A stretch of DNA of 64,000 nt, taken from positions 1,984,001 to 2,048,000 of the forward strand of contig OZ242351.1 in NCBI GenBank assembly GCA_965208675.1, read 5' to 3'. Under the pieces are notes generated by a model that did no database searches, was not told the origin of the DNA, and was given only the letters and a program-made list of their open reading frames with translations. The stretch is from Candidatus Poribacteria bacterium (GTDB lineage Bacteria; Poribacteria; WGA-4E; PCPOR2b). Positions within the stretch are counted from its first letter, which is position 1; every line of letters starts with the position of its first letter. Below, in pieces: positions 1 through 64,000 of this stretch. Both the position numbers and the translations under genes were made by a program.

Positions 1-752
1 GCTCTGAGTTCAAATTCTTTTGCGAGTTTTTCCAGTTCTTCGATGATGATTCCGCCGTTCGGCAACCACAGCGGCAGACCAGGTCCTACCTCTTCATCGA
101 AAATGAAAATCTCTAATTCCTTGCCGAGTTTGCGGTGGTCGCGCTTTTTAGCCTCTTCAAGCCGTTGCAGGTGCCCTTTAAGTTCTTCTTTTGTGCGCCA
201 AGCCGTCCCATAGATGCGTTGAAGCATGGGTTTATTCTCGTCGCCGCGCCAGTATGCGCCGGCAGTGTTTAACAGCTTGAAGGCGTCGGGTCGGATGTGT
301 TTCGTATCTTCGACGTGGGGGCCTCGGCAGAGATCTTCGAAGGTATCATGACGGTATGTGCCAATGACGGGAACTTCATCGGTTGCGGCGCCGTATTCAT
401 CCGTACCGCCCTGCACGAGTCCGTCAATTAACTCTAACTTATAGGGTTCGTTCTTGAACAGTGTTCGCGCCTCATCAACGCTGACTTCGCGATAGGTGAA
501 TCTGTGGTTGCCCGCGATGATTTGCCGCATACGTTTTTCGATCTTTTTGAGGCTTTCCGGTGAAAATGCAACCGGATTGCCGTCGCCGTCCGTTCCCAAA
601 TCGAAGTCGTAGTAAAATCCGTTTTCAATGGGCGGGCCAATTGCGAGTTTAGCGTTGGGGTAGAACTCGGTTACGGCTTGCGCCATAACATGGGCGGCGC
701 TATGCCTGGTTTTATAAAGTATGTCCTGCTCGAGTTCATCTGATTTTAACAT
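1..752 (-). CDS. thrS: Threonyl-tRNA synthetase, 5' part (runs off window start)
   Basis: Manual translation from ATG at 752: MLKSDELEQDILYKTRHSAAHVMAQAV...AIGPPIENGFYYDFD...DLCRGPHV...AGAYWRGDENKPMLQRIYGTAW...RDHRKLGKELEIF, all ThrRS editing/catalytic motifs. Missing from ORF track because no stop in window. Confidence 0.97.
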   Translation of the reverse strand, partial: MLKSDELEQDILYKTRHSAAHVMAQAVTEFYPNAKLAIGPPIENGFYYDFDLGTDGDGNPVAFSPESLKKIEKRMRQIIAGNHRFTYREVSVDEARTLFKNEPYKLELIDGLVQGGTDEYGAATDEVPVIGTYRHDTFEDLCRGPHVEDTKHIRPDAFKLLNTAGAYWRGDENKPMLQRIYGTAWRTKEELKGHLQRLEEAKKRDHRKLGKELEIFIFDEEVGPGLPLWLPNGGIIIEELEKLAKEFELR

Positions 753-920
753 TATTTTTCCTACGGGAACGGCGTGTTGTTTTAAGAACGTGATTGAAAA
801 AAATGATGGTGAATTGACTTTTTTATATGCCAGAAAATCTCAATCGCGCGGGATTTACTAACGCCATCGCTATTCGTTCAGCTGATTCTATTCGGTCGCA
901 CGCGGGGCAAGATGACCCGA

Positions 921-1880
921 CTACAAGCCTTCACTGGGGCTAAGTTCTGTTTCCAGTTGCTCTAAGCAATATTCCCAGTATTTGACGGCGTATTTTTGAA
1001 CTTCCTCCGGTTGTCCCAAGCTATTGAGATAGTGTCCAATCCATGCAAGCAGTTTGACTCGCATATCCTTCTTGACGGCAAATACCTCCGGATCATATGC
1101 GATATCGTGAAAAGCGTCCCAGTCTTTAGGTGTGAGTTGAAAATCAATCTCACGATACAAAATTAAGTTTGCCATCAATGCCTTCGTAATTTGCCGAGGC
1201 AGGTCGTCACTAAACCCATAGAGCAATTCGGGCTCGAATACCTTATCTTGCGGAAGCGCTTGGAAATAACTCAGACGAAGGTCGAAATTATCCAACTGCC
1301 GATTGGCGACCGCGATGTCTTCAAGGTTTGTTATGGGACGCGGCATCGAAACGTGATCCAGCACGACTTGGGCAGCGTCAATGACCAGCTTTCGCCCGGA
1401 CATAGATTCCAGAAATTCGCGTTCCCAATCGTTGAAAACGGGGATTTCTTTCAGCGCGGTTTCTAGCGGCATGGGCTGCTCCAGAACCCTGAGTATTGAG
1501 GCTTCAAGCGAGCGCTGGGCACGCGCCACCAGTCCATCAACGAGCGTATTTCCGATTTGAAAAAATTTTATTGTGCGATTCTTATTCAGCAAAAGGACGG
1601 ATTTTTCCAAATCGCCCTTGCTGCCGTACTCCAGTCCTATACTTGTTAGCGCGAACGCCTCCTGAATATGTTTTCGAATGGCTGTAGACGATGCGAAATC
1701 CTCTGCTTTAATCGTAATCAGCTTGTGAGAGAGTACTGCGGTATCCTCGTGGATTTCATCTATTCTCTCAGGTGTTAATTCACCAGTCTTTTGCCCGATT
1801 GCGAGTGTTTGCGCGAAAAATAGTCGATTGTCATATTGAACTAGGGCATCGGTTTCAGGTATTTTTTTGTTCTTCGTCAT
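921..1880 (-). CDS. Hypothetical protein resembling C-terminal half of DUF6178 proteins
   Basis: Long ORF; segment AFALTSIGLEYGSKGDLEKSVLLLNKNRTIKFFQIGNTL resembles the recalled DUF6178 C-terminal motif. Start moved to MTKNKK (1880), overlapping the upstream gene end. Confidence 0.6.
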   Translation of the reverse strand: MTKNKKIPETDALVQYDNRLFFAQTLAIGQKTGELTPERIDEIHEDTAVLSHKLITIKAEDFASSTAIRKHIQEAFALTSIGLEYGSKGDLEKSVLLLNKNRTIKFFQIGNTLVDGLVARAQRSLEASILRVLEQPMPLETALKEIPVFNDWEREFLESMSGRKLVIDAAQVVLDHVSMPRPITNLEDIAVANRQLDNFDLRLSYFQALPQDKVFEPELLYGFSDDLPRQITKALMANLILYREIDFQLTPKDWDAFHDIAYDPEVFAVKKDMRVKLLAWIGHYLNSLGQPEEVQKYAVKYWEYCLEQLETELSPSEGL

Positions 1881-2709
1881 CTTCAATTTTAGATTTCTCA
1901 GATGTTTCGTCCGAATTGCCGCCTTCAAGATTCAGATTATCAAGATCGACCTTTTCAAAAACTTCCTCCTCCGTAATATCAATGCCAGCCACGGTATCTC
2001 GCGCTTGAACACGTTCGTCGCGCTGCTCCTTAACTTGGTCAAGGGCTCGATCGGGTTCTAGACCTAATTTTTGGCGATCTGCCGCCCGCGCCTCCAGCGT
2101 AAAGATTTCATTCAACAGACTTGTGAACAGATCTTCATCCGCTTCCCAAATTGCTGTTACGATGTCTCTTGTCCGCTCATCGGCATACACAATCTCCTTG
2201 GATGTAGGATCGATTAAACCTGCCTCAATGAACAGGGCTTTGTAGCTAGTTTTAACTTTAACGCGATCGTGCAACATGTTGGCAATTAACCTGACATCCA
2301 CGCGAGAGAGTAAAATCCCGAGCTCATCGCGGTCACATTCCGACAATTCATAAAGCCAGAGGTTGAGTGATTTTTCATCGAGTTTGCCGTGTCGCCATAA
2401 TGTCAGATCCATTAGTTCTTCAAACTGTTCTGGCGAAAGGCATTGTAACATAATCGATGCCAGTCCCGTGCCGATTGTCCTGTCCAATATTTGCAGCACA
2501 TCTTGTGTCGGGGTATTTTGGACGAGTTCGGTACAATCTTCCGCGAGGTAATAGAGTTCTTCCCGATCCCTAGCGTTCCGCGTGGACGAGATAATTTCTA
2601 GCTGCTGCCCTGTTGAATAGCTTTGAAACAGCGCCTCCGCCGCCTGCGTTGGCATTGCCAACAGTTTTTCGGCTTCTTGCGATGAATCAACGAGTTTGGT
2701 TTGGGTCAC
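1855..2709 (-). CDS. DUF6178-like protein (N-terminal half)
   Basis: 284-aa ORF with GGAG RBS before GTG; LSPEQFEELMDLTLWRHGKLDEKSLNLWL resembles the recalled DUF6178 N-terminal motif; acidic tail. Confidence 0.65.
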   Translation of the reverse strand: MTQTKLVDSSQEAEKLLAMPTQAAEALFQSYSTGQQLEIISSTRNARDREELYYLAEDCTELVQNTPTQDVLQILDRTIGTGLASIMLQCLSPEQFEELMDLTLWRHGKLDEKSLNLWLYELSECDRDELGILLSRVDVRLIANMLHDRVKVKTSYKALFIEAGLIDPTSKEIVYADERTRDIVTAIWEADEDLFTSLLNEIFTLEARAADRQKLGLEPDRALDQVKEQRDERVQARDTVAGIDITEEEVFEKVDLDNLNLEGGNSDETSEKSKIEDDEEQKNT

Positions 2710-2755
2710 GTAGTTCTCCCTATGGCATGCAGAAAAAAACGCGGACTCTTACAAA

Positions 2756-2812
2756 TGCGATTTGGAGATCGCCCCTACAGCAACGCGGTCGCGATTCGGA
2801 GATCACTCCTAC
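2756..2812. repeat. Tandem GTAG-type REP (family D, TCGCGATTCGGAGATCGCTCCTAC)
   Basis: Two copies at 2756-2778 and 2789-2812; related copies at 7443-7466, 7497-7518 and 21024-21047. Reverse strand starts GTAG followed by a hairpin. Confidence 0.8.
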
Positions 2813-2828
2813 AGCAAAAACGCGATAA

Positions 2829-2857
2829 ATTCTAACTTGTAAAGCGCATAATGTCAA
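2829..2857 (-). promoter_or_regulatory. Sigma70-type promoter for DUF6178-like operon
   Basis: Minus strand TTGACA-17 bp-TAGAAT. Confidence 0.7.
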
Positions 2858-2880
2858 GGTATGATTCACGGCGATTTGTG

Positions 2881-2909
2881 TTGACCGGCAAAAATGCGCA
2901 TGCTAAAAT
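2881..2909 (+). promoter_or_regulatory. Sigma70-type promoter for DUF2617-speE
   Basis: TTGACC-17 bp-TAAAAT with extended TGn. Confidence 0.65.
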
Positions 2910-3008
2910 CGAACGCCAAAATATTATGTAGGCGTATGAGGTGCAAAGCTAAAATTCACGATGGCGCACTTCTATTCCGCGAGATAAAATGACGCTGGAA
3001 AAACTTCC

Positions 3009-3548
3009 ATGACACGGTATCAGAATCAGTCAATGTCCGAACTAAATTTTTATCTCTTGGAAACCGAAAATTTGCCGGACGGCATAGAAGTCCTGCAACA
3101 TAAGCGTCTTCACCAATCAGACTATCAACTAGATTTGCGTGTGGTAAGTACGAGCCACGCCCTATCAATCCGCACGCCGTTTGCCGCAATAACCGAGATA
3201 GTCGCGTGTTCAACGATTGACAACATGCAAAAGGCTACGGTTTGTGGTAAGCGGCTGCATGAATCCGGAGGAGAGGTGTTTAGCTGCACCAATTTGCGGT
3301 ATACGATTGATTGGGAGATACAACGGTACACACCCGGCAATTTTTTGCAGCGGTGCCGGCAGTTAAATTTGCAGAAGAACGCGGGGATTTACTATGAATT
3401 TCCACGGGAATCAACCGGCGTTGAACACCCTGCCGTAACGCTCATCGAGTGTGACTGCCAACCGAAACGTATCCGTGCGCACACCTGCCATACTTATCCG
3501 AACGAATTCGGGATGGTTACGACGCAAACACAGATTGAAATGACATGA
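3009..3548 (+). CDS. DUF2617 family protein
   Basis: SHAL, TEIVAC and HTCHTYPNE motifs; ATGA-coupled to the aminopropyltransferase, the usual context of DUF2617. Confidence 0.75.
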   Translation: MTRYQNQSMSELNFYLLETENLPDGIEVLQHKRLHQSDYQLDLRVVSTSHALSIRTPFAAITEIVACSTIDNMQKATVCGKRLHESGGEVFSCTNLRYTIDWEIQRYTPGNFLQRCRQLNLQKNAGIYYEFPRESTGVEHPAVTLIECDCQPKRIRAHTCHTYPNEFGMVTTQTQIEMT

Positions 3549-5089
3549 ACACCAACCCTTCCGATCCGAACCTTCAATCTGTGAAGTCTCGAAGCGTTAT
3601 CCTGTTGCTTTCTACCTCAATCATCGCCGTTTGCGCGCTTGTTTATGAGTTAGGCATCGGGAGCCTATCGTCCTACCTTCGCGGCAACAGTGTCTACCAG
3701 TTTTCGATTACCATCGGGCTGTTCATGACGGCCTTAGGCATTGGATCCTACCTCTCCAAATATTTTACCCAACGACTCATGACGGCGTTTATTTCGGTTG
3801 AGTTGGCAATCGGATTCATCGGCGGTTTTTCGTGTCCGCTTCTCTTTGCGGCTTACAGCTTTAAACTATTCTACGCACCGGTGATGTGGGTCTTGATTAT
3901 ACTGATTGGCACACTCACGGGGTTGGAACTTCCGCTATTGACACGCATTTTCCGCGAATACACGCCGCTGCGCATCGCGCTAGCGAACGTCTTGACCTTT
4001 GACTACTTGGGCGGGTTGATTGGCGCCCTAGCTTTCCCGTTGCTGCTGCTTCCGGTGGTCGGAATTTTCGATATATCTATGGTAATGGGGTTGGCTAATC
4101 TTGCCGTTGTCTTCGTGAACCTGGTTATATTTCGACGTGAAATCCGACGGCTGAAATTAATCTGGTTTATAAGCGTGTTGACAGCAATTGGGCTAGCAGG
4201 CGGGTTGATAGCCAGCAACCCGGTCGGCGGTTATCTTGAGCAGCGCATCTATGCGGATAAAATTATCCAATCGAAAGCGTCCAAATATCAGCGGATTGTG
4301 CTAACACGTTGGAAGGATGATGTCCGCCTTTTCATCAACGGACGGCTGCAATTCAGTGCGATGGACGAACACCGGTATCATGAAGCCCTAGTACATCCTG
4401 CGGCTTCGCTCATTTCGCCGCGGTCAGAGATACTTGTACTCGGCGGCGGCGACGGGCTTGCGGTACGAGAGGTATTGAAATACAGCGATGTGAATACTGT
4501 AACGGTCGTTGACATCGATCCGATGATTACGAATCTGGCGCGCCGGGACAGTATATTCCGCCAACTGAACGGGGATGCCCTCCACAGTCCGAAGGTACAG
4601 GTGATAAACCGAGATGCCAAGCAGTTTCTTCAAACGACGGATGAGCGGTACAACCTTATTGTCATCGATTTGCCGGATCCGGATGATGAAGGGTTGGTAT
4701 CGCTTTATTCAAGGGAGTTCTACGAACTCGTCAAACGCCGCCTTACTCGAGACGGGCTTGCTGTCACGCAGAGTTCTTCGCCTTTCTTTGCGCGGAAAGC
4801 CTTTTGGTGTATACATCAGACGATTGAATCGGCGGGGTTGCATGCGATTCCGTACCATGTCTATGTACCAAGCTTTGGCGAGTGGGGATTCAATTTATTC
4901 GCTGCATGGCGCCCGAATTCGGAGGACATCAGCATATCGGTACCGACGCGATTTCTCTCAGATGCCTCAATTGCCGCCGTGTTTACGTTTGACAAAGACA
5001 TGCAGGAAATCGAGACTAAAATTAATACGCTCTTGACGCCGATTTTGATGCGCTATCACCGGTCAGGCTGGAAATCTTGGGGGCTGTGA
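3545..5089 (+). CDS. speE: Polyamine aminopropyltransferase (membrane-fused spermidine synthase)
   Basis: N-terminal multi-TM region; LQFSAMDEHRYHEALVHP, LVLGGGDGLAVREVLKY and IVIDLPDP motifs. Confidence 0.93.
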   Translation: MNTNPSDPNLQSVKSRSVILLLSTSIIAVCALVYELGIGSLSSYLRGNSVYQFSITIGLFMTALGIGSYLSKYFTQRLMTAFISVELAIGFIGGFSCPLLFAAYSFKLFYAPVMWVLIILIGTLTGLELPLLTRIFREYTPLRIALANVLTFDYLGGLIGALAFPLLLLPVVGIFDISMVMGLANLAVVFVNLVIFRREIRRLKLIWFISVLTAIGLAGGLIASNPVGGYLEQRIYADKIIQSKASKYQRIVLTRWKDDVRLFINGRLQFSAMDEHRYHEALVHPAASLISPRSEILVLGGGDGLAVREVLKYSDVNTVTVVDIDPMITNLARRDSIFRQLNGDALHSPKVQVINRDAKQFLQTTDERYNLIVIDLPDPDDEGLVSLYSREFYELVKRRLTRDGLAVTQSSSPFFARKAFWCIHQTIESAGLHAIPYHVYVPSFGEWGFNLFAAWRPNSEDISISVPTRFLSDASIAAVFTFDKDMQEIETKINTLLTPILMRYHRSGWKSWGL

Positions 5090-5233
5090 TCGCAAGTGAT
5101 AGCGGCTTTATGCGGGGTTGTGAAAGGGCTAATCGCGGTACGGCTTCGCCCTAAACTTTAAGGTTTCGATTCCGTCATAATCAGTATTGGGTTGACCTTA
5201 GATGGAGGTTTAATAAAAACGCAGGAGATGAGA

Positions 5234-6622
5234 ATGATTCGATACGAAAAATGTTTAGTTATTATTTGTACAGTGCTATTTTGCCCGCTCGTTGGTGTCT
5301 TGGAGACCCGCGCAGAAATTCAGGCTGAACGCGAGGCTGATGTGCCAGACGCACTTACACTTGAACAGTGTATTCAGCTTGCTGTTGAAGAGTCGTCTGA
5401 CATGCGAAATGCGGCGATAGATTCGGCACTTCAGGAACTCCGCATAAAGAACGCGCGAGCGCTCTATTATCCAGAACTATTCGTAAATGGACGTTATCTA
5501 GTTTCGGACCGCTCAAATCAGATATTTGACCAGCGTTTGCTTGGCGGCGCTCAGGAGGGTTCCGTGTCTATTGGGCACAACTATGATGCCGGGATTACGG
5601 CGCGGTATACATTATGGGATCATGGGCAGCGAAGGGCAAATTTCGATCGGGCAAAGGAGAGCCTCAACGCGACCGAGCGGCGGAACCGCCGGATAAAGCA
5701 GAATCTAATTTTTGATGTGACACAGGCATACTATAATGTGCTAAAAACTCAAGCGTTGGTCAAGGTCGATAAAGAGGTTTTGGCGCGTTCGAGGGAGAAC
5801 CGCGAGCGGGTAGAAGATTTTGTAAAGGCTGGCGTTCAGATTGAAGCGGATATTGCGACGGCTCAAGTCAGGGAGGCGAACGACGAATTAAACTTACTGA
5901 ACGACGAAAACGAACTTGAGATTGCGATGGCAAATCTACCGCGGATTATGGGGTTGGATCCGGGCACATTGATTACGGTGGCAGAGGACACAACGTATCA
6001 GTTGTACCGTGAAAACGGGAAGGTCGAATTGATTGAAATGCCGCTACAGGAAGCGATTCAACACGCCAATGAGAATCGCCCCGAATTTGGGGAGGCTAAA
6101 GCGAGAATTAAACAACTTGAATCGGATGTGGCACTGGCAAAGTTGGGGCGATGGCCGCGGCTAAACGCAGAGTCGAATTATGAACTCTCCATTGATGATT
6201 CGGTTGATGAATCCAGGAATTTCAATGATTTTCAGAATTGGAACATCACTGCGACGCTGAATTTTCCTATTTTCGACGGCGGGGTCACAAAACGGCGCAC
6301 GCAAGAAGCTACGCTGACGCTTGAACAGGAACGTGAGACGGCCGGAGATCTTGAGCGGTCTATCGCATTAGAGGTTCGCCAAGCGTACCTTAGCCTGAAG
6401 CGGGCGGAACGGGCGTTGGAAATCACTGACACGCAGGTGCGGAACGCGGAGTTAAGCCTTGAAGTGACGCGAGGGCGGTATGAACAGGAACTTGCCATTT
6501 TGTTGGAACTGCTCGACGCACAGACTGAATTCGCGGGCGCACTGACGAATCAGGTTCGCGCCTTCTACGACTATAAAATCGCACAAGCGGCATTGCAGCG
6601 CGCTATGGGCGTTCTCGGATGA
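5234..6622 (+). CDS. TolC-family outer membrane efflux protein
   Basis: Signal peptide, [21 protein letters not shown], two OEP-like repeats; AGGAG RBS before 5234. Confidence 0.9.
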
Positions 6623-6704
6623 AAATGACTGGAACCGGATACAACAAACCACAGTTCGACGTTCAAAACCTACGCACGCAAATTACAATCCAAGGGGTAG
6701 CCAA

Positions 6705-7385
6705 TTGTTAATTGATGTCCGCAATCTAAAGAAGATATACGCAATCGGGAAAGTTGAAGTGCACGCCCTGCGCGGCGTTTCGTTTACTGTTGAATCCGGC
6801 GAGTTTATCGCTATCATGGGGCCGTCTGGTTCCGGAAAATCCACACTGATGGATATTCTCGGATGCCTCGCAAAGCCGACGGATGGCGAGTATTATCTTG
6901 AGGCACAAGAGGTCGGCAAGCTATCGGATAATCATCTTGCGGAGATTCGCAACCGAAAGGTCGGTTTTGTGTTTCAGTCGTTCAACCTTCTGCCAAGGAC
7001 GACGGCGTTACACAATGTCGAGTTGCCGCTTATCTACAGCGGTGTGGGGCGTAGAGAGCGGAAGCGGAGAGCTTTTGAAGCGTTGGAAGCTGTTGGATTG
7101 GCGGATCGCGTCAACCACAAGTCCAATGAACTATCCGGCGGGCAGATTCAGCGCGTCGCGATTGCGCGCGCACTTGTGAACAACCCGTCAATTACGTTTG
7201 CCGATGAACCGACGGGAAATTTGGACACAAAGTCGAGTGAAGAGCTGATGGCAATCTTCGAGCAGTTGAACCAAGGCGGCAACACCATTATCATGGTGAC
7301 GCACGAGGCGGACCTGGCAGCCCATGCGCAGCGGGTTCTCCACATTCGCGACGGATTGATTGAACGGGACGAGCGGCGGGGGTGA
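6705..7385 (+). CDS. ABC transporter ATP-binding protein (MacB/LolD-like)
   Basis: [46 protein letters not shown]. Confidence 0.95.
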
Positions 7386-7560
7386 TTGATTGAATTGTGA
7401 TGCGTGGGATTGAATGATGGGATGTGATTAGGGGAGTATGATTCGCGATGCGGAGATCGCTCCTACCGAAGGCGCGAGAAACCAGCGAGTATGTATCGTG
7501 ATTCGGAGATTGCGCCTAGCGAACTTACAGGAACTGGTATTTTAGTGAAATGATAATATT

Positions 7561-8523
7561 ATGCGCAGCGTGACGATTAGGACACCGGCTCGACTTCACT
7601 TTGCCCTTATTGATCTCAACGGTGCATTGGGTAGGATTGACGGCAGTATCGGACTGGCAATTGACGAACCGAATTTTCAGATAGAGGCTGAACCGTCGAA
7701 CCGGGTGCAGGTCGAATCCGTTCATTATCAAGCACGCGCGCGCGGCGTTGTCGAACGGCTGCAGGCGAAATTTGGGATAGGCGGGGTTAATCTCAAATTC
7801 CGATCCGAAATCCCCTATCACTCCGGATTTGGTTCCGGTACGCAACTGGCTTTAGGGATTGCCCAGTCGGTGAATCTCCTTTATGACCTTAATTTGAGCG
7901 TGACAGATTTGGCGCGAGCGGTGGGGCGCGGCGGGACCTCGGGAATCGGGGTTGCGGCATTTGAGGGCGGCGGATTCATCCTAGACGGCGGGCACTCATT
8001 CCCGGAGCAGAAATCGTCGTTTCTGCCGTCTTCGGCAGCGGAACACGCGCCACCGCCGCCCACGCTTCTGCGACATCCCTTCCCCGACTGGGACGTGCTC
8101 ATCGCCGTTCCTAATTGCAGTCGGATAGCGGGTCAAACCGAGGTTAATCTCTTTCAGAAACTGTGTCCTCAACCCCGATCCACGGCTGAACAACTCTCCC
8201 ACCTCATCTTGCTTAGACTCCTGCCAGCGATTTTTGAAGAAAATCTGGCTGCATTTGGGGAAGCCGTCAATTATATTCAAAAATTTGGATGGAAGCAGGT
8301 TGAAATTGACGCACACGGCGAGGTACTGCGACAGACGCTGAATTTCTTATTGGACAACGGCGCCGTTGGTGCCGGCGTTAGCAGTTGGGGACCGGCGATA
8401 TTTGCCTTTGGAGAAAATTTGATCGATTTGCAGGAAAAAACGAGAGTGTTCCTTAAAGGCAGGGAAGCCGGGGGGACTTGTTTCATCACGAAGGCGAATA
8501 ATACAGGTGCGGAAGTTGTGTGA
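7561..8523 (+). CDS. Beta-ribofuranosylaminobenzene 5'-phosphate (RFAP) synthase, GHMP superfamily
   Basis: TPARLHFALIDLNG..GRIDGSIGL, HSGFGSGTQLAL, GRGGTSGIGVAAF..GGFILDGGH, SSWGP, ANNTGA match the RFAP synthase family. Confidence 0.88.
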   Translation: MRSVTIRTPARLHFALIDLNGALGRIDGSIGLAIDEPNFQIEAEPSNRVQVESVHYQARARGVVERLQAKFGIGGVNLKFRSEIPYHSGFGSGTQLALGIAQSVNLLYDLNLSVTDLARAVGRGGTSGIGVAAFEGGGFILDGGHSFPEQKSSFLPSSAAEHAPPPPTLLRHPFPDWDVLIAVPNCSRIAGQTEVNLFQKLCPQPRSTAEQLSHLILLRLLPAIFEENLAAFGEAVNYIQKFGWKQVEIDAHGEVLRQTLNFLLDNGAVGAGVSSWGPAIFAFGENLIDLQEKTRVFLKGREAGGTCFITKANNTGAEVV

Positions 8524-8800
8524 TTTTTTGAACTGGGATTTGGGTGGTTGAATGATGGGCCGTGATTAAGGTCGGTGTAGCTTAATCCAACGTTTTTGGT
8601 TAATCGGTAGGCATGTGGGTTAGCGGAAGCGGTTCGGATATATGAAAAGCGTTGGGTTCGCTGCTGATATCGGACGCTCCGCGTTTTTGCAAATCTGGCA
8701 GGCAATTTTCGCATGGAACGTGTTAGCAGTTACCCGCTTAACCCAACCTACAAGAACTACAAGAACTTGGTGAGGTGGGGGATGAGTATTTGAGGGGTTT

Positions 8801-10057
8801 GTGGTTATGTCGAGGCGGAAGGGTGTGCTGTTGCTGCTGCCCACGAGAACGTACCGTGCAACCGACTTCTTGGCGGCGGCGGAGCGGTTAGACATAGAGG
8901 TCGTGGTGGGTTCTGACCGCCCGCAAACGCTATCCGAATTGTCGCCCCGCAAGACGCTGACGCTCAATTTTCAGGATGCAGCAAAGGGAACGGAAGAGAT
9001 TGTTCGGTTTGCGAGCGTATATCCGATTGATGCCATCATCGGCGTTGACGACGACACGACTATGCTTGCGGCAACGGCGTCGAAAGCGTTGTCTTTTCCG
9101 TACAACAGTGTGGAATCCGCTTACGCCACTCGAAATAAATACCGTATGCGGAAGGCGCTAGCCGACGCCGGTATTCGCTCGCCCCGGTTCAATCTCTTTT
9201 CAACGGATGACAATCCCGCGACGCTCGTAGATCAGATTGGCTTTCCGTGCGTTGTAAAACCCCTTTCTCTTTCTGCGAGCCGCGGTGTGATTCGCGCCGA
9301 CGGACCGGAGGAATTCATCGGGGCATTTCGTCGGGTAGCCGCGATTTTGCAAGCGTCAGACGCCGCCAATCGAGGCGATGCCGAGGCGCAACAGGTGCTG
9401 GTTGAAAGCTACATTCCCGGGATGGAGGTTGCCTTGGAAGGCATTCTTTTGGACGGCAAGCTCAAAACGCTTGCGATTTTCGACAAACCCGATCCGTTGG
9501 ACGGCCCGTTTTTCGAGGAAACGTTGTATATCACGCCTTCAAGGTTGCCAGACCATTTGCAGGAGGAAATCGCCGGTGCTACGGCGCATGCTGCGAAATC
9601 GCTCGGTTTGCGGGAAGGTCCGGTTCATGCAGAACTGCGGTTGAACGACGAAGGCGCATGGCTCCTTGAGATTGCAGCGAGATCCATCGGCGGGCTTTGC
9701 TCACGCACATTGCGCTTCGGCACAGGTATGTCGTTAGAGGAGCTAATCCTTCGACATGCGGTCGGCATGGAGGTTCAATCGTTGGAACGTGAAGCGGGCG
9801 CTGCCGGCGTCATGATGATACCCATCCCCCGCCCTGGCATCTTGCGTGAGGTGAGAGGCAAATCGGAAGCGGTGCGGGTCACCGGCATTGAGGGCATTAC
9901 CATCAGTATCCCGCTAGGACAGACGGTTGTTCCGCTCCCGGAGGGTTCACGTTACCTCGGTTTCATCTTTGCGCGGGGGAATGCACCCGCAGATGTCGAG
10001 CAGGCACTTCGGGAGGCGCATAGACGACTCGAATTTGTCATTAGACATCTTTCCTAA
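8801..10057 (+). CDS. ATP-grasp domain protein (L-amino acid ligase-like)
   Basis: RNKYRMR, FPCVVKPLSLSASRGV, LVESYIPG.E, HAELRL, LEIAARSIGG. Confidence 0.88.
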   Translation: MVMSRRKGVLLLLPTRTYRATDFLAAAERLDIEVVVGSDRPQTLSELSPRKTLTLNFQDAAKGTEEIVRFASVYPIDAIIGVDDDTTMLAATASKALSFPYNSVESAYATRNKYRMRKALADAGIRSPRFNLFSTDDNPATLVDQIGFPCVVKPLSLSASRGVIRADGPEEFIGAFRRVAAILQASDAANRGDAEAQQVLVESYIPGMEVALEGILLDGKLKTLAIFDKPDPLDGPFFEETLYITPSRLPDHLQEEIAGATAHAAKSLGLREGPVHAELRLNDEGAWLLEIAARSIGGLCSRTLRFGTGMSLEELILRHAVGMEVQSLEREAGAAGVMMIPIPRPGILREVRGKSEAVRVTGIEGITISIPLGQTVVPLPEGSRYLGFIFARGNAPADVEQALREAHRRLEFVIRHLS

Positions 10058-10093
10058 ATTATTCAATGTGGTGGGCACGCAGGTGGTGTCGGC

Positions 10094-10371
10094 GGGGCAA
10101 GATGAACCGCCTACGGAGAGGGATAAGGGTAACCACAAGGGTTGCCTCTACAGAAATTGAATCCGATGTAAGGGTAGGCATTATTCACCTGTCGCCCCCG
10201 TTGGGGCTCAATATTAGGTGTTACAATGAATTCAATATACCCGAAAATCTCTATCGCACTCGCTATTCGCTCGTTTGATCCCCTCCGGGGCTTAGTGATA
10301 AGGGCAGCCGCAAGGGTTGCCCCTACCGGGAATTAACCCGATGTAAGGAGTGGGGCAAGGTGCCACGCCTA
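10094..10371. repeat. Cluster of mixed REP-like hairpins (families A, B, C)
   Basis: GGGGCAAGATGAACCGCCTAC (10094, variant 10352), GGGTAACCACAAGGGTTGCCTCTAC (10127, variant 10302), ACCTGTCGCCCCCGTTGGGGCT (10187); all recur elsewhere in the window. Confidence 0.8.
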
Positions 10372-10375
10372 TGGG

Positions 10376-10597
10376 CTTACTATTACCCACAAGTCCGCAA
10401 AGTCGGATAGTTTACAGGTTTTCTCCCCTCATTCTTGACGATACCATGCTGTGAAACGCCTGTAGGAAGGGCTTCCTAGCCCTGATTATCGGGACAGGGA
10501 TGTCCCTCCCACAGTCTGCACCATGCCGAAATGAACAATCGTTCGTAGCCCCAACATAGTCGGCGTCTAGCTCCAGAGGCTTGTGGGTAATAGTAAG
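10376..10597. mobile_element. MITE-like element copy 1 with 18-bp perfect terminal inverted repeats
   Basis: CTTACTATTACCCACAAG ... CTTGTGGGTAATAGTAAG, 222 bp, non-coding, diverged copy at 10752-10974. Confidence 0.75.
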
Positions 10598-10751
10598 TTT
10601 ATAAAGGGGGAGGGTATTAGTGGAGAAGACTATCGTGGCAACCAGAAAACTATCGCCTTCGCTAATCGCTTAGTTGATTCTATTCAGCCGGTTGATTCCG
10701 CCAAATACGTTACTCCGGCGTTGAGTAGGGCAAGGTGCCACGCCTACGGAG

Positions 10752-10974
10752 CTTACTATTACCCGCAAGTCCGTAAAGTCGGAATGGGATACGGGATTTC
10801 TCCCCTGATTCTTGACGTAACCATCCTGTGAAGCCCCTGTGGAAAGGGCTTCCTAGCCCTGATTATCGGGACAGGAATGTCCCTCCCACAGTTTACACCA
10901 TACCAAAATGAACGTTCGTTCTTAGCTCCAACATAGACGGCGTCTAACGCCGGAGACTTGTGGGTAATCGTAAG
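10752..10974. mobile_element. MITE-like element copy 2
   Basis: CTTACTATTACCCGCAAG ... CTTGTGGGTAATCGTAAG, 223 bp, collinear with copy 1. Confidence 0.75.
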
Positions 10975-10999
10975 TCAACGGAGGGGGGCGGCGGCGAAC

Positions 11000-12865
11000 T
11001 CAGTCGATTCGTCGACGTTGATAGAGCCACCACTCGACGGCGCTCAGGGCGACGGCAAGAAAGATTAGATAAATCCACGGCGGGTAACGCAGCAGGGCGG
11101 AGCCGCCGAGTCCAATCATTTCCTCGCCCAGTAAGTCTTCGATCGACGGCGTTACACCGATTTGCGATTCCGATTCGTCCGTGAGGTTGACTGCCCAGAC
11201 CTCCTCGTCCGCACCGAACTGTAGTTCATAGAAGCCGGAGACGGACGTCTGATCGAAGAGGAGTTGACCGTCCTCAACCGCGACTTCCGTTTGCCCGCCC
11301 GCCGGGGTGGTAATGGCAGCCGTTTCTACCGCGGAAGGAACCTGTTTGCTCAAAATCTCGCCGGTTTGAAGATGGTAGTCTTCGATTCCCGAACCGCGTC
11401 GAAACCACTGGATGGTGTTGGCAATGATTACCGGAAAAGCGATGCGCAGCGGCAGATCCGATCTCAGGATGTCGATGGCAGCAAAGACTATTTTTCGATT
11501 TGCGGTCGAATCAACAATCAACAATGGGTCGTCAAAAGAACGCACGAGGACTTTGGCGTGCGGGGGCGGTGTGACCTGATAGGCTTCCCCGATCAGGACA
11601 TTGTCGAGTTGGACGTAGCGGAGGATGGGATGGTCACGCTCCCAATCGGTAACAATCGGCGATTCGAGCGGTTCTCCAATCTTCCACATGGCGCCGTTTT
11701 TCGGCGGATAGATGAGCATATAGTTGCCGTCGCCGAGTTCGGGCGGGCTGTACCGGTCAAAAATCGTCACGCCCTCACTGACGGAACTGTACTGATCCGG
11801 CGCAACGACCGACACATCCAACTTTTCATCAACGGCGAGCGCGTTTTCGAGGAATGTGTTGCCGCGCGTGACGAGCAGGACAGGGATTTGCTCGCGTTTG
11901 GGCAAGGCGGCGTAAGCGACGTTGTCGGTAGCGAGCGCATCATCGACATCGATTGCTGCTTTTAGCCGGCCGCCTTCGAAAGTGAAATTGCTGAAGATTT
12001 CAGATTTGTCTTCGCCGGCGGCTAGCGTATAGGGGCGCACATCGAGGAGAGCGTCGTTGAGGTAGAGTTCCACTTTGAACGACTTTTCCGCCTCTGAATT
12101 GTTGGCAACCGTTAACAGGGTCTGGTAGTCGAAGGCGTTGACAAGACTCTTCCGCACCCGAAACTGCGTGATTCCGACGTTATCGCTCACTGTGTCCGCA
12201 ACCGGCATCAGGTGCAGTTTGACGTGGGGCGGCGGATTTTGGAGCATATCCGCGACCTGCTCACCCTGATGGGTTGCGCCTATCGCAAAGTCGCTGAAAA
12301 CTACAATTTCGGGGTTAGTATTGGTCTGCGTTACGGAATAGGCGAGCGACAGCGCGGGCGCCAAATCGGTCTTTACATCGGTAGGTTGAATCGCCTCAAT
12401 GGCGGCGCGCAGGGATTTCTGATGGTTGGTGAACGGGCTTTGAATGATAGGCTGCGTGTGGCAACTGATGACCATCATCTCATCAATATAGCGGAGGTTA
12501 TCCACGAGTTTCAGCGCACGCTCTTTAGCAGATTCGAGGCGTGTTTGCATGTCGCCGCGGGTGTTCATGCTGGCAGAATGGTCGATGATTAGCACCATCT
12601 GACGCGCCAATTTCGTCATGAATCCGAACTGCGGCCGCGCTATTGCGAGGACGAGGAGCGCTAGGAACAACAACTGCAGCAGCAGAGATAACAGGTGTTT
12701 TAGCTTTTGGAATAGGGACGTGGTTTGCCTCTCTTTGAAAATCTGTTCCCAGAACATCAGGGTGGAGACGGGTTCGCGGCGGCGGCGCAGTTTGAGGATG
12801 TAGAGGGCAACGATTGGAGCGGCGATACCAAATAGGAATAGCGCGGCGGGAGATAGGAAGTTCAT
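11000..12865 (-). CDS. BatA-like N-terminal + vWA domain membrane protein
   Basis: MNFLSP..PIVALYILKLRRRR..VSTLMFW..LAIARP (BatA N-term), MIDAS DHSASM, C-terminal VNLTDESES and EWWLY anchor. Confidence 0.9.
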   Translation of the reverse strand: MNFLSPAALFLFGIAAPIVALYILKLRRRREPVSTLMFWEQIFKERQTTSLFQKLKHLLSLLLQLLFLALLVLAIARPQFGFMTKLARQMVLIIDHSASMNTRGDMQTRLESAKERALKLVDNLRYIDEMMVISCHTQPIIQSPFTNHQKSLRAAIEAIQPTDVKTDLAPALSLAYSVTQTNTNPEIVVFSDFAIGATHQGEQVADMLQNPPPHVKLHLMPVADTVSDNVGITQFRVRKSLVNAFDYQTLLTVANNSEAEKSFKVELYLNDALLDVRPYTLAAGEDKSEIFSNFTFEGGRLKAAIDVDDALATDNVAYAALPKREQIPVLLVTRGNTFLENALAVDEKLDVSVVAPDQYSSVSEGVTIFDRYSPPELGDGNYMLIYPPKNGAMWKIGEPLESPIVTDWERDHPILRYVQLDNVLIGEAYQVTPPPHAKVLVRSFDDPLLIVDSTANRKIVFAAIDILRSDLPLRIAFPVIIANTIQWFRRGSGIEDYHLQTGEILSKQVPSAVETAAITTPAGGQTEVAVEDGQLLFDQTSVSGFYELQFGADEEVWAVNLTDESESQIGVTPSIEDLLGEEMIGLGGSALLRYPPWIYLIFLAVALSAVEWWLYQRRRID

Positions 12866-12930
12866 ATTAGTGTTGAAAATTTTTGGTGTACGATAGACGC
12901 GGTTCGGACGAGTGCACCTCGGCTCGAGGT

Positions 12931-13827
12931 TTAGGACACAAACCCGCCCATTCGAAAGATGCGCAAAATGAGTTCATCAAAGGGTAATTCGGTGGCTGTG
13001 CGGATGAATCCTATTTCACGCTGCACACAGTAGCGGTCGAGGTCGCCGCAATACTTCTGGAACAGCGTTTTGTATCGTTTGAGGTGACTTTCGTTGATAG
13101 TGACGGGACGAAGCTGATTCGTTTCCATATCGACGAGGTGATAGTCACCCAGCAATTCGGGATTCACCTCTTTGTCGTCAACGATATGGATTAAGAATAG
13201 GTCGTGTTTCTGAAATTTTAACACGTTTAGCCCGTCGGTGAACCCGCGCGGATCAAAGAGGTCCGAGATTAGCACTACCAGCCCGCGGCGTTTGGCGGTG
13301 TGTACAAAGTTGCTGAAAGCGGTCTGAAGATTGGTTTCGCCGGCGCCGTCGATCCGATCTAGGAAGTCTAGCACGGTAAAGATTTTGCCCTTCCCGCGCT
13401 CCGTCGGCAGCCGATTCAGGTCTGCTTCGGTGAAGGCGGTGATGCTGACGCGGTCGAGATTCGACAAGCCGATATAGGCGAGTGCGGCAGCGACACGTTT
13501 GGCGTACAGCAGTTTCTGGGGGTCGCCGTAGGTCATTGACCGGCTGGCATCCACGAGAAAGTAGATGTGCAGGTCCTCGCGTTCTTCGTAGAGTTTCAGC
13601 AGGAGTTCGTCGAACCGGGCGAATGCGTTCCAGTCGATATAACGGAAATCGTCGCCGGCGGTATAGTTACGGTAGTCGGCAAACTCGACACTCACGCCGC
13701 GGCGAGTACTGCGGCGTTCGGCTTTGATTCTGCCAGCGAAAATCTTTTTCGAGACGATGTAAAGGTATTCCAGTTTTTTCAGAAATTCGCTGTCAAAGGC
13801 GGATTGGGTAGATTGGATTTCGTTCAT
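12931..13827 (-). CDS. DUF58 domain protein
   Basis: GVSVEFADYRNYTAGDDFRYIDWNAFAR, VDASRSM, LISDL; start at MNEIQ with AAGGGG RBS. Confidence 0.93.
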   Translation of the reverse strand: MNEIQSTQSAFDSEFLKKLEYLYIVSKKIFAGRIKAERRSTRRGVSVEFADYRNYTAGDDFRYIDWNAFARFDELLLKLYEEREDLHIYFLVDASRSMTYGDPQKLLYAKRVAAALAYIGLSNLDRVSITAFTEADLNRLPTERGKGKIFTVLDFLDRIDGAGETNLQTAFSNFVHTAKRRGLVVLISDLFDPRGFTDGLNVLKFQKHDLFLIHIVDDKEVNPELLGDYHLVDMETNQLRPVTINESHLKRYKTLFQKYCGDLDRYCVQREIGFIRTATELPFDELILRIFRMGGFVS

Positions 13828-13867
13828 GGCGAGGCAGCCCCTTGAAATGTAGGTTGCGCAATTGTCA

Positions 13868-14653
13868 TCACTCTGAACTTCGGCGGCTTCGGCGACCGAT
13901 GATGACAGCACCAACAACTATTACTAAACTGATAAGCAACAGCCAGACCAGCGCACCGTATTCGTGTTTTTGCGATTCAGGTTCTTCTTCAGCCGTTTTC
14001 GACGGCACCGTGCTTTCGCCACCGAAAAGCCTCTTCAAGAAGGAACCGAAGGACGCCTTTTTGGACATTTTCATCGCCACCGACTGATCGCCGCCGGCGG
14101 TAACTGTCATTGGTTTACCGAGACGGTCGCCGTAACCCTCTTTAGTGAAGTTCAACAGGTAGCGGCCGCTAGGTAAGCCGATTATCACGAATTCTCCGTT
14201 GCTGCCAGTCTGCGTTTCGTGTTCGATGCCGGCAGGATCAACGGCAACCACTCGGACGCCTTCAATCGGGTTTTGAAGCGATGAGGTGTCAGTGACAATT
14301 CCCCGTATGGTACCCATTTTAGACATCTTCATCTGCAAATATAGGTCGCCCGCAGCGGTAGCCGTAATCGGCTTACCTAGACGCTCTCTGTACCCCTCTT
14401 TAGTGAAGTTCATCAGATAGCGGCCGGGAGGCAAATGAATGATTTCGTACTCGCCGTTGCTGTCCGTCAGCGTTTCGTGTTCGATGCCATCAGCATTAAC
14501 GGCAACCACTCGGACACCTTCAATTGGGTTTGCAAACGGTGAGGTGTCAAGGACCATCCCGCGTACGGTGCCAGTATTTGAGTCTTGGGCGAACCCAAGC
14601 GTTTGCACGACGGCAAAGCTGCATAGAGTTAGTATTAAGTACAACCGTTTCAT
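13868..14653 (-). CDS. Membrane-anchored protein with two carboxypeptidase-regulatory-like (transthyretin-fold) repeats
   Basis: GGGAGGA RBS, signal peptide MKRLYLIL, two 86-aa repeats (GTVRG..PIEGVRV..TDSNGEY..LPPGRY), C-terminal TM + basic tail. Confidence 0.85.
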   Translation of the reverse strand: MKRLYLILTLCSFAVVQTLGFAQDSNTGTVRGMVLDTSPFANPIEGVRVVAVNADGIEHETLTDSNGEYEIIHLPPGRYLMNFTKEGYRERLGKPITATAAGDLYLQMKMSKMGTIRGIVTDTSSLQNPIEGVRVVAVDPAGIEHETQTGSNGEFVIIGLPSGRYLLNFTKEGYGDRLGKPMTVTAGGDQSVAMKMSKKASFGSFLKRLFGGESTVPSKTAEEEPESQKHEYGALVWLLLISLVIVVGAVIIGRRSRRSSE

Positions 14654-14868
14654 GATTTCCTCCCTATTAAAGTTAGGACTTGCGCGGTTCAGTTTGCAAC
14701 GGCACAATTTATTGTGCGTCCGGCAAGCCGTTAACTTCCTTGACCTGATATATTGTTTTGTGTGGAAAGGGGCAATGAAGACGAATCTCAATCGGCTTCG
14801 CTATTCGGTCAGTTGAACCAATTCAGCGAACGCGGGGCAAGATGCCACGCATACGGTGGGCGGCGGCG

Positions 14869-15852
14869 TTATTGGATTTCCTCCAGCAGGTGTTGGATAA
14901 TTCCGTCCGGGTCGATTCCTTCAGCTTCGCCTTCAAAGTTGAGAATTAATCGGTGGCGGAGGCTTGGCAATGCGACGGCTTGAATGTCCTCGCGGGCAAC
15001 GTTGTAGCGGTCATCAAGGATTGCCTTGACTTTGCCGCCAAGAATCAACGCTTGGGCACCACGGGGGCTTGAACCGTAACGGACATATTTTTTGGTTAGC
15101 TCGGGGGCGTCCGCCGAATCGGGGTGCGTGCCCAACACAATCCGCAATGCGTACCTGCGGACATCTTCGGCAATGAGGATGTCGCGGACAATCTGTTCCA
15201 ATGCGTTGATTCGTTCCCCGTCGCAGACTTTTTCAACGACAGGCATGTCGCGCTTCGTGGTGCGTTCCATCACGAGGTCGAGTTCGTCGAGGCTGGGATA
15301 TTCGACCTTGAGTTTGAAAAAGAAGCGGTCGAGTTGGGCTTCGGGGAGTGGATATGTGCCCTCCATTTCCAACGGATTTTGCGTCGCCATGACAAAGAAG
15401 GGGGGTTGCAAGGTATGATGTTTTCCCGCAACGGTGACGGACTTCTCCTGCATGGCTTCAAGCAGCGCAGATTGCGTCTTGGGTGTGGCTCGGTTGATTT
15501 CATCGGCGAGCACGAGATTGCTAAACACCGGACCGGATTGGAAATCAAAGAATTTGCGTCCGTCCTCATCTTCGGCGACGACGTTAGTGCCGATTATGTC
15601 GGCGGGCATCAGATCGGGCGTGAACTGAATGCGGGCAAATCCGAGATCGAGCACCTCATGCAGCGTCCGAATGAGCAGGGTTTTGCCCAAGCCGGGCACG
15701 CCCTCCAAGAGCGCGTGTCCGCCTGTCATTAGGCAGATTAATACGCCTTCGACAATCTCCGCTTGTCCGACGATGCGTTTGGCAACCTCGTCTTTGATAT
15801 GATTGAAGACTTCGCGAAATTCTTGGTATTGATGTTCAAGATTTTCCGACAT
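14869..15852 (-). CDS. moxR: MoxR-family AAA+ ATPase
   Basis: LEGVPGLGKT, RIQFTPDLMPADI, LADEINRATPKTQSALLEAMQE, ATQNPLEMEGTYPLPEAQLDRF. Confidence 0.96.
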   Translation of the reverse strand: MSENLEHQYQEFREVFNHIKDEVAKRIVGQAEIVEGVLICLMTGGHALLEGVPGLGKTLLIRTLHEVLDLGFARIQFTPDLMPADIIGTNVVAEDEDGRKFFDFQSGPVFSNLVLADEINRATPKTQSALLEAMQEKSVTVAGKHHTLQPPFFVMATQNPLEMEGTYPLPEAQLDRFFFKLKVEYPSLDELDLVMERTTKRDMPVVEKVCDGERINALEQIVRDILIAEDVRRYALRIVLGTHPDSADAPELTKKYVRYGSSPRGAQALILGGKVKAILDDRYNVAREDIQAVALPSLRHRLILNFEGEAEGIDPDGIIQHLLEEIQ

Positions 15853-15877
15853 GATTTCCCCCTTCTGTGAACGATTT

Positions 15878-16085
15878 GGGCAACCGCAAGGGTTGCACGT
15901 ACAAAGAATTAATCAGATTTATGGGCGCGGTATGGGATTGACCAAATTCCCTTTAGAGCATGATTGAATAATAGGCGACAAACCCATTTTTGGATTTCTG
16001 TTCCGCTATGACCTGTCGCCCCGCTGGGGCTATCTCCTACGGAAATTGGTGCAGCGATTTGGGCAACCACAAGGGTTGCCCCTAC
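15878..16085. repeat. REP cluster (families B and A)
   Basis: GGGCAACCGCAAGGGTTGCACGTAC 15878-15902, ACCTGTCGCCCCGCTGGGGCT 16011-16031, GGGCAACCACAAGGGTTGCCCCTAC 16061-16085. Confidence 0.8.
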
Positions 16086-16141
16086 AGAGAATTAACTCGA
16101 TGTAGGGGCGGGGCTTGGGTGTGCCCGATTTCCTTTAATTT

Positions 16142-17161
16142 CTATTTCCAGGTGTCTTCTTGGACGGCATGGGAATCAGCCTTGTTTCGGATGGCGGTCC
16201 ACCACTTTCGATTTTCGGCGTACCAACGGACGGTATCCCGAAGTCCGGATTCAAAATCGATCTGCGGTTCCCAACCGAGTTCCGTCCAAATCTTCGTCGA
16301 ATCCAATAGGTATCGGCGATCGTGACCGGGGCGGTCGGGGACGTATGTTTTTAAAGACGCGGGTTTGTCCAATGCGGCTAGGATTGCGTCGGCAATTTCC
16401 TCGATACTTTGTTCGACGCCGCTGCCGATGTTGTAAGTTTCGCCGATTTTCCCATTCCGAATAATCAGATCGATGGCGTGGCAGTGATCAAAAACGGCGA
16501 GCCATTCCCGCCGGTTTTGGCTGTTGCGATAGAGTGGCAGCGGTTTGTCGTCGATGGCGTGCGTTGTAAACAGCGGTATGACCTTTTCGGGGTGCTGATA
16601 AGGCCCGTAGTTGTTTGAACAGTTCGAAATGGTGACTGGAAGCTGATAGGTTTCAAAATAGGCGCGGACTGCATGGTCTGCGGCGGCTTTTGATGCGTTA
16701 TACGGTGTGCGCGGGCGATAGGGATGGTTCTCCGTGAATTCTTCGCACGAGTCGAGGGAGAGGTCGCCGTAGACCTCGCAGGTGGAGATGTGGTGAAACC
16801 GGGCAACCTGATGTTTGCGGGCGAGGTCAAGCAGCGTCTGTGTACCCATGACGTTCGTCTCGAAGAATCGGCGCGGCTGGAGAACAGCGCGGCTGTTGTG
16901 GGATTCTGCGGCGAAATTTACAATCACATCGGGAGGGAGTTCCGCCATGAGCCGATCAATGCAGCGATAATCTCCAATGCCGGCATTGATAAAGCGGTAT
17001 CTATCGGGGTGGCTATCGGCGTCATTTGAGAAGTTTGACGGATCGCCCGCGTAGGTTAGGGAATCGATGTTGACAACCGAATCGCTCGGATAGCGTTCAA
17101 GCCAGTATCGGCTGAAATTGCATCCTATGAATCCCGCTCCGCCAGTAACCCATAGCCTCAT
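16142..17161 (-). CDS. rfbB: dTDP-glucose 4,6-dehydratase-like extended SDR
   Basis: VTGGAGFIG, DSLTYAG, NFAAESH, YNASK, CSNNYGPYQHPEK.IP, DRPGHDRRY; catalytic STDE reads STCE. Confidence 0.85.
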   Translation of the reverse strand: MRLWVTGGAGFIGCNFSRYWLERYPSDSVVNIDSLTYAGDPSNFSNDADSHPDRYRFINAGIGDYRCIDRLMAELPPDVIVNFAAESHNSRAVLQPRRFFETNVMGTQTLLDLARKHQVARFHHISTCEVYGDLSLDSCEEFTENHPYRPRTPYNASKAAADHAVRAYFETYQLPVTISNCSNNYGPYQHPEKVIPLFTTHAIDDKPLPLYRNSQNRREWLAVFDHCHAIDLIIRNGKIGETYNIGSGVEQSIEEIADAILAALDKPASLKTYVPDRPGHDRRYLLDSTKIWTELGWEPQIDFESGLRDTVRWYAENRKWWTAIRNKADSHAVQEDTWK

Positions 17162-17273
17162 GAAACCATCCTCAACCGCGGGTTGTGTCACGGCATGTTC
17201 GGAGATTTAGTTGCGCCGCAGCAGCGGTTTGCTTCGGAGCCATGATGCGCAGGAAAGCCAATCAGGACATTTC

Positions 17274-19130
17274 CTACCGCCGTTTAAACCGGCTCTCAAG
17301 TTCGTTTTTTGCCATCTCGACGACAATTGGGCGTGAGTGCGGGCAATTAAACGGTAATTTAGCTTTCGATAGGTCCTTGACCAACGCGACCATTTCCTCC
17401 ATCGTCAATGAATCGCCGCCTTTGACGGCGGATTTGCAAGCGAGCATTATCAGCGCATCATCCTGCACGCCGAGCAGTTCGTCGGGTGGGATTGCATTTT
17501 GCGGGAGCCGATCCAATAGGTCTGTCACCGTCTTTGCGATTGACGATGTCGCCAACATGGCGGGAATGGAACGCACAAGGATGGTATTGCCTCCGAACTG
17601 CTCTATCTCGAAACCGAGTTTCTTGAATAGTTCGGTGTGCGCATTGAGTGTGGTTAACTGCTGTGAGGTCACCTCAATTGTTGCGGGGAGTAGTAAGCCC
17701 TGCACCGGAATCCCGTCCGCTTTCAGTTGATGGACAAATTGCTCGTAGAGCACCCGCTCGGCTGCGACGTGCTGGTCGATGAAAAACACGCGGTCTTTCG
17801 CCTCCGCCACGATGTAAGTATTAAACAGATTTGCCTTCAGTTGTACATCTTCAAAATCGAAGAGTTCGAGGGCCGTGCCGTCAGGGATGGTACGTTCAGG
17901 CGGTTGGATTTCCGCCGGCGTACCAGAAGGGAGAGGCTCAAACGCAACTTCGGCGGTTTGCTCAGGCTGCCGCGGCGGTTGAGACGCAGGGTTAATCCGG
18001 TCGTCGGTTCCGATTTCCATCCCGGTTTCCGCGGTTTGGGAGAAGATTCGAGGGTTTTCTTCAACACCGAACCCGCCTTCATTTTCGAATGGAGGACCGG
18101 CCGGCGATGCCGGCTGCGCCGCCTTGTCAAGCCGCGGGATATACTTGTGCTTGTGCACACCGCTGTTTATCATGCGCGAAACGGCGCTGAAGATTGCGCG
18201 TTCATTTCTAAATCGTACCTCGACCTTGGCGGGGTGCACGTTCACATCGACCTCTTGTGCGTCCATCGTCAGGAACAGGAAAGCCACGGCGTACCGATCC
18301 TTGGGCACCATGGCGCGCATGGCTTCGCCGAGGGCGGCGCCGATAATCTTGCTGCGGATTGGCCTAGCGTTCAGAAAAAACAGTTGGTAGCTGCGATTCG
18401 ATTTAGTGAGTTCGGGTTTGCCAATGAAGGTGTGCAAACGAAGGTTGGGCAACTCCGCGTCAAATTCGATTAAGTTTTCGGCGAACTCCTTCCCGTAGAG
18501 CAGGCGAATCCGCTCAATATAGGAATCACAGGTACGGACATCAATCAGGGAACGGCGGTCGTGGGATAGGGAAAATTGAACTTTCGGGTGTGCGAGCGCC
18601 GCCCAAGTCACTTGGTTGGTAAGGTGGTTTAACTCGGTGGTGTCGGTTTTCAGGAATTTCAGGCGCGCGGGGACATTATAGAACAGGTTATTGATAGTGA
18701 TGTGCGTGCCGGGCGAACAGCCGCTTTCCTGCACGGATTTTACGCCGCCGCCTTCGACGGCGATTTTTGTGCCCGCGAGGTCATCAGATTTGCGCGTCAG
18801 CAACTCAAGCTGCGATACGGAGGCGATACTCGGGAGCGCCTCGCCGCGGAATCCAAACGTGCGAATGTGCTGCAAATCGTCAATGGTTCCGACTTTGCTT
18901 GTGGCATGGCGTTTTAGGGCAACCTGGGCATCCTCGCGGGACATACCCGTGCCGTTGTCGGAGACGCGGATGAGCCGTTTGCCGCCAGCGCGGATTTCAA
19001 CTTTTATCTTGGTACTCTCGGCGTCAATGGCGTTTTCGATGAGTTCCTTGACTACGGACGCGGGCCGCTCGACAACTTCACCGGCTGCGATTTTGTTGGC
19101 AATTTCGGGCGGAAGAATTTTGATTGGCAT
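17274..19130 (-). CDS. mutL: DNA mismatch repair endonuclease MutL
   Basis: IAAGEVVERPASVVKELIENAIDA, GFRGEALPSI, DVNVHPAK.EVRF, DQHVAAERVLYE, ACK, CPHSRP. Confidence 0.98.
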   Translation of the reverse strand: MPIKILPPEIANKIAAGEVVERPASVVKELIENAIDAESTKIKVEIRAGGKRLIRVSDNGTGMSREDAQVALKRHATSKVGTIDDLQHIRTFGFRGEALPSIASVSQLELLTRKSDDLAGTKIAVEGGGVKSVQESGCSPGTHITINNLFYNVPARLKFLKTDTTELNHLTNQVTWAALAHPKVQFSLSHDRRSLIDVRTCDSYIERIRLLYGKEFAENLIEFDAELPNLRLHTFIGKPELTKSNRSYQLFFLNARPIRSKIIGAALGEAMRAMVPKDRYAVAFLFLTMDAQEVDVNVHPAKVEVRFRNERAIFSAVSRMINSGVHKHKYIPRLDKAAQPASPAGPPFENEGGFGVEENPRIFSQTAETGMEIGTDDRINPASQPPRQPEQTAEVAFEPLPSGTPAEIQPPERTIPDGTALELFDFEDVQLKANLFNTYIVAEAKDRVFFIDQHVAAERVLYEQFVHQLKADGIPVQGLLLPATIEVTSQQLTTLNAHTELFKKLGFEIEQFGGNTILVRSIPAMLATSSIAKTVTDLLDRLPQNAIPPDELLGVQDDALIMLACKSAVKGGDSLTMEEMVALVKDLSKAKLPFNCPHSRPIVVEMAKNELESRFKRR

Positions 19131-19265
19131 TATGGGTTCCTAAGATTGTGGATGACACCCCAAATTGTACCACAAAGTTTCCGATTCAACAATGGCTATT
19201 TTTTTCGCAGTACCAACGTACGGCGCGCAGGACGAATGCGGTACTGACAAACGATGAATTTTTAC

Positions 19266-19294
19266 TTGCATTCGGACTTTGCATTATGTATAAT
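19266..19294 (+). promoter_or_regulatory. Promoter of tRNA-Asn
   Basis: TTGCAT-17 bp-TATAAT, 50 bp upstream of tRNA. Confidence 0.75.
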
Positions 19295-19343
19295 TATGCC
19301 TTGTTTTCTGACGTTGCTCGGGGTTTCACCTGCGAGTCATTAT

Positions 19344-19419
19344 TCCCCTGTAGCTCAGCTGGTAGAGCGGGTGGCTGTTAACCACCTTGTCGGCGGTTCG
19401 AGTCCGTCCGGGGGAGCCA
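19344..19419 (+). tRNA. tRNA-Asn (GTT)
   Basis: 76 nt cloverleaf: acceptor TCCCCTG/CGGGGGA, D arm GCTCAGCTGGTAGAGC, anticodon stem GGTGG/CCACC with loop CTGTTAA, GGTTCGAGTCC, encoded CCA. Confidence 0.98.
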
Positions 19420-19460
19420 ATTATATTTGCCGCCAATACGGCGGTCTACGCGTTTATACC

Positions 19461-19494
19461 AAGACCCTAGTGGGCAACCCCATTGGGGTTTTGT
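19461..19494 (+). terminator. Probable intrinsic terminator after tRNA-Asn
   Basis: Hairpin AAGACCCTAGTGGG-CAA-CCCCATTGGGGTTTT followed by T-rich bases. Confidence 0.6.
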
Positions 19495-19548
19495 TGTATC
19501 TGCGGCTGGTTGATGGCGTTGTCGATTCCGCGCGTAGAGGAATAATCA

Positions 19549-19920
19549 ATGATTAAGGGTGTGCATACGATGTTCTACTCGTCGGAGCCGGAGACGTTGC
19601 GGGAGTTCATTCGCGACAAACTCGGCTTCGATTCCTATACGGATGTTGGCGGCGGTTGGCTTATTTTCAACCTGCCGGAAGCGGATATGGGGGTGCATGA
19701 CGCCGATCCGAGCGGAGCGCACGGTGCACCTGCCGGCACGCACGACATCTCCTTCTACTGCGACGACATCCGGACTACGGTGGCAGAGTTGGGAAACCGG
19801 GGCGTGGTCTTTGACGGCGACGTAGTTGACGCCGGATTCGGGCTGGTGGTGCACTTTGAGATGCCGGGCGGGGTGCGCGTGCAGCTCTACCAACCGCATT
19901 ACGAGAAGAATTCCGCCTGA
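19549..19920 (+). CDS. VOC/glyoxalase family protein
   Basis: FIRDKLGF..DVGGGWLIF, ISFYCDDIRTTVAEL..RGV, DAGFG; GAGG RBS. Confidence 0.88.
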   Translation: MIKGVHTMFYSSEPETLREFIRDKLGFDSYTDVGGGWLIFNLPEADMGVHDADPSGAHGAPAGTHDISFYCDDIRTTVAELGNRGVVFDGDVVDAGFGLVVHFEMPGGVRVQLYQPHYEKNSA

Positions 19921-20060
19921 AGCGTTGCGGACGATGATTTTGAATTGCAGTCCAAACTAAATTTCGACAGTTCGGCAAGGAGACGAAGGCGCATGTCCGA
20001 TGGCCTTTTCGCCGTCCGCTAATCCTTACCCATGCCACTAAGCACAAGGAGAATAGTGTT

Positions 20061-20498
20061 ATGCAAGATGTCAATTATTTGGCGGTGTTAGCCGCCGGAA
20101 TTTTTCCGATGATTGTCGGCGCGCTTTGGTATGGCCCGCTATTCGGTAAACGGTGGCTCGCGCTGATGGAAACCACAGCGGAGGAGATTCAAGAGGGATT
20201 CAACCCGTTGAAGACGTATGGTGGGAGCTTTCTGTTAGCACTGATTACCGCGTTTATCTTGGCGCAGTTATTTTCGGGTTTGGGAGACGCTGCTCGCGTC
20301 GTCTCAGTCGCCGGAAAGGGCGGGGACGCTGTCGGGGGTGTCTACTTGGCGCTTTTGGCACTTATCGCATTTATTCTCCCGGTCGGCTACCAGTCGCTCG
20401 CATTTGAAGGGCGTAAGGCGGGGTTGGTTTGGCTTAACTTAGGTTATAATGCGGTCGCGATTCTTGGGCAGGCGGTGATTATTGCGGTGTGGCGTTAG
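20061..20498 (+). CDS. DUF1761 family membrane protein
   Basis: VNYLAVLAA..IVGALWYGPLFGKRW, LNLGYN; four hydrophobic segments. Confidence 0.85.
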   Translation: MQDVNYLAVLAAGIFPMIVGALWYGPLFGKRWLALMETTAEEIQEGFNPLKTYGGSFLLALITAFILAQLFSGLGDAARVVSVAGKGGDAVGGVYLALLALIAFILPVGYQSLAFEGRKAGLVWLNLGYNAVAILGQAVIIAVWR

Positions 20499-21089
20499 GT
20501 TTGCCGCGGGAATGTCTGGACTGTGATTCGTGTGATTAAATGGTGGGGTGTGATTGGGGAGCACTTAACTTACTAGGGCGTGTTGACATTTGGCATCCCG
20601 TAGGTTGAATTGAACGGTTAAACGGCAGTCCCTATCAAGTACAAAGGAATCTTTTGTAACACAATCTGTTAGATTGTGATCCGAGCCCGCAAACTAACAG
20701 TTTGCGCTACTTATATCAGATTATCCAATGGTAACAACTCTTGCCGAATCAGTAGCCGCAAAATGTCAACAGAACCTAGCCAATCTTTGGGAAGGAAGGT
20801 TGGAAGACTGGAAGAAAAAATATAGCGCGGGTTGGTGGTCGGGAGGTTTTAATGCTGGAGACTGTAGGAAAACTATCGCCCTCCCTATTCGGTCGGTTGA
20901 TCGTTGGGTTTCGCTACACGCTATTAGCAATGAGAAATGTTCGCCGTCCGGAACGGTTAATGCTATCGGAACGGAATTGAATTTATCCGCTCTACCCAAC
21001 CTACAAAAACTAGCGAGTATGTTTCGCGATTCGAAGATTGCTCCTACCGAACCTGCAAGAACTATTACGTTAACTTTAATTAGGAGGAA

Positions 21090-21527
21090 TTGATGGCTGT
21101 TAATGTATACATTAATTTTGAAGACAACTGCCGCGAGGCGTTTGAGTTTTACCGGTCTATTTTTGGCGGGGAGTTCGCATTTATCTCGACGTTCCGCGAA
21201 GGGCCGGAAGAGATGGAAGAGATGCAGATACCGGAGGAACACCTTGACCGCATCATGCACGTCTCTCTGCCGATTGGTGACAGTGTGCTCATGGGCAGTG
21301 ACACGACGTCCGCGTTCTGCGCGCCGCTGGTCGCCGGCAACAACTTCTCAATATCATTTGAGGCGGACAGCAGAGAACATGCGGACGAAGTCTTCGCCAA
21401 ACTGTCCGACGGCGGCTCGGTGATGTGGCCGATGGCGGACGCCTTCTGGGGCGCATACTTTGGCACGTGTACGGACAAATTCGGCATCAACTGGCAGGTG
21501 CTCGCCGAGAATCCACCGCATGAATGA
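21090..21527 (+). CDS. VOC family PhnB-like protein
   Basis: YINFEDNCREAFEFYRSIFGG, IMHVSL, LMGSD, AFWGAYFG..TDKFGINW. Confidence 0.92.
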   Translation: MMAVNVYINFEDNCREAFEFYRSIFGGEFAFISTFREGPEEMEEMQIPEEHLDRIMHVSLPIGDSVLMGSDTTSAFCAPLVAGNNFSISFEADSREHADEVFAKLSDGGSVMWPMADAFWGAYFGTCTDKFGINWQVLAENPPHE

Positions 21528-21586
21528 GCGGGCACGCATCCATCGGCTCGAAATATTCACCAACTTTCATGGACGGCGAGACCGGC

Positions 21587-22051
21587 ATGTCGAAGATTGA
21601 TAACCCCGACATTGCACGCGTATTTGCGGGCTACCCGGCGGCTATGCGTGAAAAGATGCTACGCCTTCGGCAAATCGTCCTAGACACGGCATTGGAGAAC
21701 GAGGGTGTCGACGCGCTAGAGGAAACGCAGAAGTGGGGAGAACCCAGCTACCTCACCAAGGGCGGCAGCACAATCAGAATGGACTGGAAGGCGAGGGCGC
21801 CCGACCAATACGCGATGTATTTCAACTGTAACACGCCGTTAATCGCTACATTTGAGGAAGTTTACGGAGATGTGTTCACATTTGAAGGGAACAGAGCCAT
21901 TGTCTTCGGCGAGACCGACGAATTGCCGATTCCCGAATTGAAGCATTGTATCTCGCTCGCTCTGACGTATCATCGTGTGAAGCATCTACCGTTGCTGGGT
22001 GCTTCTCCGATACACACAGCGGAACATTTACGGAAAGAATCTCATGGATAA
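21587..22051 (+). CDS. DUF1801 (YdhG-like) protein
   Basis: EETQKWGEPSY, GSTIRMDWK, YFNCNT.L, FEGNRAI, ALTYH. Confidence 0.85.
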   Translation: MSKIDNPDIARVFAGYPAAMREKMLRLRQIVLDTALENEGVDALEETQKWGEPSYLTKGGSTIRMDWKARAPDQYAMYFNCNTPLIATFEEVYGDVFTFEGNRAIVFGETDELPIPELKHCISLALTYHRVKHLPLLGASPIHTAEHLRKESHG

Positions 22052-22652
22052 GATTGATTTCAAAAAGACGATGAAAACGCTATACCGCGCTACCAGTAAG
22101 GTGGAGCGCGTTAACCCGGGTATGGGGACTTTCATTGCTGTAGATGGGCGCGGGACGCCGGGCGGCGAAGCGTTCGAGAAGGCGATTCAGAACCTCTATC
22201 CGGTGGCTTACACCGTGAAATTCGCCCTGAAAAAGGCGGGAACGATCGACTTTGTTGTGCCGCCTCTTGAGGCGCTTTGGTACGACAATCCGGTCGACGT
22301 TCCTGACATGTCACAGTGGCGTTGGCGAACGATGATTCGTGTCCCGGAATGCGTGAGCAGCGAGAACTTGCAAGCGGCGCAGGATTCTATCTTGGACAAG
22401 AAGGGGACTGACACCTCCGATGTGCGGTTGGTAAAGTGGGAGGAGGGCGACAGCCTCCAGATCTTGCACATTGGACCGTACGATCAGGATTCCTTCGGAG
22501 CTATCTACGAAGAGCTTCATCGTAGTGCGGTCGCCGAAAACATGGCGCTGCAGGCGCCGGGGCATGAGATTTATCTCAGCGATCCACGCCGTACGGCGCC
22601 AGAAAAGCTCAAGACAATCGTGCGGTTGCCGATAGCGGGAGAGTCTCTGTAA
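22044..22652 (+). CDS. GyrI-like small-molecule-binding protein
   Basis: KIDFKK..K.LY, LYPVAYTVKF, VPPLEALW, LHIGPYD, HEIYLSDPRRTAPEKLKTIVRLP. Confidence 0.9.
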   Translation: MDKIDFKKTMKTLYRATSKVERVNPGMGTFIAVDGRGTPGGEAFEKAIQNLYPVAYTVKFALKKAGTIDFVVPPLEALWYDNPVDVPDMSQWRWRTMIRVPECVSSENLQAAQDSILDKKGTDTSDVRLVKWEEGDSLQILHIGPYDQDSFGAIYEELHRSAVAENMALQAPGHEIYLSDPRRTAPEKLKTIVRLPIAGESL

Positions 22653-22711
22653 TTTTCTCCGTACTTCACGCCATTTACACACGTTCATTTTCAAGAGGTT
22701 GCGAGATAACT

Positions 22712-23314
22712 ATGTCTAGTGAAAGAATTATCGAACTCGAACAAAATATCGGCGAGCTAATTGCCGAGCTCAACACACTGCGCAAGAACAACCTAGGGAC
22801 ACCTGTGCGCAACTACTCCTTTGCCACGCTGACCGGTGAGGCCACGCTACTCGAACTGTTCGGCGAAAAGGACAAGCTGCTGGCGATTCACAACATGGGG
22901 CAGGGTTGCCGCTATTGTACGTTGTGGGCGGACGGATTTAACGGCTTGCTCCCGCATCTAGAGACTGCCATGTCGGTTGTGCTGCTATCGAAGGATTCGC
23001 CGGAAGTTCAGCGCCGGTTTGCAAACGCCCGCGGCTGGCGGTTTCGCACCGCGTCGCACGGCGGCGGGGCGTATATTCGTGAACAGTCGGTGTACACCGG
23101 CGACGACAATTTCCCGGGCGCCGTGGTCTACGAACGGAACGGCGACACTATACTGCGCAAGAATTCGTGCGTGTTTGGGCCTGGCGACCTTTATTGTTCG
23201 ATGTGGAGCCTGCTCGGACTAGCGGGACTGGACGACGAGGACTGGACGCCGCAATACACGTATTGGCAGCGTCCGTCCGAGTTAGATGACGGCGGCGCGA
23301 ACGTGCTAGACTGA
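22712..23314 (+). CDS. DUF899 thioredoxin-like protein
   Basis: LLELFG.KDKL, HNMGQGCRYCTLWADGFNG (CxxC), FANARGWRF. Confidence 0.88.
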   Translation: MSSERIIELEQNIGELIAELNTLRKNNLGTPVRNYSFATLTGEATLLELFGEKDKLLAIHNMGQGCRYCTLWADGFNGLLPHLETAMSVVLLSKDSPEVQRRFANARGWRFRTASHGGGAYIREQSVYTGDDNFPGAVVYERNGDTILRKNSCVFGPGDLYCSMWSLLGLAGLDDEDWTPQYTYWQRPSELDDGGANVLD

Positions 23315-23347
23315 AAGCGGCAAAGCGCCGCTGCGACGACAACCGAA

Positions 23348-24328
23348 ATGACGCAAGACCTATTGACGCAGGCCGCCGCGGCTGCGAGTGACGGCGACCT
23401 TGCGGCACTCAAAGATTTACTCACCTCCTCCCCTGCAGTTCTCACGGCAAGAGATTCAGACGGGCGCACTCTGCTCGATTTCGCCTGCCGTGCTGCGACG
23501 GAAGACATCGCCATACCGCTGAAACCGGGCACGCCCGAACAACATGCCGCCGTTGACCTAATCCTTGAAGCGGGCGCCGACCCGTCAGCCTGCGACAAAG
23601 ATAGCTGGACGCCGCTGCACACCGCGGCGATGGCGGGTCACGCAGACCTTGCCAAACGTCTCATCGCCGCGGGCGCATCCGTGAAGTTGGAAGCTCACGG
23701 CAAGGCAGGCGCCTCTCCGCTTTCCTACGCGCTGTTTTACGCGAAAGCCTACATGGGAGAGGTGCTGGCGCCGGTCTATCCCGACAATCTACGCACGGCT
23801 GCGGCACTGGGGAACGACCTAGACCGGTTCGTCGGCGGTACGGCGTTGACACCGGATGCCTATCGCGGGCTTGACTTTTACGCACCCGAATTTTTTCCAA
23901 CGTGGGACCGCACGCGGAGCCGGCAGGAGGTGTTGGACGAAGCACTGTCTTGGGCAGCGCGAAACGACCAGTGCGATTCTATGGCGGCGTTGGTAGCTTT
24001 AGGCGCGGATGTCAATGCGAACGCATTCCGGGGCACGCCGCTGCTGTGGGCGTGTTACAGCGACAGGGTCGAAGCGGCGGCTTGGTTGCTGGACCACGGC
24101 GCGGACCCGGATTTCCGGCACGATTGGGGCGGCGAAGGACACGGTGAGGATGCCGCCGCCATGCATCTTGCCGCGCAATACAACTGCGTCGGCTGCTTGA
24201 ACCTGCTGCTCGACCGCGGCGCCGACCCGAGCATCGTTGACGGCGCACACAAAAGCACGCCGAAGGAGTGGGCTGAATATCAGGGTTCAGCCGAAGCTGC
24301 GGCGATATTGAAACGGCGAACCGGATAA
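23348..24328 (+). CDS. Ankyrin repeat protein
   Basis: GRTLLDFAC, WTPLHTAAMAGH, GTPLLWAC, AMHLAAQYN..LLDRGADP. Confidence 0.92.
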   Translation: MTQDLLTQAAAAASDGDLAALKDLLTSSPAVLTARDSDGRTLLDFACRAATEDIAIPLKPGTPEQHAAVDLILEAGADPSACDKDSWTPLHTAAMAGHADLAKRLIAAGASVKLEAHGKAGASPLSYALFYAKAYMGEVLAPVYPDNLRTAAALGNDLDRFVGGTALTPDAYRGLDFYAPEFFPTWDRTRSRQEVLDEALSWAARNDQCDSMAALVALGADVNANAFRGTPLLWACYSDRVEAAAWLLDHGADPDFRHDWGGEGHGEDAAAMHLAAQYNCVGCLNLLLDRGADPSIVDGAHKSTPKEWAEYQGSAEAAAILKRRTG

Positions 24329-24382
24329 CGCGGCAGTTCGAAATTTGTAGAGTCCATTGCCCACGCAACGGCAGTGCGTGTG

Positions 24383-24412
24383 TTGACCTATTCACCGGAT
24401 TTATGGTATAAT
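24383..24412 (+). promoter_or_regulatory. Sigma70-type promoter
   Basis: TTGACC-18 bp-TATAAT with extended TGn. Confidence 0.65.
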
Positions 24413-24456
24413 CCCGTGCTTCAGAAAATTTTGTGATTGTTTCGGCGGAGGAGACC

Positions 24457-24549
24457 ATGCCACTCAACAGGTATTTAAACTTCGCGGTCAACTGCCGCGA
24501 GGTGATTGAGTCGAGGATTTTCCCAAATGTCGGCAGAAATGAACCATAA
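24457..24549 (+). pseudogene. Remnant of a PhnB-like gene 5' end
   Basis: GGAGGAG RBS then MPLNRYLNFAVNCREVIE..., matching the start of the PhnB gene at 21090 (AVNVYINFEDNCREAFE), stop after 30 aa. Confidence 0.65.
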
Positions 24550-25009
24550 AGCTAAGTTGCGCACGTGTCTGTGGTTTGACAATCAAGGTGAAGAGGCTGC
24601 GAATTTTTACGTATCGCTATTGCCGGACAGCCGCATTGAAAGGGTTTACCGGCCCGATTCGGATGGCCCTGCGCTCGTGGTTGAGTTCATACTTGCCGGT
24701 GCGCCTTACATGGTGTTAAACGGAGGGCCTCACTACGAACTTAACCCAGCGGTGTCAATCTCCGTATTGACAAAGGATCAGGAAGAAACCGACGAACTGT
24801 GGGCGGCGTTAACCGCAGACGGCGGAAGCCCCAGCCGTTGTGGATGGCTTATCGACAAATACGGATTGTCGTGGCAGATTATACCGGAGGCATTGCCGCG
24901 GCTACTGGGTTCCGACGATAAAGCAGCCGCGCAAAGAGCGCACGACGCCATGATGAAGATGGGTAAGATAGACATTGCTGCGCTTGAATCTGCTTTCGAC
25001 GGTAAATGA
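24527..25009 (+). CDS. VOC family protein (3-demethylubiquinone-9 3-methyltransferase-like)
   Basis: TCLWFDNQGEEAANFY, LNGGPHY, DQEETDELW, CGWLIDKYGLSWQIIP, MMKMGKIDIAALE. Confidence 0.92.
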   Translation: MSAEMNHKAKLRTCLWFDNQGEEAANFYVSLLPDSRIERVYRPDSDGPALVVEFILAGAPYMVLNGGPHYELNPAVSISVLTKDQEETDELWAALTADGGSPSRCGWLIDKYGLSWQIIPEALPRLLGSDDKAAAQRAHDAMMKMGKIDIAALESAFDGK

Positions 25010-25233
25010 CGGATAACGCCGAAATGTTTGTATTAGCCGGATGCAGGAAAAACCTGCTGCTTTAGCCAATGTAAAAACATCGCTGTGCCAGAGTAAGACT
25101 GGATCCGAACGCATTTTCGCTCCGCACTATTCCACCTGGCTAATCGTCATTTGGGCTAAGTCGGGCTAATGTAATTGCCCGGTCTAATGACGCATATTGA
25201 GATGGACGCGAATAGAGGATTGGAGGAAGATTG

Positions 25234-25584
25234 ATGAGGGTCATGGTGCTGATCAAGGCAAATGAACAGTAGGAAGGGGGCGGCATGCCGTCGAAAGCGC
25301 AGATTGCCGCCATGGGAAAGTTTAACCAGGAGATAGTCCAGGCGGGAGTAATGTTGGGCGGCGACGGGTTGAAACCCTCATCAAAGGGCGTCCGCGTGGA
25401 TTGTACGGACGGCGGGCGGGTTGTTATTGAGGGGCCGTTTCCGGAAACGAAGGAGTTGATTTCCGGCTATTGGCTTTGGCAGGAAGAATCATTAGATGAG
25501 GCGATAGAGTGGATTCGGCGTTCTCCGTTCGAGGAAGGGACGGTTGAGTTGCGCCCGGTTTTCGAGCCGGAAGATTACCGGTAA
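25234..25584 (+). pseudogene. YciI/DGPF family gene with in-frame TAG at codon 13
   Basis: GGAGGA RBS, MRVMVLIKANEQ*EGGGMPS...GDGLKPSSKGVRV...EGPFPETKELISGYW; TAG at 25270-25272 in frame with ORF 25285-25584. Confidence 0.8.
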
Positions 25585-25632
25585 GCATTCGTGATTAAAC
25601 CGCGTTAGTTAGGAAGAGGGTGGAATAAAATA

Positions 25633-26067
25633 ATGACGGACGAGACAGGACTCAGCGGCGCGGCGATTATCCCGGGATTGCGTTATGCAGACGCGCCAGC
25701 CGCGATAGAGTGGTTGTGCGCAGCATTTGGCTTCGAGCGGCATCTTGTGGTGCCGGGTGAAAATGGCAAGATTGCGCATGCGCAGCTCACGTTTCGAAAC
25801 AGCATGATTATGCTGGGGTCGGGGCACGACGGGGATTACGATGCGCTGCTAATCCATCCGAAAGACGCCGGCGCTGTGACCCAGGCGCCGTATGTGATTG
25901 TCGATGATGTGGATGCGCACTGCGAACGCGCACGCGCCGCGGGCGCCGAGATTATTATGGAGCCGGCTGACCAGGATTACGGCGGACGCCTCTATAGCTG
26001 CCGAGATTTTGAGCGCCACGTATGGAATTTTGGTTCTTATGATCCGTGGGGGGAATTAGGCCACTAG
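25633..26067 (+). CDS. VOC/glyoxalase family protein
   Basis: PGLRYADAPAAIEWLCAAFGF, HAQL, DQDYGGR..CRDFERHVWNFGSYDPW. Confidence 0.92.
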   Translation: MTDETGLSGAAIIPGLRYADAPAAIEWLCAAFGFERHLVVPGENGKIAHAQLTFRNSMIMLGSGHDGDYDALLIHPKDAGAVTQAPYVIVDDVDAHCERARAAGAEIIMEPADQDYGGRLYSCRDFERHVWNFGSYDPWGELGH

Positions 26068-26184
26068 AGAAAAACCTAGGCGCGGACGCAGTGACACTCG
26101 CCCTACCCGAGGTGTTCTTCTCGGAGTTGGGTAATGTAGACATAGTAGGATTGAAGCGATTGGGTACCCGAAGCGCCGCGTGAA

Positions 26185-26991
26185 TTGCCATCGCCTCATC
26201 AAGAGCGACAGCGCGGGAGCGTATTTGTGAAGAGCTTAAACTCAGAATCTACGCGAGCGGGTCGGTCCCGACTCTACTCGTCAACCGCACTCTGCCGGGC
26301 GTTGCGGGCGGGTTTGCGGAAAAAAGCCGACCCGGAAATAGCGCCCGGGATGCAGGCGTACATGAAATCGGAGATGCCCTATCTCGGCTTGCGGGCGCCC
26401 GCGTTGAAAGCGGTGTGCCGGCAGGTCTTCGCCGCACACCCGATCACAACCCGAAAGCGCTGGATCGACACGGTTCTTGCGGTCTGGCGCGGTGCGGAAC
26501 ACCGTGAAGAACGCTACGCCGCCATCAATCTCGCGGATTACGACGCCTACGACGATTTCCAAACGCTTGAGGCGCTTCCCTGTTACGAAGAGATGATTGT
26601 GGACGGTGCGTGGTGGGACTATATTGACGCTGTCGCGCCGCGGCTGGTCGGCGGACTGCTCATGCGGTACCCTGACGAGATGAGAGGGGTGATGCTGGAG
26701 TGGGCGCACTCGCCCGACATCTGGAAACGCCGCTCGTCCATCATTTGCCAACTGAAATTCAAGGACAACACAGATTTTGATTTAATCCAAGCGTGTATCG
26801 AGCCGTCGATTGACCACCGCGAATTTTTCTTGCGCAAAGCGATTGCTTGGGCGCTGCGCGAATACGCCAAGACCGAGCCGGACGCCGTGATCGCATATAT
26901 CAGGGAGAACGCGGATCGGTTGAGCCCATTCAGCAAGAAGCAAGCGGTACGCCTGCTCATCCGGTCGGGCCGCATTGACGTCGTACCCTAA
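26185..26991 (+). CDS. DNA alkylation repair protein (AlkD-like); true start probably downstream
   Basis: MQAYMKSEMPYLG, REERYAA, GAWWDYID, EFFLRKAIAWALREYAK. Confidence 0.9.
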   Translation: MPSPHQERQRGSVFVKSLNSESTRAGRSRLYSSTALCRALRAGLRKKADPEIAPGMQAYMKSEMPYLGLRAPALKAVCRQVFAAHPITTRKRWIDTVLAVWRGAEHREERYAAINLADYDAYDDFQTLEALPCYEEMIVDGAWWDYIDAVAPRLVGGLLMRYPDEMRGVMLEWAHSPDIWKRRSSIICQLKFKDNTDFDLIQACIEPSIDHREFFLRKAIAWALREYAKTEPDAVIAYIRENADRLSPFSKKQAVRLLIRSGRIDVVP

Positions 26992-27100
26992 CGGGCTATC
27001 GGGATTCGGGCGAGAAGGACGTATGATTTGCTGTATCATTATTGGAGCTACGATACTCTTTTGATCGTGATGCCGAATTATTGAAAAAGGGAATACCAAT

Positions 27101-27544
27101 ATGACAAGATTTCATTTTTCAGTCGCGATTTCCGCGCCGCGATCGACCGTTTGGGACGTGCTGGTGGACGATGAGACGTTCAGGCAGTGGAACAGCGTTT
27201 TTTGCGAGGGTTCGTATTTTGAAGGTGACTGGAGCGCGGGCAGCACTATTCGCTTCCTCACGCCAGAAAAGAGAGGGTTGGTGGGGGAAATCGCGGAAAA
27301 TCGTAAGCACGAGTATTTGTCAATCGAGCACCGAGGGTGTATTATTGACGGCGTTGACAATTTCGAAAGCGACGACGCGAAGGCTTGGTCTCAAGCTTAT
27401 GAAAATTACACACTCACGGCAATTGATGGGGGCACCGAATTAACGCTCGATGCCGAAGTTCCATCGGCGTATAAGGCTTACTTGGAAGACGTATGGCCCA
27501 AGGCGCTGGCGGCAGTTAAGAAACTCGCTGAAACAATTAGGTGA
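27101..27544 (+). CDS. SRPBCC (START/Aha1-like) protein
   Basis: ISAPRSTVW, EGSYFEGDW..GSTIRFL, AYENYTL, WPKAL..VKKLAE. Confidence 0.88.
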   Translation: MTRFHFSVAISAPRSTVWDVLVDDETFRQWNSVFCEGSYFEGDWSAGSTIRFLTPEKRGLVGEIAENRKHEYLSIEHRGCIIDGVDNFESDDAKAWSQAYENYTLTAIDGGTELTLDAEVPSAYKAYLEDVWPKALAAVKKLAETIR

Positions 27545-27566
27545 CAGTGTGAGCAGCGAATCGCAA

Positions 27567-28016
27567 ATGAAAAAAACTTGGCATTCAATCAGAATTTCAG
27601 CGCCGCGGGCCGCCGTGTGGCGAGTTCTTCTTGAGGAGGCGACGTATAAAGAGTGGACGGCAGTATTTGCTGGAGGTTCATATTTTGAAGGCAACTGGAG
27701 CGAAGGCAGTACCATCCGATTCCTCACCCCAGAAAAGGACGGCATGGTCGGGGTGATTGCGGAAAACCGGGAGCACGAATTTGTGTCGATAAAGCACCTC
27801 GGCTATGTACACAAAGGTGTTGATGATACGGAAAGCGACGCGGTAAAGGCTTGGGCGCCCGCCTATGAAAATTACACGCTGAATGAGGTTGGCGGCGGTA
27901 CCGAGTTAGTGGTTGAAATGGAAATAACTTCGGCGGAGGAGGGCTATTTCGACGGTGTGATGCCCAAGGCGCTGAACATTATTAAAAAATTAGCTGAAAC
28001 ATCGGAGGAATCATGA
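27567..28016 (+). CDS. SRPBCC protein, tandem paralog
   Basis: Collinear with the preceding gene (GSYFEGNW..GSTIRFLTPEK, AYENYTL, PKAL..KKLAET). Confidence 0.88.
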   Translation: MKKTWHSIRISAPRAAVWRVLLEEATYKEWTAVFAGGSYFEGNWSEGSTIRFLTPEKDGMVGVIAENREHEFVSIKHLGYVHKGVDDTESDAVKAWAPAYENYTLNEVGGGTELVVEMEITSAEEGYFDGVMPKALNIIKKLAETSEES

Positions 28017-28411
28017 TTAGGAATACGTTTATTAACCTGCCGGTTAAAGATCTCAATGAAACTCGGGAGTTTTTCTCGCAGGTGGGGTTTGATTTTGATG
28101 ACGACTTTAGCGGCGAGGAATGCGTGTGCATGATCATCGCAGACGGGAGTTTTGCGATGCTGGTGGTTGAGTCGTTTTTCCAACAGTTTACCAAGAAAGA
28201 GATTGCCGACGCATCGAAGACAACAGAGGTGGTCACAGCGCTTTCTGCCGACAGCCGGGACGAGGTTGACGAGATGATGAGCAGGGCACTCAACGCGGGC
28301 GGCGCGGAACCGATACCGGTCGTGAACCAAGGCTGGATGTATTGCAGGACGTTCGAAGACCCGAATGGACACATTTGGGAAGTGTTCCACATGAGCCAAG
28401 GTGACGAGTAA
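28013..28411 (+). CDS. VOC family protein
   Basis: FINLPVKDL, LSADSRDEVD, MYCRTFEDPNGHIWE. Confidence 0.92.
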   Translation: MIRNTFINLPVKDLNETREFFSQVGFDFDDDFSGEECVCMIIADGSFAMLVVESFFQQFTKKEIADASKTTEVVTALSADSRDEVDEMMSRALNAGGAEPIPVVNQGWMYCRTFEDPNGHIWEVFHMSQGDE

Positions 28412-28517
28412 GTCACGGATATCAACACACATACCGCGCGGGGCTGAGAACAACGTCCGGTTCACGGCAACGATTTAGCGCCGTAAACTCCGCCCCGCGC
28501 CGAAAGGAAAAAATAAC

Positions 28518-28895
28518 ATGACTCAACACTACAACCCCGTCGGCTGGTTCGAGATTCCCGTGATAGATTTGGACAGAGCAAAACAATTCTACGAAGCCGT
28601 GATGGATGTGGAGCTTACGCTCATGACACTGGGAGCCGCGGAGATGGCGTGGTTTCCCGTTGTCGAAGACGCCATTGGCGCGGCCGGTACGCTTATTAAA
28701 GCGGAGGGTTGCACGCCATCGCACCACGGCACGTTGATTTACTTTACAGCGCCCGACATTGAGGGAACATTGGAGAGAGTCAACGCCAACGGCGGCAATA
28801 CGCTGCTGCCCATGACCAGCATCGGCGAATACGGTTTTATTGCACACTTCGAGGATACCGAAGGGAATCGGCTGGCGTTGCATTCTAGAGAGTAA
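28518..28895 (+). CDS. VOC family protein
   Basis: VGWFEIPVIDLDRAKQFYE, GFIAHFEDTEGNRLALHS. Confidence 0.92.
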   Translation: MTQHYNPVGWFEIPVIDLDRAKQFYEAVMDVELTLMTLGAAEMAWFPVVEDAIGAAGTLIKAEGCTPSHHGTLIYFTAPDIEGTLERVNANGGNTLLPMTSIGEYGFIAHFEDTEGNRLALHSRE

Positions 28896-28991
28896 CGTGC
28901 GGTAGGTTGCGATTAGGCGAGGGATTAGTGAGGGCAACAGAAGTCTTTTAGATTCATCTTCAATCATCAATTCGTAGGTAACATTGTTTCA

Positions 28992-29110
28992 AGCCCTGGA
29001 AGGGCGATAGGTATATAGAAATGCGAAGGCACTACACATTAAAGCCCCAGCGGGGCGGCAGGTATATCGTAGTTTTTGTAGGTTGGGTTGAGCCCACTGC
29101 GAAACCCAAC
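28992..29110. repeat. REP cluster (family A pair plus GTAG-type hairpin)
   Basis: AGCCCTGGAAGGGCGATAGGT, AGCCCCAGCGGGGCGGCAGGT and GTAGGTTGGGTT..AACCCAAC. Confidence 0.75.
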
Positions 29111-29144
29111 TCGCATACTTTGAGTCGCATTTAACGAGGGAAGG

Positions 29145-29633
29145 GTGATGATTGACGAGAGTTGGTACGAGCGTCCGCCCGGCGTTCCGGATCGGACGTC
29201 TGCAGGCGGTGTCGTTGCACGGATTGAAGATGGGCAGATTTATGTCGCGCTTGTCGGCGAGGTCGGGCTTTCGGATCGGGTTTTGCCGAAGGGCGGCGTG
29301 GAGTCCGGCGAGAGTCTGGAAGCTGCGGCACGCCGGGAAATCGAAGAAGAGGCAGGCTTATCATCGCTGGAACTGATTGGAAAAGTCGGCACACGCGAAC
29401 GCCTGTCGTATGACAGAGTTTGGTGGATTACGGCGCACTATTTCCTGTTTGCCACGGAGCAGGCGGCAGGTATTCCAACGGATGTTGACCACCACTACGA
29501 GCTGGCATGGTGTCCGATCGATAGACTGCCGGCGATTTTCTGGCCTGAACAGCGCGAACTGATAGAAACAAACCGTGACAGGATTGTTGGGCTTGTGGAG
29601 CGGCATCCCTTCACGGTGCGGCGAGAATCGTGA
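29145..29633 (+). CDS. NUDIX hydrolase
   Basis: Nudix box LPKGGVESGESLEAAARREIEEEAGL. Confidence 0.93.
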   Translation: MMIDESWYERPPGVPDRTSAGGVVARIEDGQIYVALVGEVGLSDRVLPKGGVESGESLEAAARREIEEEAGLSSLELIGKVGTRERLSYDRVWWITAHYFLFATEQAAGIPTDVDHHYELAWCPIDRLPAIFWPEQRELIETNRDRIVGLVERHPFTVRRES

Positions 29634-29688
29634 TTGTTTCGCAATCCGTCCGAAAACTAAGACGTGAGGACAAAGGAAGGTATAGACT

Positions 29689-31119
29689 ATGAACAGCCAG
29701 AGACCTAGACCCGCAACGTTTCGATTCAAGAATATTGGCCCGGTAGAGGACGCGGCGGTGGAACTCGGCGATCTCACAATCATCGCTGGGCGCAATAACA
29801 CTGGAAAGACATACTTAGTTTACACGCTTTACGGATTCTTGAAAATGTGGACGAACTGGCTTCACCGTGAAGATCTCCTAGCAGACGGACGGAAATTTGA
29901 TGCCAAATTTCCCGACATGCGGCATATCAGCGATCAAGTAAGTCGAGAAGGGCGTGCAAGTTTTCCCTTGGAAGAAAAGCAGTTCTTGCGACAGCAAGAG
30001 ATGCTGGTTCAAAGTCTTGCCCGTAGCTTCTCTAAGCGTGCTATGCGCGTTGTATTCAATTCTCAAAAAAGCGATTTTGAAGGATTCTCTATTGATGTCA
30101 ATTTCAATGAAGAGTCTACGAGCACAATGCACTCTGTCAAGGTGGATTTCCGGGAAAGGGCATCGCTTTCCATTAAATACGACGGAAGCCATGTTCTAAT
30201 AAATACTGACGAGGTAAAAAAACAAGACCGCATTTCAGATTTCCAATCCTACATCAGCCATGCCTATGGTCTTCTCCTGCTTCAAGATCAACTTCCTGAA
30301 CCGTTCATTCTGTCTGCAGAGCGCTTTGGCATTTCACTCTTCTACCGCGAACTCGACTTTACCAAGAATCAGTTGGTAGATTTGTTACAGAAGTGGGACG
30401 AGGGCAAGAGTAGAAATAGATTGTCGCCCTTTTTTCTCATAGAGAAGTCCACCAGTCGTTACGCGCTCCCGATTAAGGATAACATTGATTACACCAGAGA
30501 CATTCCGAATCTTCAAAGGAGAAAAAGCGAAATTCTTGAAAGTAAGCTGTTTGACGACATTAAAGACATGATGGACGGCTACTACAGTAGTTCGGGCGAT
30601 GACATTCGTTTCATTTCCAAGGCGCGCGGGAAAGGACGCAGTTTTAACATACCGCTGCATCTGGCTTCTTCTTCGGCGCGCGGACTGTCCGATCTCTATT
30701 TCTTCTTACGACATGCGGCGAAGACTAACCATCTCCTAATCGTTGACGAACCAGAGAGTCACCTTGGTACGTCCAACCAGATACTCTTGGCGCGATTACT
30801 GGCGCGGTGCGTGCGGGCTGGATTAAAGGTTTTGATAACCACGCACAGCGATTACCTCATCAAAGAGATTAACAACCTCGTAATGCTAAGTAGACCATTC
30901 GAGAACAAAGAGGCTGTCGTGAAGAAACTCAAATACAGCCCTGAAGACTTCCTCAACCCGGATTCTATCCGTGCTTACGTAGCGCAAGACAACAGCCTAA
31001 TCCGATGCGAGGTGGACAAATTCGGCATTGACATGCCGGTCTTCGACGAAACCATCGACAGGATTAACAGGGTCGCAAACGATTTAGCATCGCGAATGTC
31101 AGATGAGTCGGAGGCGTAA
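29689..31119 (+). CDS. ABC-type AAA_15/AAA_21 ATPase, probable defence component
   Basis: FKNIGPV, GRNNTGKT, signature-like ASSSARGL, IVDEPESHL, ITTHSDY. Confidence 0.85.
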   Translation: MNSQRPRPATFRFKNIGPVEDAAVELGDLTIIAGRNNTGKTYLVYTLYGFLKMWTNWLHREDLLADGRKFDAKFPDMRHISDQVSREGRASFPLEEKQFLRQQEMLVQSLARSFSKRAMRVVFNSQKSDFEGFSIDVNFNEESTSTMHSVKVDFRERASLSIKYDGSHVLINTDEVKKQDRISDFQSYISHAYGLLLLQDQLPEPFILSAERFGISLFYRELDFTKNQLVDLLQKWDEGKSRNRLSPFFLIEKSTSRYALPIKDNIDYTRDIPNLQRRKSEILESKLFDDIKDMMDGYYSSSGDDIRFISKARGKGRSFNIPLHLASSSARGLSDLYFFLRHAAKTNHLLIVDEPESHLGTSNQILLARLLARCVRAGLKVLITTHSDYLIKEINNLVMLSRPFENKEAVVKKLKYSPEDFLNPDSIRAYVAQDNSLIRCEVDKFGIDMPVFDETIDRINRVANDLASRMSDESEA

Positions 31120-31663
31120 AGTCGTGTTGGCAACACATCTGAAAAATATGCTGGCGGATAAGGCTCTGGTGTCACCGAGAAAGGATGGAAGCACGGTTTT
31201 ACGAGAAAAGAACGTGATGGAACTCGAAGTCGCCGATATTCCTTCCGACATCACCATAATAAATATGCGGCGCATTGGCAGTTTATCGGGGGTGAAAGAG
31301 GGCGAATGGAAGCAAGTTTGTGATTATCTCTTTCTTTTTGAGGAGGAAGGCGAGGATTACGCGGTATTCGTTGAATTGAAGAAGACTTTAAATGAAGAAA
31401 ACGAGAAGGGTATGGAACAGCTACGGCGATCGTTCCCGTTCTTGGAATACCTCCGTTCGGTATGTGAAATACATCATAGCGCCGAGTCTGCCAAACTGAG
31501 AATAATTGTGCGCTATTCACTTGTCGGCAATCAGATTAGTCAAAGGCTCGATAAACAACACGTCAAGGCAGGTTTTCGGGTGCCGTCGAAGAATCACAAA
31601 GGCATATCGGTAGACATGTTGTTTGGAGAAAGAATTCGTTTTCGCAGTCTGATAGGCGCTTGA
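31103..31663 (+). CDS. Putative PD-(D/E)xK nuclease-like protein
   Basis: CDYL...VFVELKK...GMEQL pattern; overlaps ATPase stop by 17 bp. Confidence 0.6.
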   Translation: MSRRRKVVLATHLKNMLADKALVSPRKDGSTVLREKNVMELEVADIPSDITIINMRRIGSLSGVKEGEWKQVCDYLFLFEEEGEDYAVFVELKKTLNEENEKGMEQLRRSFPFLEYLRSVCEIHHSAESAKLRIIVRYSLVGNQISQRLDKQHVKAGFRVPSKNHKGISVDMLFGERIRFRSLIGA

Positions 31664-31757
31664 CTTCTAAAGACCGCCGCTCATGCGATCAACTGCGTGG
31701 TTAACCAATGCGGTAGAGATTCTCAGGTGTATAGAATCGTGATGCACCACATACCTA

Positions 31758-31890
31758 AGCGCCAGCGGCGCGACAGGTGTATAGCAACATCAAACCTCTC
31801 TAAACCAAAGCCCCAGCGGGGCGACACATATTTTGCCGTGGGAGAGGCTTCCCAACCTCGATAATCGGGAGAAAAATCTCCCTCCCACAA
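31758..31890. repeat. REP family A pair plus hairpin shared with the MITE interior
   Basis: AGCGCCAGCGGCGCGACAGGT, AGCCCCAGCGGGGCGACA and GTGGGAGAGGCTTCC..ATCGGGA..TCCCTCCCACA. Confidence 0.75.
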
Positions 31891-32000
31891 CATTGACCCA
31901 CGCGATTTTTCGGACTTACGGACTACACCTTAATCCCTTCTAAATTCCCACGCCGCGCACCTACCCGAAACAACCTATATAACATGTGATATATTTCAAC

Positions 32001-32030
32001 TTGACATGCACACGATGCGTATGGTACAAT
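32001..32030 (+). promoter_or_regulatory. Promoter of helicase gene
   Basis: TTGACA-18 bp-TACAAT with extended TGn. Confidence 0.7.
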
Positions 32031-32058
32031 AGGCGTCAACTATTTACTTACAAGAATC

Positions 32059-35000
32059 GTGAACTACATGTCAACCATTTTACCAGCAGACTATCCCCAA
32101 AAAATTAGAGACCTCCGCGAGACAAAAGGTTTAACGCAGACGCAATTTGCGGAGCTCGTCGGCGTCTCCTTCGCCACCGTTAACCGGTGGGAAAATGCGC
32201 AATCTCGCCCAAACAACTTGGCTTGGAAACGCATCGTTGAGTTGGCGGCGTCGAGTGACGGGGGCCAAGCGGCACAACCGCTTCCCGACGACGCGCCAAG
32301 CATGGACTTCGCCGCCGATCCTAACGCCGTTTCAGCGGTTGCAGAGGCGCACCGCCTGGCTTACGGCCACCTATTTAACCCGGCGTTCGCCACGGAAACC
32401 TCGCTAATCGACCCGCTCCCGCACCAGCGCATCGCGGTTTACGAAAAAATGCTGGGGCAGAACCCGCTGCGTTTCTTGCTGGCGGACGACGCGGGCGCCG
32501 GCAAGACCATCATGACCGGCTTGTACATCCGCGAGATGCTGTCCCGCCGTCTCATCCGCCGCGTGCTTATCATTCCGCCCGCCGGTCTCGTGGGAAACTG
32601 GGTACAGGAGATGCGCAAGCTGTTTCGGTTGTCGTTCCGAATCATCAGGGGCGATGACGCGCGAGACGGCAACCCTTTCAGCGGCGCCGAGAGCGATCAG
32701 GTCATCGTCAGCGTGGACACCTTGGTCACAGCGCGGGTTTTTGACCGCCTTAGAGACCCTCGAACGGATCCCTACGACCTTGCCGTCTTCGACGAGGCGC
32801 ACAAGCTGTCCGCGAATCGACGGCCGGATTTACGAGTGCGCAAGACGAATCGGTACAGGCTGGCGGAAGCTATCGCCGGGGTTGAGGTAGACAGCGACGA
32901 CTGGAAATTACCGCAACCCGCCCAGCACCTGCTGCTGCTAACTGCGACACCGCACATGGGCAAGGACTTTCCCTACTATTTCCTGTGGCGCCTGCTGCTG
33001 CCGGAGGTGCTCTCCACCTATGACGCTTTCGATAGATTTCCCCGCGAACTTCGAGATCGGCATTTCATCCGCCGCACCAAGGAGGAGATGCTGCACTACA
33101 ACGAGAAACCGTTGTATCCGCAGCGTAACTGCGACACGTTGAGCTACAATCTCTCGGACGGTCCTGAAGGCGAGCAGGAGCTCTACGACGAGACGACAGA
33201 ATACATCCGCGACTACTACAACCGCGCGAAAGAATTGAACCGATCAGCCGCACAATTGGCGATGAGCGTCTTCCAACGGCGTCTCGCCAGTTCCACCTAT
33301 GCACTCATGCGATCATTCGAGCGCCGGAGAGAGAAGTTGGAAGGGATGATTGACGACATCATGAGCGGACGGGTCAATGAAAAACAGTTCGCCAGCCAGC
33401 AACAGCGTCTCGATGTCCCTAACGACGTATTCGACGCATCGACCGCAGATGAGACCGAGGACGACCAGAACGAAGCGCATGAAAATCAAGCGCTCGGCGG
33501 CACGACGGCTTTCAGCCTTACGGAGTTAATGGTGGAGAAAGGTAAGGTCGAAGAGTTGTTGGATAAGTCTCGAAAATTGTTGGACGCGGGCGAGGAATCC
33601 AAATTTGAGAAACTGCGAGAAGTTCTGCGTCATCCGAAATACAACGACGAGAAATTCATCATCTTCACCGAACACCGCGATACCGCGGAGTTTCTGGTGC
33701 GCCGGTTGGAAGGTCTGGGGTTCACAGATCAGGTTGTGCTTATCCATGGTGGGCTAGACTACCGCGAACGCGAGGAGCAGGTCGAGTTTTTCCGCCGTTC
33801 TGCGGAGAAAGGCGGGGCAAACTACCTTGTAGCGACCGACGCGGCTGGGGAGGGAATCAACCTCCAATTCTGTTGGTTAATGGTCAACTACGATATCCCG
33901 TGGAATCCGGCGCGGCTTGAGCAGCGCATGGGGCGTATCCATCGTTACGGCCAAAAGCACGACCCCGTGGTGATTGTTAATCTCGTTGCGGGCGGCACAC
34001 GCGAAGGGCGTGTATTGAAAACGCTGCTTGATAAACTTGAGATTATCCGAGAGCAGCTTCAATCCGATAAAGTGTTCGATGTGGTTGGGCGTCTGTTTGA
34101 GAGCGTGTCCATGACCGATTATCTGCGGCAAACGCTTACCGACGATGTTGAGGAAGTCGCCGCGTGGTTGGAGGGCAACTTAACGGAAGACCAAGTTCGG
34201 GCACTAGAGCGAAAAGAGCAGGTGCTGTACGGCGGGGGCGGCGACGTGCGCCGTAGACTGCCGCAACTCAACGAGGAGACGGAGCAGGAAATCTATCGTC
34301 ACCTGCTGCCGGGTTATGTCCGCCGTTTCGTGGAGCGTGCGGCGCCGCTTCTTGATTTACGCATTGAAGGCGACGCTGACACCGCCTTCAGCTTGATACC
34401 GAACCGACCGCGTGCGTCTGATTCCTTGCTCACGTCGCTTGAGCGGTATTCCGAGGGTGCACGCCAGCTACTAACGGTGTACAAACCGGTGAGCCGGGAA
34501 GATGCCGTCTGGATGCACCCCGGCGAGCCCGTGTTCGATTGCCTTTCAGACGCCATCCTAGAGCGGTTTGGACGCGCCGGACGACAGGGCGCCGTGTACA
34601 CCGATCCCTATGCCGCCGAGGCGTATCTGTTCCACATTGCGCTGGTTTCTGTTGAACAGCGCGGCAGAGAAGACGAGATGACCGACCTGTTTGATGACCG
34701 TTCTGAGCGTGAAAACGAGCGTAAGCCGCTAGAATCACGATTGGTCGGGCTACGCCAATCCAGCGACGGTAGCGTCACTGAACTTCCAGTCGAACACCTA
34801 CTGCTGCTCAGGGGTGCGGGGGGCTTCGCGCCGAGTCGTGTGCCGCTCGCAACCTTGGCACGCGGTATGGTGCCCGATGCTTTGGAGTTTGCGCGGGAAG
34901 AGATAAGTGAGCGACTGGCGCAGCACCATCGACAGCGACGATTCGACGACCTTCCCTCACGTATGGAGTCCGTCAACCGCGGCTTCGATTTTCAGGCGGC

Positions 35001-35667
35001 CGAACTTGCGGCTGCCCGATCCCGCCTCAACCAACTGGCACGCGAAGGAGATCGGGACGCGGAGAAGGAACTTGGGGTGGTCAGGGAACGACAGCGCGGC
35101 TTAACCGCCGCCCGAAATCGGCGTATGGCTGAACTGCGAGCCGAACCGGAGTTGATTCAGTCCGGGGATGCCGTGATTTTGGTGCACGCCCTCGTCGTGC
35201 CCGTTCAGGACACTGAGGCGGTTGAGCGTTACGACGCCGGCGTTGAAGCTGTCGCCGTGGAGGTTGCAACCGCTTACGAGGAGCACCAAGGGGCAGTAGT
35301 AACGGATGTCTCGAAGCCCGAACTCGCGCGGCGTGCCGGACTGATGGATTGGCCCGGCTTCGATCTCAAGTCCCGCCGCCCAGCAGGCGCCGACGGTTCT
35401 GTTGAGGAACGTGCCATTGAGGTTAAGGGGCGCGCTGGTTCCGGGGATGTGCAGATGTCCGAAAACGAATGGGCGCGGGCTTGCAACTTGCGTGAAGATT
35501 ATTGGCTTTACGTGGTCTTCGACTGCGCGACGCCGCGGCCGCGGCTCGTGCGTGTTCAGGACCCGTTCGCTAAATTGCTCGTCCGCAGCCGCGAATCTCT
35601 GGCGTTCACAATAACCGAGGGGGCGTTGAACGAGGCGTCGGCGCCTGTTGAGGAAACAATGAGATGA
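32059..35667 (+). CDS. XRE-HTH + SNF2-family helicase + DUF3883 nuclease domain (DUF499 restriction-like system)
   Basis: LTQTQFAELVGVSFATVNRWEN (XRE), LLADDAGAGKT, DEAH, LTATPH, TDAAGEGINLQ, WNPARLEQRMGRIHRYGQ, C-terminal GFDLKS..IEVKGRA..MSENEW..YWLYVV. Confidence 0.92.
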   Translation: MNYMSTILPADYPQKIRDLRETKGLTQTQFAELVGVSFATVNRWENAQSRPNNLAWKRIVELAASSDGGQAAQPLPDDAPSMDFAADPNAVSAVAEAHRLAYGHLFNPAFATETSLIDPLPHQRIAVYEKMLGQNPLRFLLADDAGAGKTIMTGLYIREMLSRRLIRRVLIIPPAGLVGNWVQEMRKLFRLSFRIIRGDDARDGNPFSGAESDQVIVSVDTLVTARVFDRLRDPRTDPYDLAVFDEAHKLSANRRPDLRVRKTNRYRLAEAIAGVEVDSDDWKLPQPAQHLLLLTATPHMGKDFPYYFLWRLLLPEVLSTYDAFDRFPRELRDRHFIRRTKEEMLHYNEKPLYPQRNCDTLSYNLSDGPEGEQELYDETTEYIRDYYNRAKELNRSAAQLAMSVFQRRLASSTYALMRSFERRREKLEGMIDDIMSGRVNEKQFASQQQRLDVPNDVFDASTADETEDDQNEAHENQALGGTTAFSLTELMVEKGKVEELLDKSRKLLDAGEESKFEKLREVLRHPKYNDEKFIIFTEHRDTAEFLVRRLEGLGFTDQVVLIHGGLDYREREEQVEFFRRSAEKGGANYLVATDAAGEGINLQFCWLMVNYDIPWNPARLEQRMGRIHRYGQKHDPVVIVNLVAGGTREGRVLKTLLDKLEIIREQLQSDKVFDVVGRLFESVSMTDYLRQTLTDDVEEVAAWLEGNLTEDQVRALERKEQVLYGGGGDVRRRLPQLNEETEQEIYRHLLPGYVRRFVERAAPLLDLRIEGDADTAFSLIPNRPRASDSLLTSLERYSEGARQLLTVYKPVSREDAVWMHPGEPVFDCLSDAILERFGRAGRQGAVYTDPYAAEAYLFHIALVSVEQRGREDEMTDLFDDRSERENERKPLESRLVGLRQSSDGSVTELPVEHLLLLRGAGGFAPSRVPLATLARGMVPDALEFAREEISERLAQHHRQRRFDDLPSRMESVNRGFDFQAAELAAARSRLNQLAREGDRDAEKELGVVRERQRGLTAARNRRMAELRAEPELIQSGDAVILVHALVVPVQDTEAVERYDAGVEAVAVEVATAYEEHQGAVVTDVSKPELARRAGLMDWPGFDLKSRRPAGADGSVEERAIEVKGRAGSGDVQMSENEWARACNLREDYWLYVVFDCATPRPRLVRVQDPFAKLLVRSRESLAFTITEGALNEASAPVEETMR

Positions 35668-35715
35668 CGGGTTCTGAAGGCTTCAAAACTTCAAACCGAA
35701 CCAGATCGGTTTCGA

Positions 35716-35745
35716 TTGACTAACCATGGAGTCGTGGGGTATAGT
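35716..35745 (+). promoter_or_regulatory. Possible promoter of the inserted DUF262 operon
   Basis: TTGACT-18 bp-TATAGT. Confidence 0.5.
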
Positions 35746-35957
35746 GAACACATGAAGAAAACTAAATTCTAGGTTTGAATTGGCGATGGTCAAACCACTG
35801 GCATTCAACATAGTTGAAATTTTTGAAATAACCGAAACGACACGCTCTAATCTTGTGAAACTAACAGTTGAAAAATTCGGAGATTATTCCATTCGCGCGA
35901 GACCAAAGACTATCTTTCAAATGACTACGCAGGTGCGTGGGAAGGGACAACGGGACA

Positions 35958-37433
35958 ATGTTTGAGTATTATGATGGGTACCTTGGACGTCGAAATTCCA
36001 TCCCCGTCAATCCAGATGACCTTATACGGTTACGGCTTCAGGGGCTGCGGTGGTTGCAAGTTGCCAAACAGGTACCACGCATTGACGGTAGAGTCGGCAT
36101 CAGCCATAACGTATTATCTCAGGCAAACCGAGTTCGCGAATCGGACGAATGGCGGGCTGCACTTGAAGACTACTGGCGGCGCCATCACAATGAAGCGTCG
36201 CTTCCGCAAGAGATGAAAAAAGTCCTGAGCTATCCGTCAATAATGAATTCAGAAACGCCCCTATCAGAAGTTTCTAACTCGGGGGCCGAACCACAGATCG
36301 AAAATACTGCCAATAAATCTAAAACCGCCGCAGCCTCTAAGCAAGACCCAGCCACCGGTTTGGAGGTCGAAATTGAAGACCCGCAAATTGAACGTCCGTT
36401 TAATCCTGAGAAAATAAGGGTGCGGACGACCAACATCACGGTCGAATTGCTAGTTTCACGAATCAAGTATAACGAGGTTGATTTAGAACCCGATTTCCAG
36501 CGATCATTTGTGTGGAAAGCCGAACGTCAATCCCGGCTGATTGAATCGCTGCTTCTACGAATTCCTATCCCAGTGTTTTATGTGGCGGCGGATGAGAACG
36601 AAAATTGGCTGGTTGTCGACGGCGTCCAACGCATGTTTACCATTTACAACTATGTTACAGACCAGTTTCCCTTGAACCATCTGGAATATCTCGAAAAATA
36701 CAATAAAAAGAAGTACTGCGACCTTCCGAGGCAAATGCAGCGGCGAATTGGCGAAAGCGAACTAGTAGTTAATGTCATCGATCATGGGACACCTGAGGAC
36801 GTAATGTTCAATATTTTCCACCGAATCAACACTGGCGGTATGACGCTGAACGGTCAGGAAATACGCAATGCTTTACACCCAGGTCCCGTGCGAGACTATC
36901 TGAAACAACTGGCCGACACTGAGGCATTCCGCAAAGCAACGGACTACTCAATTAGGCAAGACCGAATGGCTGACAGGGAATGTGTTTTGCGCTTCATCGC
37001 CTTTTATGCAAATGCTTGGGAAAAATATAACGACAACGACCTTAACGGCTACCTTAGTCGAGTTATGAACAAAATAAATGATACGGCGCCAGAGGATCTT
37101 GGGTTGCTTGCCAAAGACTTCGAGAAGGCAATGGAAGCGGCTTACCGCATATTTGGCAGCGAGGCTTTTCGTAAGCGATACAACTTGGACGATTCTCATC
37201 GCCGACCTGTCAGTAAAGCGCTGTTTGACGCGTGGAGCGTCGAACTTGCGCGCCGCAGTTCCGACGAAATAAACAGACTCGTGGAAAAACGAGAAGATGT
37301 CATAAATCGCTTCATTGCGTTGATGAATGACGATAGTGAATTCGACAGGGCAATCTCTTATTCCACGGGCGATCCGCACCGAGTGAAGAAAAGATTTGAG
37401 GCAATTTCACTGTTGGTTACAGAGGTGCTGTGA
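35958..37433 (+). CDS. DUF262 (ParB-like) protein, Menshen NsnA-like
   Basis: PDFQRSFVW, SRLIESLLLRIPIP, VVDGVQR, IFHRINTGG..LNGQEIRNA. Confidence 0.9.
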   Translation: MFEYYDGYLGRRNSIPVNPDDLIRLRLQGLRWLQVAKQVPRIDGRVGISHNVLSQANRVRESDEWRAALEDYWRRHHNEASLPQEMKKVLSYPSIMNSETPLSEVSNSGAEPQIENTANKSKTAAASKQDPATGLEVEIEDPQIERPFNPEKIRVRTTNITVELLVSRIKYNEVDLEPDFQRSFVWKAERQSRLIESLLLRIPIPVFYVAADENENWLVVDGVQRMFTIYNYVTDQFPLNHLEYLEKYNKKKYCDLPRQMQRRIGESELVVNVIDHGTPEDVMFNIFHRINTGGMTLNGQEIRNALHPGPVRDYLKQLADTEAFRKATDYSIRQDRMADRECVLRFIAFYANAWEKYNDNDLNGYLSRVMNKINDTAPEDLGLLAKDFEKAMEAAYRIFGSEAFRKRYNLDDSHRRPVSKALFDAWSVELARRSSDEINRLVEKREDVINRFIALMNDDSEFDRAISYSTGDPHRVKKRFEAISLLVTEVL

Positions 37434-38560
37434 TGATAAGGAAAATCAGGTTATCGAATTTCAAGTGCTTCGAAAATCTGGATTTAAACTGCGCGCCGCT
37501 CACCCTGTTATGCGGTTTGAACGGCATGGGGAAAAGCAGTGTGATACAGGCGCTGCTCCTCCTACGGCAGTCGTTTGAGTCAGAAGATTTGCTTGACGGA
37601 AGGCTGGTGCTGGGCGGCGAACTTGCCGATCTCGGTACTGGCAGGGATGTACTTTTTGAAGGTGCAGAAAATGATGTGGTAGGTTTCGAAATCGAGTCTG
37701 ACGAAACCAATTCACCGTGGAAACTGTCGTTCGGGTATTCACAAACGAGCGATCAATTGACTGTCGAAGGGTGTGATTCGAACCCATCTTTTCCCCTAGT
37801 GCCACCAGATTGGCAGAATGTCCGTCCATTTGGACAAAATCTCCTGTATATTGATGCCGAGCGAGTCGGTCCGCAAAAGTCCTATCCGTTGTCCGAAACC
37901 ATGGCGCAGCGAGCCGAATTCGGTTTGGGAAGTGAATACGCATTGAACTACTTAAATATGAAAAAGGATGAATTGCTGGCGGAAGACGATTTGCGCTGCG
38001 TAGAATCCCATAGCCGTCGCATGATCGATGTCGTTGACGAATGGCTGCAAGAGATTTCCCCCGGCGCTCATCTTCAGCTAGAGACTGTTCGCGCTGCGGA
38101 TGCGCTTATCGCAGGTTTCTCATTCGACCGGCCGGGAGACGTTGCTTCGCGGCGTTTTCGTGCGACAAACGTCGGATTTGGCCTGTCGTACGCGTTGCCG
38201 GTAATTATCGCGTTGCTGTCTGATTCCGGTACGTTGTGTTTGATAGAAAATCCAGAAGCACACCTTCACCCGCGAGGGCAGACGAAGCTGGCGGAACTCG
38301 CGGTGCGCGCATCGTTGGCGGACGTGCAGGTAATTGTGGAAACGCACAGCGACCACTTCATGGACGGTGTGCGTATCGCTGTGCGGGACGGGTTAATCTC
38401 TCCCGATAAAACGGCAATCCATTACTTTGAACGCCCCGAAGGCGAGACCGTTGTGACTTCACCGCAAATTGATGAGGACGGACGGCTTTCAACATGGCCC
38501 GCCGGCTTTTTTGACCAACACGAAGAAAACTTGGAGAAACTTCTTGCGCCCAAATACTAA
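37430..38560 (+). CDS. ABC-type ATPase with DUF3696, Menshen NsnB-like
   Basis: NFKCF, GLNGMGKSS, NVGFGLSYALP, IENPEAHLHPRGQ, VETHSDH, GRLSTWPAGFFDQ; GTGA overlap with DUF262 gene. Confidence 0.9.
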   Translation: MMIRKIRLSNFKCFENLDLNCAPLTLLCGLNGMGKSSVIQALLLLRQSFESEDLLDGRLVLGGELADLGTGRDVLFEGAENDVVGFEIESDETNSPWKLSFGYSQTSDQLTVEGCDSNPSFPLVPPDWQNVRPFGQNLLYIDAERVGPQKSYPLSETMAQRAEFGLGSEYALNYLNMKKDELLAEDDLRCVESHSRRMIDVVDEWLQEISPGAHLQLETVRAADALIAGFSFDRPGDVASRRFRATNVGFGLSYALPVIIALLSDSGTLCLIENPEAHLHPRGQTKLAELAVRASLADVQVIVETHSDHFMDGVRIAVRDGLISPDKTAIHYFERPEGETVVTSPQIDEDGRLSTWPAGFFDQHEENLEKLLAPKY

Positions 38561-38561
38561 T

Positions 38562-39479
38562 ATGCGAGAAATGGTACTGAATCACGCGAGCCTTACGGCG
38601 CCCGATTACGATACTGCGCTTCGCTGGCTGAAGGACCTGGCTATCGGGATGATTCAGATTCGGAAAATTGCGCAATCAAGCCTACGAATGAGGCTTTCTG
38701 TGCACGAAATCGTGATCCTACCCAACCTCTCACTATTTGATGCATTTAAATCTTTAAAGAGAATCGGAGCACGGGAAGAGTCGGTGTTCCTCATGAGTCT
38801 AAGTTCAAAATACCCGCTTCTGCGCGACGTCGAGTCGAATGTAAGGGCTCGATTCTTTGCGTGTGAAGGCAGACAACTTCCACCGGAAGACTGCGAACCG
38901 CTCATCTTATGTGCTATTGCTAATTGGATTACCGTTGGTTTTCCGTCAGACTCTTTATGGGACAGTGACCAGCTCACAGTCAGGTTCAACGAGTTGCTAG
39001 CTGACGAGAGTATTGAAGAAGCAAGCGAAACGATAGATAACCTCGCCCGATCGACTCATGCCAACTCTATCTGTGAGCGCCGTCACACGTCATATTTTGA
39101 GCAGCAAACCCCTTCGGCAGCATGGGAACAGAGGAACGAAGCGTTCCCAAATCTAGTATTTGGTCCGGATGTTAAAGCACCGCGGCAATTTCTCGGAAGC
39201 GGCATTAGAAGGCTCACCGAGCTTGACAAATCGGCTGCCGAATGGCGGGTTGTTGGAGGGCCGGCTCCTCCTTGGGCATGCAAAGTCACTCCCGAAAGCC
39301 AGAGCGTTAGAAACAACCCGGCGTTATTAAACGCGCGCCGATTTAGGTCAAGACGCGGGACACGGGAATTGTATGAATGGCACGCCCGGATAGGTAGTGG
39401 ATTCCGAATTCACCTCCGTTTCGACGCCACGACACGAGAAGTCGAAATTGGATATATGGGGCCTCATTTGCCACTGTGA
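38562..39479 (+). CDS. Probable effector of DUF262-DUF3696 triad (Menshen NsnC-like; C-terminal RelE-like region)
   Basis: Starts 1 bp after ATPase stop; C-terminus TPES..RRF..YEWHAR..FRIHL..EIGYMGPHL resembles RelE-like RNase tails. Confidence 0.65.
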   Translation: MREMVLNHASLTAPDYDTALRWLKDLAIGMIQIRKIAQSSLRMRLSVHEIVILPNLSLFDAFKSLKRIGAREESVFLMSLSSKYPLLRDVESNVRARFFACEGRQLPPEDCEPLILCAIANWITVGFPSDSLWDSDQLTVRFNELLADESIEEASETIDNLARSTHANSICERRHTSYFEQQTPSAAWEQRNEAFPNLVFGPDVKAPRQFLGSGIRRLTELDKSAAEWRVVGGPAPPWACKVTPESQSVRNNPALLNARRFRSRRGTRELYEWHARIGSGFRIHLRFDATTREVEIGYMGPHLPL

Positions 39480-39681
39480 TTACGTTGAGTTCAAAGCGAT
39501 CAGGCAACAAATGAAGTAGTTGTCCGTTGAGTGGCTCAATTGTGTTTCTGCCTACCACCTCCACGGATTTGGGCAAAAAAATCACCGGAAGGGCGGTAGT
39601 AATCCATGGTAATTGGTAAATACGCGACTACAAATATACAGCGATTGCATAACCAAGCATGTTAAGATAATCTTACCGAAT

Positions 39682-40755
39682 ATGAAAAATACTAATGGTG
39701 GGAGTCTAGCACCCGCCCAGCAACTAGTCGGAAAAGAGTTACCGAATGGTTGGAAGGTCGTGGAATTGATTGAACGACCCAAGAACGCGACCGGAGGTCA
39801 TTTCTCTTCCTCATATATTGTCCGGTCAGTAAATGGTGAAAAGGCATTCCTCAAGGCGATGGATTACAGAAAAGCCCTAGAATCGCCGGATCCAGCCGGA
39901 ACACTGAATGCCATGACCGCGGGATTTATCTTCGAGCGGGACACTTTAGAAAAATGTAGATCCAGAGGTTTATCTCGCATCGTGAGGGCACTCGACTCTG
40001 GAAAAATCGAACCTCAGAATGAGGATCCAAGTGGTGTAGTCGAGTATCTAATATTCGAGTGCGCAAAAGGCGATATTCGGTCATTTGTAGCTTTCGACAC
40101 AGCATTTGACAAGGCTTGGGCGTTAAGGACAATGCATCAGGCTACAGCGGCACTACAACAACTCCACTCTGTAGAGATTGCGCATCAAGATCTGAAACCG
40201 TCAAATGTGCTAATTTTTGACGACGACTATTCAAAGTTGGCCGATTTGGGAAGAGCATTCGATCATAATAACGCCTCACCTTACGATAAACTTTCCTGCG
40301 TAGGTGACCCAACCTATGCACCTCCGGAATTATTATACGGACACACTCCTGAAGATTGGCGGATACGTCGTTTTGGATGTGATTTGTATCTATTGGGAAG
40401 TCTACTTGTATTCTTCTACACAGGAACTTCTATGACGCATTTGCTTTTCACGCGACTCGATGAGAACCATTCCTTCAATAAATGGAAAGGTAATACGTAC
40501 AGCGAGCTGTTGCCATATCTTGAAAGGGTATTTTCGGAAATCATTCGGGAGTTTCAGGTCGATTTAAGCGAGGAAATTGCAAAATTGGTGAAACAACTTT
40601 GTAATCCTAATCCTCGGCGACGTGGACATCCGAGGAACATTGATACGGATGGAAACAAATATTCTCTTGAGCGGTATGTCTCTATTTTTGACCGTCTTGC
40701 AAGAAAGGCTGAGTGGACGCTAAATCGAGGAGGGGCTATCAGACGAGCTAAATAA
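39682..40755 (+). CDS. Ser/Thr (Hanks-type) protein kinase, stand-alone
   Basis: GGHFSSSY loop, AFLKAM, HQDLKPSN, ADLG, GDPTYAPPE, DLYLLG; no TM segment. Confidence 0.9.
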   Translation: MKNTNGGSLAPAQQLVGKELPNGWKVVELIERPKNATGGHFSSSYIVRSVNGEKAFLKAMDYRKALESPDPAGTLNAMTAGFIFERDTLEKCRSRGLSRIVRALDSGKIEPQNEDPSGVVEYLIFECAKGDIRSFVAFDTAFDKAWALRTMHQATAALQQLHSVEIAHQDLKPSNVLIFDDDYSKLADLGRAFDHNNASPYDKLSCVGDPTYAPPELLYGHTPEDWRIRRFGCDLYLLGSLLVFFYTGTSMTHLLFTRLDENHSFNKWKGNTYSELLPYLERVFSEIIREFQVDLSEEIAKLVKQLCNPNPRRRGHPRNIDTDGNKYSLERYVSIFDRLARKAEWTLNRGGAIRRAK

Positions 40756-40757
40756 CC

Positions 40758-42278
40758 ATGGCAGGATTTAGTATAGACAAAAAACGTAGAGTGATTCCTC
40801 GATGGAGAACGCTTAACGAAGCTCTTACACTCCAAGAACTTGACTCCGTCGTACCTCGAGGAAACCATCAAATGCTTCAATTCGATTTTTTAGCTCAGAA
40901 AATTGTAGACTGGCGACGTCATCAGACTATTGGTCATGCATCCGACCTTGTAGGCGCAGCTTTGACACTTGGAAGAAGGAGGGAAGCAATTGGGGCAGCA
41001 AAATTCCTACTCCAAGATAACCTTAATGTTTCTCCCTGGGCGAGAGAACTTGCAGAACAAATCCTGAAAACTTCAGACCACGTTGAGACTAGATTGCCGA
41101 AACCTGTGGAGGTAAAGGATTCGACTCTACATGCCCAAGTGAGAGCCTTTCGGGGAATGTTGCGCATCGAACCTCAGGATCCAATCACATGGGTGGAACT
41201 ATCGCGGGTCTATGTAATTCTAGGACTTGAAAAACAGGCCAAACGATGTATGGATGTTGCATTACAGCTTGCTATCGACAACAGGTTTGTCCTTCGTTCA
41301 GCTAGCCGTCTTTGGATGCATTTTGACAATCCAGAACGAGCCCACCACATAATTGTTACTTCGGACCGAACCCAATATGAACCCTGGCTTTTGGCCGCAG
41401 AGATTGCCATTAGTAGTGCTGCTGGCAGAAAACCAAGATTCATTAAATCCGCTCGGCGGATACTAACCGAAAGAGGCTTTTCGTCTATTCATCTTAGTGA
41501 ACTTGCAGCGGCAGTGGCTACCTTGGAGTTGGACACTGGCAGTGTAAAAAAATCGAAAAAATTTTTCCGAATATCTTTAGAAGATCCAACGGAAAACAGC
41601 ATCGCGCAGATGGCTTGGGCGTCCAGACAGTCTAACACCATCCATTTTAAAGATCAATATGTCACACTTCCCAATGCGTATGAGGCAAAATCGTGGGTTC
41701 ACTATCAGAAAGAAGAATGGAGAGAGGCACTTGAACAGGCTGAATTATGGAAGTCCGACCAACCGTTTTCAAGCAGGCCCAGCGCCCTCGCTTCCTTCGT
41801 GGCCGCGGTTGCATTGGAAGAATTTCAAACAAGCGCACGGTTAGCCGAACTTGGTCACAGAGCGAATCCCACAGATTTCACGCTGTTGAATAATTTAGCG
41901 TTTGCACGAATCAATCTCGGAGAAATTGATAATGCGAGAAACGATATTTTAAAAGCTAATCGCCTGTCATTAAACGCACGTGAAAAGGTCGTCCTACAAG
42001 CCACTAAAGGATTCCTGGAGTTTCGAACTGGAAATCTGGAGCATGGCCGGCAATTGTATTTAGATGCCCGATTGATGGCGCAAAGAATCCAGGACGACAG
42101 ACTGTATGCACTAGCGTCTGCGTTTTACGCCATTGAAGAAGTGTCACGTCAAAGTTCAAATAGTGTTACTATTTCATCAAAGGTGCTTAAGATTTTAGGG
42201 CGGGAAAAGGATCCGATTTTTAGGGTTCTTGAAACAAGGCTAAAGGAAATGACGGTTGAGCCGCCGACGAGAGCATAG
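40758..42278 (+). CDS. TPR-like helical repeat protein coupled to kinase
   Basis: Starts 2 bp after kinase stop; TPR-like segments (EPQDPITWVELSRVYVILG, NPTDFTLLNNLAFARINLGEIDNA, ATKGFLEFRTGNLEHGRQLY). Confidence 0.75.
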   Translation: MAGFSIDKKRRVIPRWRTLNEALTLQELDSVVPRGNHQMLQFDFLAQKIVDWRRHQTIGHASDLVGAALTLGRRREAIGAAKFLLQDNLNVSPWARELAEQILKTSDHVETRLPKPVEVKDSTLHAQVRAFRGMLRIEPQDPITWVELSRVYVILGLEKQAKRCMDVALQLAIDNRFVLRSASRLWMHFDNPERAHHIIVTSDRTQYEPWLLAAEIAISSAAGRKPRFIKSARRILTERGFSSIHLSELAAAVATLELDTGSVKKSKKFFRISLEDPTENSIAQMAWASRQSNTIHFKDQYVTLPNAYEAKSWVHYQKEEWREALEQAELWKSDQPFSSRPSALASFVAAVALEEFQTSARLAELGHRANPTDFTLLNNLAFARINLGEIDNARNDILKANRLSLNAREKVVLQATKGFLEFRTGNLEHGRQLYLDARLMAQRIQDDRLYALASAFYAIEEVSRQSSNSVTISSKVLKILGREKDPIFRVLETRLKEMTVEPPTRA

Positions 42279-42432
42279 CTTGTCCATTTGGCTTCCCGGG
42301 CCTGACCAAACTCAATTATGCCTGTGATAGAATTACGCGAGATCCTCGTAAATATCCCAATTGTAACCGAACGGCAAGCTACGTTCAGGTATTACATTTA
42401 AGAGCACGGCAAGACGTTTGCAACTTAAGAAG

Positions 42433-45400
42433 ATGACTAAAAACAAACGCCTCATAGAAGTTGCTTTTCCGTTGAAGGAGGTTTCGCTGGATTCAGTGCA
42501 TGAGAAGAATGTACGGCATGGGCATATCTCGACGCTGCACATTTGGCCCGCGCGGAGACCGCTGGCAGCCGCCCGGGCCGCGCTCATCACTACGCTGCTT
42601 CCCGATCCCGGCAATGCCGACGAACGAAAAACCATCTTGAAACGCATGGCGGGTAAGGTTGTCGAGAAGACGGAACGCAAACGGCTAAACGGACGCATCG
42701 TTGAAAAGACCAAAGAGGTGACGGAGGGCGGCATCCTTCATTGGGGTAGAGAGAACGGCGAGGCGCTGCAGTGGTTTCGCGACGAGATTCGCAAGGCTTA
42801 CGGCGGGCGGGCGCCCAAAGTGCTAGACCCGTTTGCCGGCGGCGGCGCCATTCCGCTGGAAGCCATGCGCCTCGGCTGCGAGGTCACGGCTATGGACATC
42901 AACCCGGTGGCGTGGTTCATCCTAAAATGCACGCTCGAATACCCCCAGAAACTCGCAGGCCAGACGCGAGCGCTGCCCGAATTCGCCGTAGCTGACCGCG
43001 AATTCATGACATCCTACCTGAAAGCCAAGGGGTACAAGAGCAGTAGGCTGCGTACTGCACTTCATCGCCTCGGTCACGGCGACGGGAATGAAACCCAATT
43101 AGAACATCTCCCGCACGACGATTCGCTGCTTAAAGCAGACCTGGCGTGGCACGTCCGCGCCTGGGGGAAATGGGTGCTGGATAAGGCGCGAGCGGAGTTG
43201 GCACCCTACTATCCTACCTACGCAGAACGTGAGCCGATTGACCCCGACGCCGACTTTGAGCCACAGCCCCTAGAACTCTTAGCGGTTAATAAGAACGGTG
43301 TGCCTCAAATCGAGTCACTCAACGCCGAGTTCGACGACGACTACCTCAATGACGCGCGAAACCCGCGCTGGATTGCCAAGCCGACGGTCGCCTACCTGTG
43401 GGCGCGCACTGTCACCTGCAAACGATGCCGTGCCATGCTGCCCCTGCTCAAAACGCGCTGGCTGTGCAAGAAAGAAGGGAAGCGAATACTATTGACGATG
43501 GAACCAAACGCTGACGAGACCGGTGTTGTTTTTGGCGTACAGACCGACGTGCCCCAGAACGGCGGGAACAGCGCGCAGCGGCGGGAGCACGACAAGCGAA
43601 TCGGCACAGGCACCATGTCCCGCACCGGCGCCACCTGCCCATGCTGCGAGGCGATTATGACCATGGAGGATATCCGCCTTGAAGGGCGCGCCGGGCGATT
43701 GGACGCTGTGACGACGGTTGTCGTCGTGGAAGGGCAGAAAGGTAAGGAGTACCGTCTGCCAACCGACCACGAACGCGCTGCTGCAGAAGTTTCTGAAGAA
43801 CAACTTCGATCCCTCTATGCCGACATCCCCTTCGGCTTACCAGAAGAACCGACGCCTAAAGCCGGAATCGGCGCGTCACGGGCATTTTCGGTAGACGGGT
43901 ACGGATTTGATTCGTGGCGGAAGTTGTTCACAAATCGACAACTTGTGTGCCTTGGACAGTTCGTTAGCAAAATTCGCGAAGCGGATTTTGCTGTTCACCA
44001 ACACTGTGACAATCAATACTGGCGCCAAGCAATATTAGGAATTCTTTCATGTGGCTTTGACCGAATGCTCGACTTCAACTCGACGATACTATCTTGGATC
44101 ACGAGCGTCGAGGCAATCGGACACGTTTTCGTGCGATACGCGTTGCCGATGACTTGGGACTATTCCGAGGCTGTCCCGTATAATGATGTTCGCGGCGGGT
44201 GGATGATGTGTATTGCTGCAGTTTGTAAGGCTTTAGAAACAGCCGCGAATGCTACAAACGACCACGCTCCGGTTCCAAGAGTTAAAGTCGGGAGCGCGTC
44301 ATCTGCAAAGCACTCTGATACCTTTGACATAATAATAACTGACCCTCCTTACTATGACGCAATTGCATACTCCGATTTAATGGATTATTTCTATGTTTGG
44401 AACAGGAGGACTATTGGAAACACGAACAACGGTTTCGCCGACGTTTTTTCCAAGAGCACCGGACCAAAGTGGAATCATGACGTTTCTGACGGGGAACTAA
44501 TTGATGATGCAGGTCGATTCAACGGAGATTGCGCCGTTTCGAAGGAGAACTACGAACGGGGTATGGCGGAGTCATTTCGGCGCTGTTGGGAACATTTAAG
44601 CGAGACCGGTCGTTTGGTTATCGTATTCGCCAACAAAAGACCTCAGGCGTGGGAAACACTGGTTGGTGCGGTCATTCGTTCTGGCTTTGTCGTTGATGGA
44701 AGTTGGCCCGTTCAAACGGAACAATCTGCGCGAATGCGCGCTCAGAAATCGGCAGCCCTTGCATCCTCAATCTGGATTGTATGCAAGAAACGACCTCCTG
44801 CGCGCCCGGGCTGGGATCACACCGTCCTCGACGAGATGCGGAGTAATATTACCCAACAACTGCACGACTTTTGGGACGCCGGTATTCGGGGACCCGACTT
44901 TGTGTGGGCGGCGACAGGTCCAGCACTGGAAGCCTACAGCAAGTACCCGGTCGTTAAGAAGGCAACCGCTGATGGCGACCTGATGTCCGTCTCCGAGTTC
45001 CTGCGCGAGGTGCGTCGCATGGTCGTGGATTTTGTTGTCCATCGCGTCCTGCCCCATGACGGCGAGGCAGAAGCTACGACTGAACTGGATGATGTGACGA
45101 CGTACTATCTACTGCATCGTAACGACTTCAAGATGAAGGACGCCCCCGTCGGTGCTTGCATCCTCTACGCCTTGTCGTGCAATCTCTCCGACACCGCGCT
45201 AGTCAACCAGCACGATCTCCTAACCCAATCGGGAGCAAGAAATGCGGATGAGACGCCTGAATCAGAGGATGATGAGGAAGCGGAAAGCGGGGGCGGCGCC
45301 AAGATCAAACTCAAACCGTGGCACCGGCGGGGACGGCGCAGCCTCGGCCTTGAAGCCCCAAGCGGGCAACCGGTGCCGCTCATCGACCGCGTGCACAAGC

Positions 45401-45621
45401 TGATGCACCTCTGGCGCGCCGGCGATCAGGTTAAGGTGGACAACTACCTCAACGACCAAGGATTGCAACGAAACACTCTATTCAACCAGATTCTTCAGGC
45501 GCTCATCGAGTTGGCGGACGAAGGTTCCGAGGAACGATCGATTCTTGAATCGTTGAGCAACCACCTCGCCACGCAGGGTGAACTCAGCGAGTCGGGTCAA
45601 GGGTTGTTGTTTGAGGATTAG
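42433..45621 (+). CDS. DUF1156 amino-DNA methyltransferase
   Basis: RLIEVAFPL, HISTLHIWPARRPLAAARA (DUF1156), LDPFAGGGAIPLEA, two CxxC pairs, ITDPPYYDAIAYSDLMDYFYVW. Confidence 0.93.
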   Translation: MTKNKRLIEVAFPLKEVSLDSVHEKNVRHGHISTLHIWPARRPLAAARAALITTLLPDPGNADERKTILKRMAGKVVEKTERKRLNGRIVEKTKEVTEGGILHWGRENGEALQWFRDEIRKAYGGRAPKVLDPFAGGGAIPLEAMRLGCEVTAMDINPVAWFILKCTLEYPQKLAGQTRALPEFAVADREFMTSYLKAKGYKSSRLRTALHRLGHGDGNETQLEHLPHDDSLLKADLAWHVRAWGKWVLDKARAELAPYYPTYAEREPIDPDADFEPQPLELLAVNKNGVPQIESLNAEFDDDYLNDARNPRWIAKPTVAYLWARTVTCKRCRAMLPLLKTRWLCKKEGKRILLTMEPNADETGVVFGVQTDVPQNGGNSAQRREHDKRIGTGTMSRTGATCPCCEAIMTMEDIRLEGRAGRLDAVTTVVVVEGQKGKEYRLPTDHERAAAEVSEEQLRSLYADIPFGLPEEPTPKAGIGASRAFSVDGYGFDSWRKLFTNRQLVCLGQFVSKIREADFAVHQHCDNQYWRQAILGILSCGFDRMLDFNSTILSWITSVEAIGHVFVRYALPMTWDYSEAVPYNDVRGGWMMCIAAVCKALETAANATNDHAPVPRVKVGSASSAKHSDTFDIIITDPPYYDAIAYSDLMDYFYVWNRRTIGNTNNGFADVFSKSTGPKWNHDVSDGELIDDAGRFNGDCAVSKENYERGMAESFRRCWEHLSETGRLVIVFANKRPQAWETLVGAVIRSGFVVDGSWPVQTEQSARMRAQKSAALASSIWIVCKKRPPARPGWDHTVLDEMRSNITQQLHDFWDAGIRGPDFVWAATGPALEAYSKYPVVKKATADGDLMSVSEFLREVRRMVVDFVVHRVLPHDGEAEATTELDDVTTYYLLHRNDFKMKDAPVGACILYALSCNLSDTALVNQHDLLTQSGARNADETPESEDDEEAESGGGAKIKLKPWHRRGRRSLGLEAPSGQPVPLIDRVHKLMHLWRAGDQVKVDNYLNDQGLQRNTLFNQILQALIELADEGSEERSILESLSNHLATQGELSESGQGLLFED

Positions 45622-45658
45622 GCGACAGAAACGACTTTCGAACGTTTGGGTTGCCATT

Positions 45659-45832
45659 ACCTGTCGAACCGCTGGGGCTTAGATGTTGGTTGAATCGATG
45701 TTACTATATACCTTTCGCGCCGCTGGCGCTTAGGTGCGTGGAGTTTTTGGCGTTTCTGGAAGCCCCGGCGGGGCGTTAGGAGTATAAAATATCGGAGGCG
45801 TCATATGCCAAAGCCCCAGCGGGGCGATAGGT
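45659..45832. repeat. Composite REP unit (BIME-like) upstream of RAYT
   Basis: About 175-bp unit containing several GCCCC-NNN-GGGGC/GCGCC-GCT-GGCGC hairpins; repeated at 46335-46506 and 46632-46804. Confidence 0.85.
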
Positions 45833-45857
45833 GGACGGTTGCGCGAAGGAAGCTACC

Positions 45858-46331
45858 ATGGCTGACACGTATTCTCAAATTTACCTACACATTGTTTTTG
45901 CCGTCAAAGGTAGACAAAGCCTCATTCCAAAACAACACAAAGAAGCATTACACCAGTATATTACCCGGATTATCACCAACAAAAAGCAAACGGTAATTCG
46001 GATTAATTCAATGCCAGATCACATTCATATTCTCGTCGGTATGACTCCAAACATCGCGCTCTCCGATTTGGTGAGAGACATCAAAGCAAATTCGTCAAAA
46101 TTTATCAACACAAAGAGTTGGATAGCGGGAAGATTTGAATGGCAAACGGGATTTGGGGCGTTTTCGTATTCACATTCACAACTGAATGATGATGTCAATT
46201 ATATCAAGAATCAAGAAGAGCATCATACACGTCATACTTTTAGAGAGGAATATCTTTCGTTTTTGAAGCGTTTTGATGTTCCCTATAATCCGAAATATGT
46301 TTTTGATTTGGATGACGCATCCGAGAAATGA
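45858..46331 (+). mobile_element. tnpA: REP-associated tyrosine transposase (IS200/IS605 TnpA, Y1)
   Basis: YLHIVFAVKGR, HUH motif DHIHIL, WQTGFGAFSYS, catalytic YIKNQEEHH; flanked by REP arrays. Confidence 0.92.
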
Positions 46332-46334
46332 TTT

Positions 46335-46855
46335 ACCTGTCGCCCCGCTGGGGCTTTGATGTCGGGCGAATCAACGATGCTATATACCTGTCGCGCCGCT
46401 GGCGCTTAGTTGCGTGGAGATTTGCCGTTTCTGGATGCCCCGGTCAGACGTTAAGAGTACAAAAAATCATACGGCAATATGTCAAAGCCCCAGAAGGGAG
46501 ACAGGTGCACAGAAAGGGCATGGCCAACAATCATAGGCCTCAGCGTAAGATATACAGATCTCAAATCGAAAAAAACTTCAATATAGGTGAAAATTCCATC
46601 AACCTGATTGAATAATGCGAGACAAGGCACCACCTGTCGCCTCTCTGGGGCTTTGATGTCAGGTGAATCAACGCTGCTGTATACCTGTCGCGCCGCTGGC
46701 GCTTAATTGCGTGGAGATTTGCCGTTTCTGGATGCCCCGGCCGGGCGTTAGGAGTATAAAATATCGGAGGCGCCATATACCAAAGCCCCAGCGGGGCGAC
46801 AGGTATATAGAAATTCGGAGGTCCTACCTATTAAAGCCCCAGAGGGGCGACAGGT
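46335..46855. repeat. Two composite REP units downstream of RAYT
   Basis: Units 46335-46506 and 46632-46804 collinear with 45659-45832, plus an extra REP at 46835-46855. Confidence 0.85.
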
Positions 46856-47220
46856 GTATAGGATCGTGGTACACCATACGCCAAAACCACAGCATGGGAT
46901 TAAGTAACCGATTAAAAAGTTTTTAGAGCTTGTTTGCACAATACGGTGACAAAATCGATTTTTAGACAATTGGCGTACCATTTCATGTGAAATCTCTATC
47001 GCACTCTCTATTCGGTAGCTTGATCCCACGCCGGGGCTTAGATGCATGGGATCCCGTCTTCGAGTGATGATTGAAGATTGAGTTTAAGGCAAATTGTGCG
47101 ATTAAGGATGGGTTTCCAAACGGGTTCACATCTGCGACAATCCGTTTTTTTAGACATTTGTGAAAAACTCAACACGCTGACACGCGAAGTAATCCTTCAC
47201 CAAACGAGGATGACATAAAT

Positions 47221-50200
47221 ATGAAATCGACACCGAAACCGTGGCATGAAGTTGTGCAGCTGCGCGACGATGTAAGAACCCGCGATCTTTCACTCGCGGT
47301 GTTTGCCGCTGACCTTTACGATGTGGTGATGCAAAAGGGTAAGCGCCCTGCTTACGAGAATCCTGACGAGTTCTTTGCCCTCACCTATCCCACGTACAAC
47401 CTGCGCGAACTGGTCAAGGACGTTGTCCTGCGGTTGGCACGCCGGAGCGACAAGGCGTATCGGACACTCTCCGTCAACTACGGCGGCGGAAAGACGCATA
47501 CGCTCATCACGCTCAAGCATCTGGTGGAAGACCCTACGGCGCTGCCGGAACTTCCCGCAATTGATGAGTTTGAAGCACACATTGGACAGAAGCCTCCATC
47601 GACTCGGTGCGCGGCGTTGTGTTTTGACAAGTTTGATTTGGAGAAGGGCGTCGAAACGCGCGGTCCCGACGGCTCGGTCGCCCAACTCAAACGTCCGTGG
47701 AGCGTGCTCGCCTATCAGATTGCTGGTTCGGACGGTCTACGGCTGCTTCATGCCGATGGCAAAGATATTGAGCGCGACACGCCGCCCGCAGAACCTGTAT
47801 TATCCGATCTGCTGTCAAAGCCGCAGAGAGACAATCTCTCGACTTTGGTTCTCTTGGACGAGGTGCTGATGTACCTGCGCGATATGGTCGAAACCGACAA
47901 GAGTTGGCGTGGGCGTCTCATCAATTTCTTCCAACACCTCACGAGCGCCGTGGTTAGGGTTGACCGCTGCGCCATGGTGGCGTCGCTGCGCGCCTCGGAT
48001 CCCAAGAAGCACGACAGTGTGGGAAATGAACTCCTTGGCGATGTGTCTGATGTCTTTGGCAGACAGATGGAGGAGGCAGCCAGCCCCGTGAGCAAAGAGG
48101 ACGTGGCGGAGGTGCTCCGGCGGCGTTTTTTCAAACCGGAGTCCATACAAGACAAGGACTCTTTTCGGCCTCAAGTGACCGCTGTCATCCGCAGCGTCTC
48201 CGCGCTTGATGAAGAGACGAAGAAGGCGCAGAAGGCGGAGGAGGAGCGATATTTGAACAGTTATCCGTTCCACCCGGACCTCACCGAAACCTTCTACAGC
48301 CGCTGGACGCAGCTTGAAAGATTTCAACGCACACGAGGTATTCTACGCACTTTCGCTACGGCGTTGCGCGACGCCGAAAAGTGGGACAAGGCGCCTTTAG
48401 TGGGCCCCAATGTGTTCCTTGCTGAACCGGGAAAGTCCGGTTTGACTGAAGCTGCGGGCGAACTCGCCTCCTTTGCCAGCGTTGATGCGACATCGGGTCA
48501 ACATCAAGAATGGGCGCCTATCCTTGAGGGCGAGTTAAAAAAGGCGGCTATCATCCAGTCTGAAACCACCGGTTTAAGCGGTAGAGAGATAGAGCAGGCG
48601 GTCATGACTGTGTTCTTGAGTTCCCAGCCAACCGGTCAAAAAGCGTTGACGCCGGAGCTGATGGTATTGATTGGCACAGCCAACCCGGATAAAATTGGGT
48701 TGGAAAAAGCGCTGCGCCGCTGGACGGAATTGTCTTGGTTTTTGGACGAACAGGAGGTTGCCACCGGAGAATCCGATGCCGGCGGCGCCACAGCATTGCC
48801 TAAGGCTTGGCGGCTAGGCAACCGCCCCAACCTGCGACAGATGCATCACGCGGCATGTACGACTCGTGTTCCCCCAAGTCTTATCGATTCAAAGATTATT
48901 GAGGCGATTGAGAAACAGAAAGAACTGGTTTCAGGCGCCTCCGCTGCTGGCGCCAAGGTGCACAAGTTGCCTGAACAACCCCGCCATATCGCAGATGACG
49001 GCGATTTCCACTATGCGATTCTTCGTCCGAGTGCAGTCTCGGAATCCGGCAAACCGAGTGCCGAAGCCAAGCGGTTCATTAATGAAACAACGACGCCCGA
49101 CCGTCCGCGGGTGTATCGCAATGCGGTCGTATTGGCGGTGCCTTCTAAGGATGGGTTAGAAGTGGCGCGGTTGCGAGTCCGAGAGTACCTCGGCTGGGAG
49201 GAGGTTCGGGATCAACTGAAAGACCAACAGATAGATGCTATCCGAGACCGGATGCTCGTTAACGAGATGGACCGGGCGCGCAGACGCATTCCCGATGCAA
49301 TTAAGCAGGCGTATTCTATCGTGGTGACGGTCAACGAGGGCAATGAGATTCACGCTTTCAAAGTAGTTGTGGCCGACGAACCGCTGTTTACGACTATCAA
49401 GGCGGACAAGCGAGCCCGAATCCAAGAGACGGCGATCAGCGCTGAAGCCATGATGCCGGGAGGGCCTTACGACCTGTGGCGCAACGACGAGCAGTCGCGC
49501 CGCGTGAAGGATTTGGTCGGGGCTTTCGCACAATTCGCGAAACTGCCCAAGATGCTGCGGCCTAAGGGAATTTTAGACACTGTAGTTGGCGGCGTCCGGC
49601 AGGGCATCTGGGCGGCACAATACACGCGTCCGAATAAGACGACGAAGACCTTTTGGCGCACGGCTATTGATGAACCCGCCCTCAAAGATCCAAGTCTTGA
49701 AGTGCTGCTGCCGGAATCGGCAACTTTGAGCGAACTTCCGTCCAACCTGCTCAAGCACCAAGAGTTGCCGGGGCTTTGGCCGTCCGATGAGTTTACGGTT
49801 CAAAGCTTGTACGACTACTTCGCAGGGGGTTATGTCGTGAACATTCAAAAGGACGGTTATGAAGAGCCGCTCACCATCCCCAAATGCGATCCTGCGGTCG
49901 TTGATGCGGCAGTATTGGAAGCTGTCGAACTGGGGACGCTCTGGTTGACCAGCGGACCGGCTTCAATTCTTAATGAACCCGTGCCTGCCGGCGTGCTTAA
50001 CCCCGAGGCGACCCTACGACCGCCGCCTGCCCCGATTCCTGTGAATGAGTTGATGGAGGAGGCAACCCCCCAGGCGTGGGAGGATGGCAAAACTACGGCG
50101 CTCGCCCTAGTTACTGCGCTCTCGCAAAAACGGGGTGCGACGCTGCCGTGGCAGACGGTGCGTTCGGCGATAGATGACGCTATTCGTGCGAAATGGCTGG

Positions 50201-50514
50201 CACTACGTAACGACAGCGCGTACTGGCCGTGCGACTTGACGAGCGCTCAACACGTGGTGCTTCAAATCCCACAAATTAAGGATCCCGATCCGCCGATTCC
50301 CCCGGGTGTCCTTGTAGCCACGGCGGATTTAGAAGCCCACGGCATTCAAGACTTAGCGGATCAGATTCCGGGTATTACAGACGCGGCGATCGGCGAGGAC
50401 TTAAAATTTAACATCCGCGTTGAGCTCGGGGGCGAAACACCGCCCGACCCAGAGACGGTTGAAAAAATCAACAGGCTGCTCGCCGAGGTGTCCGAGGACA
50501 TGAAACTGGAGTGA
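47221..50514 (+). CDS. DUF499 AAA+ ATPase
   Basis: KPWHEVV.LRDDV, FAADL, FFALTYPT, Walker A YGGGKTHTL, Walker B LLDEV, VLRRRFF, SYPFHPDL, FQRTRGILR. Confidence 0.93.
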   Translation: MKSTPKPWHEVVQLRDDVRTRDLSLAVFAADLYDVVMQKGKRPAYENPDEFFALTYPTYNLRELVKDVVLRLARRSDKAYRTLSVNYGGGKTHTLITLKHLVEDPTALPELPAIDEFEAHIGQKPPSTRCAALCFDKFDLEKGVETRGPDGSVAQLKRPWSVLAYQIAGSDGLRLLHADGKDIERDTPPAEPVLSDLLSKPQRDNLSTLVLLDEVLMYLRDMVETDKSWRGRLINFFQHLTSAVVRVDRCAMVASLRASDPKKHDSVGNELLGDVSDVFGRQMEEAASPVSKEDVAEVLRRRFFKPESIQDKDSFRPQVTAVIRSVSALDEETKKAQKAEEERYLNSYPFHPDLTETFYSRWTQLERFQRTRGILRTFATALRDAEKWDKAPLVGPNVFLAEPGKSGLTEAAGELASFASVDATSGQHQEWAPILEGELKKAAIIQSETTGLSGREIEQAVMTVFLSSQPTGQKALTPELMVLIGTANPDKIGLEKALRRWTELSWFLDEQEVATGESDAGGATALPKAWRLGNRPNLRQMHHAACTTRVPPSLIDSKIIEAIEKQKELVSGASAAGAKVHKLPEQPRHIADDGDFHYAILRPSAVSESGKPSAEAKRFINETTTPDRPRVYRNAVVLAVPSKDGLEVARLRVREYLGWEEVRDQLKDQQIDAIRDRMLVNEMDRARRRIPDAIKQAYSIVVTVNEGNEIHAFKVVVADEPLFTTIKADKRARIQETAISAEAMMPGGPYDLWRNDEQSRRVKDLVGAFAQFAKLPKMLRPKGILDTVVGGVRQGIWAAQYTRPNKTTKTFWRTAIDEPALKDPSLEVLLPESATLSELPSNLLKHQELPGLWPSDEFTVQSLYDYFAGGYVVNIQKDGYEEPLTIPKCDPAVVDAAVLEAVELGTLWLTSGPASILNEPVPAGVLNPEATLRPPPAPIPVNELMEEATPQAWEDGKTTALALVTALSQKRGATLPWQTVRSAIDDAIRAKWLALRNDSAYWPCDLTSAQHVVLQIPQIKDPDPPIPPGVLVATADLEAHGIQDLADQIPGITDAAIGEDLKFNIRVELGGETPPDPETVEKINRLLAEVSEDMKLE

Positions 50515-50515
50515 T

Positions 50516-53500
50516 ATGCACACGTATGAGGGTGGGATTCGGCTTAGTGCTTCTGATTTAGTTAATCATCTGAGTTGCCGGCATCTGACGCGGTTGAATA
50601 CGGCAGCGGCGCTGGGGGAAATGGTTGCGCCGTCACCCCACGATCCCTTCTTGGAGTTGCTGCAGCAGCGGGGTGCAGAACACGAGGAGAATTATATCCG
50701 GCACCTGAAGGACCGCGGGTTGGAAATTGTTCGCATTGGCGGCGACTCCGTTCAGGACATGAACGTAAATCAGACGGAGGCAGCCATGCGCCGCGGGGCG
50801 GAGGTCATCGTTCAGGGTGCGCTCGCGCACGGACGGTGGTGCGGACGCGCCGATATCCTGCGGCGCGTAGAGGCGCCCAGCCGGCTCGGTAGATGGTCTT
50901 ACGAGGTCTACGACACCAAGCTCTCCCGCGAGACCAAAGGCGCAACCATTCTGCAGTTGTCCCTGTATACCGACCTAGTTGAGCAGATTCAAGGGGAACG
51001 CCCGAAACAGATGTACGTGGTCGTCCCATGGACGGAATTTCAGGAAGAACCGTACCGTACCGATGACTACGCGGCCTACTACCGGTTGGTTCGGCGCAGC
51101 CTAGAGCAGGCGTTGGACGAAGATGTGCCCGCCGATACCTACCCGGATCCCAAACCGCATTGCGATATCTGCCGCTGGCAGCGCCCATGCGAACAGCGCC
51201 GTCGTAATGACGATCATCTTTGTTTGGTGGCGGGAATTTCGAACTCGCAGATTCGAGAACTTCAGTCACGAGACGTTAGCACGACCGCAACCCTGGCGGA
51301 AGAGCCGCTTCCGCTGGCTTGGCAACCGAAACGCGGCGCGAAGTGGAGTTACGAACGGGCGCGAGAGCAGGCGCGAGTGCAGGTAGCGGGGCGGACACAG
51401 AATAGGCTGATCTTCGAAACGCTGGAATTAGCGCCGGACCGCGGCCTCTCCATGCTACCCGAGCCGTCGCCGGGGGACATGTTCTTCGATTTCGAGGGCG
51501 ACCCGTTCGTCGGTGAGGGCGGACTGGATTATCTGTTTGGTTATATTGTCACCGGCGCAGATGGGGTGCACCGGCACTCCGCACTTTGGGCGTTCACTCG
51601 TGCGGACGAGAAAGACAGTTTTGAGCGCTTCGTCGACCTCGTGATTGCGCGCTGGGCGGAGTATCCAGGCATGCACATCTACCACTTCGGCGGCTACGCG
51701 CCGGGGGCGATGAAGCGGTTGATGGGGCGCTACGCCACCCGCGAGGAAGAGGTTGACCGGATGCTGCGGGCAGGTCTTTTTATCGATCTCTACCGCGTAA
51801 TGCGCGAAGGGATTCGTGCCAGCGTGGAGAGTTATTCACTCAAGAATATGGAGGCGTTCTATGGCTTCCAGCGCAGCGTGCCGCATAGGGAAGCTTACCT
51901 GTCCAACTTCAGTATCCAGTCGGCTCTGGAGTTAGGCGATGCACTTAGTATCAGCGATTTTGACAAGGCAACCGTGGCGCGCGCTAACCGGGACCGCTGC
52001 GTCTCCGCATCACGGTTGCGCGATTGGCTGGAACAGGAACGGGAAAAGCTCATCGAGTCCGGCGAGGACATTGAAAGACCTGCAGCGGGAGACGGGGAGG
52101 CGTCGGAGTCGATTAGTGAACGCCAAGAACGGGTCGCGACGTTATCCGAAGCCATCGCTGGGGATGTCCCAGCGGATTCGGAGGAACGGACCGCAGAGCA
52201 ACAGGCGAGGTGGGTGCTGGCAAACCTGTTGGACTGGCACCGACGCGAGGAGAAGGCGACGTGGTGGGAGTTCTTCAGGTTGGCCGATTTGTCCGCAGAG
52301 GACTTGAGCGAGGAGCGGTCTGCACTCTCCGGACTCGCGTTCATAGGTACTGTTGGCGGAACGGATGAAAGACCCGTGCACCGATACCAGTTTGAACCTC
52401 AACAGACCGAACTGAAGGGCGGCGAGTCTCTGCGCGGTGTTGGAGGGGAATGGTACGGGACGTTGGATCAAATTAATTTAGAGGATCGCACCGTAGACAT
52501 AAAGAAAGGCGGCGACAATGCCAATGTACATCATCCTGCGGTCTACGCTCAAAACTACGTTCGCACTCATGTGCTTGCGGATGCCCTCTTGCGCATCGGC
52601 GAACACGTTGCTGAGAACGGCATTACCGTCGGCGGCGACAATAACGCTGCCCAGGATCTCTTGCTGCGGCAGCCGCCTCGCTTGGAAGGAAATCCTATCC
52701 GCCGGGGAGGAGAAACCGCTTTGCAGGCGGCTACCCGTATCGCGCCCTTGCTAGACGCGGGCGTGTTGCCGGTCCAAGGGCCGCCGGGCGCGGGCAAGAC
52801 TTACACCGGTGCGCGGATGATTGTTGAGCTTATCAAAAGCGGCAAACAGGTCGGTATCACCGCCAACAGCCACAAGGTTATACGAAATCTTTTGGACGAG
52901 GTGATGCGCGCGGCTCAAGGACAGGACATCCCGGTCGAGGCGATCCAGAAATGTTCTGAGGAGGACTTTGAGGAAAGCGCGTACGGCATTGCGCGGGCAA
53001 CGAGCAATGCCGGCTTGTTCTCTGCGCTAGCTTTTGGGACAGAGGTTGCCGGCGGCTCAGCTTGGTTATGGAGCCGTCCGGAGGCGCATGGCGTAGTAGA
53101 CGTGCTATTTATTGATGAGGCGGCACAGATGTCTCTCGCTAACGTTCTCGCGGTGTCGCATGCCGCCGACAGCCTAGTTCTGTTGGGCGACCCGCAGCAG
53201 TTAGACCAACCGACTAAGGGTACGCACCCCGACGGCACCGGCGTCTCAGCTCTGGCTCATCTGTTGGGCGGCCGACAGACGATTGCGGAGCATCAGGGGT
53301 TGTTCCTAGAGGAGACCTGGCGGTTGCATCCCAAAGTATGCGAGTTCACGTCCGACGCCTTTTACCAAGGTAGGTTGAAATCACGCCAGGGCATGGAGAT
53401 TCAAAAGCTCAACTCTAGCAGTCCCGTATCGGGCACGGGGCTGCGCTTAATGCCGGTGCACCATGAAGGGAATCGAAATTCGTCGGTTGAAGAGGCGGAG

Positions 53501-53929
53501 CGGGTTGCGGAGCTGTTTCGGCGGCTGACTGACGGCACGTCCGTCTGGACAAACGACAAGGGTGAAACGCTGCCGGTGACGGAGCGCGACGTGCTGATTA
53601 TTACGCCTTACAACGCCCAGGTGTCGGAGTTGATGAATCGGCTGCCGGATGCCAGGATTGGGACAGTGGACAAGTTCCAGGGGCAAGAAGCCCCGGTGGT
53701 GATTTACTCGATGGCGACATCGTCGCCGGAGGATGCGCCGCGCGGCATGGAATTTCTGTATAGCCTCAACCGGCTCAACGTCGCCACTTCGCGGGCGCGC
53801 TGCGTCTGCGTGTTGGCGGCATCTCCGAAACTGTTCGAACCGGAGTGCCACACGCCGCGCCAAATGAAGCTCGCCAACGCATTCTGCCGCTACCGGGAGT
53901 TGGCAACAGAGATAGCGGCGTCGGATTAG
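50516..53929 (+). CDS. TM0106-family RecB/Cas4-like nuclease + RNase H-like domain + SF1 (Dna2/Upf1-like) helicase
   Basis: LSASDL..C, GRADIL..YEVYDTKL..LQL.LY, CDICRW..C, FFDFEGDPF, QGPPGAGKT, IDEAAQ, LGDPQQL, TVDKFQGQE, NRLNVATSRAR. Confidence 0.92.
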   Translation: MHTYEGGIRLSASDLVNHLSCRHLTRLNTAAALGEMVAPSPHDPFLELLQQRGAEHEENYIRHLKDRGLEIVRIGGDSVQDMNVNQTEAAMRRGAEVIVQGALAHGRWCGRADILRRVEAPSRLGRWSYEVYDTKLSRETKGATILQLSLYTDLVEQIQGERPKQMYVVVPWTEFQEEPYRTDDYAAYYRLVRRSLEQALDEDVPADTYPDPKPHCDICRWQRPCEQRRRNDDHLCLVAGISNSQIRELQSRDVSTTATLAEEPLPLAWQPKRGAKWSYERAREQARVQVAGRTQNRLIFETLELAPDRGLSMLPEPSPGDMFFDFEGDPFVGEGGLDYLFGYIVTGADGVHRHSALWAFTRADEKDSFERFVDLVIARWAEYPGMHIYHFGGYAPGAMKRLMGRYATREEEVDRMLRAGLFIDLYRVMREGIRASVESYSLKNMEAFYGFQRSVPHREAYLSNFSIQSALELGDALSISDFDKATVARANRDRCVSASRLRDWLEQEREKLIESGEDIERPAAGDGEASESISERQERVATLSEAIAGDVPADSEERTAEQQARWVLANLLDWHRREEKATWWEFFRLADLSAEDLSEERSALSGLAFIGTVGGTDERPVHRYQFEPQQTELKGGESLRGVGGEWYGTLDQINLEDRTVDIKKGGDNANVHHPAVYAQNYVRTHVLADALLRIGEHVAENGITVGGDNNAAQDLLLRQPPRLEGNPIRRGGETALQAATRIAPLLDAGVLPVQGPPGAGKTYTGARMIVELIKSGKQVGITANSHKVIRNLLDEVMRAAQGQDIPVEAIQKCSEEDFEESAYGIARATSNAGLFSALAFGTEVAGGSAWLWSRPEAHGVVDVLFIDEAAQMSLANVLAVSHAADSLVLLGDPQQLDQPTKGTHPDGTGVSALAHLLGGRQTIAEHQGLFLEETWRLHPKVCEFTSDAFYQGRLKSRQGMEIQKLNSSSPVSGTGLRLMPVHHEGNRNSSVEEAERVAELFRRLTDGTSVWTNDKGETLPVTERDVLIITPYNAQVSELMNRLPDARIGTVDKFQGQEAPVVIYSMATSSPEDAPRGMEFLYSLNRLNVATSRARCVCVLAASPKLFEPECHTPRQMKLANAFCRYRELATEIAASD

Positions 53930-54040
53930 GACGCAGCACCTTCGGCGAACCTGGCGCCGCGCATTCAACTTCTCGTGAATCCGCCGGACGAATTTCTGCG
54001 TTGAGATGATTGCCACCCACAACCAACAAAGGAGCTAATC

Positions 54041-54424
54041 ATGAAGATTCAACTGACGGGTGTAGTTGTTGACGACCAAGACAAAGCGCTTAAATTCTAT
54101 GTCGACGTGCTGGGGTTTGTTAAGAAACAGGATTTTCCGGTGGGTCAATTCAGGTGGATTACAGTTATTTCACCGGAAGGACACGATGATGTTGAATTGG
54201 TGCTTGAACCTAACGAAAACCCGGCGTCCAAGACTTTCCAAAAGTCGATCTACGAGCAGGGAATTCCGTACACGTCATTTGCGGTTGACGATATTCAAAA
54301 AGAGTACGAACGATTGACCGAACTGGGCGTCGAATTTAAGATGGCGCCGACGGAAACCGGAGATGTGATTACGGCCATATTTGATGATACGTGCGGCAAT
54401 CTCATACAGATCCATCAGGTCTAA
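54041..54424 (+). CDS. VOC/glyoxalase family protein
   Basis: VDDQDKALKFYVDVLGF, FAVDDIQKEYERL, FDDTCGNLIQI; AAGGAG RBS. Confidence 0.93.
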   Translation: MKIQLTGVVVDDQDKALKFYVDVLGFVKKQDFPVGQFRWITVISPEGHDDVELVLEPNENPASKTFQKSIYEQGIPYTSFAVDDIQKEYERLTELGVEFKMAPTETGDVITAIFDDTCGNLIQIHQV

Positions 54425-54539
54425 CCGGTTATTTTTTTTACAGTCGGTCAATTTTTGGTAATTTCAACAATTGACCTCCGGCGTTCACTCGCGTCCGTTG
54501 AGGCGGCGGCGCCGTGAGGAAGAACTGGAGCGAATTAGG

Positions 54540-55658
54540 ATGAAACCCGATAAAGCACTTGCCACCGCAGCCGCGGCGGGCGACCTCAAAGCTATGCGTG
54601 CTATGCTCAATGAAGATAGCACGCTCGCCGCTAACTGGAAGCCGATAATGGATGCGTGTTACGCCGGACAGGCAGACGCGGCAGCCCTTCTGCTTGAGCA
54701 TGGGGCCGATCCGAACGTGAAATCCAAGTCCGCCCACCACTACCGCCCGCTGCACCGCACGGTGGAGTACAAGAAGACTGCACCCAAGCACGACGGCCAT
54801 CATCAGGTGGTTAAGTTGTTACTTGATGCGGGCGCCGACCCATTGATGCAGGGCAGTTATACGTTTATTAGCGCGATCGCCGTTTGCGCTACGGGCGAAT
54901 CGACTGAATTTTTGCCTGCGCTGCTGGACAGCGCGCCCCGGCGGTACGACATCTTCCACGCGGCTGTGCTTGGCGACGCTTCTCGCGTCAATGCTCTATT
55001 GAAGGATGACCCATCCCTGGCAAAGGCGCATCATGAGGGAACTAAAATTTGGACGAGCGACAAGGGCTGGACGCCGCTGACTTACTGCGTCAGTTCCCGC
55101 GTGGGAAACGACAGCGAGAAGAAGCGGAAGGCACTGGCGCGGATTGCGGGGAGTTTGATTGAACACGGCGCCGACCTGACCGGCTGCGTCGATCAAGCCA
55201 TCTACAGAAATAATTCGGAGGTTTTCGAGTTGCTGCTTAAATCCGGTGGTAGATGCGCCGACGACGACACGCTCAACCACGCGGCTTGCGACGGGCATTT
55301 TGACTCGCTTGAACTGCTACTAGAATACGGAGCAGCACTCGACGGCACCCGCGGGACGGATCATCACGGCGGTTACACGCCGCTGGGATGTACGGTGTCG
55401 TGCCGCAGCATCCAGGGCGCCCGATGGTTTTTGGAGAAGGGGCAGGATCCGAACAACATCAAGAGCAAGTATGGTGAAAACTGTTTGCATGTGGCGGTGC
55501 ATTTCGGCGCCAGCGACAAGATGCTGCAGTTGCTGCTTGATTACGGCGCCAAGCTTGACCAGAAGGATAAACAGGGACGTACACCGCTTGCGCGCGCACA
55601 TGAGAAGAAGCACAAGAAGGCGATAAGCTTTTTGGAATCTGCCGGTGCAGCGGCATGA
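54540..55658 (+). CDS. Ankyrin repeat protein
   Basis: LLLEHGADPN, YRPLHR, GWTPLTY, GYTPLG, GENCLHVAV, GRTPLARA. Confidence 0.9.
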   Translation: MKPDKALATAAAAGDLKAMRAMLNEDSTLAANWKPIMDACYAGQADAAALLLEHGADPNVKSKSAHHYRPLHRTVEYKKTAPKHDGHHQVVKLLLDAGADPLMQGSYTFISAIAVCATGESTEFLPALLDSAPRRYDIFHAAVLGDASRVNALLKDDPSLAKAHHEGTKIWTSDKGWTPLTYCVSSRVGNDSEKKRKALARIAGSLIEHGADLTGCVDQAIYRNNSEVFELLLKSGGRCADDDTLNHAACDGHFDSLELLLEYGAALDGTRGTDHHGGYTPLGCTVSCRSIQGARWFLEKGQDPNNIKSKYGENCLHVAVHFGASDKMLQLLLDYGAKLDQKDKQGRTPLARAHEKKHKKAISFLESAGAAA

Positions 55659-55751
55659 GCAGCGGGGAATCATCGTTAACCATCAGCATGGCGCAATACC
55701 GTGGCGCGGTTGCAGGATTTTTGATGCAAATTCCCGCCGGTGAATACTTTT

Positions 55752-55783
55752 CACTTGACAACTAAGTGTGCGTGTAGTATATT
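55752..55783 (+). promoter_or_regulatory. Promoter with overlapping palindrome upstream of radical SAM gene
   Basis: TTGACA(55755)-17 bp-TATATT; CACTT-N7-AAGTG overlaps the -35; ATG follows 7 nt after the -10. Confidence 0.6.
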
Positions 55784-55790
55784 TTAGGTT

Positions 55791-56576
55791 ATGCCACACG
55801 CCCACTTAAACATAGAAGAACACGCGGCGCGTTCGGTGTTGATGCCGCAAGACGGAATCCCGGTCAAAGGATACACCCTCAATCCGTACATCGGCTGCGG
55901 CATGGGGTGCGCCTATTGCTATGTGATGAAGTACCACTATGCGCGCGAGCATCCTCTGCCTTGGGGAACTTGGGTCAAGCCGAAGGTGAACGCACCATTT
56001 CTGATTGGGAAGGCGCGCGCCAAAATGTGGGGGCGCCGGATATTCGTGGGTTCCGCCACGGATCCGTACCAATACATTGAACGGCAATACCGGCTCACGC
56101 GGCGTTGTTTGAAAATAGTGTTGGAAAGCAACCCGAAAAGTGTTGTCGTGCACACGCGCAGTCCGCTCATCTTGGACGACGTTGAGCTACTGCAGGCGTT
56201 TGGCAACCGCTTGCGGGTGGGCTTTTCTGTTCCTACCGACGACGATAGGGTGCGGCGCAAACTTGAGCCGCATGCGCCGCGGATTGGGGTTCGCTTGAGA
56301 ACAATGCGCCGCCTCAGAGCTGCAGGAATTTACGTCATGGCGTCCTTGACACCGCTGCTCCACTGCAGCAGCCCGACCCGCTTCGCCCAACTCCTCAAAG
56401 ATGCCGCAGACGGCGTCTATACCGGGGCAATCCGCTACCTAGACAAAACAGGCATACAGCAGATGGACCGCGCAAAAGCGTACTTCGGCAGCACCGAGTA
56501 CGAGGAACTGATTGAAGAGATGAACCGATGTTTGGCAGCGGTCGGGTTGCTGAAAGATTGTCACAGCGAAGAGTAG
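55791..56576 (+). CDS. Radical SAM protein, SplB-like
   Basis: LNPYIGCGMGCAYCY (CxxxCxxC), GSATDPYQ..E, TRSPLILDD, LEPHAP. Confidence 0.9.
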   Translation: MPHAHLNIEEHAARSVLMPQDGIPVKGYTLNPYIGCGMGCAYCYVMKYHYAREHPLPWGTWVKPKVNAPFLIGKARAKMWGRRIFVGSATDPYQYIERQYRLTRRCLKIVLESNPKSVVVHTRSPLILDDVELLQAFGNRLRVGFSVPTDDDRVRRKLEPHAPRIGVRLRTMRRLRAAGIYVMASLTPLLHCSSPTRFAQLLKDAADGVYTGAIRYLDKTGIQQMDRAKAYFGSTEYEELIEEMNRCLAAVGLLKDCHSEE

Positions 56577-56598
56577 GACACAACGGTCTTTAGTCGTC

Positions 56599-56928
56599 TT
56601 AGTAACGGACGGCCCTCGCGTTGTTCGGAAACGTGTACTCGCGGGCTTGTGAGCGTCCGGGCCAAGCTTCTATACCTGTATGCGATAACCCGTAGTAGTC
56701 CACCATTGTTGTGGAGACACTCGCCGCGTCTCTTCTCAGATGATTCAAGATGTCCCTTCTTGCCACTGGCCATGCCCGAATCCCTCCACGCTGACTCCGC
56801 TGACGGGCATTACCTACCAATCGTGCACCAACCATTGAGAAACCACGGACGCACAGATGTGGCGCCAGGATTTGGTTGACGAAACTTTCTTCGGTTTGTC
56901 CCTCCACATGAACGAGCAATCTGGTCAT
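56599..56928 (-). pseudogene. DUF4276 (TOPRIM-like) protein, C-terminally truncated
   Basis: VHVEGQTEESFV, GGI..W, TTMVDYYGL, AWPGR; ends at 109 aa without the usual HEFE-containing C-terminal half. Confidence 0.7.
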
Positions 56929-58052
56929 TGCGCTGTACCCCGATTTGCGGACTCAGGTGCCGGACGTCCGCCAAACTCATTTTTCTCCCAGAGTTGACCG
57001 AGGCTATAATTCTCAAGCCGGTTTTTCAGTTTTTCTCCTTCTAGCCTCATGAATTGAGTTGCTCCTTCCACACGATTAGTTACAAGTAGGTCATCTGGTT
57101 CGAAATGGTCGAGCAATAGAGATGACTGTGTCGCGAGGACAATTTGGGTTTCCACGGACGCCTGTTTGATCAGAGAGGCGAGAATTGCGATTGCGGATGG
57201 ATTCAATCCTAGTTCGGGTTCGTCCAAAAGAATCACGGAAGGGCGCAGTCTTCTCGGTTGCAACAGCAAAGTCGCCAAAGCGATGAACCGCAGCGTTGCA
57301 TCGGACAGGGAATGTGCGTCAAAGTAATTGTCGAATTCATCATGCCGCCACTCAAGTCGGATTTTATCTCTCTTGAGCGTCAATAACTCAAGGACAAAAA
57401 ACGGGACAACCAGCCGCACTGTACAGAGTATCAAATCATAATAATTCTCGTGTTTTTCGCGCAGGCGATACAATAAAGACGCGAGATTCGAGCCGTCAGA
57501 CCGCAAGCAGCGATTATCGCTTTGATAGCTTATAGTCCTCAAGGGTGATGTGGAACTTGTGTCGTTAAAATGATACACTCGCCATCGCATAAGGTGGTTT
57601 CGAACGCCCGATATTGCTTGAGATCGCCGTTGCGGAATGCGGATCCCGGCTTCTCCAGCCCGTCCGATAAGCGACTGCTTGTAGGGTTGGCCGGGATATT
57701 TTGCCTTGTCCAAATACAAAACTTCTTCATCGGAAGGATACATACCATCAAAATCATCTGCCTCAAACTTTATTTCATACCGGTATTTTTCGTTCTCGAA
57801 TGATATGTGAATTGTCAGATGTTGTGTTATTCCCGCGCCGAAGTGCAAAATCCTGTCTGCTCCGCCAGACCGTGAGATGTAGTTTTGAAATTGCCCATCG
57901 CTGATGGCATTCAGCAAGGAGAAGACATGGAGGAGGTTGGACTTCCCTGCGCCGTTCGGACCGATTAGTACGTTGATTGGGCGGAGCTCCAATTTTTCCA
58001 TGGAATTGATACTCTTGAAACCCCTTACTGTTATCCAATCAAGTGCAGGCAT
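56925..58052 (-). CDS. AAA_21 ABC-type ATPase paired with DUF4276
   Basis: GFKSI, GPNGAGKSN, LSDATLRF, LDEPELGLNP, ATQS, YSLGQLWEKNEFGGRP; ATGA-coupled to DUF4276. Confidence 0.88.
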   Translation of the reverse strand: MPALDWITVRGFKSINSMEKLELRPINVLIGPNGAGKSNLLHVFSLLNAISDGQFQNYISRSGGADRILHFGAGITQHLTIHISFENEKYRYEIKFEADDFDGMYPSDEEVLYLDKAKYPGQPYKQSLIGRAGEAGIRIPQRRSQAISGVRNHLMRWRVYHFNDTSSTSPLRTISYQSDNRCLRSDGSNLASLLYRLREKHENYYDLILCTVRLVVPFFVLELLTLKRDKIRLEWRHDEFDNYFDAHSLSDATLRFIALATLLLQPRRLRPSVILLDEPELGLNPSAIAILASLIKQASVETQIVLATQSSLLLDHFEPDDLLVTNRVEGATQFMRLEGEKLKNRLENYSLGQLWEKNEFGGRPAPESANRGTAQ

Positions 58053-58206
58053 GGGAACCTCTCTGTGCGTGGAAAACGTTCAACGATGTGCGCTGCAGAC
58101 TGTAGCTAGCGGGAAGGTTTCTATTTATCTGAAAAAACTATCTTCGATTTGATGATTGAAGATCCCCGCTAGGGTTTTGGCTTTATAGTGAATTGAAGTT
58201 TCTATA

Positions 58207-58281
58207 TATCTGCCGCCCCGCTGGGGCTAAATGTTGATATGTTACTATGAATTCTATATACCTGTCGCCCCTCTGGGGCTA
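58207..58281. repeat. REP family A pair
   Basis: ATCTGCCGCCCCGCTGGGGCT and ACCTGTCGCCCCTCTGGGGCT. Confidence 0.8.
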
Positions 58282-58314
58282 TCGGGCGGTGGAATAACTT
58301 TGGAAAGATGTCTA

Positions 58315-59712
58315 TTATTTTGCGACAATTACAGTGCCGGTTTTGAAGCTTTCGCCGACCTGCATTTGGTAAACGTAAACGCCGCTTTCGACGAGATTGC
58401 CATCCTCGTCTTCGCCGTTCCATTCTAGCTCGCGTGCGCCCGCATCTCCTATCAACTCTTTGACAAGTACGCCGTTGATGTTGAAAATTAGGACGGTGAA
58501 TTCTCCTTCAGCATCTTCAATTGCCCGCGCGGGAAACACAACACGGTTGTAATCGGCATTGCTGGAAAGCGGGGTAAAGGGATTGGGAAAGGGTTCGCCG
58601 AGAATTCGAAGCGTTTGAGCGGTTTGTTCCGACCTGTTGCCGGTTTCGTCAATTGCTTCGACAGCGTAAATAAAAACGCCCACGCCGAGTGCGCGCCGGT
58701 CGATAAATTCCAACGGCTGATCGGCGGGGATTTTTCCATCGCCACCGGTCTCATCAAGTATAGGGGTCAACTGATCGCCTAACCGCCCAAAAAAGAGTCC
58801 GTATTCCGCAACATCGCGAGTGGGACTACTCTCCCACGTCACCTCAATCCTGCCGCCGACCGTATTTATTGCGACGCCGGCGGGCGGTTGCGGCGCGGCA
58901 GTATCCGGGTGAACGTCAACGAAGATTGGCTCAGAACGTGTGGATTGCAATAGCGGTGTCTTGTAGGCTGTAATTGAGTAACTGTGCGTTCCCGGAGGAA
59001 CATTCACATCTTGAAAAACGGTCGCAGACGGCGTTTCGACATTGATTGGCGGATCTGCGTCACGATAAATGAAATAGCCGTTGACATCCGAGTCAGTCGA
59101 CTTGTGCCATTTAATAATTACGTCGTTTTCGCCAGTGGGCTCCGTCTCTACAGTAAACCCTTGTACTGGTGCCGGGGGTACGTTGGGAATAACCAGTAGG
59201 GAAAAGTCATTATTGTTTGATTTGCCGTCTACATTTCCTGGTTTGATAGCTTCGCCGATTGGGCGGTCTTCCTTATTTCTGAGCCGCACGTTAAAATTTG
59301 CCGCGCCCGTGGTTTCAGGGGTTCTACTGTCGAAAACAATTTCGTAGTATGCGTTACTCAGATCCGCAATTGGATTGGTGAGAACAATTCGCAGGATATT
59401 CCCTGTGACTTCCGGTTCAGCTGCAATTGGCTCGCCGTCTCGCGCCACGAATCGAAAATTCGTCTGCCAGAACATCTGCGCTTGTGCCAACCTGATTTCC
59501 ATGGTTCTGATGTCCTCCGTGCCGGGTTCTGCGAGCGACCGATCGATGGTAAGGGCTACAATTAACGTCACCGTGGAACTAGCGGGTGCACGCCCTTGAT
59601 TGTCTCCTTCGACGTTTATTTCTCCTCTGGAGTCTACGGCAGCGTTAGCGTTAAACGCCGCACACAGAAGTAAAAAGGTAATTATTCCGATGGTGAAATG
59701 GCGTTTTGTCAC
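58315..59712 (-). CDS. Secreted protein with two Fn3-like domains and C-terminal FlgD-like/T9SS-type sorting domain
   Basis: Signal peptide, PPAPVQG..W..D.NGY.IYR, DTAAPQPP..W..YAVEAIDETGNRS, C-terminal PNPFTP..IFNING.LV..WNGEDEDG..VESGVYVY. Confidence 0.82.
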   Translation of the reverse strand: MTKRHFTIGIITFLLLCAAFNANAAVDSRGEINVEGDNQGRAPASSTVTLIVALTIDRSLAEPGTEDIRTMEIRLAQAQMFWQTNFRFVARDGEPIAAEPEVTGNILRIVLTNPIADLSNAYYEIVFDSRTPETTGAANFNVRLRNKEDRPIGEAIKPGNVDGKSNNNDFSLLVIPNVPPAPVQGFTVETEPTGENDVIIKWHKSTDSDVNGYFIYRDADPPINVETPSATVFQDVNVPPGTHSYSITAYKTPLLQSTRSEPIFVDVHPDTAAPQPPAGVAINTVGGRIEVTWESSPTRDVAEYGLFFGRLGDQLTPILDETGGDGKIPADQPLEFIDRRALGVGVFIYAVEAIDETGNRSEQTAQTLRILGEPFPNPFTPLSSNADYNRVVFPARAIEDAEGEFTVLIFNINGVLVKELIGDAGARELEWNGEDEDGNLVESGVYVYQMQVGESFKTGTVIVAK

Positions 59713-59728
59713 GTTTTCCTCCTTTTAC

Positions 59729-60682
59729 CTAAAACATCACATTTAGTGAAATGCGCTGCGTCGTGTTGTTCTCAAGATTACCAGTGAGAATCTGGAAAGC
59801 GTAGTCCAGTTGGAGGTTGAACTCTGAAATGGGAATTCTCGCGCTCCCGCCGACTACGACAGCGCCCGCGCCATTCACTCCGCTTGATACCGCATAGCCG
59901 CCGCGAACGCCTATGGATTGATTGAACCACACTTCCGCACCGGCGTGAATCTGGCGATTTCCATCTCGAAAACTAACGTCGAGGAGCCCGACGCTGGATT
60001 TTAGTGCTTCACGCAGGGACTCCTGCGCAATGGTCTCTGCAATCGCCTCAAGGCTGTACGCAAATCCGGTGCGCATATTGACAGGAATTTTATCCTCATT
60101 TGCCTCAGAGACACTAATATCCGCCGGAAGCAGGTTTTCCACCGAAAGCCCCCAACTAAATCCTGGCACCGGTTTTGCTAGCAAACCGACATCAAATGAA
60201 AACGCGGAAGCAGCGGTTTTCTCGGCAAAATACGGATTGGCGCGAACGGATTCATTTTCTTCATCGTAGCGCGTCCCCAGGGATTTGAGGTTTACGCCAA
60301 ACGCAAATTTCTGTAAGAACGATTTGCCGTAAGAGAGTTTTATAGTCTGTTCATCATAAATTTCAGATTCTTCGCTGAGAATACCGATGCTTAATCCTAG
60401 TGTGCCAGCGGCTGCGAGCGGCAATATGCCGCCGATGTAGTCGTAACGGATAAGTCCTTGGAACCGCTGTGCATACGTCGCACTTAACTGGTATTTATCA
60501 ATAAAACCGAGACCCGCAGCGTTATAATGTGCGGCATTGCCATCGTCCGCTATGGCGACGAAAGCGCCGCCCAACCCCAGCGGGCGTGCTCCCACGCCGA
60601 TATCGTTGAATGCAGCGAAGACTAAACCGCCAGGTACAAATAAAACCGCAATTGCAGAGATGACGATTTTCAATTTTATCAT
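59729..60682 (-). CDS. PorV/UPF0164-like outer membrane beta-barrel
   Basis: GVGARPLGLGGAFVAIADD..A.HYNAAGL, LDYAF, terminal Phe. Confidence 0.85.
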   Translation of the reverse strand: MIKLKIVISAIAVLFVPGGLVFAAFNDIGVGARPLGLGGAFVAIADDGNAAHYNAAGLGFIDKYQLSATYAQRFQGLIRYDYIGGILPLAAAGTLGLSIGILSEESEIYDEQTIKLSYGKSFLQKFAFGVNLKSLGTRYDEENESVRANPYFAEKTAASAFSFDVGLLAKPVPGFSWGLSVENLLPADISVSEANEDKIPVNMRTGFAYSLEAIAETIAQESLREALKSSVGLLDVSFRDGNRQIHAGAEVWFNQSIGVRGGYAVSSGVNGAGAVVVGGSARIPISEFNLQLDYAFQILTGNLENNTTQRISLNVMF

Positions 60683-60955
60683 ATTTTCTCACCTTTCAAT
60701 GTCTTTTGTGTAAAGCCGAAACCCGATAAAATAGTATCAAATGACCTGATGATAGTTGGAATGCGCGTGGTTACTGACTTCGAGCCATCATCAAATGAGC
60801 GAGTTAGGTTGGCTTAACTAGCCTATCCTTCAAGAAATTCATTGGGTTTGGCTAGAAGCATGACAAAGTATATCAAAAAGGCTATCGCGTGCCAAGCCGA
60901 TGCCAAAGAAAGAGACGTTGTTTTCCCAAGTCTAAGCAATAATAGGCGTATTCTG

Positions 60956-61849
60956 TCATTGCAAGTCTCCTGTAGGTTTGGAACTGGACGGCACGTTGTT
61001 ATCTTTGTCGTCGTCCAAGTTTGCGTTGATGTCATTGAGCGAATGTTGAGGAATAAGGTCGAGATATTGAGAAATGACGCGCTTGGAAAGTTTGGTAATC
61101 TGAGAGATTTTGTCAATATCATCAGTAGCGGTGCGAACAATCTTAACCGACTCATAATCACGGATGTATCGGTCAACAGCTTCTTTGGAGTGCTTGGTCT
61201 CAGCCGCAATGGTTGGCGTCAGATACCCTTGTAGATAAAGGGTGATAATCTCTTTCTTGTGGGTAATTGCTGCTGACAAATCGTGAATGTTGCCGCGGGT
61301 GGGCAAGATTTTTCCACTGGTGCTTTGCCACTCATTGACATACGCACTGACCACCGGGTCTCGGACGTTGAGCAACACAGCCAGGTCTAGTTGAGTCAAC
61401 AATGCCCCTTGGTCATAGGCTTGATAACACCATCGCACCAATCGATGAATTCTGAGTTCACGAGAGCTGAAGCCGCTGTAATAGTGTTCAATGTCCTCGG
61501 GGGCGAGAAAGCTTAAAACCACAGGTTTCATGCGGGTTTTAACGATTGACTTGGCTTTCTGTGGATATTCGTCAATCGGTACAGCCATCCAAACCAGTTG
61601 ACCATAGCTAAGCAGTCGTTCGTTAGGGAGTTGTTCGCCGGAGGCTAGTTTATCAAGTGGCAAGCGAATCAGGAAATAGTCCTCAATGGTTTTGACGATG
61701 TCATCGACAATGGCTTTGGCAGTCACTTCGCCTTTGTCATACCCATAGGAATTGATAAAGCGATGAATCAGCAACTGCCGCAACGATTTATCATTGATAC
61801 GTCTGATTTTCTTCTCGTTGATTTGGGTTCGCGTCAATGATTTACTCAT
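60956..61849 (-). CDS. DUF1670 family protein (second paralog)
   Basis: RLVRWCYQAYDQGALLTQLDLAVLL, LPTRGNIHDL..ITHK..I.LYLQGY..IA..TKHSKEAVDRYIRDY. Confidence 0.85.
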   Translation of the reverse strand: MSKSLTRTQINEKKIRRINDKSLRQLLIHRFINSYGYDKGEVTAKAIVDDIVKTIEDYFLIRLPLDKLASGEQLPNERLLSYGQLVWMAVPIDEYPQKAKSIVKTRMKPVVLSFLAPEDIEHYYSGFSSRELRIHRLVRWCYQAYDQGALLTQLDLAVLLNVRDPVVSAYVNEWQSTSGKILPTRGNIHDLSAAITHKKEIITLYLQGYLTPTIAAETKHSKEAVDRYIRDYESVKIVRTATDDIDKISQITKLSKRVISQYLDLIPQHSLNDINANLDDDKDNNVPSSSKPTGDLQ

Positions 61850-62646
61850 GAGTGCTCCCCCTTTTTTTCATCAACGGGTTCAGGACGAAGTAAAGTCGTC
61901 ATTCGCTCTGTATGTTTGTATTCATCATACAGGGCTAGGTACTCACGAATCAATCGGTCAGAGAGATGGGTGATGAGCCGTATCTGTTCCTTTGGAAAGT
62001 CTTGATGATGGAGCGTTGCTACCTGAGTGAAATTACGCAAGTATCGCAACACGGCGCGTTCGGTATGGTTCGTCTTTCGCTCAATGTCAGTGAATTGATA
62101 GCCTTTAAAGTACAGTTCTAGGATTTGGGTTTTATGAGAAATGCCGGGGCCCATGTCGTGCTTGGCGCCGCGAGTCATTACAAAGAACCCTTGCTGTTTC
62201 AACTGTCGGATATCGCGTTTGACGGTCGCCGGGCTGGAGGTTAATAGCACGGCTAAATCTTCATAGCTGAGCAAAGCGTCTTGTTCATAGGCTTGTTTGG
62301 TTAACCGTAAGATTCGATGTCGTCTGAGTGCTGCAAGTCCATTGTTGGCTAACACCTCAAGGTCGGTGTGCACATCATTGAGGGTGAGTTGGCAGGAGAC
62401 CTTTTTGGCTAAGGCGATGTGTTTACCTGCGGGTTCGTCGGCGGCTACGGCTTCATAGCAGATTTGGCCTGATGTGAGTTTGATATCGGCGTGTTGGGCA
62501 AAGTAGGAAGAAATCTGATTATAGTAGGCTTCGGCAAGAATAGGCATCAGATTGAAGTCTGACGCAATCTTCTGAATAATTGCCGCTCTCGCCGTCTTTG
62601 ATTCCAGACGATTGATACCGTAGTTTGAATGACGTTGTGGTTTCAT
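61846..62646 (-). CDS. DUF1670 family protein (first paralog)
   Basis: GGAGGT RBS before ATG 62646; RILRLTKQAYEQDALLSYEDLAVLL, TRGAKHDMGPGISHK..LYFKGY..TNHTERAVLRY; ATGA-coupled to second paralog. Confidence 0.85.
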   Translation of the reverse strand: MKPQRHSNYGINRLESKTARAAIIQKIASDFNLMPILAEAYYNQISSYFAQHADIKLTSGQICYEAVAADEPAGKHIALAKKVSCQLTLNDVHTDLEVLANNGLAALRRHRILRLTKQAYEQDALLSYEDLAVLLTSSPATVKRDIRQLKQQGFFVMTRGAKHDMGPGISHKTQILELYFKGYQFTDIERKTNHTERAVLRYLRNFTQVATLHHQDFPKEQIRLITHLSDRLIREYLALYDEYKHTERMTTLLRPEPVDEKKGEHS

Positions 62647-62819
62647 AATGACCTCCATGGATTCATGGTGATTGATGGAAATACCATCTGTTATCAGTTT
62701 AGCTCATGGGGTCATTTGATACAAACTATAAACGCGTTGGAAACGTATATGACGCTTTTAAAGTATATATTTTGTTGCACGATTGGGACTGTCCTTTCGT
62801 TTCAGAAATCGAAAAAATG

Positions 62820-62849
62820 TTGACATGTACCGCAGGAGGTTTATAAAAT
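62820..62849 (+). promoter_or_regulatory. Sigma70-type promoter
   Basis: TTGACA-18 bp-TAAAAT upstream of the BNR-repeat gene. Confidence 0.55.
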
Positions 62850-62958
62850 AACGGCAGTTGCCGGTCTGGAATCCTCAATCTTAAATTTTATATGCAAACC
62901 GATTGTCCTTTCAGCAGGTCAGCATAGCAAGGTTGTTGTCGACAAAAAAGGATTTCGC

Positions 62959-63924
62959 ATGATATTAATCAGCACACAAAACGGTATTTACGGCTGGGAT
63001 GAATCCAGCCAAACTCTTAGCCGCTACGCCTTGGAAGGCAAGGACATCCGCCAAGTTGCCGCTACGCTCGACGGAACGTTATTTGCTTACAATGCCGAGG
63101 GAGCGATCTGGACTAGCAGCAACCGGGGAAAATCCTGGGATTGGATTGCGAACTCCCCTATAAACGAGGAGATTACCCTACTCTTCGTTCATCCGATTGA
63201 CGACGACATTTATTTTGGTACCGAACCGCCCAAGATCTACCGTTACAACTGTACCGATCAAGACTGGGAATTAGTAACAGATTTACGCACGCTCGAAACT
63301 TCTAAATCTTGGTACACCCCTTGGGGCGGTCCGCCCGCCGTGCGGAGCGCCGCGCCAGCTTACAGGGATGGACTCTACCTAAATATTCACGTTGGCGGTG
63401 TTTTGCGAACTCTGGACCGCGGTGCAACGTGGCAACCGACAAATAATGGGCTCGAATTAGACGTTCATGAAGTTGCTACGTGCCGTGAACGCGAGCATGC
63501 ACTATACACGGCGACTGCAGACGGCTTTTATCTGAGCGAGGATGGCGGCGCATCGTGGAAAGCACGTAATAATGGATTAGCAATCCGCTATTCACGCGGC
63601 ATAGCCATCCATCCAGACCAACCGGAGACCATCCTCATTAGCGGCTCGCCAACATCTCCGTGGGGTTGGCGCACCCATGGAAAACGGTTTTCCCTTTTCC
63701 GTACTACTGATGACGGCGCGCGATGGAAGCAAGTGTCCCACGGGTTTCCCGAAGAGTGCGCTTCGGAAATCGACACGCACGGCATCGCATTCTCCCGAGA
63801 AATTTCCGACCATGTTCTGTGCGGTGTACGCTCGGGCGAACTCTATGCCAGCAGCGACGCAGGTGAGTCTTGGTCCACTGTAGCTGCCAACCTGCCGTCC
63901 ATACGCAGTTTAGCCGCCCTTTAA
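62959..63924 (+). CDS. BNR/Asp-box beta-propeller protein (sialidase/glycosyl hydrolase-like)
   Basis: Repeated S/TxDxGxSW boxes: SSNRGKSW, TLDRGATW, SEDGGASW, TTDDGARW, SSDAGESW. Confidence 0.88.
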   Translation: MILISTQNGIYGWDESSQTLSRYALEGKDIRQVAATLDGTLFAYNAEGAIWTSSNRGKSWDWIANSPINEEITLLFVHPIDDDIYFGTEPPKIYRYNCTDQDWELVTDLRTLETSKSWYTPWGGPPAVRSAAPAYRDGLYLNIHVGGVLRTLDRGATWQPTNNGLELDVHEVATCREREHALYTATADGFYLSEDGGASWKARNNGLAIRYSRGIAIHPDQPETILISGSPTSPWGWRTHGKRFSLFRTTDDGARWKQVSHGFPEECASEIDTHGIAFSREISDHVLCGVRSGELYASSDAGESWSTVAANLPSIRSLAAL

Positions 63925-64000
63925 GAAAAAACCTCATTTCCATCGCGCAATTTCAATCCTACGGCGACCATTCGCCCGGCGCGTTCGGCTGCGTCGGCAA

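Follow-up and report, generated by a model that had tools for sequence, protein, structure and literature searches.

Within the window, a 64,000-nt stretch of a Candidatus Poribacteria genome (here G000), two genes for DUF1670 proteins lie in tandem on the minus strand. ORF-A (61846..62658, 270 amino acids) is followed by ORF-B (60956..61849, 297 amino acids), and the stop codon of the former overlaps the start codon of the latter (ATGA). Both products match PF07900 (DUF1670) over their full length, with 212 bits for ORF-A and 205 bits for ORF-B at a gathering cutoff of 25, and they are paralogs sharing 34% identity over 186 residues (E 1e-26). The pair is enclosed by subterminal inverted repeats, GTATCAAATGACC on the left (60734..60752, plus strand) and its reverse complement on the right (62704..62722, plus strand), which are perfect over 13 bp and agree at 17 of 19 positions when extended. 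The neighboring genes, one PorP/SprF-like and one BNR/sortilin-like, are unrelated to the enclosed pair. A sequence-only reading had described the segment in these terms, as coupled DUF1670 paralogs that alone fill the space between perfect repeats, with unrelated genes on either side, and all of this held; its impression that the segment is AT-richer than its surroundings was right in direction, the difference being slight (GC of 0.44 to 0.50 versus 0.48 to 0.56).

One perfect 13-bp inverted repeat within 3.5 kb is marginal on its own, and the same stretch contains a 12-bp perfect pair that has arisen by chance. The repeat motif is also not enriched in the 64,000-nt window when up to 2 mismatches are allowed (2 found versus 1.12 expected). 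The weight of the repeat comes from its genome-wide occurrence and not from window statistics: the exact 13-mer is found 5 times in the 4.89-Mb genome, against 0.15 expected, and all five occurrences are ends of two full copies or of a miniature. The case of a classical transposase elsewhere using the same ends, which had been raised at the outset, was checked in this way, and no other element with these ends is present in this genome.

Evidence for mobility and position of the ends

The element has moved recently within this genome. A second copy (G000:C1:4875830-4877830) shows 3 differences in 2004 bp and has unrelated flanks, and there is a 173-bp miniature with both ends but without any ORF. 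Among the metagenome runs, which were compared as assembled contigs, a contig from another sponge metagenome (run X5) joins 60728 to 62730, skipping exactly 2001 nt, with a 3-nt ambiguity at the joint. A circle junction or another intermediate did not turn up in these contigs. Empty sites are also found in the relatives G001, G003, and G002, the last reading CCGATAAAACGCG, and copy 2 without its 2001 bp corresponds to paralogous hairpins. The further copies and the empty site that the sequence-only reading had proposed to look for thus exist, and its boundaries, 60734..62722, proved slightly too narrow: the mobile unit is 60729..62729 (2001 bp, AAATAG...CAAACTAT), and comparison with the other copy, relatives, and metagenome loci places its ends 5 nt beyond the left repeat and 7 nt beyond the right one. 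Target-site duplications, which had not been visible at this locus, are absent in every copy examined. A 5-bp ATAAA duplication considered for the copy in the window (copy 1) was rejected since it is absent from copy 2 and from all relatives.

The family is present in 9 of 41 relatives and 40 of 151 Poribacteria genomes, with 1 to 18 matches each and a patchy distribution; a search of genome contigs made with a single protein query reached Poribacteria only. Copies within a genome score identically, and some copies are decayed. Miniature and truncated derivatives, in which the ends persist without the genes, occur as well. In G001 and G003 the genes are missing and only broken relics are left. 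No family match was obtained by tblastn against a plasmid collection. Parts of the element are represented in the RNA run X17, which is no proof of transcription. That the segment is a real mobile, IS-like element carrying only the DUF1670 pair is well supported.

The ends are strongly conserved. The same ends are common to 19 copies from relatives within Poribacteria, and they accompany the gene pair in metagenome loci, where the left repeat is kept as GTATCAWWTGACC; other DUF1670 pairs therefore do have the terminal repeats anticipated for them. The left terminal AAATAG (60729..60734, plus strand), which overlaps the left repeat by its final G, is unchanged in 18 of the 19 copies, the 19th being covered by a separate alignment. 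On the right, the terminal AAACTAT (62723..62729, plus strand) represents a constant spacing of 7 nt from GATAC to the displaced target codon, and the best-conserved 30 nt of the element, 62699-62728, have a conservation of 0.98. An alignment of 10 copies shows, at 60749..60801, an imperfect hairpin that adjoins the left repeat and, after it, a further ATCAAATGAGC motif, which matches the inner right end (GCTCATGGGG...); this part may have some function. When the ends are abutted, the junction is ...CAAACTAT joined to AAATAGTATC..., which has two inverted arms flanking a 12-nt spacer and ACTAT-AA-ATAGT at its center. The symmetry of this center is perfect in this subfamily only; other subfamilies have 3 to 4 of 5 matches by our reading.

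Target choice

The element inserts in a single orientation, directly 5' of an AAR triplet. In the window this is the AAA at 62730..62732 (plus strand), which lies outside the element and whose first two bases equal the element's first two; the right flank is AAA or AAG in the copies, and the left end is always AAA. Sister lineages with a CGATAG left end have CGN as the target triplet, and these CGA-type elements are located at CGN-stop targets. Among 36 pairs of left and right codons, 2 of which have false right ends, the first two bases are common in 27 and at least 2 of 3 bases in 33; the exceptions to core sharing are AAA/CAA (twice), AGA/CGA (twice), AAA/AGA (once), and CAA/GAA (once).

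Usually, the insertion falls in the last codon of a gene for a type IX-secreted protein. In relatives, the left-end AAATAG reads Lys-stop and replaces the Lys-stop of the interrupted gene, and the C terminus ...RKMVILK-stop is completed by AAATAG in all 11 copies of G018, G022, and G006. The element is also found in the loops of a REP-like hairpin (GAAACCGAGTTTTGAAGAAAAAACTCGGTTTC). Homing by homologous recombination between repeated targets was also considered; it was rejected because the right-flank homology amounts to a few bases and the site of copy 1 is unique.

The DUF1670 gene pair and the noncoding regions

ORF-B follows ORF-A in 77 of 80 metagenome loci, the other 3 being cut by a contig end or truncated, and in most loci the stop and start codons overlap. 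The element spans 1.68 to 2.05 kb in these loci. From the ORF-B stop codon to the terminus there are 18 to 234 nt (52 loci), too little for another gene or for an RNA that the element would always require. Purifying selection acts on both genes (dN/dS of 0.06 to 0.15). Natural fusions of 2 to 4 DUF1670 modules were found, without any other domain in 12 of 12 scanned; these fusions, like the ATGA overlap, favor joint action of the pair. Both paralogs contain an invariant linker motif, TRG..HD......HK, and the invariant residues are R163, H167/D168, H175/K176, H198, Y206, S233, and Y240 (ORF-A numbering). Family hosts include Gemmatimonadota (as named by the source) and Methanosarcina, the control genome for which was positive, and the 80 loci come from many metagenome records. 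Some sources name homologs "biotin operon repressor," and one homolog, P0068, has only the HTH of the resolvase type (PF02796). A literature search for DUF1670, PF07900, or IPR012869 returned no paper and no function for the family.

Between ORF-B and the left end lies an outward-facing, sigma-70-like promoter (60867..60895, minus strand; TTGGCA-17-TATACT with an upstream TG) with a score of 10 of 12. Its -10 and -35 hexamers are kept, with a variable spacer, in 9 to 10 of 10 Poribacteria copies, and it is absent from short members of the family. Many members have 18 to 70 nt behind ORF-B and 19 to 82 nt before ORF-A. Neither the 3' noncoding part (z 0.22) nor the left end folds better than shuffled sequences, and Rfam yields no match at an E value of ≤0.1, the two snoRNA rows returned being at chance level (E of 0.14 and 0.84).

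Search for a catalytic domain

No DDE, HUH, or serine-recombinase motif had been visible by eye, and none was recognized in profile and fold searches. Pfam, NCBIfam, and PHROGs return only DUF1670 and HTH families: no Pfam or NCBIfam transposase model matches at an E value of ≤0.01, and the PHROGs matches are limited to weak "transcriptional regulator" families. By HMM, neither ORF matches a DEDD transposase (DEDD_Tnp_IS110 / Transposase_20) or the resolvase catalytic domain (PF00239), for which no similar fold was recognized either; there is likewise no HMM match to an HUH/Y1 transposase, and neither HMM nor fold searches recognized a tyrosine recombinase. Profile comparison with PDB sequences gave nothing relevant.

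The AlphaFold2 model of ORF-A (pLDDT 90.3) is built of DNA-binding domains, and both proteins are modeled as DNA-binding domains throughout. Foldseek found no match at an E value of ≤0.001. With VIA-align, the best Z score was 6.8 and all matches were DNA-binding domains; an RNase H-like DDE fold is absent among the structure matches, although such a domain could escape these searches. The N-terminal domain alone matched IHF/HU best (Z of 4.3), with a poor rmsd of 12.4, and residues 1-108 gave no usable match in the ESM Atlas. The predicted complex of ORF-A and ORF-B scored 0.29, below the mark of 0.32, and counts neither way. With HTH modules and a beta-arm as their sole components, the proteins resemble DNA binders and not enzymes, an appearance that speaks against self-encoded chemistry. 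Since no catalytic domain or fold was recognized, a recruited host enzyme comes into consideration.

Possible mechanisms of transposition

The sequence-only reading had taken the two proteins to be the transposase or recombinase of an autonomous IS-like element; mobility and the DUF1670-only content stand, whereas the transposase role lacks a recognized catalytic domain. We rate the chances as about even that this is an autonomous 2001-bp IS-like element whose DUF1670 pair is its own conservative recombination machinery. The multi-HTH proteins A and B would act as a hetero-oligomer, bind the 13-bp repeats, which are set in from the two termini by 5 and 7 nt, and pair the ends, which when abutted would form ACTAT-AA-ATAGT. 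Conservative strand exchange would then occur with a target having the same 2- to 3-nt core, in a geometry that may resemble that of a site-specific recombinase on a circular or synapsed intermediate. The active site for the chemistry may be one that current profiles miss, for which the linker motif TRG..HD......HK and the conserved His, Ser, and Tyr residues are candidates. Somewhat short of even, in our estimate, is the broader proposal that DUF1670 constitutes a previously unrecognized class of recombinase/transposase, with no relation to DDE, DEDD, HUH, serine, and tyrosine enzymes in sequence or visible fold. Such a two-paralog hetero-oligomer would insert conservatively, without duplication and in one orientation, at sites set by the 2- to 3-nt core and by a gene-end or hairpin landmark that the proteins recognize.

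The main rival to self-encoded recombination is host-enzyme recruitment, which we think rather doubtful and yet a serious contender. The role of the DUF1670 proteins would be limited to recognizing ends and target and to DNA bending, and a housekeeping host enzyme, such as a Xer-type tyrosine recombinase or a topoisomerase, would break and join the strands. All recognizable parts of the proteins are DNA-binding modules, and the N-terminal helices and beta-hairpin with its proline-bearing tip weakly recall the arms of IHF/HU (Z of 4.3). Moreover, duplication-free, orientation-specific insertion at a short core is the product of a conservative recombinase, and the abutted ends, with inverted arms around a 12-nt spacer, resemble a recombinase core site. 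However, because the family occurs in hosts as distant as Gemmatimonadota, Methanosarcina, and those of many metagenomes, an enzyme recruited in all of them would need to be nearly universal. The targets are also many (gene ends and hairpin loops), unlike a single dif-type site. A rough scan of G000 for a dif-like consensus yielded no clear site, only a candidate with 3 mismatches and no link to the element. Binding alone, finally, does not explain why a flexible linker motif is strongly conserved in both paralogs.

The other alternatives fare worse. It is improbable that the pair is nonautonomous cargo of a classical transposase encoded elsewhere that uses the same ends: the miniature and truncated derivatives do show that ends can outlast genes, but the exact repeat in G000 is confined to the two copies and the miniature, both genes lie inside the ends in 77 of 80 metagenome loci and in all 19 Poribacteria copies, both are under purifying selection, and the genomes without the genes (G001 and G003) hold broken relics only. 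Still less probable is that target choice and strand exchange are guided by an RNA of the element, as by the bridge RNA of IS110/IS1111, transcribed from the outward promoter within the 227 nt behind ORF-B. The promoter-like sequence is conserved and reads, from 60895..60867, through conserved blocks to the terminus, and subterminal repeats, lack of duplication, and insertion into repeated hairpins all resemble IS1111-type elements; against this, the noncoding parts of many members are as short as given above, the region folds no better than shuffles, Rfam has no match, and the element has no DEDD recombinase. That the segment is simply a duplicated pair of transcription regulators, and not mobile, is scarcely credible. 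The name "biotin operon repressor" and the HTH matches would fit, but the exact presence or absence of 2001 bp, identical ends in many genomes, patchy multicopy spread, and relics do not.

Comparison with known systems

Several families, as generally known, share features with this element. IS110/IS1111 elements likewise make no duplication and have subterminal repeats, oriented insertion into repeated palindromes, and a short core common to donor and target, but their transposase is of the DEDD/RuvC-like type, in place of which there are two paralogous HTH proteins here (no DEDD by HMM); their guide RNA cannot have a family-wide counterpart in DUF1670 elements, whose noncoding parts are too short. 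IS607-type and other serine-recombinase transposons also insert conservatively and without duplication. As in these, a nonpalindromic dinucleotide common to element and target (here AA or CG) would set the orientation, and the abutted ends are symmetric about it in this subfamily; in contrast, the DUF1670 proteins lack a recognized resolvase domain, and the core rule has exceptions. IS200/IS605 elements share the lack of duplication, asymmetric ends, affinity for hairpins, and insertion beside a fixed short sequence resembling the other end, yet they use an HUH/Y1 transposase, which the HMM search did not find here, and separate subterminal hairpins, whereas the ends of the DUF1670 element are inverted repeats of each other. 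Tn7, directed to attTn7 by TnsD, similarly takes a conserved 3' gene end as a landmark and leaves the gene unharmed; it differs in creating 5-bp duplications and in having five genes, among them those for DDE and endonuclease subunits, and unlike Tn7, the DUF1670 element inserts inside the last codon and rewrites it. Elements that exploit XerCD are likewise mobile without a recognizable recombinase of their own, but they use one chromosomal dif site, whereas the DUF1670 element has dozens of sites per genome and two conserved proteins.

To our knowledge, well-studied insertion sequence families all rely on one of a handful of enzyme types, and the DUF1670 family, which is widespread, present in many metagenomes, and clearly active, displays none of these. 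Its HTH-built proteins conceal a new recombination chemistry, or else a host enzyme is borrowed for dozens of sites per genome, and either would be new for insertion sequences. Insertion into the last codon of secreted-protein genes, with codon and stop rewritten, amounts to a harmless "safe harbor" strategy. Such precision, combined with a short core that looks programmable, makes the insertion interesting for applications in genome engineering. If the recombination role is true, new names would be needed for thousands of proteins annotated as "DUF1670 domain-containing protein" or "biotin operon repressor."

The DUF1670 element and its boundaries

The segment is a mobile element with two genes on the minus strand. 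ORF-A (61846..62658, 270 aa) and ORF-B (60956..61849, 297 aa) both encode full-length DUF1670 proteins, which match the PF07900 HMM with 212 and 205 bits, respectively (cut-off, 25 bits). As the sequence-only reading had it, these are translationally coupled paralogues: the genes overlap by ATGA, and the proteins share 34% identity across 186 residues (E of 1e-26). The flanking genes, which encode a PorP/SprF-like outer-membrane protein and a BNR/sortilin-like protein, are indeed unrelated to the element. The reported AT-richness relative to these neighbours exists but is slight (GC of 0.44-0.50 versus 0.48-0.56).

Inverted repeats of 13 perfect bases (17/19 when extended) are present at 60734-60752 and 62704-62722, as first described. 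By itself, such a repeat has marginal weight: a 12-bp perfect pair occurs by chance within the same 3.5 kb, and when up to two mismatches are allowed, the window shows no excess of the motif (2 observed versus 1.12 expected). Its significance derives from whole-genome counts. The window's genome (G000) is a single contig of 4.89 Mb, in which the exact 13-mer occurs five times versus 0.15 expected, all five at the ends of full copies or of a miniature. The second full copy (copy 2; G000:C1:4875830-4877830) shows three differences over 2004 aligned bases, and its flanks are wholly unrelated to those of the window's copy. The miniature is a gene-less 173-bp derivative of the element (G000:C1:2221177-2221349; positions 1481-1653 of extracted locus L003), with one mismatch in its left repeat, a perfect right end, and an interior that resembles the right-hand part of the full-length element at about 73%. 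It directly follows a gene for a WD40/beta-propeller protein with a type IX sorting domain, and its AAATAG forms the Lys codon and stop of that gene.

The element had been delimited at 60734..62722 (1989 bp), which is too short. The window's copy and copy 2 share 5 nt beyond the repeats on the left and 10 nt on the right. The left end is always AAATAG; on the right, CTAT-AA is followed by A or G and then by variable bases, even in identical copies from one genome. Therefore, the AAA on the left is part of the element, no target-site duplication (TSD) is present, and the element comprises 60729-62729 (2001 bp). Copies in relatives and metagenomes agree with the lack of a TSD noted earlier.

Empty sites and distribution

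Further copies and an empty site, which the sequence-only reading had proposed to search for, were found: besides copy 2 and the miniature, there are an empty site in the relative G002 and a joint in a metagenome contig. The G002 site reads CCGATAAAACGCGTTGG, in flanks 95% identical to those of the window, which at the same site reads CCGATA-AAA-[TAGTATC...GATACAAACTAT]-AAA-CGCGTTGG. The net insertion from their alignment is 2001 bp, ambiguous by three bases. In X5, a sponge metagenome run from another study, an 8986-nt contig fuses 60728 to 62730, omitting exactly 2001 nt with ends AA..AT; 3 nt at the joint are compatible with either side. Word depth in X5 is about 400 in the element versus 51 in the flanks, and several X5 contigs break exactly at 60729 into different flanks. 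Removing the same 2001 bp from copy 2 leaves GTTTTGAAGAAAAAACTCGG, identical to paralogous empty hairpins of G002. DUF1670 genes are absent from the congeneric genomes G001 and G003, which are less close to the window's genome than G002 is; the flanks of the window's copy lie only 41 and 27 bp apart in them, and both contain isolated left-end or right-end relics. Separately, at the G002 position orthologous to about 60729 of the window (G002:C1:1955625-1956448, locus L043), this intergenic site is occupied by a different insert of about 0.8 kb. GC-rich REP-like palindromes flank the insert, which is accompanied by a duplication of about 35 bp of the site and may be a REP-associated transposase unit.

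The family is present in 9 of 41 relatives and absent from two of the three congeners. Among the carriers, G002 has four pairs and G018 has five that score identically; the pairs of G006 are partly decayed, with stops. Two G006 loci (L052 and L055) are 3142 and 2560 bp long through internal insertions and have stops in ORF-B, as decaying copies. Of 151 genomes sampled evenly across the phylum, 40 were positive, with 1 to 18 matches each. The same flanking repeats were found with DUF1670 pairs elsewhere, both in metagenome loci and in 19 Poribacteria copies (seven genomes) that align from first to last base with the window's element at 75-96% identity. Of these 19, 18 have exactly the left end AAATAGTATCAAATGACC and the other differs from it by one change; 18 have the right end ...GGTCATTTGATACAAACTAT, and one copy is truncated.

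Target sites

In three relatives (G018, 5/5 copies; G022, 2/2; G006, 4/4), the left end abuts an ORF ending in ...AT(R/Q)(K/R)M(V/L)(I/T)(L/V)K. The element's own AAATAG provides the Lys codon and stop of the interrupted ORF, and the original codons (AAATAG, AAGTAA, AAATAA, or AAGTAG) are displaced to behind the right end. All six target ORFs tested, among them the one preceding the G000 miniature, reached the cut-off of TIGR04183 (type IX secretion type A sorting domain), with matches extending to their C-termini. Copies in genus g1 and in another Poribacteria assembly instead target a hairpin loop, GAAACCGAGTTTTG(A/C)(A/G)G^AAAAAACTCGGTTTC. The genome collection yielded 16 full-length copies, of which 14, including the four in G002, occupy such loops; one of the remaining two lies at a sorting-domain gene end and one elsewhere. 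Copy 2 occupies a REP-like hairpin loop (around G000:C1:4875810-4877850), the only one occupied among about 61 target hairpins in G000 (122 hits, the palindrome being counted on both strands). The G000 hairpin repeat has the form AACCGAGTTTT-loop-AAAACTCGGTT, with asymmetric loops GAAGAA (16), GAAGAAA (9), and CAAGAA (5); it appears to be a REP-like family and is a preferred target in the window's genus. The window's own copy is at neither kind of site; it lies between divergently transcribed genes, 46 bp upstream of the one for the PorP/SprF-like protein.

Since insertion keeps both the landmark and AAATAG at the left junction, re-insertion is possible. In three loci (L045, L082, and L092), a resident left end lies directly behind a right end, a tandem or nested arrangement that would be expected of an insertion that restores its own target.

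Covariation of element ends and targets in metagenomes

Searching metagenomes with a profile built from 14 homologues yielded 80 loci, whose proteins are 58-86% identical to that profile. An ORF-B paralogue directly follows ORF-A in 77 of them, the other three being truncated or cut by a contig end, and the stop/start overlap is found in most. Loci with sufficient flanks span 1.68-2.05 kb and have the repeat GTATCAWWTGACC at both ends, often lengthened by CCATGAG. A (K/R/Q)(M/I/L/V)-type sorting-domain ending is encoded in the left flank of 47/53 loci. The first triplet of the element, here called the terminal codon, is AAA in 34 loci, CGA in 10, AGA in 4, TAA in 3, and CAA and AAG in 1 each; TAG always follows, its G being the first repeat base. 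From the right repeat to the displaced codon there are always seven bases, so that 12 nt would separate the repeat arms of abutted ends.

Both ends were available in 36 loci, two of them with false right ends (L120 and L152). A stop follows the displaced codon in 28 of these 36; the terminal and displaced codons have their first two bases in common in 27 and at least two of three bases in 33. CGA-type elements occupy CGA/CGC/CGG-stop targets, and the exceptions are AAA/CAA and AGA/CGA (twice each) and AAA/AGA and CAA/GAA (once each). Because the two codons covary, the sequences argue for this 2-3 nt match as part of the mechanism. Abutment of the two ends in the window's subfamily would give ACTAT-AA-ATAGT, in which perfect 5-bp inverted arms flank the shared dinucleotide; by our own reading of the codon and end table, other subfamilies retain 3-4 of those 5 bp.

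The DUF1670 proteins

Word-indexed searches found 895 and 1541 homologous proteins at E <= 0.001, and an exhaustive search found 1247 cluster representatives. Those that carry a source name are called "DUF1670 domain-containing protein," "hypothetical protein," or "biotin operon repressor," and many homologues lie on contigs of about 2.0 kb, as collapsed repeats appear in assemblies. Natural fusions have two modules (about 500-570 aa) or three to four (930-952 aa), and all 12 scanned contain DUF1670 and HTH matches alone. Both ORFs are under purifying selection (dN/dS of 0.06-0.15 versus five relatives). Neither protein matches a transposase model of NCBIfam.

The AlphaFold2 model of ORF-A (83 sequences) has a mean pLDDT of 90.3. 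Foldseek returned nothing at E <= 0.001 for this model; the top VIA-align rows (Z of 5.1-6.8) are DNA-binding domains throughout, covering a winged helix (residues 105-170), an HTH (172-223), and a TrpR/Mor-like unit (200-260). The predicted N-terminal domain consists of three helices and a beta-hairpin with a conserved EPAGKP at its tip (pLDDT of 83.9 when modelled alone). Its fold search gave no match with Z >= 5, and the top row, IHF (Z of 4.3, rmsd of 12.4), is at most a hint. Conservation is strongest at R163 (invariant), G164, H175, H198, Y206, S233, Y240, D99, R118, Q126, and D134, all with ORF-B counterparts. Several belong to the linker motif TRG..HD......HK, a stretch in which the confidence of the model falls to 73-80; the conserved residues could be DNA contacts or an active site.

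Outward promoter-like site

A sigma-70-like site (60895..60867, minus strand; TTGGCA-17-TATACT preceded by a TG; score of 10/12) points outward through the left end. Its hexamers are kept in 9-10 of 10 aligned Poribacteria copies, with a variable spacer. In a circle or tandem arrangement, it would read into ORF-A, upstream of which no comparable promoter was found; this combination suggests that expression of the element genes may be junction dependent. In the window's copy, the site aims at the PorP/SprF-like gene (59729-60682), 46 bp past the left end, and the insertion may alter expression of that gene.

Possible mechanism

Insertion is precise, TSD free, and in a single orientation, 5' of a triplet resembling the element's first, and the ends are defined by the subterminal inverted repeats. 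The earlier proposal of an autonomous IS-like element run by the DUF1670 pair is borne out as to mobility; for the pair as recombinase, we can offer a model. The two proteins would bind the repeats as a hetero-oligomer and synapse the ends, and conservative strand exchange with the target would occur at the common 2-3 nt. As a landmark, protein would recognise either the end of a sorting-domain coding sequence or the hairpin. Chances are roughly even that the pair itself also performs the chemistry. That it instead recruits a host enzyme is a less probable, tentative option.

A classical transposase acting in trans is improbable. An RNA-guided mechanism seems slightly more improbable still. 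The non-coding parts are short (18-234 nt from the ORF-B stop to the terminus in 52 loci; leaders of 19-82 nt), the region behind ORF-B folds no better than shuffles, and an Rfam search returned nothing matching, which makes an obligatory guide RNA unlikely. That there is no mobile element at all is scarcely credible beside the empty sites. In behaviour, the DUF1670 element is nearest to IS1111/IS110 and serine-recombinase transposons (TSD-less, short core, repeat targets), and its strategy recalls Tn7 at attTn7, yet HMM searches recognised the defining enzyme of none of them in its two proteins. Full-text literature searches found no paper for DUF1670, PF07900, or IPR012869. The match listed for insertion sequences with type IX secretion, C-terminal domains, and stop codons was unrelated, judging by its title and the start of its abstract, and among the matches listed for Poribacteria and insertion sequences, none concerned the element by title. 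A few kilobases left of the element, a 375-aa ORF (56925-58052, minus strand) has a Walker-type NGAGKSN motif (AAA ATPase-like).
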